Assembly (NCBI GenBank): GCA_002104905.1
Contig: MCFE01000062.1
Location: forward strand, 62,001 to 126,000
Direction of reading: 5' to 3'
Source: Basidiobolus meristosporus CBS 931.73
Lineage: Eukaryota; Fungi; Basidiobolomycota
Length of the DNA stretch: 64,000 nucleotides
The first letter of the stretch is position 1. Every line of letters starts with the position of its first letter. Both the position numbers and the translations under genes were made by a program. The notes beneath the pieces are model-generated. The model was not told where the DNA came from and ran no database searches. It was given only the letters and a program-made list of their open reading frames with translations. Below, piece after piece: positions 1 through 64,000 of this stretch.

Positions 1-488
1 GCTCTTCCCTGTGATGGCGCAACATCCTATCTAACATGGCCCCTTCAAAGTTTTCACTAGTTAGCTGGTAAACTCAAAATGTTGGCTACCTCGGCAATGC
101 TGAATATATACATCTGATGGTGCCTGCCCTGCTTGCAAGTAGATACGGGACTTGAAAGTGCTCTAGTTATTCCTATTTGGTGATATTTCCTATCTTTTCG
201 GGGCTGGAAATGCTGGGATAGTAAAATGATAGGATTGTGTGTATATTAATGAGGCTGTTGAGGTATTCTGTTGCTAAACTTGTGAAAATCCACAAAAGGA
301 ACAGGTACTCTATGTTTACTATACAAACCAGTAAGTGAGTGCCATATTTTCCTCTCTAATTTCCTCACTGGCCTCTAATAGCAACATTTTAAATCTATTC
401 TTTGTGGTCAAGAAGTCCCCAAGCCATGACATAGACTCATAAGTATGTGTCAGATTTCTTCCCATCTCCTTTTATACTTACTTCTATT

Positions 489-833
489 TGTTGTAAACTT
501 TGTATTTACATCAAAATCTTCACCTAACTCAGTCACTTAGATCATTGTCTACAAATCTTAGAGAATTCTGGCCAAATTCCTGGTCGAGATTTATATAGAG
601 CATTTTCTGCAAGACATCAGGTACCCCAAACATGGAAAATCTCAAAGTTGCCTAAGCAGGCCCATGCCTCTCAAACCTCTTCTTGGGACTTTCTTAAGCA
701 TATTTTACTTATTTGTTTTGCCAAGACCATGTAACAGTATAAATACCACTCTTACATTCAATACATCATTAGGTGAAAACCACAAATCCACTTGCTCTCA
801 ATGCACCTTTCAGTATCTCAATAGACTCTTTCA
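489..833 (+). mobile_element. Degenerate LTR of the Ty1/copia family (family A)
   Basis: Starts TGTTGTAAA and aligns over ~345 bp with the family-A LTRs at 1485-1834, 17358-17704, 23988-24334 and 32968-33316 (shared blocks caccTAACTtAGTCACTTAGATCAT, GGTACCC, CTTGGGAC, TTACATTCAATA). Confidence 0.8.
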
Positions 834-1423
834 GAGAATATCTGCATCAACCCAGAAACTTGGATCCTAGCTTATATACTTTCTTACTTGCTGCACAAAT
901 TTCTTGTCATGAAGTATATAGTTCACTTGGATTGATATTACAGGTACCCAGAGCATGAAAAATTTCCAAGTTATTCCAGAAGTTCCTCACTTTGCACACA
1001 TACACTTGGTATTCCCTATAACACATTCTAAATGTTTGCTTCATCAAGAAAAAATAAAATTACAATGCCACTTTTATATATGATAAACCATGAGTGAAGA
1101 CTATATTCTAGTAGTCCTCCTAGTTGCTTCCAATATTCTGGAGACTCCAACTGCCTAGTAAGGGAATATGTATATATTACACATTATTTCTCCATATCAC
1201 TGTTTGTGACTCTTGTTGCAAGATTCTAAGGAATATTGGCAATGATTTGTTTGTTGTCATGTTGAGTTGAAGTAATACATTTATACTTTCAGGAGAGCTT
1301 TGCAAAGCCAACAACATAAATTCATCACAAGAGGCTTCTGTCCTGGTTTTATTCATTGTAAAATTGGTATTTGCACCTATATAGTCCATTAACTTGGTTG
1401 CTTGGATGATTGCGTATGATCCT

Positions 1424-2410
1424 TACTATACCTCTTGTCCAAATTCCTGGTCAGGATCTATTTGGAATATTTTCACCAAAATGTTGTTGTAAAAATTCTT
1501 ATTTCCACCTAAATATTCACCTAACTTAGTCACTTAGATCATCACCTTCAAATCCTAGAGAATACTGACCAAAATTCCTTGTTGGGATTTACTTAGAATA
1601 TTATCACCAAAATACCAGGTACCCAGAACATGAAAATTCTCAAAGTTGTCCAAACAGCCCCAAACTTTGCACACATGTTCTTGGGACCCTCCTTAACCTA
1701 TTCTACATGCTTGTAATGCCAAGACCAGGTAAAAGTATTAATATTGCTTTTACATTCAATAAATCATTCAGTGAGAACCACATAATCTACTTGTTCTCCC
1801 AATCACTTCCAATATCTCCAAGACTCTTACAACATTAGGTTCACATGAGTATTGACCAAGAAGTGATATGATAGCATTACATTGTTGAAGGTCAAACTGT
1901 TATCCCCATGGATAAGACTACTTTGACTCAAAGCTGTAAGAGAAGAGAAAGAAGACCATATTGCTATTGTGGCAAGCCTCTGAGCCATGAAGCATGCAGA
2001 CAGCATAGGAAGTATTACAAGGATCATGTTCTTGGGACCTTCCTTAACCTATTCTACGTGTTTGTTATGCCAAGACCAGGTAAAAGTATAAATACTACTT
2101 TTACATTCAATAAATCATTAAGTGAAAACCACACAATCTACTTGTCCTCCCAATCACTTCCAATATCTCCAAGACTCTTACAACAAATGTGAAGTACCCA
2201 GAGCATGAGAATTTGATGAGCTGTCCAAAAGCCCCCAAACTGTGCGTGCATGCTCCTGAGATCTTCTTTGGCAGGCAACATGTATAATATGCCAAAGCTA
2301 TACAAAAGATAAGCACCACTTTTACATTCAATAAATAATCAAAGGAAAACCAATCACATAAACCATTAGTTCTCCAAATCACTTACAACATCTCCAAGAC
2401 CCTCACAGCA
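1424..2410 (+). mobile_element. Old family-A LTR remnant (1424-1484 plus 2191-2410) split by a younger LTR composite
   Basis: The left piece ends ttttcaccaaaatgt and the right piece resumes gaagtacccagagcatgag, collinear with the LTR consensus ttttcaccaaaatatcaggtacccagaacatg. Confidence 0.7.
1485..2185 (+). mobile_element. Composite copia LTR unit: full LTR (1485-1834) + ~190-bp CACTA-transposase fragment + 3' half of the LTR (2025-2185), with 5-bp TSD AATGT
   Basis: TG..CA ends; AATGT at 1480-1484 and 2186-2190; the middle matches 45225-45410 and, inverted, ~22910-23100. Confidence 0.8.
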
Positions 2411-5066
2411 TTGTTTGGCTGATGATATTGTAAGTATAACTGAATAAATTACTTAGTCCCCACTTGACTCATCAAGTAAAAAGGAAGATTTAGACCAATA
2501 CTTTTGCTTTAATTATTCAATATTGTGGAATCATTGAAATGATGGAACTTTGAAGCATCCAATATACTGCCAAACTTCAGATTTGAAATCAATTCAAATA
2601 TATTTCTTTTAGAAATACTGATTCAACTGCTCAGTCATTCAAAAGCACCCATAGTGTGTGCTTTTAAAAACTTGTTGAAAGTATTAAAATATTCATGCTC
2701 ATATGGCTCTACACAAGTACAAAAAATTTCTTGATATTGGAAACAAATGTTGAACCTGCACCTATATGACATATTCCTTTCACTAATGCTAGTTTGCACA
2801 GATATTGAGGATAGCGACTAGTTAAGCGTTTCCAAACTTGAATATTTCTTGGATATATGATAGCAAGTGTTTCCGGCAGTGAATCGGAAAGTATGGCACT
2901 TCATTTGTTCTCCCTATCGCCACACTCATTTTGCCTGGGCTTGTGGTGCAAGAGTTGTATATTAGTATCATTCTATTTTGGTAGTAGCAGTAGTAGAATG
3001 TTGGCATGGAATGCCGCTTGGCTGCTCGTCTATATTTATAGTAAAGGATATTTCAACTAGGCTTTCACAAACTCATCAAGCTCCGGAACATTATTCAAGG
3101 CTAGCCGGGCGTGACAACCCGCAATTACAAGTTTTTACCTAGCTATTCATATACGTATATTTTACTCAAGCCGAGCGGCTGGAGCTGAAGTATTTTCACA
3201 CTCCTGAAGAACCATAGAAGATATGCTACGAAATTGAAATCAAAGTTCAACCTCTGAATTACTGAATATGAAATTGGCTATATGGATAATGGAGTGTAGA
3301 GCTAATTATTTGCAACTAGTTGATAATATTAGTAGTAGTGGCCCCATGAGTACCGGCAGCAGTAGTACCAAGACCATATCAGCAGTTTTTTAGATAATTT
3401 CCAATCTACAGAACACAGGTAATTATAACCCTCGGCTTGTATAATGAATAACATCATTTGTACCGTCATTTGACATCACATTATTACCGTCTGATTAGGA
3501 TTAAAACCTCCTGCTCCAGTCAACCAGGAACAACCATGATTATTATACCTCGTGCCTCTAGATTGGACTATGGAGCGCTGGTAGGGCGTGCTGTTGTTTG
3601 AGGATTACAAGTGGCTGGGATAGGGTCGACTGAAATAAGCTCCATTGTTAAAAATCCAGGTAGTTTGTATGGACGAATGAGCGAGCCCTAATCAGTTTCA
3701 AGAGCACGCACCTGTGGAAGATTCACACCACCGTTACAGATACGTGTGCTGGATTCAGTATATTCAACAGAATACTTTTTATTCGCAATCGGATGCTCTG
3801 GAAGCGATGATGCGCAGCTGGGAGTATTTCCGATCCATTAGCCACCCGGCGAGTGTAGTCTCCGAGTTCAAGATTCACATAGCATATGAAACCTCTTTTG
3901 TTGTAACCTGTACAAAGTGCGTCGCCTCTTTTACCAAACAATTATTAGTCGCCCAGTCTAGATAACCATAATGGCCGGGCTCACAAAGGATTAGTTGCAC
4001 TGCATGGGAGCCTACCATCAGTAATATCTGGTAATTCATCTTGCGACAATCTACCATTGGCCAAGTGTCTTCATGGCATAATTTAATACTTGATCATATG
4101 ATTACAACATACCATCATACTCCATCAGCACTGCTATTACACTATTTCGTGCCTCTTGGATTCCACCAGTGTTTAGGTTATACTACTTCGTAATGTGTTT
4201 TCCTAACCTCTAACCAGGCAGTTATCTAACCTACAAATGTGACATCCAACTATTGGAGGTGCCCTAAATACTAGCTTAAAGCTGTTGGGAGCTGTTGGGA
4301 ATTCTTGATTCAGCCAGATTAGTAAAAATCTCAGGGATACTAGGTAGGAGGAGCACATGCACTGGAAACGCACCTCCACTGATTGTACACTTTCCGAATC
4401 GATTCCAAGGCTCCTGCCGAATTGATGAAACACGAGGATAACTATGGCTTTATCAAGGTATCATCAGACCGCATGGCTAGGATGGTACAGAATCAAGTTA
4501 CCAAACTTCCCTAAACCCAAGTCAAACCGGAGATTGAAGTGGGTCTTATCCTTGAAACCAGAGTTCATGGCCTTGGGTATGGATGGAGACGACTTAATGC
4601 GGTGGAAACCTGATGCACATGGTCACTAATCTCTTGGCTGCACCATTGGTTTCAGCTGGAGGTCATGCTCAGTCAAACACCGTTCAGCCAGCTGAGCCTC
4701 GGCAAGTTCTCCACGAAGCTCATTGCATTCAACACACGAAACCTCAGGTCTGTGGGGATAGTTCAGGGCGATCGTGAGAGGACAATGCTATGTGGATGGC
4801 CCTGAGCGGCGTGGTAGACTATAGACTGCGTGGTTGAGACAAAGCGGTTTTATTGGATTTACCAAGAATCTCATGATTCAAGAAGGCTACAATATACAGA
4901 CTCGTGCGAGTTCGAGGAAAGCGCCCTACGATGGCGCGGGTGTTATGATTAACTATTAGACAATCGAAATAAAGAGGAATTGAATCAGACGGGACTAAGG
5001 TTCGGTGGAGTGGTTAATTTTACATGGAAGGTGAGGATACAACAAATATGCATGATCAAAAGTTGG

Positions 5067-6302
5067 CTAATATCTTTTCACGTGCATATTTCGTCTCAGC
5101 TCGACCTCCTCAGTAAAATGGTTGTGATGCCCATGAATCGTTTCACAGTCATCACACACCTCAATGCCCTTGAACCACTCATTCTCTAGGATTTCCTGAA
5201 CAGTAATGCGCTCACTAGGGTTTGGTTCCAGTATGCGCATGAGAAGCTCGCGACAACCAGGCGGCAGCTTGTTCAACGGTTCGTAGGTTCCAAGACGTCG
5301 GTGTTCAAGATAGTTTTTGTAGTTGGGGTCATTCTTGGTGGCAGTGCGGAAAGGAATCCCGTGGTATGTCATGGCGTAGTAAACGATCCCACAGGCCCAG
5401 ATATCGACCTCGCGGCCATCGTACTCTTTTTTGGTAAACGCCTCGGGAGCAATATATGGTTCAGAGCCGCAAATTCCCCTGGAGAGATGTGGTTGCTGCT
5501 CCCAACACATCCTGAAGACGTCCGAAACCCCAAAATCAGTGATCTTCAGATGCCCATGGTCATCTAGAAGAAGGTTCTCGGGCTTGATGTCACGGTGAGC
5601 GACACCCATGGAGTGCAAATACGCAACGCCATGGATCAATTGTTTAAAGCAACAGTTGATCTCGGTGGTTGACATTCTACCGTTCTTTATCACGTTATAC
5701 AGGTCACCGCCAGAGCAGAACTCCATGACCTCGCACCATCGATTGTTTTCATCCAACACGAGATCAACCGTTTCAACGACATTAACGTGGTGAAGTGAAG
5801 AGGAGATGCAGAACTCGGACGTTAATTTCTTCACGTATTCTCGCTCACCTTCGTCCTTTCTGCGACGACGGAAGGACTTCACGGCGTAGAGTTTTTCATC
5901 CTCCAGGGACCCAACATAATCGATTCTATGAGCTAGACGAACGACAGCCGTTGCCCCACGACCGATACAGCCCTTGTCGCACTTGTATTTTTTGTGGAGG
6001 AAATTATCCCCTTTGTATCCTGGTCGCTTGCAGTCCCCACTGTCGGAAGGCGGAGGCGAGTTGAAAATCCGCTGCAGCAGATTTTTCTTGGTCTGCTCAA
6101 CCTCGGGGTCGTCTGCGTACTGATTCTCGTTGTCTGGCTCGGGCAGTGGCAGAGAGAGCACGTTGTTGGGAGCCGTCTTGAAGAAAGCGGGCTTCTCGCT
6201 GCGAAATCCCGGCTTTCTTTCGCTCAAGAGCCCGGGCTCCGCTCTACGACGGACATTAGAATCCATAGCAGGGGCCCAGAAGTCGGGAGAAAATGTGACC
6301 AT
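5067..6302 (-). CDS. Ser/Thr protein kinase of the fungal HAL/NPR family (HRK1/SAT4/PTK2-like), 411 aa
   Basis: Intact ORF with IGRGATAVV, YAVKSF, KKLTSEFCISSSLHHVNVVETVDL (HAL-family signature), HRDIKPEN, TDFG, GSEPYIAPE and DIWACG. Confidence 0.93.
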   Translation of the reverse strand: MVTFSPDFWAPAMDSNVRRRAEPGLLSERKPGFRSEKPAFFKTAPNNVLSLPLPEPDNENQYADDPEVEQTKKNLLQRIFNSPPPSDSGDCKRPGYKGDNFLHKKYKCDKGCIGRGATAVVRLAHRIDYVGSLEDEKLYAVKSFRRRRKDEGEREYVKKLTSEFCISSSLHHVNVVETVDLVLDENNRWCEVMEFCSGGDLYNVIKNGRMSTTEINCCFKQLIHGVAYLHSMGVAHRDIKPENLLLDDHGHLKITDFGVSDVFRMCWEQQPHLSRGICGSEPYIAPEAFTKKEYDGREVDIWACGIVYYAMTYHGIPFRTATKNDPNYKNYLEHRRLGTYEPLNKLPPGCRELLMRILEPNPSERITVQEILENEWFKGIEVCDDCETIHGHHNHFTEEVELRRNMHVKRY

Positions 6303-8348
6303 GTCTTCTTACAATACAGATATATCAAACCAACCAGCACAAATACGAAGGCAAACGCAGAGCAAGCAGGGTGGTGATTAGCGAGGATAGCTGAATACCA
6401 GGATAGAAATCAGTCAGCCACTTGGAGGTTAAATACTTCAAGATGTCTGCAACAAGTTTGATCAATGACAGTAGGAACTTGGATGCAGGAATACCAATGG
6501 GTATTTATCCAAATGTTGGCACTAGAAAAATACCGAGATTGGGCGGCCGTTTATGGAGTGGAGAAGCAATAAAATTTACTAGGGCTCGATGATTGGGCAC
6601 TTCTCAGTCTAATACACCCTACGAAAATCGGATCTATAAGTAGTATATGATAGGTGTGATGGGTACGAAGGTAAGTCCAAGAGTTTCAGGTTTTCTGGAC
6701 ACCCCTGCGGTGAAAATTTTGGAATGGACTCAGCAACTGAGATCTATAGGGATAGTCCAAGAAAAGCGCAGACAACCTTGTCCACATGTAGGAATCCCAA
6801 CCCCAATCGGACCCATACCAGACACTGAAGATTCCCCAAATTATAGGTATTTAACATGGCTGCATTATGGAGGGAATTTGGGCAATATGGCTAAAATGCC
6901 AAATGCGGATTTTTCTTTTCTTCACTAATAAGCTTAATATGTGCGGGACCATGGAACTCTCCAATCAAGTAAATGATTTAATCAAAAAGGATAGAGTTGA
7001 GCAGGGGCAATCGAAATTCGGTCGGTCATCTCGCACAGCGGATTGATCGTGTTGATGGCCACACTATGGTCGCATTATACGGCAACTTGATTAATTGGGC
7101 AAAGTGGGAGCTCAGTAGGCTCATTCATTTGTACACCCATACCCCCACTCAAATAAGGAATCATATGTAGAGATGGGTATCCAAAATGAGCGACGGATGT
7201 CACCAATTACCGGCACCAACCCCTCCCGTGTTACATCAGATGTACGTGTCGAGGTGTTTGAGAACCTCTTGGTGTGTGGCTATTCATCACCCGCTGCACC
7301 GACACTCAGCCCATCGGCCATTGCAGCATGTTAGAAAGCGGAGGCAGAGTTACATCATGGACATATGGAACCCTGCGTTTGAAAGAGCTGGGATGATTCG
7401 ATTCAGCAACCATAGCACTCAACCCCAATGAGCCAAATGAATCAAACAGGCCTGAGTCGTGTTATGCTCGTTATTGATGCGAGAGAGGCCCAACACTGAA
7501 AATGAAATCTACACGGTGGCCCTAATCGAGACTCTACGTCTAGAATCTTCATACGAATGTGGAACTTCCTGGCGCTGGTTTGATAGGTATTAGATCACAG
7601 CAAAGTATGGAATGCGCCGCACGATGATCATAAATTTGGCTATAGTAAAATGTACTCTAAATGTAACCTAAAGCTAGCCATATTTGTATCCAAGGATCTG
7701 CAAGCCATCCATTCGCTAATGAGTCTGACGAAGGTACCATCCAGTGGTTCCCGCTTCAACTCAATTTATTCTCATTATATTGGGCGTGGCTGGGTGTAGC
7801 ATTATGCAAATAAAACGGTTGCAGATTATCAACATTGCAATTTCAACCATTGATATTAGAGGCCAGCTGCCGTCTACATTGAAACCATCCAGCTGGTAAA
7901 TCCATCCAATTTTGCAGTCAGCTGGGGCCTACGAGTCAGGCCATATGCGACGATTATGCCAGATGGAGATGGTGATATTGGGAACTACACTGCGCCAGAT
8001 CAACCCGTCACTGGCTTATCCTCCCAGATCACCTCGAATCGGCTCAGTAATTCTGGAGCAATTAGACGCTGTATAATCATTGACTTTCCCGGGCATTAAT
8101 CTTATGTCGGGTCACGTTTCCTTTTGTGACCTACTCCCAAGTACATCACCACATACAAAGTACAACTCGATGGGTGGAGTCGAAACCTATAACCGCCAGT
8201 TCTCAGTCCGGACCGTATGTCTATGGATTAATAGGCGGTAAGCAACAGGCTTCTCAGAGACATTGTGTGATCCGAGTGCCTAAGTGCAATACATGTCCAC
8301 CACCTCCAATATATTTTATTCAGCAACGAACGGCTTTACAATGTACAT

Positions 8349-8977
8349 TTAGCTGATTGGCTGCGAACCCGACTTATTACTTGTCTTGTTTATTGCCTCG
8401 TCCTCAGCGCTCCACTCCATCTCCGGCTCCATCCCAACATCAGGCTTCTGGTTGGTCAATGTTTGAAGAGCCTCCTCAAATTTCGGCTTTACGTTGGTCT
8501 TCGTCATGTAGACTAGTTCATCTGGATTCTTAACTAGAAAACGGTCGGAGTGACTGTCTTCGATATGTTTCATACTCGAACGGATCGCCTCGGCTAAGAT
8601 TCACGATTGAGGAGATTAGCATGATGGGGACTGTAGACGCCTGCCAGCCAACCAAGCTTACCCGTCACTCTATAGCCCACCGCGGCGTCACCTTGCTTTG
8701 AAACTTCATTCGGCTGACGTACAGAAACCCTAAACATGTGCTGTAAAATGCGACTAAGTTTGCTGCACCGTCCCAACTTTGATTTACTTGATGTTACCTT
8801 GGGGGATTTGGAATCCAGGAATCTGGACATTTCATCTACGGTGTAGGATTGGTGGGGCGAATCATCGCGCAATAAAGACGATGTCGAAAAACGGGCAGCA
8901 TAGACGCTAGCTGGCATCCGCAACAGAGAGGGCTTAAGTGTAAAGAGGCTTGTGGCAAGATATCTTTGATGCGGCAT
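8349..8977 (-). CDS. Two-exon gene for a ~186-aa putative mitochondrial protein of unknown function (exons 8977-8662 and 8593-8349)
   Basis: A 68-nt intron (8661-8594) has GTAAGC donor, GCTAAT branch point and TTAG acceptor. Phase-1 splicing joins the two track ORFs in frame (..GYRVT-AEAIRSSMKHIED..). The N-terminus is Arg/Ser/Leu-rich and free of acidic residues (..VYAARFSTSSLLR), like a presequence. Confidence 0.72.
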
Positions 8978-10778
8978 ATTGTGACTGGGTTAATGGGATT
9001 ATCAATCAGTGAAGTGCAATAGAGTCAGTGCTTTTATATCGTTGTAAAGGATATCTAGGCGTCTGATTAAAAGAGGTACTGCTTATTGAGTATAGGCTGG
9101 GGTTTATGTAAGGTTTTCTCAATGAAACTTCTAATCTATAGAAAGGGTGTTCTTGGTAAGCTTAACGTCACTCGCCAACGTCAGCCACGTCTGCATTATT
9201 CGTACAATCGGGCTATTCATGAGTTCATATATCGATCAAGAGTATTGACGTCAACAGCCATTTCATATATGTGAGTAATCACCGAATCCGATGCTTTGAA
9301 TCGGGACTCTGTTACCCTAGCATCGACCAAATTTCTGATGCTAACGATGCAAGACCCCCATTAAAGAGATCTTATTTTTCTGACCAGTGCGTCGGGGATG
9401 CTTCGAAATACTTGGCGATCTCAGTCCGTTGTAATTACATTGAAAGGCGACCACGTTCCAGCTGCCTCTTGTAAACTGTATATGGTATGCAGGTAAAAGG
9501 ATCATTACATCATATGCGGTTCCCTTAAATATCCAGTTCTTTGAGTCATCGATTTTGACCCTAACCCTACTACGTTTTGATAGACCGGAGAAATGTTGGA
9601 TCTTGCCATGGAGTGTCCATTGGATTTCCACTTGATGACCTCAATAATCTCAGTCTATCTTATGTAACGACCTTCTTTCATCATCATAACTGATTGCCAC
9701 CTAGTGGCTTACATGTGACATTTCAGCACCAAGGATAAGCAAGAGCCTATGTTATAACTGAGCTCTGCGTGTTAGAGATCATATTTTTAGGGTATTAGAT
9801 ATGTGATGAACTATTTGACATAATTGTAGAAATGGAAATATAGCTCAGGAACCTCAATAGAATGATGCCCAAAAGCTGGAGGTTAATAGAATATGATGCC
9901 ACTGATCCATCAATTGTACATATTGGAAGCAAGTCCTGATACCGGGAGACCCAGAGGAAATATTAGTTTACACCGTTTTCTGTACCTTGATGCTGTGCAC
10001 TCTAAATTGATATGGGATGCCACTGACACAGTAGAAAAAACCACCACAACACCCATAAATATTATTCTGAGCTTCTCTTAATTGCAACTGGATTCACTCA
10101 ACATAAAAGGTTGCTCATCTGTTCTTGATTATTCTGCACTAGTATAATTAACTTCGATTGGATAGGTGGCAGTCCATCGTTGATCATTCTGATAATCGAT
10201 TGATCGATATATCGATCAAGATATTTGCTCCCGAACGGTTTCGAATTGTAGCTTTCTGGTCTCGCTCTACAACGAAGCCTCTTGTATTGTATATTGCTCA
10301 TACGACCTCGATCGCTCAGGTCGGTTCTAGAAAAATACACCTTGGAATCCTAGATGAATTGCTGAATAATATGCCACCGTGAGGCTGTATATTTCATCTC
10401 ACCAATGCCAGGGAAGGGAAAGCTTCCATTTCGTAGAAAACGTAGGAAACGTAGGAAACAAATGAAATGGTGCGCTCGATTAGAAATCCAAGTGGTGCGA
10501 CTACCAACCCTCATCCTCTGAAAAACGAAGTCCATTTGATATTCTATTTAGAATCACGAAACTAATTCGTGGCTTATCATGAGTGTACATAAATCATAGA
10601 TCTTATTTTCATTGGGGTAGTATCTGTAGAATATATTTTGCGGGGCCACGATATTCCAATGTCGAGATGCCTAATTTGTCTTCGATTTTTCATCAATTTG
10701 AACCAATGGAAAGCAAGAGAATGATCTTTTAACCGTAGCTGGTAAACCAATTTAAGATGCGGGAAAGGTGGAGAAGTC

Positions 10779-10786
10779 TATATAAG
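10779..10786 (+). promoter_or_regulatory. Candidate TATA box of the globin gene
   Basis: TATATAAG ~50 nt upstream of ATG 10836. An AATAAA at 11995-12000 lies downstream of the stop. Confidence 0.4.
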
Positions 10787-10835
10787 CATTTGTCTAGGCT
10801 CGAGGTTTGCCATACAAATCATTCCTCAATTTAGT

Positions 10836-11933
10836 ATGTCTGCTGTCGAACAAACCCTTTACGAAACCCTTGGCGGGGAAGAGACCATCGGAAAAGTGGT
10901 TGATGTCTTCTACAACAAATATGTCCTCAACGATGATAGAATTAAAGATTTCTTTGTTGGTGTTGACATGGAAAAACAACGCCTCATGCAAACCAAATTC
11001 CTGGCCTTTGCTTTCGGAGGACCTGCCTTTAATGGAAAGAAGATGAACGTCGCCCATCGCCACCTCAAATTGAAGGACGAACACTTCGATGCAGTCATTG
11101 ATGATCTTGGTAAGGCTCTGCGTGATTTTGATGTGTCCGACGAGATTATTGCCAAGATCGTCGCCGTTGCGGAAACCACCCGTGACGATGTCCTGGGACG
11201 TACCGAGAAGAGTGCCCCAGTTGTTCCCGAGATGGAACATGTGGATCGTGAGCTCCTACACACTGATCCCATCTACCGTTTCCAGTACGTCGCCAAGTTT
11301 GTTGATTTCTCGGATAAGGACGTTGAGGCCATCAAGTCGGTTGCTGAACAACTTGCTCCTCTGGGCTCAGTCTTGGTTGACGCTGTTTATGACAAACTTC
11401 ACAAATTCGATGTTACTTGGGCATCAATGGCCAAGCGCCACGAGGGCTATTCCGGCCAAGTGGTTGAAAATGTCGATGATCTCGGCGTCGACAGCTCTCA
11501 GATCAAGTATCGCAAAGACATGCTTACTCGTTATATTGGTCGCCTTCTGACTAACCCATACGATGAGCGCATGATCAAATATCTTGATTGGGTAGCCAAG
11601 ATTCATACCGATATTCCCGGAAAGCAATCCAAGATCAACGTTGAATACATTCACATCTCCGCCCTTCTTGGCTTTGTCGAATCCACCTTGATTTGGGCCA
11701 TCAGCACCCTCAAACTCGAAAGAGAACACGAACTCCGCGTGATTCTTGCATTCAACAAGGTTTTGTGGTTGCAGAACGACTTCTTTGCCAAGTACTACGC
11801 TAAGGATGGCTCGGACGTTCCCAACTCGTTTGGCCTTCATGCCCACCCTCCCAAGTCCAAGTTCAGTCTCCAGAGCGCCATTATTGGTGGAGCTGTTGCT
11901 GCCATTGGTTTCCTAGTGGCTCGTCGCCTTTAA
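10836..11933 (+). CDS. Two-domain globin, 365 aa: group-1 truncated haemoglobin (aa ~1-122) + protoglobin/sensor globin (aa ~133-321) + C-terminal membrane anchor
   Basis: Domain 1: LYETLGG (Gly-Gly motif), FY26 (B10), FF40 (CD1), Q48/Q52 (E7/E11), AFGG, AH74 (F8), EHFDAV. Domain 2: YRFQYVAKFVDF, DAVY185, RKDMLTRY, KIH257T, YIHISALLGFVE, AFNKVLWLQNDFF. Tail: AIIGGAVAAIGFLVARRL. Confidence 0.92.
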   Translation: MSAVEQTLYETLGGEETIGKVVDVFYNKYVLNDDRIKDFFVGVDMEKQRLMQTKFLAFAFGGPAFNGKKMNVAHRHLKLKDEHFDAVIDDLGKALRDFDVSDEIIAKIVAVAETTRDDVLGRTEKSAPVVPEMEHVDRELLHTDPIYRFQYVAKFVDFSDKDVEAIKSVAEQLAPLGSVLVDAVYDKLHKFDVTWASMAKRHEGYSGQVVENVDDLGVDSSQIKYRKDMLTRYIGRLLTNPYDERMIKYLDWVAKIHTDIPGKQSKINVEYIHISALLGFVESTLIWAISTLKLEREHELRVILAFNKVLWLQNDFFAKYYAKDGSDVPNSFGLHAHPPKSKFSLQSAIIGGAVAAIGFLVARRL

Positions 11934-13123
11934 ATTTCATTTCTCTCAACCATGTAAATCTCTACGGAATGATTTAAATATGTGAATATTAGTGAATAAA
12001 ATGAATTAGATCACCACGATATGGGCTGCGTTTGATCGGTAAATGGTTTCGTCAATCAAATGGCAGAGCTTGAAAACGTACCCTCAAATCAGAAGGCCAT
12101 CTATCTGACCAAACACTGGCATTAGTCTGGTATGCGAATGCAGTTTGGGACGAAGGTTGCCGATTTGGGATAAATGAAGATTGGGTTGAAGAAAGCCATC
12201 AGAAGATTCTACCTCCATAATTTGAATCTGAGCACTACTGACAACATCAAAAGCTTCACTCAAATTATGGCCTAGGCATTTCGAACGTAGTCTAGATTGA
12301 TCTGTATTTACCAAACCACATACCCGAAATGATCTGTTTCCTATCGTCCAGCTCTCTATATATATGTATGTGTGTGCATATCTATGTAACAAGCTTTGCC
12401 ATAGTACACAAAGCCTAGACCACAAAGATCACGAAATTGGTGCATATCCTCGTTCCACCAAATCCGGTATTTTTCTGTCTAGAGATATCTTCACTCTCCA
12501 CCTCAGTAAACCACATGGACCACAAAAGGCCATTATACAGGTACGAATCAAACTTCCCCGCTGGATTTATCGTGTCACGCTCGACGACAAGTCAAGTTTT
12601 GGGCAGAATTAACTTCGGTCCAGGTTCATCGAACTTATATGGAGTTCGAAGCCTCTTCAATTCAACATTCAGTTCTATCCGCATTTCAAGGATGAAACTT
12701 ACATGTTACATACACTCCACCCTGATCGATGATGATCGTAATCAATCGTAGTTGATTGAGCCCCATAACGAGGCGAAAAGGATATATGAAATATCTACCT
12801 TAGCAGCTGGATCTCTTGCTGTGCAATCTTCCTGTCAAAATCCAGTTAAATGATTTAAATTCCGTTGACATCACTTCAACGAATTCGCACGAAGATAGAA
12901 AACAATGGCGTCCAATGGTCGAATCAAGTCGAACGGTTCGCAACCGTTTTCAAAGCAGGCACCAGGCTAGATGACATCATCCTCATCGGTATGCCGTATA
13001 AAGGACTGGGTTATCAGTTCCAAGGTAGCGTTGCTATCACCCAAGTTGTTCTTCGACCGAGCAATTCTACATCGACCGGTGTAGGAAAACACAACCAACC
13101 AATACTAACGGGATCGATACAAA

Positions 13124-13327
13124 ATGTTTAACAACAGCATTAAAAAGCATATCTCCCTCAAATACTACCAGTATGAGCTAGTCACCTGCATTTATATGTT
13201 AGAGCCTTGGGAGAAGGTCATTTTTAATAGCTTCGTGCTCACAAGCTTATTGGTAACCTTGTACTTTGGAATCACATATCTTCCAATCCCCACCATGCCT
13301 ACCGCCTCCAGTTATGGGCTTTCGTGA
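13124..13327 (+). CDS. SPTSSA: Serine palmitoyltransferase small regulatory subunit (ssSPT type), 67 aa
   Basis: Family motif YYQYELVTCIYMLEPWEKVIFNS followed by one hydrophobic helix; start context AAAATG. Confidence 0.85.
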   Translation: MFNNSIKKHISLKYYQYELVTCIYMLEPWEKVIFNSFVLTSLLVTLYFGITYLPIPTMPTASSYGLS

Positions 13328-14486
13328 GGAACGTCAAGTCCTGCCTGGTCCCTTGGGGTATACCCCAGTCGACTACCTGGAATCTTTGGGTACTTCGCGT
13401 TTGCTTGTCTTTTTCTAGCAAATCTGTCCAAAGGATCCTACAATGTGTATATTTACTTGCATCTAATCAATTTAGAATAAATGTATCCTTCAGCCATTGT
13501 GTACATCTCACCGGACAGTTGGCATAGTATTCTTGCACGGTCCAACATGATGAGCTTGAATACATCAAACTAATAGTATCATTGCCGATAGAACCCCTAG
13601 CAGAGAAAGCCCACAACGCAGTCTGTTGTTTTACCCCGACCAGCACTTTACAATGCTCTTAAGGAGTCGGTGGTTGGTGATGTACACAAGCTTCACGTCG
13701 AGAAATAACATGCGCTCTCTGGAGACCCGGTGGGCTTATTGTATTATGCATGATGTTCCTTCCGATAATCTACGCATGACGCACTCGAAATGATTGTTCG
13801 ACATCATTGGACGGCGAAATTGAGGCGGAAGTTCCCACGATAGGGTAAACTTCTCAGGATTATGAGAAAATGGATTGTTATGAAGTAGAATTCCAGCCTA
13901 TCCAATTGCGGGCCTGAGAAAGATCACACACTGGTATTATCAGGCAGAATAGTGCGGTTCGTATGGGTTGATTTAGTGATTATACTCAGGCGTGGAGAGT
14001 GTGAGAAAAAAGTGTCATCGTGGATTCAACCACCCAACTTGGCTTAAGGGATAGTGAAACAGGGATTTCCTGAATAGCCAATGGTCGTTGGGTATCCGAT
14101 CCGCGGATGCCTTCATTCGTGGTTAAGTTTGGCTAGTATGCTCGTAGACCTGACCACAATCGAAGGGATATTATGCAAGGATGGTTAACTTTGTTCGTAG
14201 GAGGCCAAACTCGGCATATCTTCCTAGCATCTGCGCCATCCCAACAGCTGTCGTGTTGAAAAATTCGACCGCCTGGTAGCACATCCCCAGGATCACATGA
14301 GCTCTTGGGCAGTCCCTTTCGTTCCCACACATAATGGAAGCGAAGAGGGACCGAATGAAGTCACTCCAAATCGCATGCCTATTTATTCCTGACACCCCCG
14401 CCATTGAGACTTCTCTACCAGCCACTAATCCTTCTCTGCGATCTCTTCTTCTGTTTTTCACCTCGATCTAATTTCACGTCTCCCCC

Positions 14487-15998
14487 ATGCTTAGATTAAC
14501 CACACGTCGTTTATTGAGCTCTCATGCTAAGAGCGCATTGAAAAACCAATCTCCCGCGGCGTTTGGTTCCATACTCGCTCGTCAGGTATAGAGTTTCCGT
14601 CCGGGATACTAGGAATGTCAGTATTAATAGAAAGTGCTTTAAAGAACTCCACTCGCTCAGCTATTAGCCAGGCTCTTAGAAAAAAGGTCCCATTTCCTGG
14701 CGCGTCGGATTCCTACTTTACTCAGGAGATGAAGTTCATCGGTAAAGGTGAAGCAATCCCTACATATCACGTCATGGATGTTGATGGCAACGTCCTGAAC
14801 CCTTCAGAGGATCCCAAGGTGAATCAGCCTTTTCATTCTCTGTGGTGAGCGATTAGGTACTAACCGTAGTCTGCGGGACACTAGGTTTCGAAAGAGTTTG
14901 CTTTGAAACTTTACCAAGATATGGTCACTTTGAACGTGATGGATCTGATCCTTTACGAAGCCCAACGTCAGGGCCGTATTAGCTTCTACATGACCAGTTA
15001 CGGCGAGGAAGCATATATCGGCAGTGCTGCAGGGCTTGTCAACGAAGATGTTGTGTTCGGCCAGGTGCGTACTTTCGCTACGATATTTCCATGTTGGCTC
15101 ACTATGCTAACCCCCACTTGGATAGTATCGTGAAAGTGGTGTTCTGCTCTACCGTGGTTTCACATTGGACGAGTTTATGAATCAGTGTTATAGTAACGAG
15201 CTCGATTACGGAAAGGGTCGCCAGATGCCTATTCATTACGGTTCCACCAAACATAACTTCCACACCATCTCCTCTCCTTTAGCCACTCAGATCCCTCACG
15301 CCGCTGGTGCCGCCTACGCCCTGAAGATGGAGGGTAAGAAGAACTGTGTGATGTGTTACTTCGGTGATGGTGCCGCTAGCGAAGGTGACTTCCACGCTGC
15401 ATTAAATATGGCAGCCACCATGCACTGTCCAGTCATCTTCTTCTGTCGTAACAATGGATTTGCCATTTCGACCCCTACCTCAGAGCAGTACCAAGGAGAT
15501 GGTATTGCCAGTCGAGGCATCGGCTACGGTATCGATACCATCCGTGTTGATGGCAATGATGTTTGGGCGGTCTACAACGCAACCAAAGAAGCCAGAAGAA
15601 TTGCTGTGGAGGAGAACCGACCAGTGTTGATCGAGGCGATGACCTATCGTATTGGACACCATAGTACTTCTGATGACTCCTCCGCCTATAGATCAAAGAA
15701 GGAGGTGGAGGACTGGGAACGTTTGGATAGTCCATTGACCCGCATTAGAAAGTATCTTGAAAGAAAGGGCTGGTGGAGTGATGAGGAAGAGAAGGCTTAT
15801 CGTAAAGAGACCCGCACCAAGATTCTCAAGTCGTTCAGTGCCGCTGAGAAGTACAAGAAGCCCGCTATCAAGGAGTTGTTTGAAGATGTGTACGACAAAA
15901 TGACCCCTAACCTGGTAGAACAGAAAGCGGAGCTTGATGAATTGCTGAAAAAATACCCACAATACTACCCATCCGTCCAAGAGCACGCTCAGAATTAG
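14487..15998 (+). CDS. BCKDHA: Branched-chain alpha-keto acid dehydrogenase E1 alpha subunit, mitochondrial precursor, 4 exons (14487-14585, 14645 or 14672-14818, 14885-15064, 15126-15998)
   Basis: Presequence [15 protein letters not shown]..; motifs [21 protein letters not shown] (joined by splicing), [12 protein letters not shown]-binding [12 protein letters not shown] and [10 protein letters not shown] (regulatory phospho-loop). Introns are phase-0 GT..AG; introns 2 and 3 have (T/G)CTAAC branch points; the intron-1 acceptor is ambiguous. Confidence 0.93.
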
Positions 15999-16505
15999 GC
16001 TCCTAGAGAATCTCGACCATGTAAAATTGCATACCTGTTGCATTTTCACCTACATCGCATTTTTGCCAATTGATAGTATTTCCTGTGGATCCCTTGGGGA
16101 TTGGTTGTGAAATGTCTGCCCTGAGCATACTTTCCCACGCATCCGTGTATGTAATGTCTTTTCAGTCAGTTGTATGCAGAGATCCATACGAACCGTAAAC
16201 AACATCCTTGTTTAAGGGTGTACTAAACATTCAATATCTTACCTGATTTCGATCCTCGGGAATCAATTAGCCTTGATGCAAAAACCACTTGGAAGCATCC
16301 CGCCTGAAACGTTTATAAATCAGACTGTTTTTCCTGTCGTACATCTTTCACATGCACGTCCACTTACCTGGCGAAAGCTTGAAGATCACTTATAGGTGGC
16401 CAAGATCTTTTGGGTTAGCTCTTGATATTGACCTGGAGTGCTTTCCCTGAGCTGAGCAATCGGCCAACATCGTATGATGTAGATTGCCATCATTTGGGGT
16501 GAATC

Positions 16506-16897
16506 TGTTGTAAATTTCGTAATTCCACCTAAATATTTACCTAACTTAGTCACATAAATCATTGCCTACAAATCTTGGAGAATTCTGACCAAATTCCTTG
16601 TCAGGATTCACTTGGAATATTTTCACCAAAATATCAGGTACCCAGAACATGAAATTTCTCAAAGTTATCCAAACAGCCCCAAACTTTGCACGCATGTTCT
16701 TGGGACCTTCATAAGCACATTGATATATTGGACTACTTGGTATCATTCTGCAGCTAAAATTTTGCTTAACAATTCCACACTAGTCTTAGTCACTGTAAAG
16801 CTCATTTATGCTGTAAGAGTTTTGGAGGTATGGAAGTGACTGGGAGATCAAGTAAGTTATGTGGTTTTCATGTAATGATTTATTGAATGTGAAAGTG
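16506..16897. mobile_element. Family-A LTR fragments: 5' half at 16506-16710 (+) and an inverted 3' fragment at ~16812-16897; marks the gene/TE boundary
   Basis: TGTTGTAAA start and identity to other family-A LTRs; 16812-16897 is the reverse complement of the LTR 3' end. Confidence 0.8.
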
Positions 16898-18907
16898 GGG
16901 TACCCTCATACAAAAGGACTTGACTATACTGAGACCTTTGCACTGGTAGCCAAGTTTAATTCCATCAGATTGATGTTGGCTATTGCAGCTAAATATAAGC
17001 TTTTCATTCATCAAATGGATGCAAAAACTGCATATTTGAATGGAGAACTTGATGAGGATGTGTATATGGACCAGCCTGATGGGTTTGTTGACCAAGATAA
17101 CCCCCATTTGGTCTGCAAGCTTAAAATATCTTTATATGGTCTCAAACAATCACCATGAGCCTGAAATTGCAAGATAGAATCTTATGGGAATCTTTGAGTT
17201 GCAAGAGGAGTCATGCTAACAATAACCCCAAATTTTCTTAATTCTTTGTCCAGTAGCTTTCCATGTATGTAATTTAAGGTCAATCTTCAGTACAAAGCTC
17301 TAGGGCTGATACAAGGCCCTGAAACCTGTCTGTCAGGTTATTCAGGATGGTAGCTATTGTTATAAAAATTTGTAATTCCACCAAAATAATCACCTAACTT
17401 AGTCACTTAGATCATTACCTTTAAATCCTATAGAATACTGACCAAAATCCATCTTGGGATTTACTTAGAATACTTTCACCAAAATATCAGATACCCAGAA
17501 TATGGAAATTCTCAAAGCTGTTCAAACAGCACCAAACTTTATACACATGTTCTTGGAGCCTTTCTAAGCCTACTCTATGCGTTTGTTATTCCAAGACCAT
17601 GTAAAGTATAAATACTACTTTCACATTTAGTAATCATTAAGTGAAAACCACTTAATCTACTTGTTCTCCCAATCACTTCCAATATCTCCAAGGCTCTTAT
17701 AACAGGTTATGAGCCTCAAGCTGTCACTCTCTGCAATATCTACTACTGCTATTATTGGAACTTTTCCCTCTGTTGAAAGAATGGATGGATCTACCTGCCA
17801 AGTATGGAAGGTGAAGATGAAGATGCTGCTACAAGGAAGAGGTCTTTGGGATATTGTCATGGGAGAAGAATGCCCTCCTCAAAATGTGGGAGAGGAAGCC
17901 TTAAAGTATCAGAAGAAAGAACAAAGTGCCTTTAACTGCATTTGCCATGATGTCAAAGACAAATTGCTAATTCAATGCTCAAGAGCAAAAACAGCAAAGA
18001 ATGCCTGGAAGGCATTAGAAGACACCTACTAGTCATGTTCAGCTGCTAAGAAAATGTATCTTAGACAAAAATGTTTACTACAGAGATGCAGACAGGATAA
18101 GAAATGAAAATCTAATTAACAGAACTACCCTGCTGGTGGATGAGATGGAATCTGTGGGTATTCCAACTACTGATTAGGATGTGATAGCTGTTCTCAGAGT
18201 CTTGGAGATATTGGAAATGATTGGGAAACCAAGTAGATCATGTGGTTTTCACTTAATGATTTATTGAATATAAAAGTAGTATTTATACTTTTACATGGTC
18301 TTGGCATTTCAACACATAGGATAGGCTAAGGAAGGTCTCAAGAGCATTTGTGCAGAGTTTGGGGCTGTTTGGACAACTTTGAGAATTTGCATGTTCTGGG
18401 TACCTGGTATTTTGGTGAAAGTATTCTAAGTAAATCCCAACATGGATTTTACTACCATCCTGAATAACCTGACAGACAGGTTTCAGGGCCTTGTATCAGC
18501 CCTAGAGCTTTGTACTGAAGATTGACCTTAAGTTACATACATGGAAGGCTACTGGACAAAGAATTAAGAAAATTTGGGGTTATTGTTAGCATGACTCCTC
18601 TTGCAACTCAAAGATTTCCATACAATTCTATCCTGCAATTCCAGGCTCTTGGTGATTGTTTGAGACCATATAAAAATATTTTAAGCTTGCAGACCAAATG
18701 GGGGTTATCTTGGTCAACAAACCCATCAGGCTGGTCCATATACACATCCTCATCAAGTTCTCCATTCAAATATGCAGTTTTTGCATCCATTTGATGAATG
18801 AAAAGCTTATATTTAGCTGCAATAGCCAACATCAATCTGATGGAATTAAACTTGGCTACCAGTGCAAAGGTCTCAGTATAGTCAAGTCCTTTTGTATGAG
18901 GGTATCC
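16898..18907. repeat. ~456-bp inverted duplication (16898-17353 vs 18452-18907) of a chimeric copia gag/RT segment
   Basis: The track peptides GYPHTKGLDYTETFALVAKFNSIRLMLAIAAKYKLFIHQMDAKTAYLNGELDEDVYMDQPDG occur on opposite strands (16859+ and 18608-), and the DNA is near-identical. Confidence 0.9.
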
Positions 18908-20110
18908 TTTGGCCACAAGTCTTGCTTTGTATCTCTCAATTGAACCATCAGTCTTGTACTTTGTCTTAAAGACCCATCTGCATCCAGTTGATTTAAGTTG
19001 ATTGGTAATTTGACTAAGTCCCAAGTTTGATTTTCCATCAGAGCCTGATATTCTGCAGTCATTGGAGATCTCCAAATCTTTGTCTGAGGGCTATTTAGGG
19101 CCTGTTTTACAGTCTGGGGTTCATCAAGATGGACTGACTAGGCATAGGCTAAGTTGGTACCCTCATTGATATAGAAATATGGGCTATTTCTTGTCTGGTG
19201 GAATCTCCAGGCATTTGATACTGGAATGATCACTTCTGGCATATTCCTGGGCACTGATCTAGTTTTTGTCATCATCTGATGTCATTTTTTGTAAAAGTCT
19301 TGAATTTTCCTCAGGTAGCACATCCATGGACTTGATTAGCTACTTTGCATTGGTATTGTGGAGTCTGTATGCTCTACTCTCATTGCAATAGCCCAAAAAT
19401 ATGCATTTTACACTTTTGGCCCAAACTTTGGCTAATTTCTGGGTGGTTTCCTGGCATAAGATGTACACCCAAATATTCTTAGATATTCTGCACTTGGTCT
19501 GTATCCATACCATGCTTTGAGTTGAGTAGAATCACAAAGTATTCTGTTGCAATTCCTACTTCTAAGGTATGTATATATGGCAACTGATTCCACCCAAATA
19601 TCATGGGATAATTTTTGATCATGGATCATAGATCTGGCAATATCAATTATTATTCTGTTTGCATATTGTGCTACTCCATTTTGCTGTGGGGAGTATGGTA
19701 CTGTAGCCTCTTGCTTTATCCCGTGAATTTTGCAGAAGTGGATGAAGAGTTTTGAGGTATATTCTCCACCATTGTCTGAGCATATTTTCTTGATTTTTTC
19801 ACCAGTTTCTCTCTCTGCCATGGCTTTGAGCTCCCTGAACTTAGACAGAGCTTCTTCCTTTCTCTCCATGAAGTAGACCAACATGTATCTTGTATAATTA
19901 TCAATAAAAGTGATTAAATACTTCATCCCACCTAAGTACAAATTTGCATAGGTCCAAACAGATCTAAGTGAATTAGATCTAATTTTTTCTCAGTTTTAAT
20001 TAACTCAGAGCTCTTGAATGGTTGTCTGGCTTGTTTCCCATATATGCAGGCTTCACAGTGCTCCAAATTAGCTGGGGGATCATTTTTTACTCCAGATATT
20101 AGCTGATCTT
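17358..20110. mobile_element. Rearranged Ty1/copia element: LTR 17358-17704 (+), PBS, gag (+) interrupted by an inverted LTR piece (~18189-18447), then RT and integrase on the - strand
   Basis: UBN2-type gag (WKVKMKMLLQGRGLWDIV..AKTAKNAWKALEDTY); copia RT ([33 protein letters not shown]); integrase (KKICSDNGGEY, PYSPQQNGVA); stops and frameshifts. Confidence 0.85.
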
Positions 20111-23100
20111 ATGGATCCAGCCAGCCAGGACATCTAATTGCCTTATATGGCAAGAAACTTGATGGTATTTTAATGGACTCACAGCAAGACTCTGATGGCA
20201 TTATATTGGCAGTATGACAGCCTACAGCTGGTTCTGCAAAATGCTACCATACCAACTTACTAAATGGAATTCTTTTTCCACCTCCCCTTGTGCAATTCAT
20301 ATATCCCACTGTAGAATTACCCCTCTTTATTTGCTTGTCCACTACTACCTTGGGTATTATGCATATAGTTCAGATCAAAAAAAAACTATGGCCTCCTGCT
20401 TACTAACCTCTACAAACACACATACCTGCCTCAATTGACATACTTCTATCACCTCAACTTCACAGCTTTTTAGAGTGATACTTGCAAAGTTGCCATATAA
20501 CTTGTACTGCTGGTAACATATACATCTTGCAAACATGTGCTTGGTTGTTGCCACTTCTGCTTTAAATACCTCCTGAATATCCGCAAAGAACTTCTTGGTA
20601 TTTAGCCAATATAATTCTTCTTCCTGCTGGATTCTAGTCCCCCTTATAGGTGCACTCTGGCTCTTGTTGTGTGAATTCCATATTGAATGGTGTAGAAGTT
20701 TGCTTGTGACCAAGGAAAATCCAGCATACCTTGGTAGAGTTTTCCTAATAAGAATTAGTTGCTTGTTGCACCCAACCAAGCTTTGCATTACTCAACTGAT
20801 TACCCATGCTTTGGGGCTGCTTAGCTTCCTAATGCCATAGGCATAGGTGTCTCCATGTGCACATTTGTCCTCAGTATTTTCCAACTCTTCCTGGCTGTCC
20901 TCCATGTGCCAACTCCTCACACCCATGATGGACTTGAAGGTGGTGTTCTTGATGAGATTGGGATATGGTAGTACCTGCAACTTGACTTGTCTTCCTATCT
21001 TGCCATACATCTGCTCCATAGGAAACTCCCAAAAGGTGAAGCAATGCCCAATATTCTCCACACACCATGCAAGATGGAGTAGAGAACAGATACAGTAGTG
21101 GCAGAGATCTATGCATTCAGCTTTATGTTTGTAGTATAGCTACTCAAATCCTGTCACAAACTCCTTGCACAACAGCTATAGATGCATCAAGTTGGCATTG
21201 GTGATCTGCTTCTGGATAAATATTCCTACAATATCCATATATGACTCCCAATGCTTCCAATGTACTCTTGGTAGGAATGGCTTCAGAATGCCTCTTGAAT
21301 AAATATATATCCAGTTCATCCAGCCTTTGCATTTGAATTGTTGCATATGCATATGGATATTAATTGGAGCCTGTGAGAAGTACTTACAGCAGCAGATACT
21401 CTGTAATATCTTGCCAATTCTTTGAAAATTCTCCAGTATCTCAAAGGGCTCATCTAGCTTGCAATGCCCCACATACAACTTAGTCAGCAGTATAGGGATA
21501 TTGTTGCAAAGCAAATGCATTGCTCCCAGTGGAAAGCTTTTGTTCCAACAGATACCCTCTATCTTAAATATATCTGGCTTCCAATTGATTCCATATTCCA
21601 GCCAATGGCTTATAGCTTGCCAACTATGCTGCAATTGCATGCTGACTTCTGTACATTCTCTCTGTGGAAAGATGATGTTCTTAGTGCTGGTGTTCAGGTA
21701 ATAATAAGATGTGTGAGTTATGGAGTAAATCTCCTGGTTCTCATACATTTGACCGCAATACCATCCATTGTGCTCAGAGAAACCTGCTATCTTGCCAATG
21801 GCTGGGGTATCTCCAATGCAGATAATAATATGTGCTTTTACATGACAGCCATTTACTGTTATCCTGCTGGAAAGCATACAAAACTCATCCAGCAATGGAT
21901 ACAGGTAGCTATCCAGGTTGGATGGTGATTTAGGCCCAGATACCAGTGAGACTACCATCAGATTATTGCTCTGATACCATAAGATGGGCAGCATATCAAG
22001 ATTGATGAGAATCAGTGGCTTGCAGGATTTGCTGGTAGAGTACTTGTTTAATGAGAGTCTATCAGGTGCTAAGGCAAAGGCATGGCCATACATACCTTCA
22101 AAGTAGCACTTGCTTCCCAGCTGTTTGTAATGTTTGCCTTCAAGTATATCAGATATGTTTGCACTTGATTGATACTGAGTGTGGTACTGTACAGCTTTGC
22201 AACATTTGTTGGACTGCATCAGCTTCCTCAGACAGGGTATTACCGGAACATATCTGGAGTGTGAACAATGTTTTCCCTCAATGGTGATAGATTCCTCACA
22301 ATTTGGACACATTGCAATGGTAGCATCTTTAGATGTGAATGCCATGCAACTGTTACCACATGCTGGAATCTGGACAGTCTCTGGATCATATGTTGTCTGC
22401 CACATGATGGTTGTTCACTTATACCATGTGTATGGCAAGTTGCATCCTGGTACAATTTTGGCAAGAAGTAGTAACAAATCCTCAAAGCCCCCATTACTGA
22501 TATTAGTGGAAACACGCCACTTCTCTAGCCACAATATTACATCATTCACCAGTAGATGGTTTACTGTGCTCACTTGGCTCCATAAAGTATCCTTGGCATT
22601 TTTTTCAATGGGTGTTATCTCATTGCATATTGGGATTTGACTGGGCTCATTCATGGTACTGTTGTTAGAGGAGATAGGCACACAATCCATCAATGAACCT
22701 TTGTTGTCAGAGCTATCACTCTGCATGCCATGCTCAGAAGGCTGAGGCAAGCCTAAAGGCATCACACACTCACCTGACTTAGTTTGTGCAAGGTGACAAA
22801 GACAGCCAGGTGCCAATATAGAAGTATTAACTGGTCAGCAAGATAATGTTGGTACAGGAGTGACCAATGAATGGTCAAATATGACTTGTATGGTAAAACA
22901 CTGGCCATGATCCTTGTAATACTTCCTATGCTGTCTGCATGCATCATGGCTGAGAGGCTTGCTGCAATAGCCACATGGTCTTTTTTCTCTTCTCTTATGG
23001 TGCTGAGTCAAAGTAGTGTGGTCCATGGGGAAAACAGTTTGACCTTCAACAATGTGACACCATTATATCACCTTTTGGTCAATACTTGTGTGTACTCAAG

Positions 23101-23987
23101 ATAGTGCTGTATTTGAGACATTGCACCTACATGAATGTAAGATTCAATGATGACCTGCCATAGTAAGCATTATAGATAAAGTTGTGGCACCACATACACA
23201 TGTATATGTGACACTATTTCCCCTGTGGTCTGACTCACTTCCATATATATGCTGCCAAAAAATAAAGCAAATTTGCCTGGTTTCCAACCAAACCCCACCG
23301 CTTATGGCAACAGAAGAACAGTTGGACAACAGCCTGCTTTGACATTCAGTGCAACAAGCAGGGCTACATTCCAAAAAGACCCTGTGGACAGTGTGCCCAT
23401 TGAAGTTAATAATGGCAACTCCTCTGGCTCTCAGTCAAGTGGGCAATTGAGAGCCTCTGCAGAGCCACAAGCTGACCATTATACTCAGGCAGAGGATAAT
23501 GTAGCAACTACAGTACCCTTAATTGAAGACCAGCAAGTGGCTGTAATAACATCACCACCACCCATATTGGCAAGTATGTTGTCAGCTCATACCAAAGCAT
23601 TAATGAAGCAATTAGTTGCAGTGGCTGATAGCACAGATGTAATGGCCCAGAGAAATCAGGAAATAATCCAGAAACAGGATGAGTGGATAATACATGTAGG
23701 GCATCAGTATCCCAGGTAGAGAAAGCAGTATCTTTGCTGCAAAAAAAGAACTCAAGTAGCTCAATGTCACAGCCAAGAGTTGAGCCATCTCACAATGTAA
23801 CAGCAGAGGAACACCATACAGCCTTTGAAGCACAACAACAGTGCCCAAAGATAAAGCCCACAGAAATACCTATCACAGCATGGGAGGGAGACAATATGGT
23901 GTTAATACTAAGGCCTAAAAGTCAAAAGACATTGAAGATCCATGGAGCTATTGAGTGCAATAATAAAGAGTGGGCTAATGCTCCAAA
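20111..23987. mobile_element. En-Spm/CACTA-type DNA transposon copy 1, decayed: transposase (-, ~23030 to 20200) and divergent ORF2 (+, from 23249; resumes at 33317-34022 beyond the copia insertion)
   Basis: Transposase_21-like motifs PLILINL, SGPKSPSNLDSYLYPLLDEF, IGDTPAIGKIAGFSEHNG, GAMHL, WMNWI and FWEFPMEQMYG. ORF2 is collinear with the uninterrupted copy at ~44130-45080. Confidence 0.8.
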
Positions 23988-25217
23988 TGTTGTAAGAGTC
24001 TTGGGATATTGGAAGTGATTTGGGAGGACAAGTAGATTACGTGGTTATCACCTAATGTTTTATTGAATGTAAAAGTAGTATTTATACTTTACATGGTTTT
24101 GGCATAACAAGCATGTAGAATAGGTTAAGGAAGGTCCCAATTACATGCATGCAAAGTTTGGGGCATTTGGACAACTTTGAGAATTTTCATGTTCTGGGTA
24201 CATGGTATTTTGGTGAAGATATTTCAACAGAATCCTGACAAGGGATTTGGTCACTATTCTCTTGGATTTGGAGGTAATGATCTAAGTGACTATGTTAGGT
24301 GAATATTTAGGTGGAATTATAAGCTTTTACAACACCCCCACTCAGCTAAATGTTCATACTGACTAGCCCTAATTTTGACCCAAGATATTTGAACTTGTCT
24401 CTAGCTGATGGTTTGGTAAATATCTCTGCAATCTTATCATCTGAAAGGCAGTAAACTAAGCTAACCAAGTTATTCTCTATAGCTTCACATATGAAATGAT
24501 GTCTAATATCTATGTGCTTAGCTCTAGCATGAAAAGTTGGATTTTTACCTAATTGTATACATCCTTGATTATCTTGAAATAAAGTAATAGGCATTTTTTA
24601 CACAGGCTTAAATCTGTAAAAAGCTTTCTTATTCACATTGCTTCTTTTGTAGGCTCACAGGCTGCTATATACTCTGCCTCTGTGGTAGAAAGCGCTGCAG
24701 TTGGTTGCTTTCTTGAATTCCATGAAATTGCTCCTTTTCAATAAAGAATGGTGTTTACTGTGGTGGAACTTCTGTCTTCCAAATTTTGTCCCCAATTAGC
24801 ATCAGAGTATCCTGCTAGATCCTGTTCTTAGTCCTTATAAGTCTATCCTAAGCAGATATCAGCAGTTCCTTTTAGGTATCTAGAAATCCGCTTAACTGCT
24901 GCAATATGATCAGATCTATAGTTCTGATTATGTTGGCTGACAACTCCCACTAAATATGAGATATCTGGACATGTTCCAAGCATGATATACATCAGACTGC
25001 CAACCATAGATTGATAAGGAAGCTCAGGGTTTCAGATGGCACCAAGCCCTCTTGATTTGTTTGAGTTTTGACCAAGACAAGGTTTACCTCCATCAGGGCA
25101 GCTGCCAGTTTACAGACTTCCATTTGGCACTTATTTAGTATATCTTGAATATGCTTGGATTGGCTAAGGGTGAGAGTCTGGGTACTTCTGTCTATGGAGA
25201 ACTTAATCCCTAAGTAA

Positions 25218-28200
25218 TAGACTTGTTCTGCTGGATAGTGCTACATAGTGCCAGCCTTTTTATAGTGCCAGATCAATCTGGCACTATCTTGCACTATGAT
25301 TTCTACTATCATGCCAGTGGTGGGATATAGTTACTGGTAACTTTACTCAATCTTACTTATGTTGCACAGAGTAGTGCTTTCCTTGCTTTATTTACTCTTC
25401 ACAATGCTCCAGACACATTTCTCTCAATGGATGTCTTCTTGTATGAATATACTGTGCATTGATAAGTACCTTAACTATTTTACCTATTCTGCTGCTTTCT
25501 CCTATACATGAATTTTCTCTGTTTTACCTGCCAATATGCTGAATCTCTTCAGATATCCAAATGTATGCTCTACCCTCACTCTAAATGATTAAATAACTCA
25601 TTGTAGAGCTTCTGCTTCCTGCTAAGCACACCATTCCTTAGCTTCCTATAAGCTGTAATACATCCTAATCTCTGATAATCCTCTCCTATGTAAGCTAAGT
25701 CTGCCATACATTTCTCCCCTTTACTGAATCTTGGATGATTCTCTACCCAGAGTGCTTTGTCATGCCTACTTCCAGCAAATGACCCACTGAATCAGATGAT
25801 GTTACCCTCAATGTCAGACAGTGCTTGAAACTTCACACAGTGTGCCTTGTGCTTGCCAGAATAAAAGTGCCTCTGCCCTCTGGAAGGTCTGTTAATCCTG
25901 ACTGGGAAGGTATCCAAAATACTTCTTATAGGGAACCTGTTGCTGAACACTCAGGGATATGGAAGTCTATTGGAGCTTCTGAACCTAGTGCTCCAAGCTT
26001 GCTCTAAGTCATTCATACCCTTTGCAAGGTGGTTATCCATTGCTGTCAGCTGGGAATAAAGCTCCTAGGACTTTTGTTGCCATGAATGGTGGGATGAAAC
26101 CTTGTAGAGCAAAAGTTTTTGTAATAGCAGAGAAGCACAACAAGAGATCTCCTTGAGTAGATTGGGGTTGATGGACCACAGTACCTGGTATAGATCTCCT
26201 CTAGTGTGTCAAAAGGAAATCCAGTGGTAGTGATGGGGTTGATGAGAAAAGACTGTTCAGATGAGTAAGTCATATTAAAATAGGTAAGGATTGGGCTGAG
26301 ATAATTTGATTTGATTTGGCGCAATAAGCTTTATTTATCTGATTTTTCATGCACTATGATTAGATCTCCATCAATTGCCATGTATCCCATCATTATGTTG
26401 CAAAAATCATCCTCAAACAATTACTGGGTATTTTTATTGATGTTTTACTCACAAGTCTAAAATCAAATAGGAAATCTGCAATTGATGTGATCTGATCCAT
26501 GTCAATGCAATCCAAGATGCATCATGCATAATATATGGCAAATTCAGCAATCACATTAGTTTTCATATATATTTCATGTAAGACCAGGCTGATGCCAATA
26601 CACCACTGTATAAGTATTCAAATCCGTCACTATGGTCCCATACCAAGTCTCAACTCTTCTTTAGTTCAACCCAGAAAAAACCCATCCCCCAGCTCACAAG
26701 CACAGTCTGAACCAGAAAAGGCAATGTTAGATCTGTTCAAGTTCTTGCCAAATGATTTCAGTATGGCCCCAGTGCTTATAATGGGCCTTTGTACAGATAT
26801 TTGGGCACTGCTCATTAATCTAGCAGAACTAGATACCTTGGAGAGTCAACAGAGATGGAAGAACCTGAGTAGAAAGCTGTGGCATGAGTTCTACATCAAG
26901 AAGCCAGCGGATGTATACAAGAAGATATATAACAAGACAAGTATTGAAATCCAGAATGAGCTGAGAGTGAGGGAATTTGATGAGGAAGCCGTGCAGGAAC
27001 AATTTTGCAACAATTTGCTCAGTACAGGCTGGACGCATCTGCTTGTGCCCTGACTTTTCAAACTAAAGAGATTTTGAATGAGTTTTTGCCTCAAATGACT
27101 AATGTATTATGTGATATATTAGTAGAGCTAAGTGGTTTCTAAGAGCAATATACACAGGACTCATCCAGGCAATAGTTGCAAAGTATTAGACAGAGGGCAA
27201 GTGAATACCTTGAGGAATCAGAAGGTGAGCTTCAAGAGGAAGAATACAGACTGCAAGCAACATTGTCTAGATTGTGCCAGCATGCCTTGCTGGATTGCTT
27301 ACCCTCCCTTGCAACTTCAGCATGCCGGTGCATGTCAATCCAGACTACGCTAACACCCTTCACAAGAGCACCTTGCATTGACTCAACATGTATTGGGTCA
27401 ACGCACACGCTTCAGAGCAAAACCACCAGAACCCGCTAAACTGCTCAAAAAGACACAAGTCCATTAGAGTGGGCTGAGTTGCGTCAACAAGCAGCATCAC
27501 ATTGAACTCAGCCAAGGGCCATGCCAGCACATCAAGTTGCATCTGCGTGTGCCATTACACCTAACCATCAGCAAGTTTCTTCTAGTGAACCAACTGATGA
27601 TGACCCATATGAAGTGCCTCAAGCACCAGAGCCTTTGGCAAGTAAAAGAATGCGTCAGCACATAGTACTGCAGGCCGGCTCAGTTGCATCATCCAGAGCA
27701 ATTCAGCTCAGCCAAGCTGCAGCATTGCACTCATTAACTAGGAGGCAAAATACTGACTACAAATACACAAGTAGCCAAGCGGATAGTCAACAAGAAAGTA
27801 GTTTAGGTGTGCAAAGTGAATCACTACCAAATGCTTCAGTAGTAATCCCTGCAAGAAAAAAGCCTAGGAGAAGATGATGCAACTGCATTGAATTGCTATT
27901 ATTTGTAATGATCCAAACAACACATTTTTTTTGCAATCCACATTAAGCCATTGCAAATTGGTGATCACTAAATTTTTGATTTAAGCAATATCAAGGTTGT
28001 CTCACATTGGAGACAGGACCCCTATAAATAAACACCCTGCATATGTATACATCATCTGTGGCACCAGTGTAGCCATTTGATCTGATTTGCACCCATACAG
28101 CTGGCTGTGTGCTAGCTATGGCACCTTGTCCAATCACTAGGATCAGGGATTTACTTGCTTAATGGGCAAAATGGGATATTTAGTGGCAAATCAGGTAGCT

Positions 28201-28620
28201 TGTGTATTGGTCAAAGACCCAATAGGGGGCTGAAAGATTCAGGATACTTTTGGACCAATTAACCACCTAAATACCATCCAATTGGAGTGATGGTAACCAA
28301 AATGGTAAGTATCAGTGTAGTTTATAGTGTGCTATGCATTTATTTCCATTTACATTAAAGAAACAAATCCAAATACTGGATTTTACCTACCATAATAGCT
28401 GTATCCAATTGTCACGTGATGCAAACATTATAAGTGGGCGCAATTGTTTGTCCCAACCTCATTGTGTCAGATTGTGCCATAGTGTGCAAGATTGTCCCAC
28501 ATGGTTCAAAATTGTTCAAGAGCAATCCTGCCTACTGGTAGCTACAATTTTGTGCCCAATCATTCTTAGACACTATGGATTGTGCCACACACCCTAGCAT
28601 GGTATAATGGAACAAGTCTA
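25218..28620. mobile_element. IS5/ISL2EU-like (PIF/Harbinger supergroup) DDE DNA transposon, 3.4 kb, decayed: transposase on - (~26324 to 25400), divergent ORF2 on + (~26720-27877)
   Basis: Perfect 11-bp TIR TAGACTTGTTC/GAACAAGTCTA and 4-bp TSD GTAA; removing it restores copia RT (ELSYLGIK). Hand translation: ILDTFPVRINRP..FYSGKHKAHCVKFQ..GSRHD..MADLAYIG..SRKQKLYN / RVRVEHTFGYLKRFSIL (DDE_Tnp_4-like). Confidence 0.88.
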
Positions 28621-29557
28621 GTAACTGAGCTCTCCTAGATCAGACATCTTGAACCCCTTAGATAGGCTGGATTTAGTCTATTTCAATGTTTCTATGTTAT
28701 TAGCAGCTATAATAAGATCATCCCCATACAGAGCTAATAAAGCTGAATTTGCTTTATCTGATTTATAGTATATACTACAGTCAGCATTACTCCTATTGAA
28801 ACTCAAAGACTCCAAACAAGAATATATCTTGCAATTCCAGGCTCTTGGTGATTGTTTGAGACCATAAAGAGATTTTTTAAGCTTGTAGGCCAAATGGGGG
28901 TTATCTTGGTCAGTAAACCCATCTGGCTAGTCCATATACACGTTCTCATCAAGTTCCCCATCAAAAATGCAGTTTTTACATCCATTTAATGTATAAAAAG
29001 CTTGTTTTTGGCTGCAATAGCCAATATCAATTGGATGGAATTAAACTTGGCTACAGGTGCAAAGGTCTCAGTATAGCCAAGTCCTTTTTTCTGAGAGTAT
29101 CCTTTGGCCACAAGTCTTGCTTTGTATCTATCAATTGAACCATCAACCTAGTGTATTGTCTTAAAGATTCATCTGCATGTAATTGATTTTTGGTTAATTG
29201 GTAACATGACTAAGTCCAAAGTTTGATTTTCCCTCAGGGTCTGGTATTCATCAGTCATTGCAGATCTGCAAAACTTTTTCTGAAGGCTATTTGGGGCCTC
29301 ATTTACAGTCTGGGGCTTATCAATATGGACTGAATAGGCATAGGGTAAGTTAGTACCCTCATTGATATAGTAATTTGGGTTGTTTCTGGTCCGGTTGAGT
29401 CTCCTGGCATCTGATACTAGATCAGTCACTTCTGGGATATTCCTGGGCACTGCTTCATACTGAACCACAGTTGTAGAGTCCTCTGGAGTGAAAAATTCAT
29501 TGTTATGCTCTGATTCAATTCTGACAATTGGTGGACTTGAGATCAGATTTTTGTCAT

Positions 29558-30293
29558 TAGACTTGTTTGGTTGGAGAGTGCCACATTGAGCCATTAGTGC
29601 CAAATGATGCCATAGTGTGCCAGAGAGGTCAAGTGAGCCTATACTTGGCCACAGAGTGTGAAACATAGCTCCGCATCTTCATGTAAAGCAGCCCCTGTGT
29701 TTCACCTATTGCGCAGGAGAAAATCCATTTTTTGACCTTTTTTTGTGGATCAATGTAGCTCAGGATGTGTAAGAGCACAAGCAGATTGAAGATATGCATC
29801 TGGTACTCAATACCCATGGCACTTGGAATCTAGCTCCTGTAGCTTGTATCATGTCACAAAAATGAATGGCACTATCTTGGTCCACTGGTACTATCTGGCA
29901 CTATAAGTGCTTTGTATAGATCTTACTTTAGGGCTAATATTTAAATATAGCGCCAGATAGTACCAGTGGACCAAGATAGTGCCATTCATTTTTGTGACAT
30001 GATACAAGCTACAGGAGCTAGATTCAGAGTGCCATGGGTATTGAGTACCAGATGCATATCTTCAATCTGCTTGTGATCTAACACATCATGAGCTACATTG
30101 ATCCAAAAAAAAAGGTCAAAACATGGATTTTCTCCAACACAATGGGTGAAACATAGGGGCTGCTTTGCATGAAGACGCGGAGCTATGTTTCACACTCTGT
30201 GGCCAGGTAGAGGCTCAATTGGCCTCTCTGGCACACTATGGCATTATTTGGCACTCATGGCTCAATGTGGCACTATCCAACGGAACAAGTCTA
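29558..30293. mobile_element. 736-bp fold-back MITE with ~348-bp inverted arms, sharing the termini of the 25218-28620 transposon
   Basis: 29558-29905 is the reverse complement of 29946-30293 (40-bp spacer); ends TAGACTTGTT..GAACAAGTCTA; flanks TCAT/TTAT; interrupts copia sequence that is contiguous at ~19262-19290. Confidence 0.9.
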
Positions 30294-30788
30294 TTATCTG
30301 ATGTCATTTTTTGTGAAAATTTTAAATTTTCATCAGGTAACTCATCCCTGGACTTGATCAGCTTCTTTGCTTTGGTATAGTAGAGTCTGTATGCCCTACT
30401 CTCTTTGCAGTAGCCCAGAAATATACATTTTGCACTTTTTGGCTCAAATTTTGACTAATTTCTGGGCAGTTTCTTGGCATATGCGGTAGACCAAAATATT
30501 CTTAGATGTTCTGCACTTGGTCTGTACCCACACTGTGCTTCAAACAGATTAGAATCACAAAGTATTCTGTTATAACTCCTATTTTTAAGGTATACAGTTG
30601 TGGCAACTGATTCCACCTAAAAATTATAGGACAATTTTTGATCATGGATCATCAATCCTACCATATCAATAATTGATCTGTTTGCATGTTCTGCTACTCC
30701 ATTTTGCTGTGGGGAGTATGGCACAGTAGTCTGCTGCTTCATCCCGTGATTTTGCAGAACTGGATGAAGAGTTTTGAGTTATATTCTC

Positions 30789-31334
30789 TGTTTTGATCAC
30801 ATGACATCCCTTGTCTCCAGATATCAAGCCAATTCAAGTCAGTGAAGAGATCCCAGTTCCTTCTAGAAAGTTCTACTACATTCTACCAACTTCTTAAATG
30901 CTCTGAGTTAATGTTACACAATGGAACATTCTATGGAAGCTTCCCATTGAGATTTATGTAGCCCCATGCCATATATGGCAACTACATGTCACATGACCTA
31001 GTCACATGATCAGCTGACCCCTGACATATTTCCATTTGATTTTCCAGTCTGTTCCTTAGTATATTCTATCTTGGCACACTTACTGTGCCTCACCCTAGAA
31101 CTCCATCAGTGTTAGCCAATATCTCTTGGCATCCATATTGCCAAAAGGTATATATAGTCCTATCCCCCTTTATGTATTCCTGAGTTGGATCAACACAGGT
31201 CTTGAATAAACAGCCTTGCTTTGGAAATGTGCCTTCCCTTGGAAACATGCCATGTCTTATTGATCCATACCTAAGTACTTTCCTGGTCCTGCCTTGCCTA
31301 GCTCTACTCTCCTGCCTTGTGTCTATTCATAACA
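30789..31334 (+). mobile_element. Solo LTR of the chromovirus family (family D) inserted in the copia integrase
   Basis: TG..CA ends; perfect 5-bp TSD TTCTC (30784-30788 and 31335-31339); homologous to LTR 43576-44103. Confidence 0.88.
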
Positions 31335-34300
31335 TTCTCCACCATTGTCAGAGCATATTTTCTTGATTTTTTCACCAGTTTTGTTCTCCACTGTGGCTTT
31401 GAACTCCCTAAACTTAGACAGAGCTTATTACTTTCTCTCCAAGAAGTAAACCCATATGTATCTTGTATAATCATCTACAATAGTGATTAAATACTACATC
31501 CTGCCTAAGGATAAAGTTTGCATAGGTGCACACAGATCTGAGTAAATTAGATCTAATTGTTTCTTAGTTTTGATGAACCCAGAGCTCCTGAACAGCTGTC
31601 TGTCTTGTTTCCCATACATGTAGGCTTTGCAGTGCTCCAAATTAGCAGGGGGATCAACTTTTACTCCAGAAATTACCTGATCTTTGCTCATTTTGCACAA
31701 ATAATTAAAATTGATGAGTCCAAATCTCCTATGACAAAGCATTGGTATTTCTTCATTTAAGTTACTCACATTGGCTTCCAGATATGATGAAATATAAGTT
31801 AACTTGGATATATCTTGATCTCTGATACTCAAAGCAATATGAGCAACAGTTTGATCAGTGATTCTGCATCCAGAATTGTCAAAGCTGAAACTAGGTCCTT
31901 CTGCTGTAGCCTTGCTTACAGAGAGTAGGTTCTTGGCTATCACTGGTACATAGAGTACTTCTTTAAAAGGCAGTGTCTGCTTCCTTCACTGCTTCTAAGC
32001 CTTACTTGAATAGTTTCTTCTCACACTGCATCAAGTGTTCTATTGTCACCCATGAAAACCTTCTTAATTGGAATTTCTTGATATTGGGTAAAAAGCTCTT
32101 TTTGGTGTGTACAGTGTTGAGATACTCCAGAGTCAATACACCATATCTGAGAATCCTTGTTTGTAGTCATATTCAGTGCAGATATGATTAGTCTATCTTT
32201 CATTATCTCTCTTTTTGAGACACTGGTCAGATGTGTGCCCTTTGCTTTTGCATTAGTTGCAAAACAAGTTGGTGTTGCCTATGTAGGGTCTTGTATACAT
32301 CCTTTGTTGGTTATCACTGCTTTTTAAAGCATTTTCTTTCTTCTTTTTATAGGTGCTTGATTTTCTTAATCCTTCATCCAGCAGCCTTCCATATATGTAG
32401 TTTAAGGTGAAATTTTCAGTTCTGGACTCTAAGGAAGATACAATGCCCCAAAACTTGTCTGTCAGGCTATCTAGGATGGTGACTATCATATCCTCATCAG
32501 TAGTTGGTACACCTACAGATGCCATTTCATCTAATAGCAGGGTAAGTCTGTTAATTAGATTTTTCATTTCTTCTCCTTGCTGCTTCTTTGTAGTAAAGAG
32601 TTTTTGTCTCAAATACATTTTCCTAGCAGCTGAAAATGCCTGGTAGGTGTCTTCTAATGCCTTCCAGGCATTCTTTGCTGTTTTTGTTCTTGAGCATTGA
32701 ATTAGCAACTTAACTTTAACATAAAGGCAAATACAGTTAAAGGCACTTTGTTCTTTCTTCTGGTACTTTAAGGCTTCCTCTCCCAAGCTTATAGGAGGGC
32801 ATTCTTCTCCCATGACAATATCCCAAAGTCCACTTTCTTGTAGCAGCATTGTCATCTTCACCTTCCACACTTGGTGGTTAGATCCATCCTAATTTTCAGC
32901 AGAGGGAAAAATTCCAGCAATAGGAGTTGTAGACATTGCCAAGAGTGACAACTTGGGCCTCATCACCTGTTGTAAGAGTCTTGGAGATATTGGAAGTGAT
33001 TTGGGAGGACAAGTAGATTGTGTGGTTTTCACTTAATGTTTTATTGAATGTAAAAGTACTATCTATATTTTTACATGGTGTTGGCATTAAAAACACATAG
33101 AATAGGCTAAGGAAGGTCCCAAGAACATGTGTGCAAAGTTTGGGGCTGTTTGACAACTTTGAGAATTTTCATGTTCTGGGTACCTGGTATTTTGATTATA
33201 ATATTCCAAGTAAATCCCAACAAAAAATTTAGTCAGTATTCACTAGGAGCTGAAGGTAATTATATAAGTGACTACGCTAGGTGAATATTTAGGAGAAATT
33301 ACAAATTTTTGCAACACAAGAGGCTGCCAGATGTCCAGCATGTCTTCACCTCAAGGCCAGCATACCATAGGGCCATCAGGAACTCAAGGCCAAGAAGAAT
33401 GCACTTGACTAATTCCATGAGCATTATCCTGGATTCAAATGGGCAAATGAATTTTGGGCTGGCATTGGTATGCTAAGAAAGTATCTTAAGAATAGCCGAG
33501 ACTATCAAAGGCAGAAGAACAAGGGTGCCATGGCTAAAAACCTGTGGCTTCCTCAAGAGCTTGTTACAAGCAGGGCCAAAAGCTCCAGACAAGCATCAAA
33601 GATACATCTGGTAGCTGTAAGAGTGCCAATTAGGGACACACAGGCAGACATGGATGCACAAGCACAACATTTATCAAGGAAAAAGCGTAGTACCACTCAA
33701 GTAGCACTCAATCAAAGTTGTAGTGAAGGACCTGGTAGTGATAAAAACCTGCAGCTTTTGCAGGAGCCTGTCACAACTACAGCTGATAGCTCATAACAAG
33801 CAGGAAAGAGACGTCAGGTAGCCAGAAGAGTGCCCGCAAGAGACAAGCAAGCCAAAACAGCTGCGTTGTAGCAGAATTCATCAAGGAAAAATTGTAGTTC
33901 ATTACAAGAAGCACTCAGACAAAGTAGCAGTAAAAGAGCTGGCAGTGATAAAGGAAAAGGTAAATGAAAAGGTGTCTACCCAGGCCTGAGACAGGGAGTT
34001 ATACAAGAAAACTGCAGTTGCAATTGATAGTGCCAATTACAAGAAACTATCAAAGAGTGAAAAGTCCAGACATCAACAAGCCAACCTCTGTCTATACTGT
34101 GGCCAACCAGGTCACTTTGCCAAGTCCTGCCCAACAAGAAGTCCAGCTTCAAGCTGATGCAGTCCTCCAGTAGCCAACCTGATTCAGATCTGTTGGGAAA
34201 CTCCAATGTCCAGTTGCACTGACAGGCTTGCAACTGGACCCACCCATGAAAATCCAACATATCCAAGAATCTTCCTTTGTCACAAAACCTATCCAGTCCT

Positions 34301-35281
34301 TGAGAATGCCTGTTAAGATCCAGATCCCTGACTCCAGTCCTATCCCAGTCCTGGCCCTGATTGATTCCGGAGCTTCATCCTGTTTCATTGACCAAGCCTT
34401 TGTCCAGAAGCACTCTATTCCTGTTACCTTGAAATCCTGTCCAGTCCAAGTAGAAGTTATTGATGGAAGATCACTCTCCTCTGGTGCCATTACCCATGAA
34501 ACATGCTTACTCCAGCTGTCCAGTACTGCTCACCAAGAAAGAATTGCCTTCAACATCATCAACTCCATGCAATCTCCAGACCCTGATAACCATGAAAAGA
34601 CTGTTGCCAACAGTTCAACAGCCCAAGATACCTTGCCAGCTGAAGGAGCCCCCTCAGCAACTATACCAGCCAAGTACCAAGAGTTTGCCCATGTCTTTGA
34701 CAAGAAGAAAGCAGAACTCCTCCCTGACCATTGGCCTTACAACTGCCCTGTTGACCTTGAAGATGGAAAAGTCCCTCCATTTGGCCCAATATATAACCTC
34801 TCCCAACCAGAGTTGAAATAACTCCATGGTTATATTCAAGAAAACCTCCAGAAGGGTTTTATTCAGCACTCCAAATCACCTGCTGGAGCCCCAGTCCTCT
34901 TTGTCAAGAAGAAGAATGGTACCCTCTGAATGTGTGTGGACTACCGTGCTTTGAATAAGATAACAGCCAAGAACCGCTACCCCCTGCCCCTGATCAACAC
35001 ACTGTTGGACCAGCTATCTGCTGCCCAAGTCTTCACCAAGATAGACTTGAGAGGAGCTTACAATCTAGTCAGAATCAAGCCTGGTCATGAATGGAAAACT
35101 GCCTTTTGCACAAGATATGGTCACTTTGAGTACAAAGTAATGCCATTTGGCTTCACCAATGCCTCTGCTGTGTTTCAACACCTCATGAATGACATATTCT
35201 GTGAATACCTTGACCAGCTTGTGGTAATCCACCTTGATGATATTTTCATATACTCCAAGAGCCAAGATGAACATGATGAAC

Positions 35282-36525
35282 TGTGGTAATGGAAAGTATT
35301 CCATTACTACAGTATTTCTAAACCAATGTTGCACTCATTTCTTTATTTTGCTTTTTGCTATCGTAACACACAAGAGAAAGATCAAGAATTTCCAACTTTG
35401 AAGAGCAAATGCTCCAGACCCTGACAAGCAATCCACCCAAGAATATTATGTCATACAGAACATGTAGTAGCCAACACATGTTTCAAATTACAGCTCATTT
35501 GAAAGCAGTACTTAAGGAGTTATGACCAAAAGAGTCCAACTATTATATATACTATGCCTTATTGCTAGGATTACTATGGTGACTTTGATTGCGTGTAACA
35601 TTTGAACCAGCCAATCAAATCACGTGAAATTTTCACAGGTGCTGCGCCTATGTCCGATCTGCGCCACTGCAAAATTTTAGCTTTGTATCACGTGTATTGC
35701 TTGCGCAATCGCCCAAAAACTTTGATCCTTCAAAATTTTCATATATATGACTTCCCCAGCTGAAAAATAAAGGGAGAGCCTCTCTTTCCAGAATCTCCAC
35801 ACTACAATTACAAGTTTAAAGGTTATAAGACTTCCCCTGCATCACTTGCACTGTTGAGTATTCTGACTTTGATCGGTACTACATCAGTGAAGAGACTGCA
35901 AAGCTCACAAGAATCCAATCTAAGTTCTACAAGAAACTACCACTTTTCTGTTGGAAAAGTCCCCTCTAAGAAACCCCTTTACTCTAAAGACACCCCTTTA
36001 CACACCCCTTTAGTCTAAAGATCCCTTTAGAGACCCCTTAAAGAAACCCCTTTACTCTAAAGAAGCCCCTTTAGGCACCCCTTTAGTGTAAAGTCCACTT
36101 TAGAGACCACTACAAGAAGCCCCTTTACTCTAAAGACACCCCTTTAGACACCACTTTAGGTCTAAAGACCCCTTTAGAGACTTCTACAACACACCCCATT
36201 AGGTTAAAGGGGAGTTCACAATTTCCATATTAGGAAATATTTTCTCAGAAAGGAAAGTGACTTCCAAATAAGGAAAAGTTACTATAAAAGTAAATAAGCC
36301 CATTAGTCAACAGAAGGTCAGAACACTGCTGTAGAAGTGATAAACACTGCCTACAGTATATTTTGAGCCCAAGATTGAGGAAATTAGTGAAAGTTATATC
36401 TTCTATTGGTATATCAAACTCCCAATAAACTATTTCAGTATTAGCATACTGGAAGTTGTTGTATATTGTTGATTAGCCTCTACATTGTAGAATAAGCCCC
36501 AAACTAATCATAATACATCACAACA
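35282..36525. mobile_element. 1244-bp non-coding TG..CA element (family F; probable solo LTR) inserted in the chromovirus RT
   Basis: 4-bp TSD GAAC (35278-35281 and 36526-36529); excision restores EHDEHVKKVL; termini TGTGGTAATG/CATCACAACA; second copy at 61807-62982. Confidence 0.85.
35965..36205. repeat. Tandem array of ACCCCTTTA(c/g)TCTAAAGA-type units inside family F (shorter array at ~62490-62650)
   Basis: Repeated CCCCTTTA and CTAAAG words; units contain CTTTA(g/c)-n-CTAAAG mini-palindromes. Confidence 0.85.
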
Positions 36526-38625
36526 GAACATGTCAAGAAAGTATTGAGAAAACTAGACTCTGCTGGTCTCTATGCCAAGCTAGAGAAGTGTGAATTTGAC
36601 CAGAGAGAAGTGGAATTTCTTGGTTACCTCATCAGCCCTGAGGGAACAAGAATGGACCCAAAGAAAGTTGACTCAGTCCAATCCCGGAATACTCCAAGCT
36701 CAGTCAAGGAAGTACAATCCTTCCTGAGATTTGCCAACTTCTATTGCAGGTTCATAGCCAACTACTCCAAGATACTTACCACTCTGACAAAGCTTACCCA
36801 GACAAGCACACCTTTTGCCTGGAATGAAGAGCAATCCACCTCATTCAACCAACTCAAGAAATCTTTCCTGAAGGCCCCCCCTGCTTGCCCACCCTGACCT
36901 TGAGAGGCAATTCATAGTGGAGACTGATGCTTCTGATTTTGCCCTTGGTGCCATACTCTCCAAGTATGATGAAGACAATGTGTTGCACCCCATTGCATTA
37001 TATTCTTGGAAGTTTTCCCCTGCAGAGATCAGCTATGATATTTATGATAAGGAGTTGCTTGCCATCATTGTAGCATTTGAGCAATGGAGATGGTGCAAAA
37101 CACAAAATCAAAGTCTTCTGTGACCATAAGAACCTTGAGTACTTTGCAACTTCCAAAGTGCCAAACCAAGACAAGCCAGATGGTCACTCTTCCTGTCCAT
37201 CTTTGACTTGACTATCACCTATAGACCTGGTGCAAAGCAAGGAAAGCCTGATGCCCTGTCCAGAAAAAAGTAATATGCCCTGGAAGAGGGAGATGATGCC
37301 TGTTGGCAAATGGAACACCCATTGCTGAGCTAGAAACATTTTGAGATTCTTGCCACCTAGTCCTCAAGTCTTGTCATCCCTTCATTCCTAGTAAGGATAT
37401 TAGAATCCCAAGCCTCTGATATGACTTCCAGCACCATCAAGATATATCTGGAATCCCCAGTTGGGCCCCTTCCCAGGTTCCCAAACATCCAGAACCTGCA
37501 TTTGGTAAACAACCTCATCTACCACAAGCAGCAGCTTTATGTCTCAGACCTTGCCACCCAGCTAGATATCATTAAGTCTCAGCATGATTCAATGGCTGCA
37601 AGCCACTTTGGTACTGCCAAAACCTTGAATGCTATCAAAAGAGATTTCTGGTGGCCTAGAATGATAGCTCTTGTCAAAGAGTACATTCTGACTTGTGATA
37701 TTTGCAACCGTGCAAAACCAGCCAGACACCAGCCCTATGGACTTCTTCAGCACTTGCCTATGCCAGAACATCAATGGAGATCTATATCTATGGACTTCAT
37801 TACTGACCTCCCTGAGTCCTATGGCTTCAATGCTATACTTGTAGTGGCTAACCAGCTGACCAAGATGGCTCACTTTATCCCTTGCAGTAAGAACATTGAT
37901 GCAAAAGAAACAGCTGCATTAGTCCTGAAGAATATTTTCTGCCTTCATGGTATCTTCAGTGATATTGCATCAGATAGAGGCCCACAGTTTGTGTCCAAGT
38001 TTTGGAAACACTTCATGCAATACCTTAGTGTTCAAGTCAAACTCTCCACTGCCTTCCATCCTCAATCTGATGGCCAGACTGAGAGAATCAACCAGATTCT
38101 AGAGCAATACCTCCAGTGCTATATCAATTATCAGCAAGACAATTGGGTTGATCTACTCCCTGTTGCTGAGTTTGCCTACAACAACTCAAGCCATAGTGCA
38201 ACCGGTTTTACACCATTCTATGCAAACTATGCATTCCACCCTCAGTTTGATATCCAGATTCCAACAAACCCAATGAGCCCACATGCGGCTGAACATGCCC
38301 AAGCAATCCAGGACATCCAGAACACCCTCAAGGAAGAGCTATCCTTAACTCAGGAAAGCTACAAGAAATTTGCCAATCTAAAATGGCATCCCAATCCTGA
38401 TCTTAATGAAGGAGATTCTGTAAGGTTGCTCAGAAGAAACATCAGCACCAACCACCCTTGTTACAAATTGGATTTCAAGAAACTTGGTCCCTTCAAGATC
38501 AAGAAGAAGCTTAGCCCTATAGTATATCAGCTACAGTTACCAGCAAGTATGAAAATCCATGATACTTTCCATGTGTCCCTCCTGGAGCTGTATTGTAGGA
38601 GCACCTTGCCAAACCGGCAAGAAGC

Positions 38626-41600
38626 TGTTATGATCTGCTGCTTGAATGTTTAAGTTAGATCAGTTTTTAGTCAAATCAATTAGTATATGTTTATGTTATC
38701 AGTATATCAGTATTATCTATGAAATCAGTAGCATTAGTCAGCAAATGAATCAGCAGATCCTTATCAGACAGAAATAGATATATTAAGTAGGATCTTATTG
38801 GGTGATGATGATGCAATCAAATGAGTCATTGGCCACAACCTACATTAGGAAATACAATTAGTCAGCAATTGATCTGGCAAAATGTATATAAGGAGCTGCT
38901 GGAACCTCAATAAAAATCAGTTCAAGTTTTAGTGAATACAATATTAGCTAAACTCCCTATCCCTCTACAACTCTTATACCAAGACTTGTAACATTGGTAG
39001 CAGCAATAACCAGAAACCTCCCTCCCAAAGAAAGAAGAAACCACCCTCAAGATGTTGGACAATCAACAATGGAAGAATGCCATGCAGCAACTAAATCTAA
39101 AAAATAATAGTTTTTCAAGATCAGGTCAGCCACTATGATGGGATGCTCTACAACCTCTACCTGGGATGAGTTTGTGTAGGAAATTCAGGATGCTTTTGAA
39201 CCTCCACACCAGCAGACACTACTAAGAAGGAAGTTAAAGACACTCAGACAGAAAGGAATGGTGCAAGAATACATCTATGAGTACAGATGACTACTTGGAC
39301 AAATTGAAAGAATGGACCCCTTGGATCAAGTTGAATACTTTAATGATGGGTCGAAAGAAAGAACTTGCAAGGAAGTGAATTACCAAAGACCTCAGACTAT
39401 TGAAGAAGCCATCAAGATTGCCATTGACTATGATTCAGCTATGTTTGGAGCTGGGAAGCCTACAGTGACTAACCAGAAAGGCTGCAATCATTATGAAAGA
39501 AGACAATCAGAAGCAGTACCAATGGAAATAGACGCTATGCAGAAGAATCCTACCTCAGAAGAATTTAAGAAGAAAGGACTTTGCTTCAATTGCCACCAGC
39601 AAGGACATATTGCAAAGTACCGCCCTCAGAGAAGAAATGGACACCAGCCAACAAGAACCTTCAACCATATTGAGTCCCATGAACACAGTAATGTGGAAGA
39701 CAAGCTTGAAGAAGACTTGGAACTCACCTTCCATATGACAGAAGAATACTTGTTCCAAATGACCTCAAACTCAGGGAAGTTATTGTACTTGAATGGAGTA
39801 ATCAATGGAGTACCTGCCAAGATCATGATAGACTCAGGAGCATTGCATGAATACATGTCAGAGCAATTTGCTCTGAAAGCTGGGATCAACTCAGAACCTA
39901 CCAAATCAACTTCAGTCTCAACAGCTGATGGGAACTCTCACATAGTCAACCGTATTACTCAGCCAGTAAGAATGAAGATCAATGACTATGAAGAAGACCT
40001 ACAGGCTTATATATTTGGGAACTGCAAGTTTGACCTTGTACATGGAAAAACCTGGCTATTTTGTTGTAATCCATCAATCAACTGGAGAACCCATGCTACT
40101 CAGATCCAAAAAGACAACAAGACCTATGAGCTATTACCTGCCAGGCGGGATTTCAACTTGGTCAATTCCAGTATGTGTGAGACAAGTGAACTTAGCAAGA
40201 CCCAGTTTTGTAGAGCACTTAGAAAAGGTACCCAGATGTTCCTCATGGCTGTATTACAGGAGGATTCTGCTACCCCAGCACCCCAGCAGGTCCAGACTCT
40301 CCTGAAGAAATATTTGGACGTGTTTCCAGATGAGCTTGTAAGCCTACCACCAGTCAGAGATGTGGATCATGCCATTGACACAGGAGATGGCCCTTCAGTG
40401 AGCAAGACACCTTACAGAATGAGTCCATTGGAATTGGAGGAAATGAAGAGACAAATTGATCAGCTATTAGAGCAAGGATATATCAGGCCCAGCAAGTCAC
40501 CCTGGGGAGCACCAGTGCTTTTTGTGAAAAAGAAGGATGGAACACTTAGGATGTGCATTGACTACAGAGCCCTGAACTCAGTTACCGTCAAGAATAAGTA
40601 CCCCATACCTTGGATTGATGAGCTTTTGGACCAACTTAATGGAGTTACTATTTTCAGCAAGATTGACCTCATGTCAGGATACAACCAGATTAGGGTGAAG
40701 CCAGAAGACATCCCTAAGACAGCATTCAGGACCAGATATGGACATTACAAGTACTTAGTCATGAGTTTTGGCCTTACCAATGCCCATGCAACTTTCATGA
40801 CCCTGATGCAGACTGTCCTCCAGGAGTACTTAGACAAGTTTGTCATAATCTACCTAGATGATATACTGATATACAGCAAGACAGAAGAGGATCACTTGGT
40901 GCACATTGAAAAGGTCTTGCAGAAGCTAAGAGAGAACAAGCTTTATGGCAAGCTACCCAAGTGTGAATTCTTCAAGGAACATGTAGAATATCTGGGACAC
41001 ATAGTGACTAGCACAGGAGTAACCGTAGATCCCAAGAAGGTGGAAGTAGTAAAGAATTTGAAGCAGCCCCATAGCATATCAGAACTCAGATCATTCCTTG
41101 GAATGGTTTCCTATTATTGGAGATTTGTCAAGTCTATTGCAAGTATTGCAGCCCCTTTAACTGATATTGTCAAGAAAGACAATACCTACAAGTGGGACAT
41201 AGCATGTGAGACTGCCTTCCAGATGCTCAAGAATGAACTTGCTCAGCTGCCAAGCTTAAGAATACCAGATTTCAGAAAAGAGTTCACTCTGTGCACAGAT
41301 GCTTCAGATTATGCAATTGGTGGAGTGCTGAGCCAAGAACACAAGGGAAAGGACTACGCTGTTGCCTTTGAATCCAAGAAACTGAACTCAGCAGAACAAA
41401 ACTATTCAGTGCATGAGAAGGAGATGCTTGCTATAATACACTGTTTGAAGACATGGAGATGCTATATTGAAGGAGTCAAATGCACTGTGAAGTCTGATCA
41501 TGCCTCCCTCAAGTATATATTTACTCAGAAGGTACTCTCTAGAAGAATGACAAGATGGAGTAAATACATTCAGCAATTTGACCTGGAGATTGTCTACTGC

Positions 41601-43324
41601 CCTGGAAAAAACAACATGGTTGCTGACACCTTATCAAGATTAGATCAAGTTGCACAACTCAACTTGGTGCATGAATCAGATTGGCCTAGCCTATTATCAA
41701 AGTACTTGGAGGACCAAGCCATTCCTAATGAGGTGGATGAAGATATCAAGAAGATAATCCATGATGAAGCCAGCAAATTTGTAGTACAGGATCAAACACT
41801 CTACCAAATTGTTGATGGAAGCCCTATTGCCTATTGCCCTTATGTTTCTTGCCTGGATTTAATACATAAGCTACACAATGGATATGGACATCTTGGGATT
41901 GAAGGAACCTATAGCCTTGTGACAGCCAGAGCATGGTGGCCCAGAATGAAACAAGATATTGAGAAGCTAGTGAAATATGCCCAAACTGCCAAATCTATCA
42001 AGGCCAGCCACAAAGAATTGCCAAACTCTTCCCTTTGGAGCCTGTAAGACCCTTTGAGAGATGGGGAATTGACTTTATTGGAAGACTGCCAACTACCAGG
42101 AAATGCAACCGTTGGATCCTAGCAGCAATTGACCATGCCACTAAATGGCCAGTTGCTAAAGCTGTACCAATAGCCAGTGAACAAGAAGTTGCAAGTTTCA
42201 TTTACCATGAGATCCTGTTGAAGTTTGGATGCCCTGTGGAGATCTTATCTGATAGAGGAGCAAACTTTATGGCAAAGACATTAGAGGCTTACCTGGAAAT
42301 GCAGCAGATCAGACACTTGAAAACCTCAGCATATCACCCCAGAACTAATGGAGTCACTGAGCGGTTTAATGGATTATTTGAAAAAATGCTCGCCAAGTAT
42401 GCAAATGGAGTTGTCAGTAGATGGGATGAGTATATAGACCAAGCACTCTTTGCATGCAGAGTCAGAGTACACAACACCACTCAGCAATCACCATTTTACT
42501 TAGTGTATGGATGTGAACCAAGGATTCCAGGAGATCTCACACAACCAAAGCTTACAGATACCTTAGAAGATGAACTCAGTCAGACAAGTAGACACCAGCA
42601 ACTGGAACATAGACGTCAAGAGGCCCAGACCAAAGTATCTCAAAGTGCAGAAAAGATGAAGCAGAGATTTGATAAGACTATAGCACCAGAAGCATTGACA
42701 GTTGGGAACTTTGTATTGCTAAGAAACAACACTTGGAAGAAGTTTGAGCCACAATGGACAGGACCATTCAAGATCATCAGAGAATGTCCATATGCAACTT
42801 ACCAACTGGTGGACAAACAAGGCAATATCCGGGAAGACTTAGTGCATAGGGACAGACTCAAGCTTGCAAGACTTGCTGATAATACTGAACCATCAAGATA
42901 TTGGTATCACAAGAAAAGAGATTCAGGAGAACCCTTTCTACTTTAGTAGGGGAGAATGTTATGATCTGCCGCTTGAATGTTTAAGTTAGATCAGTTTTTA
43001 GTCAAATCAATTAGTATATGTTTATGTTATCAGTATATCAGTATTATCTATGAAATCAGTAGCATTAGTCAGCAAATGAATCAGCAGATCCTTATCAGAC
43101 AGAAATAGATATATTAAGTAGGATCTTATTGGGTGATGATGATGCAATCAAATGAGTCATTGGCCACAACCTACATTAGGAAATACAATTAGTCAGCAAT
43201 TGATCTGGCAAAATGTATATAAGGAGCTGCTGGAACCTCAATAAAAATCAGTTCAAGTTTTAGTGAATACAATACTAGCTAAACTCCCTATCCCTCTACA
43301 ACTCTTATACCAAGACTTGTAACA
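38626..43324 (+). mobile_element. Young full-length Ty3/gypsy element (family E), 4.7 kb
   Basis: 368-bp LTRs (38626-38993 and 42957-43324) with 2 C/T differences seen; 4-bp TSD AAGC; PBS TGGTAGCAGC (tRNA-iMet 3'-end type); PPT AGTAGGGGAGAA. Confidence 0.95.
39312..42946 (+). pseudogene. Family-E gag-pol (CCHC knuckle, protease, RT, RNase H, integrase) broken by a frameshift near 41972
   Basis: [63 protein letters not shown]. Adding one base at gtgaaatatgc restores ICPNCQIYQ of the integrase HHCC motif. The 5' gag (39050-39311) has stops. Confidence 0.9.
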
Positions 43325-44103
43325 AAGCAAAGCCCCAAGCCATCCAGGTTGACCAACATCAAGAATTTGAAGTTAAACAGATTGTAGACTCCAAGTATAT
43401 CCAGTTAAAGCTGTATTACTTAGTAGACTAGATTGGTTATGGTCCAAGTGACCAAACATGGGAACCAGCTACCCATCTCACTAATTGTCAAGAACTAGTT
43501 ACCCAGTTCCACCAGCAATATCCAGCAAAACCTGCCCCAAAGAGAAACAAAGCTTCCCCTTGAAGAGGAGAATAGTGTCATGATCACATGACAACCATGA
43601 ACACCCATGCCGAGTTTCAGCTTCCTAGCTCAATTTCCATGAGATTTCTTCTGGAACCTTCTACCACCTTCCAGAAAGGTCCTGTCCATTCCAAACCATT
43701 GTTACACAATGGAACAATCCATGAAAGCCTCCCATTGTATTTTTCCTAGTTCAGTACCATATATGGAAATACCAGGTCATATGACTTAGTCATATGATCA
43801 GGTGACCCAACGCATTTCCCCATCTAGTTTCAGTACCATGTCATCTATGTCATTATCCCCAGCACCATGCTTTGTCTCACTCCACAAGCCCATTAGTATT
43901 AACCAATATCTCTTGGCATCAGTATAGCCAAAAAATATATATAGTCCTATCCCCCCTTAAGTATTCCTCAGTCTGATAAATACAGGTCTTGAATAAACAG
44001 CCTTGCCTTGGAAATCTGCCTTGCCTTGTTGATCCACACCTAAGTCCTTTCTTGGTCCTGCCTTGCCTAGCTCTACTCTCCTGCCTTGTGTTTATTCTTA
44101 ACA

Positions 44104-47100
44104 ACCACTAGCTTTTAGCCATGGTACCCTTGTTCTTCTGCCTTTAATAGTTTCTGCTATTCTTAAGATACTTTCTTAGCATACCAATGCTGGCCCAAAA
44201 TCTGTTTGCTTGTTTGAATCCAGGATAATGCTCATGGAACAAGTCAAGTACATTCTGCTTGGCCTTGATTTCCCAATGGTCCCATGGTATGCCGGCCTTG
44301 AGGTGATGGTGTGCTAGACTTCTGACAGCCTCTTGAATATTAGCCCACTATTCATTATTGCACTCAATGGCTTCACAGATCTTCAAGGTCTTTTGAATTT
44401 TAGGCTCTGGTATAAACACCACATTGCTTCCCTCCTATGCTATGATATGTTTTTCTGTGGGATTTATCTTTGGGCACTGTTGTTGAGCTTCAAAGACTGT
44501 GCAGTGTTCATCTGCTGTTACATTGTGAAATGACTCAATTTGTGACTTTGATATTGAGCTACTTGAGTTCCTTCTTTGCAGCAAAGATACTGCTTTCTCT
44601 ACCTGGGATATTGATTGCCCTGCATGTATTATCTGCTCATCTTGTTCCTGGACTATTTCCTCATTTCTCTGGGCCATTGCATCTATCCTATCAGCCACTG
44701 CATCCAATTGCTTCATTAATGCTTTGGTATGAGCTGAAAACATACTTGCTAATATGGATGGTGGTGATATTATGACAGCCACTTGCTAGTCTTCAACCGA
44801 GGGTACTGCATTTGCTGCATTCTCATCTGCCCAAGCATAATGGTCAGCTTGTAGCTCTGCAGAGGTTCTTAATTGCCTTCATCACTGAGAGCCTGAGGAG
44901 TTTGCATTATTACCTTCAATGGGCACACTTTCCACTAGGCCTTTTTTGGATGTAGCCCCACTGGTTACACTGAATGTCAAAGCAAACTGTTGTGCAACCG
45001 TACTTCTGTTGCAATCAGCAGTGGGGTTTAGTTGGGAACCTGACAGTTATACTTTTTTTTTTGGCAGCATACATATGGAAGTAAGTCAAACCAAAGGGGA
45101 AATAGTGTTTTGTATACATGTGTATGTAGTGCCACAACTTTATTTACAGTGCTTACTATGGCAGGCCATCATCAAATCTTACATTCATGTACGTGCAATG
45201 TCTCAAATACAAGACCATCTTAAGCTCACATGAGTATTGACCAAAAAGTGATATGAAAGTGTTACATTGTTGAAGGTCAAGCTATTTCTCTATGGACAAG
45301 ACTACTTTGACTCAACACCATAAGAGAAGCAAAAAAGACCATGTGGCTATTGTGGCAAGCCTCTCAGCCATGAAGCATGTAGACAGCATAGGAAGTATCA
45401 CAAGGATCATGGCCAGTGTTTGCCATACAAGTTATATTTGACCAATCATTGGTCACTACTGTACCAACATTTTCTTGCCAGCCAGTTGATGCTTCTATAT
45501 TGGCACCTGGTCATCTTTATCACCTGGCACAATATGAGTCAGGTGAGTATTTGATGCCTTTAGGCTCACCTCAGCCATGTGAATATGGCATGCAGAATGA
45601 TAGCTCTGACAAAGAAGGTTCACTGATGGATTGTGTACCTATCTCCCCTAACAACAGTACCATGTATGAGCCCAGTCAAATCCCTATATGCAATAAGACA
45701 GCTCCCATTGAAACAAATGACAAGGATACTTTATGGAGCCAAGTGAGCCCAGTAAGCCATCTACTGGTGAATAATGTAATGTTGTGGCTAGAGAAGTGGC
45801 TCATTTCTGCTATTATCAGTAATTGGGGCTTTGAGGACTTATTACTATTTCTTGCCAAAATCATACCACAATGCAACTGACCATGTACATGGTACAAGTG
45901 GACAACCATGATGTGGCTGGCAGCATATGATCCAGAGACTATCCTGATTCCAGCATGTGTTAATAGTTGCATGGCATCCACATCCAAGAATGCTACTGTT
46001 GCAACATGTCCAAATTGTCAGGAGTCCACCACCATTGAGGGAAAACATTGTTCACACTCTGGATATATAAATGTCATACCCTGTCTGAGGAAACTGATGC
46101 AGTCCAACGCATATTGCAAAGCTATACAGTACTGCATTTAGTATTAATCAAGCACAAGTATATTCAATATAATTGAAGGGAAAGATTACCTACAACTAAG
46201 AAGCAAGGCTACCTTGAAGGTATGCATGACCATGCCTTTGCCTTAGCACTTGATGGATTCTGAATAAACAAGTACTCTACCAGCAAATCCTGCTGGCCAC
46301 TGATTCTCATCAATCTGAATCTGCCGCCCATCTTATGGTATCAGTGCAGTAATCTGCTGATAGTCTCACTGGTATCTAGGCCTAAATCACCGTCCAACCT
46401 GGATAGCTACCTGTATTCACTGCTGGATGAGTTTTGTATGCTTTCCAGCAGGATAATAGTAAATGGCCATCATGTGATGGTGCATATTATTATCTGCATT
46501 GAAGAAACCCCAGCCATCAGCAAGATAGCAGATTTTTCTGGGCACAATGAATGGTATTGCTGTTGAATATGTGAGAACCAGGGGATTTACTCCACAACTT
46601 GAACACATGATAATTACCTCAACACCAGCACTATGAACATCATCTTTTCACAGAGAGAGCATACAGAAGTCAGCATGCAATTGCGGAAAATTGGCAAGTT
46701 GTAAGCCATTGGCTAGAATACAAAATCAGTCAGAACTAGAGATATTTAAGATAGAGGGTATCTGTTGGAGCAAAAGCTTTCTACTGGGAGCTGTGCATTG
46801 GCTTTGCAGAAATATCCCTATACTGATGACCAAGTTGTACATGGGGCATTTCAAGCTAAATGAGCCCTTTGAGATACTGGAGAAACTTGAAAGATTTGGC
46901 AAGATAATACAGAGTATCTGCTACCCTAGGTACTTCTCATGGGCTCCAATTAATATTTATATGTATATGCAACAATGCAAATGCAAAGACCGGATGAAAC
47001 GGATATGTATTTATCCAAGTGGTGTTATGAAGCATTCCTATCAAGAGTACAATGGAAGCATTGGGAGTCATATGCTGACATTGTAAGGATGTTAATCTAG

Positions 47101-48600
47101 AAGTGGATCACTAATGCCAATTTGATGCATCTACAGCTGTTGTGCAACGAGTTTGTAACAGGATATGAGTAGCTCTACTATAAACATAAAGCTCAATGAG
47201 TAGATCTCTGCCACTACTGTATCCATTCTCTACTCCTTCTGCCATGGTGTGTGGAGAATATTGGGAGTTTCCTATGGAGTGAATGTGTGGGGAGATAGGA
47301 AGACAAGTTGGGTTGCAGGTTCCACCATATCAAAAGCTTATCAAGAATATCACCTTCAAGTCTGTCATGGATGTGATGAGTTGGAAAATACTGAGGACAA
47401 ATGTGCACATGGAGACACCTATGCTTATGGCATTAACAAGCTAAGCAGCCCCAATGTGTGGGTAATCAGTTAAGTAATGGAAAGTTGGGTTAGGTGCAAC
47501 AAGCAACTAATTTTTGTTTGGAAAACTCTACTAAGGTATGCCAGATTTCTCTTGGTCACAAGCCAACTTCTACACCATCCAATATGGAATTCACACAAAC
47601 AAAAGCCATAGCTCATCTATTAGTGGGACTTGAATCCAGCAGGGTGAAAAATATATTGGCTAAATACTGAGAAGTTCTTTGTGGATATTCAGGAGGTATT
47701 CATAGCAGAAGAGGCAACGACCAAGCATATGTTTGCAAGACTCCTATGTTACCAAGAGTACAAGGTAAATGGCAACTTTGCAAGTATCACACTAAAAAGC
47801 AGTAGAGTTGAGGTGATAGAAGTATGTCAATTGTGGCAGGTATGCGTGTTTGTAGAGGTTATTAAGCAGTAGGCCATAGTTTTTTTTGATCTGAACTATA
47901 TGTAGAATACCCAAGGTAGTAGTGGGCAAGCAAATAAAGAGGGGTGATTATATAGTGGAATATGTGAATTGCCCAAGGGGAGGTAGAAAAAAGAAATGCC
48001 ATTTGGTAAATTGGTATGGTAGCATTATACAGAACTAGCTGTAGGCTGTCCTACTGCCAATGTAATGCCATCAGAGTCTTGCTGTGAGGCTGTCAAAATA
48101 CAATCAAGTTTCTTGCCATATAAGGCAACTCAATGTCCTGGCCAGTTGGATCCACCTCAAATAGTTGTAGAGCGTAAAAGACCACAACAATACCTTGCAA
48201 TTATTGTCATAGCACCAATTAAATCTTGTCAAGTTTTATCACTTTGTTTGAATGTAAGATTAGTAAAATACTCTTGTGATCCTGTCATAAGATTGTTAAG
48301 AGGTTACTAATTCCAAGATGTTGTTATTATGACAGTCTCCAAATGGGATCCTGCTGGCAGATCCAGATTGCATCCACCCACAGGACCAAATTTGTTTTCA
48401 TAGGGAACAGTTGAATCAGGAAGTAAGGAGTATGAAAAAGAGGCAATAGCCAATCAATGCACACAAATGTAGGAGGTGATAGAGTGTCCAGGATTGAAAA
48501 GTGAGCAAATTGGCAGAAAACTAATCAGAAGCCACTTATACATTGTTGTGATGAAAATTTTGACTATGTTTTTTGTGAAATCTGGAGTGCAATTAATTCT
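44104..48600. mobile_element. En-Spm/CACTA-type element copy 2, inverted relative to copy 1: ORF2 (-, ~45080 to 44104), transposase (+, ~45290-48150)
   Basis: Reverse-complement homology to 20111-23987; peptides YDPETILIPACVNSCMA.., EGICWSKSFLLGAVH.., with many stops and frameshifts. Confidence 0.82.
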
Positions 48601-48629
48601 CTATGGTCTCTCAGAATACAGGGCAAAGA

Positions 48630-48800
48630 ATGGATTTTCTCCAGCACAGTGGGTGAAACAAAGGGGCTGCTTTGCATGAAGATGCAGATCTCTGCTTCAT
48701 ACTCTGTGGCCAAGTATAAGTCTACTTGGCCTCCCTGGCCCACTATAGCAGCATTTGGCACTCATAGCTCAATGTGGAGCTATCCAACACAACATATCTA
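48630..48800 (+). mobile_element. Single-arm fragment of the fold-back MITE family
   Basis: Aligns to ~30123-30293 (tggattttctcc..ggggctgctttgcatgaaga..gctcaatgtgg) with an eroded terminus. Confidence 0.75.
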
Positions 48801-48883
48801 TCTGCTCAGCCATTAACAAGACAGAAATTGAAATATCTTCAGTCAAAGTTGGGACTAGTCAGCATGAACACTTGGTAAGCAGG

Positions 48884-49048
48884 AGTGTTGAAAAAATCTG
48901 TAATTCCACCTAAATAATCATTAGACTTTGTTACTTTGATCAATGCTTACAAATCTTAGCAAATACTGACCAAATTGTTTGTTGTTATTTACTTGGATTA
49001 TTTTCACCATCACATCAGGTAACCAGAACAAGAAAGTTCTCAAGGCTG
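48884..49048 (+). mobile_element. Degenerate 5' fragment of a family-A copia LTR
   Basis: TGTTGAAAAAATCTGTAATTCCACCTAAAT.. matches the LTR-A start. Confidence 0.65.
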
Positions 49049-49049
49049 T

Positions 49050-51900
49050 TGCTGCAGCAGATATCATCTATCTTAGTTATCTATGTTTTCCAATTAATTT
49101 CACATTCTGGCCAATGGCTTATAGCTTGCCAACTTTGCTGCAATTGCATGCTGACTTCTGTATGTTCTCTCTGTGGGATAATAATGTGCTTAGTGTTGGT
49201 ATTTGGGTAATAATAATGTGTGTCAGTTATGAAGTGGATCTCCAGGATCTCACACATTTGACAGCAGTACCAGCCATTGTGCCCAGAAAAATCTGCTATC
49301 TTGTTGATAGATGGGATATCTCCAGTGTAGATAATAATATGTGCTTTGACATTTTGGCCATTTACTGTAATCCTGCTGAAAAGCATACAAAACACAACCA
49401 TCAATGAACACAGGTAGCTATCCATATTGGACAGTAATTTAGGCCCAGATACCAGTAAGACTACCATCAGATCTCAATAGATATATTAAGTAGGATCTTA
49501 TTGGGTGATGATGATGCAATCAAACGAGTCATTGGCCACAACCTACATTAGGAAATACAATTAGTCAGCAATTGATCTGGCAAAATATATCTAAGGAGCT
49601 GCTGGAACCTCAATAAAAATCAGTTCAAGTTTTAGTGAATACACTACTAGCTAAACTCCCTATTCCTCTACAACTCTTATACCAAGACTTGTAACAGTTG
49701 AATATGACTTGGGTGGCAAAGGACTGGCTGTGATCTGTGCAGTATCTTCTATGCTGTCTGCCTGCTTCATGGCTGAGAGGCTTGCTACAATAGCTGCATA
49801 GTCTTTTTTTTGTTCTCTTATGGCATTGAATCAGAGTAGCCTTGTCCATGGGGCCACAGTTTAATCTTGAGCAATGTAGCACTATTATATCACTTATTAG
49901 TAAATACTCATGTGAATTTAAGACAGTGTTGTATTTGAGACTTTGCACCTACACAAATGTAAGATTCAATGATGACCTGCCAAAGTACGCATTATAAATG
50001 TAGCTGTGGCACCACATACACATATATATATAATGCTATTACCCCTTTAGCTTGGCCCACTTCCATATATATGCCACCAAAAAAAAGTACAGTTGTCCAG
50101 TTCCCAACCACACCGCACCACTGATAGCAACAGAAGAACAGTTGGACAACAGCTTGCTTTGGCACTCAGTGCAACAAGCAGGGCTACATCCAAAAAAGGC
50201 CCTGTGAACAGTGTGCCCACTGAAGGTAATAATGCAGACTCCTCAGGCTCTCAGTCATGCAGGCAATTGAGAACTACTGAAGAGCTACAAGCTGACCATT
50301 ATGCTTGGGCAGATGAGAATGTAGTAAATGCAGTACCCTCAGCTAAAGACCAGCAAGTGGCTGTCATAACAGCACCACCACCCATATTAGCAAGTATGTT
50401 GTCAGCTCATACCAAGACATTAATGAAGTAATTATATACAGTGGCTGATAGAATAGATGCAATAGCCCAGATAAATCAGGAAATACCCCAGAAACAGGAT
50501 GAGCAGATAATGCATGTAGAGCAATCTATATTCCAGGTAGAGAAAGCATTATCTTTGATGCAAAGGAACTCAAGTTGCTCAATGTCACAGCCAAGAATTG
50601 AGCCATTTCCCAATGTAACAGCAGAGGAAAACTGTACAGTCTTTAAAGCACAACAACAATGCCCAGGATAACACCCACAGAACAACCTATCATAGCATAG
50701 GAGGAAGGCATTGTGGTGTTTATACTAAAGCCTAAAAACCAAATGGCTGTTACAAGTCTTGGTATAAGAGTTGTAGAGGAATAGGAAGTTTAGCTAGTAT
50801 TGTATTCACTAAAACTCAAACTCATTTTTATTGAGGTTCCAGCAGCTCCTTATATTCATTTTGCCAGATCATTTGCTGACTTATTGTATTTCCTAATGTA
50901 GGCTGTGGCTGATGACCCATTTGAATGCATCATCATCACCTAATTAGAATCTACTTAATATAACTATTTCTGTCTGATAAGGATCTGCTGATTCATTTGC
51001 TGACTGATGCTACTGATTTGATAGATAACACTGATATACTAATAGGCTAAACATAAAACTAATTGATTTGACTAAAACTGATCTAACTTGAACATTCAAG
51101 CGGTAGATCATAACATGGTATTGAGGGTCTGTGAAGCTGTTGAGTGCAATGGTGAAGAGTGGACTAATGCTCTAGTGGCTGTTAAAAGTCTTTCATGCCA
51201 TCACCTTGAGGTTGGCATAACATGTGACCAACAGAAACTCAAGGTTAAGCTGAATGTCCTCAACTTGCTCTATGAGCGTTATCCTGGATTCAAATGGGCA
51301 AAATGATTTTGGGCCAGCAATGATATGCTAAGAATGTATCTTATGGACAGCAGAAGCTATCAAAGGCAGAAGAACAAGGGTGCTATGGCTAAAAAACAGC
51401 GGCTTCCTAAGAGTCTGCTCCAGGCAGGGCTAAAAGCTCCAAGCAAGGGTCAAAGAGATATCAGGTAGCTGGAAGAGTGCCAATTGAGGACAAGCAGGCA
51501 GACAAAGATGCACCAGTTCATCATTTTTCAAGGAAAAAGTGTAGTACCACTCAAGTAGCACTCTGTCAAAGTAGCAGTGAAGGACCTGGCAGTCATGATA
51601 ACCAGCAGCTTTTTCAGGAGCCTGTCACAACTGCAGCTGAAAGCTCAACATAAGTAGAAAAAATGTTGGGTTGCTGAGAGAATGCCTGCAAGGGACATGC
51701 AGGCTAAAACAAATGTGTAAGAACAGTTCTTATCAAGGAGAAAACATAGTTCACTGCAAGAGACACTCAGAAAAAGTAGCAGTGAAAGATCTGGCTGTGA
51801 TAACAAAAAAGATGAAGGGAAAAATGTGGACCCAAGCCTGACACAGGGAAGTAAACAAATAAGCTGCAGTTCTTACAATTTAATGCATCAAGTCTGGAAC
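49050..51900. mobile_element. CACTA-type copy 3 fragments (transposase pieces on -, ORF2 on + from ~50070) with family-E LTR insertions
   Basis: Homology to 21550-21960, 22870-23990 and 33317-34000; a partial E LTR at ~49476-49696. Confidence 0.75.
50748..51115 (-). mobile_element. Solo LTR of family E inside CACTA ORF2
   Basis: 368 bp, reverse complement of LTR 38626-38993; flanks TGGC/TGGT (4-bp TSD with one transition). Confidence 0.85.
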
Positions 51901-52680
51901 AAATTGAATCCCATGATAGCCAAGAAGAATTGCCACCACTGCAGCGCTGACACATCATTTGCCAGTCTTGGCAATAAATCCTTGCAACATTTAAGTGTGA
52001 CTTCTTGACTACTGCTCTTGAAGAAGCACTGCACCTCTTAGTGTGCCTATAGTGGAGGTGGAAATCAGCTCAACTGGCTGTTCTTCTAGCTCTTACCCTA
52101 TGAGAAAGAACTTGGTCCTGCTTGCAGATTTAATCCAGATCTGCCATCATGATCCCACCAAAATGTAGTCTTAATACCAGCTGCATGGAGTTTTTGGACC
52201 TCTTTGCATACTTATTACATGAATGTTTAGGTATTTTGCTGACTTACTGCTGGATAAGTAAACATAGTTGACAGTGTTTTAGTGGACCATTGATAGAATT
52301 TCAATGGCATTCTAATGCCCTACAAAAAATCATTATGTTCTGTGGTGGATCCAATCCGGATCAGCCATCTAGATCCCATTGGGGGACTCCTAAAACACCA
52401 GCAGCTTGGAATTATTAACCATGCACACAATCTTATGATGGTATCACAATGGCAATTGGCTAATTTTACAGCTGAATAAAGTTAACAACATAGTGGCGCT
52501 TTTATGGTGCTTTGCCAAGGGTGGCATGGCATTGTTGCAGCCTTAGTGTGCTCTAAAACTATTTGTGTGGATCTAACTGGCCAATACATCTAATCGCCAT
52601 ATATGGCAAAAAACATGACAGTGCTTTGACTAGGACTCAGCTATGTTGAGAGTTAGAAAGCCCACAATGACTAGTTGGAG

Positions 52681-55444
52681 AGGCTACAATCACTATGAAA
52701 GATGACAATCAGAAGCAGTGCCAATGGAAATAGATGCTATGCTGAAGAATCCAACCTCAGAAGAATGTAAGAAGAAGGGACTTTGCTTTATTTGCCACCA
52801 GCAGGGACATATTGCAAAGTATGGCCCTCAAAGAAAAAATGGGCACCAGCCATCAAGTCACTTCAGCCATATTGAAGCCCTTGAACTAAGTAACATTGAG
52901 GATGAACTTGAAGAAGGCACAGAACTTACCTTCTATATGACTGAAGAATACCTTTCCCAGATGACCTCAAACTGAGGAAAGCTGCTATACTTGAATGGAG
53001 TAATTAATGGAGTACCAGCCAAGCTCATGATCAACTCAGGAGCATTGCATGGGTACATTTCAGAGCAATAGGCTTTAAAGCTGGAATCAGCTCAAGACTC
53101 ACCAAATCAACTTCAGTCTCAACAGCTGATAGGAACTCTCCCATAATCAACTGTGTTACTGGTAAGAAAGAAGATCAATGATTATAAAAAACCTACAGGC
53201 CTATATAATTGGGAGCTGCAAATTTGACCTTGTACTTGAAAAACCTGGCTAATTTGTTGTAATCCATCAGGCAACTGGTGAACTCATACTACTGAGATTT
53301 GGAAGGACTACAAGACCTATGAGCTAATACCTCCCAGACTGGATTTCAACTTTGTCAATTCCAGTATATTTGAAACAAGCAAACTTACCAGGAAACTGTT
53401 TTGTTGAGTGCTTAGAAAAGGTACCCAGATGTACCTCATGGTGGTATTACAGGAGGACTCCTTCACTTCAGCACCCCAGAAGGGCCAGACTCTTTGAAGC
53501 AATATTCAAAAATATTTCCAGATGAACTTTTAAGCCTACAACCAGTCAGAGATGTGGATCAAGCCAATGATGCAGGAGATAGCCTTCCAGTGAGTAGGAC
53601 ACCTTACAGAATGAGTCCATTGGAGTTGAAAGAAACAAAGAGACAGATGGATCAATTAATGGAGGAAGGGAATATCAGACTTTGTAAGTCTCTTTGGAAG
53701 GCAGCAGTACTTTTTGCAAAATAGAAGGAAAGAACACTTAAGATATGCATTGACTACCTAGCCCTCAACCCAGTTACCATGAAGAATAAGTACCCCATAG
53801 ATAGGATTGATGAGCTTTTGTCCCAACTCAAAGGAGCTACCATATTCAGTAACATTGTCACATCAGGATACAACCAGTATAGGGTGAAACCTGAAGACTT
53901 CCCTTAGAGAGAATTCAGGACCAGATATGGACATTGAAGGTAATTAGTCATGAGTCTTGGCCTTATCATTACCCCTGCAACACACATGAATTTGATGCAA
54001 ACAGTCTTCCAGGTGTACTTAGACAAGTCTGTGATGATCTACCTAGATGCTTCAGGAGTACCTTAACAAGTTTGTGATACTCAACCTAGATGAAATATTG
54101 ATATACAGCAAGACAGAAGAGGATCATGTGGTACACATTGAAAAGGTCTTAAAGAAGCTAAGAGAGAGCAAACTATATGGCAAGCTGGCCAAGTGAGAAT
54201 TCTTCAAGGAACATATTCAGTACCTGGGACACATAGTGACTAGCACAGGAGTGACCTTGGACCCTAAGAAGGTTGAAGTATTCAAAATCTGAAGCAGCCC
54301 CATAGCTTTTGAGAAATCAGATCATTACTTGGAATATTCACTATCATTGAAGATTTGTTAAATCCTGTTCAAGAATTGCAGCCTGTTCAACTGATATTCT
54401 CAGGAAAGACAACATCTTGAAGTGAGACATAGCCTTTGAGACTGCCTTTCAGATGCTCAAAAATGAACTTGATAAGCTGTCAAGCATAAGAATCAAAGAC
54501 TTCAGAAACAAGTTTACTTTGTGCACAGATGCTTTAGACTATGCAATTGGTGGAGTACTGAGCCAAGAACATGAGGCAAAGGATGGCCCAGTTGCTTTTG
54601 AGTTCAAAAAACCAAACTCTAGCTTTATTGCAAAAATATTGGAAGCTTACCTGGAAATGCAGCATATTGAGCACTGAAAACCTCAGCATATCACCCTAAA
54701 ACTAAATGAGTTACTGAGTGATTCAATGATTTTTTTGAAATATGCTGACCAAGTATGTAAATGGAGCTGTCAGTTGATGGGATGAATTTTAGACTAAGCA
54801 CTTTTTGTATGCAGAGTTAGAATACACAACACCACTAAACAATTGCCATTTTACTCAGTGTATGGATGTGAACCATGGATACCAGGAGATCTCACGCAAT
54901 CACAGCTTACAGATGCCTTAGTAGATGAGCTCAGTCAGTCAAGTAGACACCAACAGCTGGAACAAAGATGTGATTTAGCTCATAGATATAGACTCAAGCT
55001 TGCAAGACTTGCAAAGAATACTGAACCATCAAGATGTTGGCATCATTAAAAAAGATTAAAGGGAACCCCCTCTATAAGTCATGATCCTCCACTTGGGTGT
55101 TTAGATTAGATCAGCTTTTAGTCAAAACAATTAGTAAATGTTAAGACTATCAGTATAATAGTTTAGTCCATCAGATCAGTAGCATTTGTCAGCAAAATGA
55201 ATCAACAAACCCTTCTTGGACAGAAATAGATATATTAAATAGGATCTTATTAGGTGATGATGATGCAATTAAATGAGTTAACAGCTACAACCTACATTAG
55301 GATATAAGATTAGTCAGCAATTGACCTGGCAAATTGCATTTAAGGAGCTGTTGGAATACAGATAAAAATCAGTTCAAGTTTCAGCAAGTGCAATACTAGC
55401 TAAACTCCCTATATCTACACAATTCTTCTATCAAGTCTTGTAAC
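52681..55444 (+). pseudogene. Older, internally deleted family-E gypsy copy with 3' LTR (~55078-55444)
   Basis: Collinear with 39480-43324 ([39 protein letters not shown]); many stops; most of RNase H/integrase deleted near 54610. Confidence 0.85.
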
Positions 55445-55449
55445 TATAA

Positions 55450-57010
55450 AAATGAGTGGCTACCTCAGAGGCCTATCACAGCATGGGCTGAGAGCTGAAA
55501 ACCAAAGAGAAAGAAGCATTGGGTTGCCTACAAAGTGCCAGCAAAGGACAGGCAGGCCAAAGCAGATGCATCAGAGCAGCATATATCAAGGGGAGCTTGT
55601 AGTCTAATACTAGAAGTACTCAAGCAAGATAGCAGTAAAAGACCTGGCAGTGATAAAGCAGAGAGTAAGGGGAAAAAGTCTACCCAAGCCAGAGACAGAG
55701 AAGAGTGAGAAAAAAGCTGCAGTTGTTGCCCAATAACACCATAAGCCCACAACAGATTGAATTCCACCATAGCCATGAAGAAATACCTACAAGAAAACCG
55801 CTGTTTGAAGAGGAGTTGGAAGTGCAGCCAGTTGAGTTACACTCCAGTGAGGCAGATGAGTTTGCAGAGAAGGGTAATTTATCTACTACATTCACATTCC
55901 CCACTGTGACAGAGCAGAAATATCAGTAACAGAAAAAGTAACAATGCCAAAAACTAACATGGTTATCTCAGTGACTTTAGTTGAATTTTGAAACATTAAT
56001 AGGCACACAAAGAGGCTGCAGCATTTCTTCAACAGCAGTACTCAAGGAAATGCACTGAATGTTGCACAGAATTATTGTAAAGACTTGCAGATGAGGAGCA
56101 AGAACTTGCAGTGCCAGATGAAGACCAGGAAGTATGGGAACCAGGGAATGAACAGTGCCATACAGCCATAGGGTTTTTGCCAAAGTGATGGAAACACAGC
56201 ATTAGAGCGGATATATATATTGAGTAATGGGTATTAATAGAGTTACTTATTGCATATGGGGTTGGACTTGATGTTAGTCTAGGGTAAAGAGACTTGTATA
56301 GGTCAATACAATTGACCACTCAGGTACAGCTGATATTTTGACGGAAATAAATCAAGTTGTTTGCATGAAAAGTAAGAGAAATGACTGAGTCAGGCAGTAT
56401 GGGGTGTTAAAAGAGGCAATAGCCAATCAATGCAAACAAATGTAGGAGGTGATAGAGTGTTCAGGATCAGAAAGTGAGAAACTGTTGGAAAACCAATCAA
56501 GCACCACTTTTGTAATGTTGTGATGAACAATTTTGATCATGTTTTTTGTGAAATCTGGGAGGCAATTATTTTTGATAGTCTTTACAAGGTGTCCAGATGG
56601 GGTCAATTCCACTTTGTCATGGGACTTTAGCCATGTGAAAGCCTTTTGACAGGATCATCAAAATAACTTATCATAGGGATGGTCTTATTGCTACCTATGC
56701 TTATTTGAGCAGACTTGACCAGACAATACATCCAATTGGCATATATGGAGCAAAACTCCCTAGTATTTTGATGGCCTCAATATAGACATCTGTTTGCATT
56801 ATAACAGCAGTTTGGTGGCCTGCAGCTAGCCCTGTCTAATGCAACCATATCAATTTACCAAATGGTATATCCTTGTGCCACTTCCCCCTGCAACATACAT
56901 ATGTCCCATTATAGAGAAATGCATGTGCTTTCCACTTACATTTTGAATCAAAAAAAATTATGGCCTCCTGCTTACTAGCCTTTATATACATGCACACCTG
57001 CCTACATTGC
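55450..57010. mobile_element. CACTA-type remnant: ORF2 3' end and downstream region (+), then a transposase 3' fragment (~56820-57010)
   Basis: Homology to 51500-51900, inverted homology to 59500-60600, and homology to 20250-20450. Confidence 0.65.
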
Positions 57011-57719
57011 CCTTCAACTGATACCCTGACAAGAGACAGTTCATTGAAGTGAAATATAGTATTTAAGACTGCCATTTAGACACTTAAGGATGAGCATTCC
57101 AAGCTGCTAAGCTTATGAATACCTACCTTCAGAGAACAGTCTACTACATGCATAGGTGCTTGACATAGTGTAATTGGGGGAGTACCTTGTTGCACAAGAG
57201 CCCAATAAGCTGAACTAAACAGAACCAGCCTACTCATCACATGAGAAAGAGCAGCTTACTATAATACACCATTTAAAGACACATTGATGCTACATCAAAG
57301 GAGTCATTTGCACTGATCAAGCCTTACTTTGATACAAAAGCCCTCAAAAGAAACTGTACAGAAAAATGACAAGACAGGGTGAGCATGTTCAGCAACTTGT
57401 TTGCACAAATTCTTCTGCCCTCAGTAAATAATACATTTGCTGTGCCTTATTAAGACTAAATATAGTTGCACAACTCAACCTTGTGCATGATTGAATTGAC
57501 CCTGCTTATTACCAAAGTACTTGTATGGTTCAGCTGTTTCTTGCAGGGCACATGTGTGTGAAGTCTTGACAAAGAAGAATTGCAATGGAATACAAGCATT
57601 AACTAGTGTCATGTTCACTAACACAGGAATTGATTTAAACTCATATTACAACCGCTCCTTAGATCCATTATGACAGACCAGAATGGCCTGATTGTATTTT
57701 ATAGCAGAGGATATATCTG

Positions 57720-58860
57720 CAAGCAATACTGCTGATGTGATACATTGCCCCCAAGCTAATGGAGTGACAGAGTTGTGTAATACACTATTTGAAAAATTGC
57801 TGACTAAGAACTAAAATCAAGGTGTCAGTTGATGGGATGACTCCTCACACATTGAGTGAATTTGGCATCATTTAGTAGCTGAAAACTCATGCGGCAACTT
57901 TAACTAGTCTTAGCCATTGTAGGATGCATATAATACCCAAATGTGCCACTTTTCTGAGGTATATAATCCTGTGATCATTTTTCAAAAGATATGATCTAAT
58001 TGGCACTTTTTCAAAAAACTACATACTAGCCATTAAAAAGTAACAACTTGCACCTGAGTACTTAGTAACTCTCTAAACCTAGTGCAACAGTTGTATTGCA
58101 TCTAGAAAGGGATAAATACTGAGTATTTTTATGCATACCCAATAGTTCAGCCATTACACTATTTCTTGACAAGCTCCATATATACAAACACTTCATACAT
58201 TACTATCATGATTATCTTGACTGAGCACTATTTGCCTGTAGAGTTAGAGTATATAGCATCACTCAGCAATAGTCATTTTGCTTTGTGGATGGAGATAATT
58301 CAAGGATTCCAGGATTTTCCATAAATTCAAAGCTTACAGATATCTTGAAAGATGATCTAGGCTAGCCAAGAAAGCACCAACCACTAAAACCAAAGTGTCA
58401 AGAGGCACAGGCTAAAGTGCCCAGGAGTGAAGAAAAGATAAAGCAGAATTTTGCTTAGACTATGTAATCAGAGGCATTTACCATTGTAGTTTTTGTATTA
58501 CCAAGAAACAACAACTGGAAGAGTTATGAGCCCCAATAAGCAGCACCATTTAGATTATCACAGAATGCCAATATGTGTCATACCAACCAGCAGCCAAACA
58601 GGGCAATATCCAAGAAGATTTGTTTCTTACAGTTAGATCAACTATGCTATACTTTCTGAATCTGCAGGACCAACAAGCTATTGGAGTCACAACAAAAGAG
58701 ATCTAGACAAACTATTCCAGCAGGAGACAATGTTGCAATTTACTACTTGAATGCTGAATTAATTCAGCTTTTAGTCATGTAACTTTGTATTTATGTTAGG
58801 CCCTCTATTGATGAGTGTTCCCTATCAAATTTGTAGTACTAGTTAACAGGTACCATATGT
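57720..58860 (+). pseudogene. Highly decayed family-E integrase and LTR relic
   Basis: Patches align with 42330-42430 (ctaatggagtgacagag..ctatttgaaaaa), 42520-42850 and the LTR-E start. Confidence 0.5.
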
Positions 58861-59469
58861 AAAATCTCAAACTTGGAGTACATATGATTTTTGGCTGGTA
58901 TTTGTCTGATATTTACATGGTATTAACCAGAATTTTGCTGATGTGTCTGTTTCAAGCTTTCAGTTGTAGTCAATGATAGAACTGATGGCAAACAATCACC
59001 AAATTTGGAAAGAGTGCTACTTGGCCTAGTATCCCCCTATAAAGAATGTATGCTTACCAGCTTTGAAGCTAGTGCCAAAGATGCTGAGAGTTGCCACTTA
59101 TGGGAAAGCAGGAGTTTTACTGATAAAATGCTGGTATTCTGCTGGCTGTAACAATTTGTGTATCCACCAATGTACTCACCTGACTAGTTACTTGGACAAT
59201 TACCTACAAATCCCAAGGAATACAAACCAAATTCATTGTTGGGTTTTAATTGGGATACTTCCACCAAAACATCAGGTACACTAAGGCTCACAGCTACTTT
59301 AAAAGGAATGGTAAGGCATTAGATTGGTGCTTCTAACAGAGAGTAAAGGAGCCCAAAGAGCCTTAGTAAGGAGATACTGCAGTAACTGGGTATAGCCTAT
59401 TCATATTTGCTCCAAATGATGCTACAAACAAGGCAACAAATGTGAGGTATTTATATGAGAAATTGTCAT

Positions 59470-61740
59470 GATAATCCTGTTAAAAGGCCATCACAAATTT
59501 GAAGTCCCATGACTAAGAGGTATTGATCTCATTGGGACATTGTGCAAAAACCATCAAATAATAATTGCATCCCAGATTTCACAAAAAATTAGTCAAAACT
59601 TTTAATCACAAGCCAACAAAAGTGGCTATTGATTGATTCTCTGGCAATTTTCTCACTTTCTGATCCTGGACACTTTATTACCTCCTATGTTTGTGTACAT
59701 TGATTGGCTATTGCCGCTTTTTCACACTTCTTACTTCCTGACCTAACCATTTCTCTTACTTTTCATGCAAACAAATTGATTTATTTCTGTTGAAACTTCA
59801 GCTGTACCTCAATTGCCAGTTATATCAGCCTACACAAGTCCCTATACCTTTGATAAACATTAAACCCAACTCCACACTCAATAGGTCACTCCATTAGATT
59901 CCACCATTCAATATGTATTTCTGCTGTAATGCTGTATTTTCATGACTTTGGTGGGAACCCTATGGCTTTATGCCACTGTTGATTCACTAACTCTCATACA
60001 TCCTAGTCTTCAGCCAGCAATGCAATGTCTAGCACCTCATCTGCTAGTCTTTACAATAAATTTGTGCAATATTCAAGTGTATTTTTTTGAGCACTGCTCT
60101 TGAAGAAGTGCTGCAACCTCTTGCAAGTTTTTGATGTTGTGACTTTGTCTCTTGGTGATATCTTCACTCTGTCCACAATGGAGGATGTGGAGGCTGTGGT
60201 AGACAAATTGCCTTTTTTGGCAAATACATCTACCTCACTGGAGTGTAGCTCAACTGGCGGCACTTCTAACTGTTGTGAAAACAGCTGTTTTCTTGTTGGT
60301 AATTCTCCTTGGCTATAATGGGATTTGGTCTGTTCTGGGCTTACAGCATAAATTGGCAAGAACTGCAGCTTCTTTTGGACACATCCCTGTTTCTGGCCTG
60401 GGTGCATATTTGCCCATTATCTTTTCCTTTGCCACAGCCAGGTCTTTTACAGCTACTTTGTCAGAGAGCTGCTTGTGTTGAACTACATTTTCTCCTTGAT
60501 AAATGCTGCCATAATGCATCTGTTTTGGCCTTCTTGCTCCTTACTGGCACTCTGCAGGCAACCTGATGCTTTTTTCCTGCTTGTACTGAGCTCTCAGCCC
60601 ATTCTGTGATGGGCTCCTGATGTAGCCACTGGTTTTATTACTGCCAAATCCATCACTGCTAATTTGACTGGATGCTTATAGAGTCAAATTATACTTTTCA
60701 CTGACAAATGTTGTGCTGGTGTATCTGTGTCTGCTTGCATGTCCCCTATCAGTACTCTTCTAGCTACCCAATGTCTCTTTGATGCGTGTTTGGAGCTTTT
60801 GGCCCTGCTTGTAACAAACTCTTGAGGAAGCTGCTGGTTTCTAGCCATTATACCCTTGTTCTTCTATCTTTGGCAGTCTCTGCTATTCTGGAGAAGCTTT
60901 CTTAGCATACCAATGCTGGCCCAAAGTCTATTTGCTTGCTTGAATCAGAATAATGCTCATGGAACATATTAAGCACATTCTGCTTGGGCATAAGTTCCTG
61001 ATGATCCCCTGGTAAGCTGGCCTTAAGGTATTGGCTTGCAAGACTTCTAAAGGTCTCATGAATATCAGCCTGCTCTTCATTGTAGCACTCAATAGCTGCA
61101 AAGATCCTTAATGTCTTTTGATTGTTAGGCTTTGGTGTGAACGCTACATTGTCTCCCTCCAATGATATGATAGGTTTTTCTGTAACCTTTATCTTTGGGC
61201 TCTGTTATTGTGTTTCAAAGACTTTACACTGTTGCTCTGCTGTTGCATTACAAAATGCCTACTGCACCTAATTACCTCATTAATGCTTTGGTTAAGCTTA
61301 AAGTTTACTTGCTAGTAAAGGCAGTTGTGATGTCATGATGGCCACTTGCCACTCTGCAACTGAAGGTACTTCTTTTGCTACATTTGCATCTGCCTCAGTA
61401 TAACAGTCAGCTAGTGGCTCCACACAGATTCCCCATTGCTTACTTGACTGCAAGCCTGAGGAGTCCACATTATTCCCTTCAGTGGGCATACTGTCCACAG
61501 GGCCTTTTTTGGATGTAGCTACACTTGTTGCACTTAATGTCAAAGCAAGCTGCTGTCCAACCATTCTTCTGTTGCTGTCAGGGGTGGGGTTTGGTTGGGA
61601 ACCAGACAACTTTGCTTTATTTTTTGGAGGCATATATATGGATGTGAGTCAAACCAAAGGGGAAATGGCATCAAATATACATGTATTTGTTGTGCCACAA
61701 GTTTAATATAATGGTTATTAAGGTGGTAGGCATGATCACC
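59470..61740 (-). mobile_element. CACTA-type copy 4 arm: ORF2 (MPPKNKAKLSGSQPNP.., from 61633) and its downstream region
   Basis: Track ORFs 61298-61633, 60902-61162 and 60051-60407 are homologous to the ORF2 pieces at 23249+, 50093+ and 55705+. Confidence 0.75.
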
Positions 61741-61806
61741 ATAACTCATCCAAAAATTTTTTCCATTCACAAATAAAGTGAAGAGTATCTTCCCGCATAG
61801 TGAATG

Positions 61807-62982
61807 TGTGGTAATGGAAGTATTCCATTACTACAATACCTCTAAATCAATATTGCACTCATTTCTTTATTTTGCTTTTGGCTATTGTAACACACAAGTG
61901 AAAGATCAAGAGTTTCCAACTCTGAAGGATAAATGCTCCAGACGCTGTCAAGCAATCCACCCAAGAATACTATGTCATACAGAACACATAGTAGCCAGCA
62001 CATGTTTCAAATTACAGCTCATTTGAAGCAGTGCTTAAGGAGTTATGACCAAAAGAGTCCAATTATTGTATACACTAGGTCTCTAATGAACAGATTACTA
62101 TGATGACTTTGATCACATGTAGCTTGTGAACCAGCCAGCCAAATCACGTGAGATCTTCACAGGTGCTGCACCAATGTCCAATCTGTGCCACTGCAAGATT
62201 TTGGCTTTGTAGCACATATATTGCTTGCGCAATTGCCCAAGAACTTTGATCCTTCAGAATTTTCATATATTTGACTTCCCCAGCTGAAAAATAGGAGAGA
62301 GCCTCTCTTTCCAGAATCTCCACACTACAATTACAAGTTTAACGGTTATAAGACTTCCCCTGCATCACTTGCACTGTTGAGTATTCTGACTTTGATTGGT
62401 ACTACATTAGTAAAGAGACTGCAAAGCTCACAAAAATCCAATCTAAGTTCCACAAGAAACTTCCACTTTTCTGTTGGAAAAGTCCCCTCTAAGAAACACC
62501 TTTACTCTAAAGTCACCCCTTTAGACACCCCTTTAGTCTAAAGACCCCTTTAGAGACACCTTTAAGAAACCCCTTTACTCTAAAGAAGCCTGTTTACTCT
62601 AAAGACACCCCTTCAGGTCTAAAGACCCCTTTAGAGACTTCTACAACACACCCCTTCAAATTAAAGGGGAGTTCAGAATTTCCATATTAGGAAATATTTT
62701 CTCAGCAAGCAAAGTGACTTCCAAATAAGGAAAAGTTACTATAAAATTAAATAAACCCATTAGTTGACAGAAGGTGAGAACACTGCTGTAGAAGTGATAA
62801 ACACTGCCTATAGAATGTTTTGAGCCTAAGATTGAGGAAATTAGTGAAAGTTATATCTTCTATCAATATATCAAACTCCCAATAAACAATTTCAGTATTA
62901 GCATACTGGAAGTTGTTGTATATTGTTGATTAGCCTCTGCATTATAGAACAAGCCCCAAACTAATCATAATACAACACAACA
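61807..62982. mobile_element. Second copy of family F (1176 bp)
   Basis: Same termini TGTGGTAATGG..CACAACA; flanks AATG/GATG; collinear with 35282-36525 apart from a shorter repeat array. Confidence 0.85.
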
Positions 62983-63164
62983 GATGCATGGCAGTTAGTA
63001 TGCAATTGCAGCAAGGTAAGTAAGCTTTACCCCATCAGCCATAATATGCGACTAATCAAAACTAAAGTCTCAAAATAGAGGGAACCTGTTAAAGCAAAAG
63101 CACTTAACTGTGCACAATGCATTTACTCTTCCAAAGTATCTTTACACTACTGACCAAGTTATAC

Positions 63165-63531
63165 CCCTACAAGTCTTGATATAAGAGTTGCAGAGGAATA
63201 GGGAGTTTAGTTAGTATTGTATTAAGTAAAACTTGAAATGATTTTTATTGAGGCTTCAGCAGCTCCTAGTATATATTTTGCCAGATCAATTGCTGACTAA
63301 TTGTATTGCCTAATGTAGGTTGTGGCTGATGATTCATTTGAGTGCATCATTGTCATCCAATAAAATCCTACTTAATATATATTTTTGTCTGATAAAGATC
63401 TGCTGATTCATTTGCTGAATAATGCTGCTGATTTGATAGATAGTAGTGACAAAGTGATAGGCTAAACATATAACTAATTGGTTTGGCTAAAAACTGATCT
63501 AACTAGAACATTCAAGTAATAGATAATAACA
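63165..63531 (-). mobile_element. Degenerate family-E LTR
   Basis: Reverse-complement match to 38626-38993 with an eroded end. Confidence 0.8.
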
Positions 63532-64000
63532 ATACATAGGCCATTTCAAGCCAAATGTGCCCTTTGAGATACTAAGCAAGATATTAGAGAATATTTTCTA
63601 CCCTAAGTACTTCTCACAGGCTCCAATCAGCATTCATACACATATTGAACAATACCAGTGCAAGGACTGGATGAGCTGGATATGTATTTATTTCAGTGGC
63701 CTTCTGAAGCCATTTCTACCACAAGTATATTGGAAGCATTGGGAGTTATATGTGATCATAATATGAGTATTTATCCATAAGCAGATCCACAATGCTAACT
63801 TGACACATCTACAGCTTTTGTGCAAGGAGTTTGCAACTAGGTTTGTGCGGTTATACTACAAATATAAAGCTGAACATGAAGATTTCTGCCAACAATGTAT
63901 CCATTTGCTATTCCATCATGCTTGGAGTGTTGAGAATATTGGGCCTTGCTTCATCTTTTTGAAGTTTCCTATGGAGCATATGTGTGAGGAGATAGGAAGA
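63532..64000 (+). pseudogene. CACTA-type transposase fragment, running off the window end
   Basis: PFEILSKILENIFYPKYFSQAPISIHTHIEQYQCKDWMSWICIYFSGLLKPFLPQVYWKHW matches 21176-21480 (-) and 46850-47290 (+). Confidence 0.8.

Follow-up and report, generated by a model that had tools for sequence, protein, structure and literature searches.

Globins fall into three families. To our knowledge, all units of a known multi-globin protein belong to one family, and known chimeras pair a globin with a non-globin domain. The locus described here, located in a stretch of 64,000 nucleotides of DNA of Basidiobolus meristosporus CBS 931.73 (the window), raises the question of whether globins of two families are joined in one natural protein: an earlier note, made from the sequence alone, read in it a truncated haemoglobin (T) fused to a protoglobin-type sensor globin (S). 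The same note held that S globins form a separate family and that fungi usually carry flavohaemoglobins and stand-alone sensor globins; the latter point is borne out by the published description of typical fungal globins (Hoogewijs 2012, PMC3287990).

The ORF listing of the window gave a single uninterrupted, intronless ORF of 365 codons plus stop, and both Pfam matches fell within it, so that the reading of one ORF with two complete globin domains was confirmed (Table 1). The start proposed previously, position 10836, was right; the end had been placed at 11801 (about residue 322), which is the end of the S domain and not that of the ORF, so that the last 43 residues, among them a hydrophobic helix at the C-terminus, had been left out. 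The public gene model on contig MCFE01000062.1 has an identical 365-aa product, and an exact-protein look-up for this product matched genomic contigs only. The N-terminus MS[AVT][VI]E is common to all paralogues. Upstream of the gene, a core promoter block with a TATA box (tatataag, at about 10781-10788) could be aligned across the upstream regions of eight Basidiobolus paralogues, despite the saturation of synonymous sites in the coding sequences.

Table 1. Features of the fusion gene and their positions in the window.
Feature	Position	Strand	Evidence
Conserved core promoter block: GGAAAGGTGGAGAAGT, TATA box, GTCTAGGCT	10762..10801	+	Alignment of paralogue upstream regions
Start codon (MSAVEQ...)	10836..10838	+	First ATG of the ORF
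Whole CDS: T globin, linker, S globin, tail anchor	10836..11933	+	ORF, Pfam, public model
Group-1 truncated (2/2) haemoglobin domain, aa 7-119	10854..11192	+	Pfam PF01152, PDB 3aq5, Foldseek
Flexible linker, aa 122-132 (RTEKSAPVVPE)	11199..11231	+	Low pLDDT, high dN
Sensor (protoglobin-type, 3/3) globin domain, aa 133-325	11232..11810	+	Pfam PF11563, profile alignment, Foldseek
Predicted tail anchor, aa 344-365: hydrophobic Gly-rich helix LQSAIIGGAVAAIGFLVA, then RRL	11865..11930	+	Hydropathy, predicted helix

The T domain matched the Pfam family Bac_globin (PF01152) at aa 7-119 with a score of 59.5 bits, well above the threshold of 21, and the Tetrahymena trHbN of PDB entry 3aq5 with an E value of 4e-25. 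Alignment with 3aq5 identified Y26 as B10, Q48 as E7, M51 as E10, Q52 as E11 and H74 (codon 11055-11057) as the proximal F8 residue, in agreement with the TyrB10/GlnE7/GlnE11 pocket, MetE10 and proximal H74 proposed before. Q48, G61 and H74 were invariant across 33 T1 globins, and two Gly-Gly motifs were present (G13-G14 and G61-G62). In the B. ranarum paralogue P0005, residue E11 is Leu. The AlphaFold fold of the domain superimposed on 3aq5 and 3aq9 with a TM score of 0.90 and an rmsd of 1.4-1.5 A over 115 columns (Foldseek). By sequence and predicted structure, the T domain is a group-1 truncated haemoglobin with a 2-on-2 fold.

The S domain matched the Protoglobin family (PF11563) at aa 148-325 with a score of 127.4 bits, also well above the threshold (25). 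When aligned by profile with MaPgb and GsGCS, the domain had Y185 at B10 (Y61 of MaPgb) and H257 (codon 11604-11606) at F8 (H120 of MaPgb, H93 of GsGCS), the two residues named in the earlier note, and also L230 at E11 and R226 at E7. The domain begins at an ancestral start codon, Met133 (MEHVDR); the stand-alone fungal sensor globins begin at the equivalent Met. Its predicted fold, like that of the T domain, matched known globins: AfGcHK (5ohf) with a TM score of 0.89 and MaPgb (2veb) with 0.75 (AlphaFold, Foldseek). This assigns the domain, as far as profiles and model go, to the S family of protoglobins and sensor globins, whose 3-on-3 fold has a pre-A (Z) helix.

The AlphaFold monomer model, which was built from a 26-row alignment (A1), had a mean pLDDT of 84.9 and a pTM of 0.59. 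Larger combined alignments (A2 and A3) were rejected for folding: in them, stand-alone truncated haemoglobins were wrongly aligned with the S domain, at 13-22% identity. Model confidence was low in the linker that had been noted as RTEKSAPVVP (residues 122-131), with pLDDT below 50 at residues 125-128; the linkers of the paralogues differ by 1-2 residues in length, and linker dN was 0.48, compared with 0.07-0.10 in the globin domains. Because of the pTM value and the low-confidence linker, the model offers no confident fixed interface between the two domains, and direct electron transfer from haem to haem is not favoured by it.

Pfam and AlphaFold gave only 20 unstructured residues between the S domain and the hydrophobic helix, which is predicted to span residues 345-364. 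Mean Kyte-Doolittle hydropathy was 2.0 over 17 residues of the tail (within 344-361), and the chain then ends in RRL-COOH. One hydrophobic helix within about 30 residues of the C-terminus, following two soluble globin folds, with neither an N-terminal signal nor a further transmembrane segment, is the arrangement of a tail-anchored protein. The helix is thus a predicted tail-anchor transmembrane segment, and the protein is therefore predicted to be membrane-tethered. The same C-terminal tail anchor was seen in sensor globins of Mucorales, chytrids and Blastocladiella, and in none of the bacterial relatives.

Whether both globins are made as one polypeptide was examined through the paralogues. 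A second B. meristosporus paralogue (L001, on MCFE01000087.1) is represented in the public record by two models, a 'partial' 122-aa globin and a 234-aa protoglobin protein, and this split favours the view that the fusion is an annotation or assembly error, or that such a locus really makes two separate proteins. There is, however, no stop between the two models: the fusion frame is open over 367 codons. The frame is also open in four intronless B. ranarum paralogues that lie in different neighbourhoods. Among the six independent genes of two species, the window gene included, dS exceeded 1.5 or was saturated, and dN was 0.10 in the T domain and 0.07 in the S domain, values that point to strong purifying selection on both globins. 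Since the frame across the linker was kept in six genes with saturated synonymous sites, its openness is not due to chance. The internal Met133 is replaced by Ile in three of the six paralogues, and the following Met lies past B10; in the three genes that have lost the internal Met, the S domain is hence not translatable alone.

In a further copy (L002), an in-frame deletion has later removed the T domain, and an intact S domain and tail remain, which indicates that the S part works without T. This copy also retains the promoter, the start codon and the first codons of the fusion and therefore descends from a fused gene. With the public model of the window gene itself covering the full 365 aa, an artefact or a two-protein locus is very improbable. 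The B. meristosporus gene is, on the sequence evidence, intact, and codes for one protein, predicted to be membrane-tethered, with two different, predicted haem-binding globins.

Four candidates for stand-alone Basidiobolus globins were rejected: P0121 is a split model of the second B. meristosporus paralogue, P0122 is a gene cut by a contig end, P0006 (234 aa) represents the S part of a model that was split, and P0007 (234 aa) is the copy from which the T domain was deleted.

The distribution of the architecture was explored by a scan of 1.84 billion representatives and a search of 5.8 billion proteins. Among the best 283 matches listed, both domains occurred together in Basidiobolus proteins only, and a region-restricted search for longer relatives of the T domain returned fusion proteins only. 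Five candidates outside the genus were rejected. For P0136 and P0138-P0140 Pfam shows repeats of T units throughout, and their 'Protoglobin' scores add up from matches to the B helix that each stay below the threshold, with 0 stretches passing; P0137 contains four S units. The earlier note knew of no characterised T+S fusion, and our literature search found no paper describing one, but the architecture is already present in public databases, in entries confined to Basidiobolus and labelled 'hypothetical' or 'Globin-sensor domain-containing'.

Basidiobolus has been reported to carry many bacterial genes, and a recent horizontal transfer of the T domain from bacteria, followed by fusion to a native globin, was considered. 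In its favour, the best word-index matches outside the genus were 122-aa metagenome proteins and a Spongiibacteraceae trHbN, at 53-56% identity. In a small unrooted tree, however, the T domain grouped with chytrid T1 globins (Batrachochytrium, Homolaphlyctis and Entophlyctis; support 97/98), in a clade that includes several metagenome proteins and lies apart from bacterial-type sequences; indels and the motif MQTKFL are common to the domain and the chytrid globins. The GC3 of the gene equals that of its neighbours, and composition gives no sign of a recent transfer. We regard the bacterial origin as quite unlikely.

The S domain is nested in the fungal sensor globins, as sister to those of Mortierellomycota (99/95), with the bacteria apart, and the two trees, T and S, agree in broad outline. 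Both domains, as judged from these trees, come from old fungal stock: a chytrid-type T1 globin and an early-fungal, tail-anchored sensor globin. The fusion occurred once, in the Basidiobolus lineage, by placement of the T1 globin before the pre-existing sensor globin, and later duplications of the fused gene have given several intronless paralogues at dispersed sites. In Batrachochytrium no sensor globin gene neighbours the T1 gene, so that an origin of the fusion from adjacent genes is unsupported there. The architecture and this evolutionary history are, in our judgement, very probably correct; the complete explanation, in which they are blended with the O2/NO mechanism proposed below, is put forward with more reserve, as rather probable.

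The likeliest reading of the sequence is a membrane-tethered, probably dimeric, multi-haem protein reactive with O2 and NO. The tail would insert post-translationally into the ER or the mitochondrial outer membrane, leaving both haem domains facing the cytosol. The S domain would dimerise, as other S-family globins do through their G/H helices, and we therefore propose a membrane-tethered assembly of four haems. With the triad TyrB10/GlnE7/GlnE11 of Tetrahymena trHbN, the T domain would hold O2 tightly and convert NO to nitrate by dioxygenation; the S domain (TyrB10, LeuE11, ArgE7) would bind a second gaseous ligand, and might adjust the T haem or return it to the reduced state, with the aid of membrane-bound reductases, for example the cytochrome b5 reductase system. 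The protein would serve to deal with O2 and NO in the gut and dung inhabited by the fungus, a niche that is hypoxic and rich in nitrogen oxides. This mechanism is offered as a tentative one.

We know of no globin haem acting as an NAD(P)H-linked reductase. As stated in the earlier note, the 365-aa protein has no flavoreductase domain: Pfam and NCBIfam detected no FAD/NAD(P)H reductase domain in it. Truncated haemoglobins acting as NO dioxygenases require electron donors of the FNR or b5-reductase type (PMC3820574). For the Tetrahymena protein, a passage of PMC4720485 citing Igarashi & Kobayashi 2011 describes the B10-E7-E11 network as stabilising O2 and supporting NO detoxification. The earlier note suggested a possible division of labour, in which one haem would sense or store ligand or pass electrons and the other would carry out the chemistry. 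That the two haems work as one device, the membrane-tethered S haem serving the T haem as a ligand- or redox-gated partner, by allosteric gating or by relaying electrons from membrane reductases, seems to us unlikely.

Two other functions were weighed against O2/NO chemistry. The protein might be a membrane O2 buffer with no NO chemistry, active in hypoxia, in which two haems of different O2 affinities deliver O2; both this role and the recipients proposed for it, sterol and desaturase enzymes of the ER or mitochondrial respiration, appear doubtful. In Tetrahymena trHb, O2 is released only very slowly from the TyrB10/GlnE7/GlnE11 network, and such a pocket would for that reason deliver O2 poorly. 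The predicted tail anchor and the gut association of the host fungus agree with O2 buffering all the same, and a passage of PMC4720485 gives most group-N truncated haemoglobins as predicted to be oxygenated even under microaerobic conditions, and 43% as predicted for O2 transport.

A membrane gas or redox sensor, with S acting as in globin-coupled sensors, T as transmitter or modulator and signalling through protein-protein contacts, is likewise not probable. In structure, the S domain comes closest to the sensor domains of AfGcHK and GsGCS, fungal sensor globins have been conserved with no enzyme domain as partner, and a membrane-bound globin-coupled sensor is known in Geobacter (PMC8076648). 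Against a sensor, Pfam gave two globins only and no transmitter domain (kinase, cyclase, MCP or STAS); the C-terminal transmitter domain that characterizes globin-coupled sensors was absent from the Pfam and AlphaFold results for the 365-aa protein, and the extra domain is N-terminal, whereas in those sensors it is C-terminal.

A natural protein joining two globin families, under purifying selection and with a predicted membrane anchor, represents a new architecture. As a 'Rosetta stone', the fusion suggests a functional link between truncated haemoglobins and the uncharacterised fungal sensor globins. Its importance is limited by a taxonomic range of one genus; the tail anchors on the sensor globins of Mucorales, chytrids and Blastocladiomycota may have wider importance than the fusion. 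If the O2/NO-reactive protein did work as one device, it would be an NO dioxygenase or O2/NO sensor that regulates itself and contains no reductase, a globin machine undescribed so far, and would give a first functional handle on fungal sensor globins and their unremarked tail anchors.

Among known T1 globins, the closest comparison is Tetrahymena pyriformis trHb (3AQ5), which is 43% identical to the T domain and has in common with it the TyrB10/GlnE7/GlnE11/HisF8 pocket, the Gly-Gly motifs and the predicted 2/2 fold; the T1 globin of Batrachochytrium dendrobatidis belongs to the same clade. T1 globins such as 3AQ5 are free proteins of 120 aa, whereas the Basidiobolus T domain is the N-terminal module of a protein predicted to be membrane-tethered, and, as a further difference, it has Met at E10.

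Sequence identity between the S domain and the sensor globins of Mortierellomycota and Mucorales amounts to 55-62%. TyrB10, HisF8 and the start Met are common to fungal sensor globins and the Basidiobolus domain, but the former have no front globin, while the latter is preceded by a whole globin of another family. Position E11 is Phe in MaPgb, His in GsGCS and Leu in Basidiobolus, which also has a near-invariant Arg at E7, unlike these two proteins. GsGCS of Geobacter sulfurreducens is likewise an S-family globin membrane-tethered through a hydrophobic C-terminal part; it has a multi-helix transmembrane domain, a haem hexacoordinated by HisE11 and no T globin, in contrast to the single tail-anchor helix, LeuE11 and additional T globin of the Basidiobolus fusion.

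Flavohaemoglobins are also globins fused to a second redox-cofactor domain, with O2 and NO as likely substrates in both cases; their partner is an FNR-like reductase, and in Basidiobolus it is another globin, with a predicted membrane anchor. T1 units occur in other multidomain proteins, namely the multi-unit or chimeric T globins (ciliate and green-algal repeats, trHb-monooxygenase and trHb-nitrate reductase), and multi-unit T globins carry several haem domains per chain, as predicted for the fusion. The multi-unit globins found here repeat one family (12 T units in P0136, five T in Astrephomene P0140, four S in P0137), whereas the Basidiobolus protein joins two.

The ORF listing gave a single open reading frame of 365 amino acids, uninterrupted from the ATG that the earlier note had named. 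The position taken there as the gene end, 11801, corresponds to approximately residue 322, where the second globin domain ends; the protein runs on to 11933, adding 43 residues that end LQSAIIGGAVAAIGFLVARRL. The identical protein is encoded on MCFE01000062.1 of Basidiobolus meristosporus CBS 931.73 (GCA_002104905.1), and the public gene model has the same 365 residues. The profiles of a truncated haemoglobin (T domain) and of a protoglobin-type sensor globin (S domain) both scored above their Pfam cut-offs in this ORF; an NCBIfam scan of the 365-residue protein found nothing beyond the Pfam result.

Features of the fusion gene and its surroundings (bare coordinates are window positions; dN among the six full-length genes)
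Feature	Location	Evidence	dN
Conserved upstream blocks	10670-10692 and 10762-10801	CCxTTT..CTTGATTTTTCA; GGAAAGGTGGAGAAGT + TATA; GTCTAGGCT	
Fusion ORF	10836-11933 (+)	ORF listing	
T domain, Bac_globin PF01152	aa 7-119	Pfam, 59.5 bits (cut-off 21)	0.10
Linker	aa 122-132		0.48
S domain, Protoglobin PF11563	aa 148-325	Pfam, 127.4 bits (cut-off 25)	0.07
C-terminal tail	11865-11930 (last 22 residues)	hydrophobic Gly-rich helix, then basic residues	0.40
Downstream 67-aa ORF	13124-13327	public call: serine palmitoyltransferase small-subunit-like protein (PF11779)	

In the AlphaFold2 model (mean pLDDT 84.9, pTM 0.59) the low-confidence residues were limited to 1-4, 125-128 in the linker and 341-353, and a C-terminal helix was predicted at 345-364. 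Foldseek comparisons of this model matched each half to the fold of its own globin family: the N-terminal half to the trHbN structures 3aq9 and 3aq5 (TM 0.90, rmsd 1.4-1.5 Å), and the second half to the sensor globin of AfGcHK (5ohf, TM 0.89) and to Methanosarcina protoglobin, MaPgb (2veb, TM 0.75). The flexible linker and the pTM of the model lend no support to a fixed interface between the two domains.

The C-terminal helix, a predicted membrane anchor that was missing from the earlier reading, has a mean hydropathy of 2.0 over 17 residues and is found in all fusion paralogues. Tail-anchored proteins are usually defined as having no signal peptide and one helix, placed at the very C-terminus; by this definition the fusion protein is predicted to be tail-anchored, and both haem domains would face the cytosol. 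Fungal single-domain sensor globins (Sgbs; P0034-P0076) were compared with bacterial and metagenome Sgbs (P0082-P0120). Among Mucorales Sgbs nearly all had the tail helix, as did that of Umbelopsis isabellina and most of those from chytrids and from Blastocladiella and Paraphysoderma (Blastocladiomycota). It was absent from the bacterial Sgbs of about 200 residues and from planctomycete-type relatives. Mortierellomycota Sgbs have, in place of the helix, a conserved GFFSRLWSLFF ending. Transmembrane segments are not mentioned in the 2012 census of fungal globins (PMC3287990).

Public annotation of a paralogue in the same genome suggests two separate proteins: on MCFE01000087.1 two models adjoin, 33 nt apart, namely P0121, a bacterial-like globin of 122 aa labelled 'partial', and P0006, a protoglobin protein of 234 aa. 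Read straight through, this locus (L001:6001-7104) is one open frame of 367 codons that joins both models, so the split is an annotation artefact. The locus belongs to a segment paralogous to that of the window; a flank with a kinase and an E1 dehydrogenase is common to both. An ABC transporter gene lies between kinase and globin in that segment (L001:2919-4929); window positions 6300-10750 (4.4 kb) gave no match to it and contain short ORFs only. Basidiobolus ranarum has four fusion proteins of 366-371 aa (77-87% identity), and all four complete genes are intronless, each in a different neighbourhood. Another B. ranarum sequence, P0122, was rejected as a stand-alone globin, being cut by the contig end.

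Synonymous sites were saturated among the six full-length genes (dS >1.5 or not computable), while dN of the T and S domains is low, so both globins are under strong purifying selection. The open frame across the linker has been kept for a long time. Stand-alone fungal sensor globins start exactly at the equivalent of Met133 (MEHIDR...). Three of the six fusion genes have Ile at this position, and their next Met comes only after the B10 tyrosine, so that there the S domain can be produced only within the fusion. The feature is real, and the earlier note read its structure correctly: a T globin and an S globin form a heterotypic chimera that carries a tail anchor.

For a third B. meristosporus copy (L002:2893-3705 on MCFE01000539.1) the public model is a protoglobin protein of 234 aa, P0007, that starts at an internal Met. 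Upstream, in frame, the copy reads MSAVERT...TTRDND...KMDHVDR, in which TTRDND is the retained end of the T domain, and the DNA keeps the TATA block, start codon and first codons of the fusion gene. These remnants, together with the S tree, where its S domain and the S half of the MCFE01000087.1 fusion are sisters, identify the copy as a fusion gene from which an in-frame deletion removed about 105 T-domain codons. The S domain and tail are therefore able to persist alone. Upstream of eight paralogues, three sequence blocks are kept despite the saturation of coding synonymous sites (alignment A7); they are candidate shared regulatory elements.

The T+S architecture was found only in Basidiobolus in a search of 5.8 billion proteins. 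When 1.84 billion representative proteins were scanned in full with HMMER, there were 3014 hits; the best 150 of these and the matches of other searches, 283 proteins, were scanned with each domain separately, and both domains occurred only in Basidiobolus proteins. A fusion with two recognisable domains should rank among the best hits and so should have been seen. Large multi-stretch candidates were rejected, each containing one globin family only: P0136 (12 T units) and Astrephomene P0140 (five T units), both by Pfam, and P0137 (four S units). In their small 'Protoglobin' totals no single stretch passed. Besides flavohaemoglobins and single-domain S globins, the 2012 census has only two T1 globins, those of Allomyces and Batrachochytrium; according to it, the function of Sgbs is not known at all (PMC3287990). 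The earlier note knew of no characterised T+S tandem fusion, and the literature searched yielded no description of one. The architecture is confined to one genus, and databases contain it only as unnamed hypothetical proteins.

By word-index search, the matches of the T domain outside the genus were metagenome and bacterial trHbNs (53-56% identity) and a chytrid fragment, as a recent bacterial transfer might leave. Such a transfer is not favoured by the grouping with chytrid sequences and by native GC3 (T and S domains 0.51 and 0.57, neighbouring genes 0.55-0.58). Basidiobolus T domains share two deletions (GGP-xxNG, HL----KL) and an MQTKFL E-helix motif with the chytrid T1 globins of Batrachochytrium (P0248), Homolaphlyctis (P0222) and Entophlyctis (P0135), as well as with a few unnamed sequences; in a maximum-likelihood tree, unrooted and of small sampling, they form a clade with the chytrid type (97/98) apart from the bacterial type. 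All Basidiobolus S domains fall in a single clade (100/99). This clade lies within the fungal Sgbs and has Mortierellomycota as its sister group (99/95); Sgbs of planctomycetes and metagenomes branch separately (100/100). Paralogue branching order is roughly the same in both trees. These sequences are most simply explained by one event in the Basidiobolus lineage that fused two old fungal globins, with duplication afterwards. Three single-domain metagenome proteins in or near the chytrid-type clade (P0230, P0251, P0279) end in a hydrophobic tail and basic residues, and look like tail-anchored trHbNs.

S-family globins are dimers, which makes a dimeric, four-haem, membrane-tethered assembly plausible. 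NO dioxygenation requires re-reduction of the ferric haem, and some members of the FNR/cytochrome b5 reductase superfamily are anchored at the ER and the mitochondrial outer membrane. Known electron donors of trHbs belong to this superfamily (PMC3820574). The tail anchor could bring the globins close to such membrane-anchored reductases. The S haem might relay electrons, gate the T haem or perform separate chemistry; nitrite reductase and peroxynitrite isomerase activities are reported for MaPgb in PMC4020757. The division of labour between the two haems proposed earlier is a reasonable hypothesis. The gut and dung niche of B. meristosporus fits an O2/NO role but does not prove it.

All residues assigned previously to the two globins (H74 and H257, Y26 and Y185, Met51 at E10) agreed with the alignments. 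Among solved structures the N-terminal half is closest to group-1 truncated haemoglobins, with that of Tetrahymena pyriformis first (3aq5, E 4e-25); in this alignment Y26 is B10, Q48 E7, M51 E10, Q52 E11 and H74 F8. Among 33 aligned T1 globins Q48, G61 and H74 are invariant, and Y26, Q52, F40 and both Gly-Gly motifs nearly so. With Met at E10, hexacoordination by His or Lys, as in cyanobacterial or algal proteins, is not to be expected. Among the fusion paralogues, B. ranarum P0005 (L008:1936-3051) diverges most: in its T domain Leu replaces Gln at E11 and E10 is Ile, and its tail ends differently (…LMQKLLVLL). It may be evolving under relaxed selection or represent a functional variant.

The TyrB10/GlnE7/GlnE11 pocket of the T domain is the same as that of Tetrahymena trHb, whose B10/E7/E11 hydrogen-bond network is described as stabilising bound O2 and supporting NO detoxification (Igarashi & Kobayashi 2011, as cited in PMC4720485). 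For the S domain, a profile of 40 sensor globins aligned to MaPgb and to the Geobacter globin-coupled sensor GsGCS placed Y185 at B10 (MaPgb Y61), nearly invariant R226 at E7, L230 at E11 (MaPgb F93, GsGCS H66) and H257 at F8 (MaPgb H120, GsGCS H93). TyrB10 contacts O2 in globin-coupled sensors. GsGCS is bis-His coordinated through HisE11, whereas the fusion has Leu at this position, which rules out coordination of that type.
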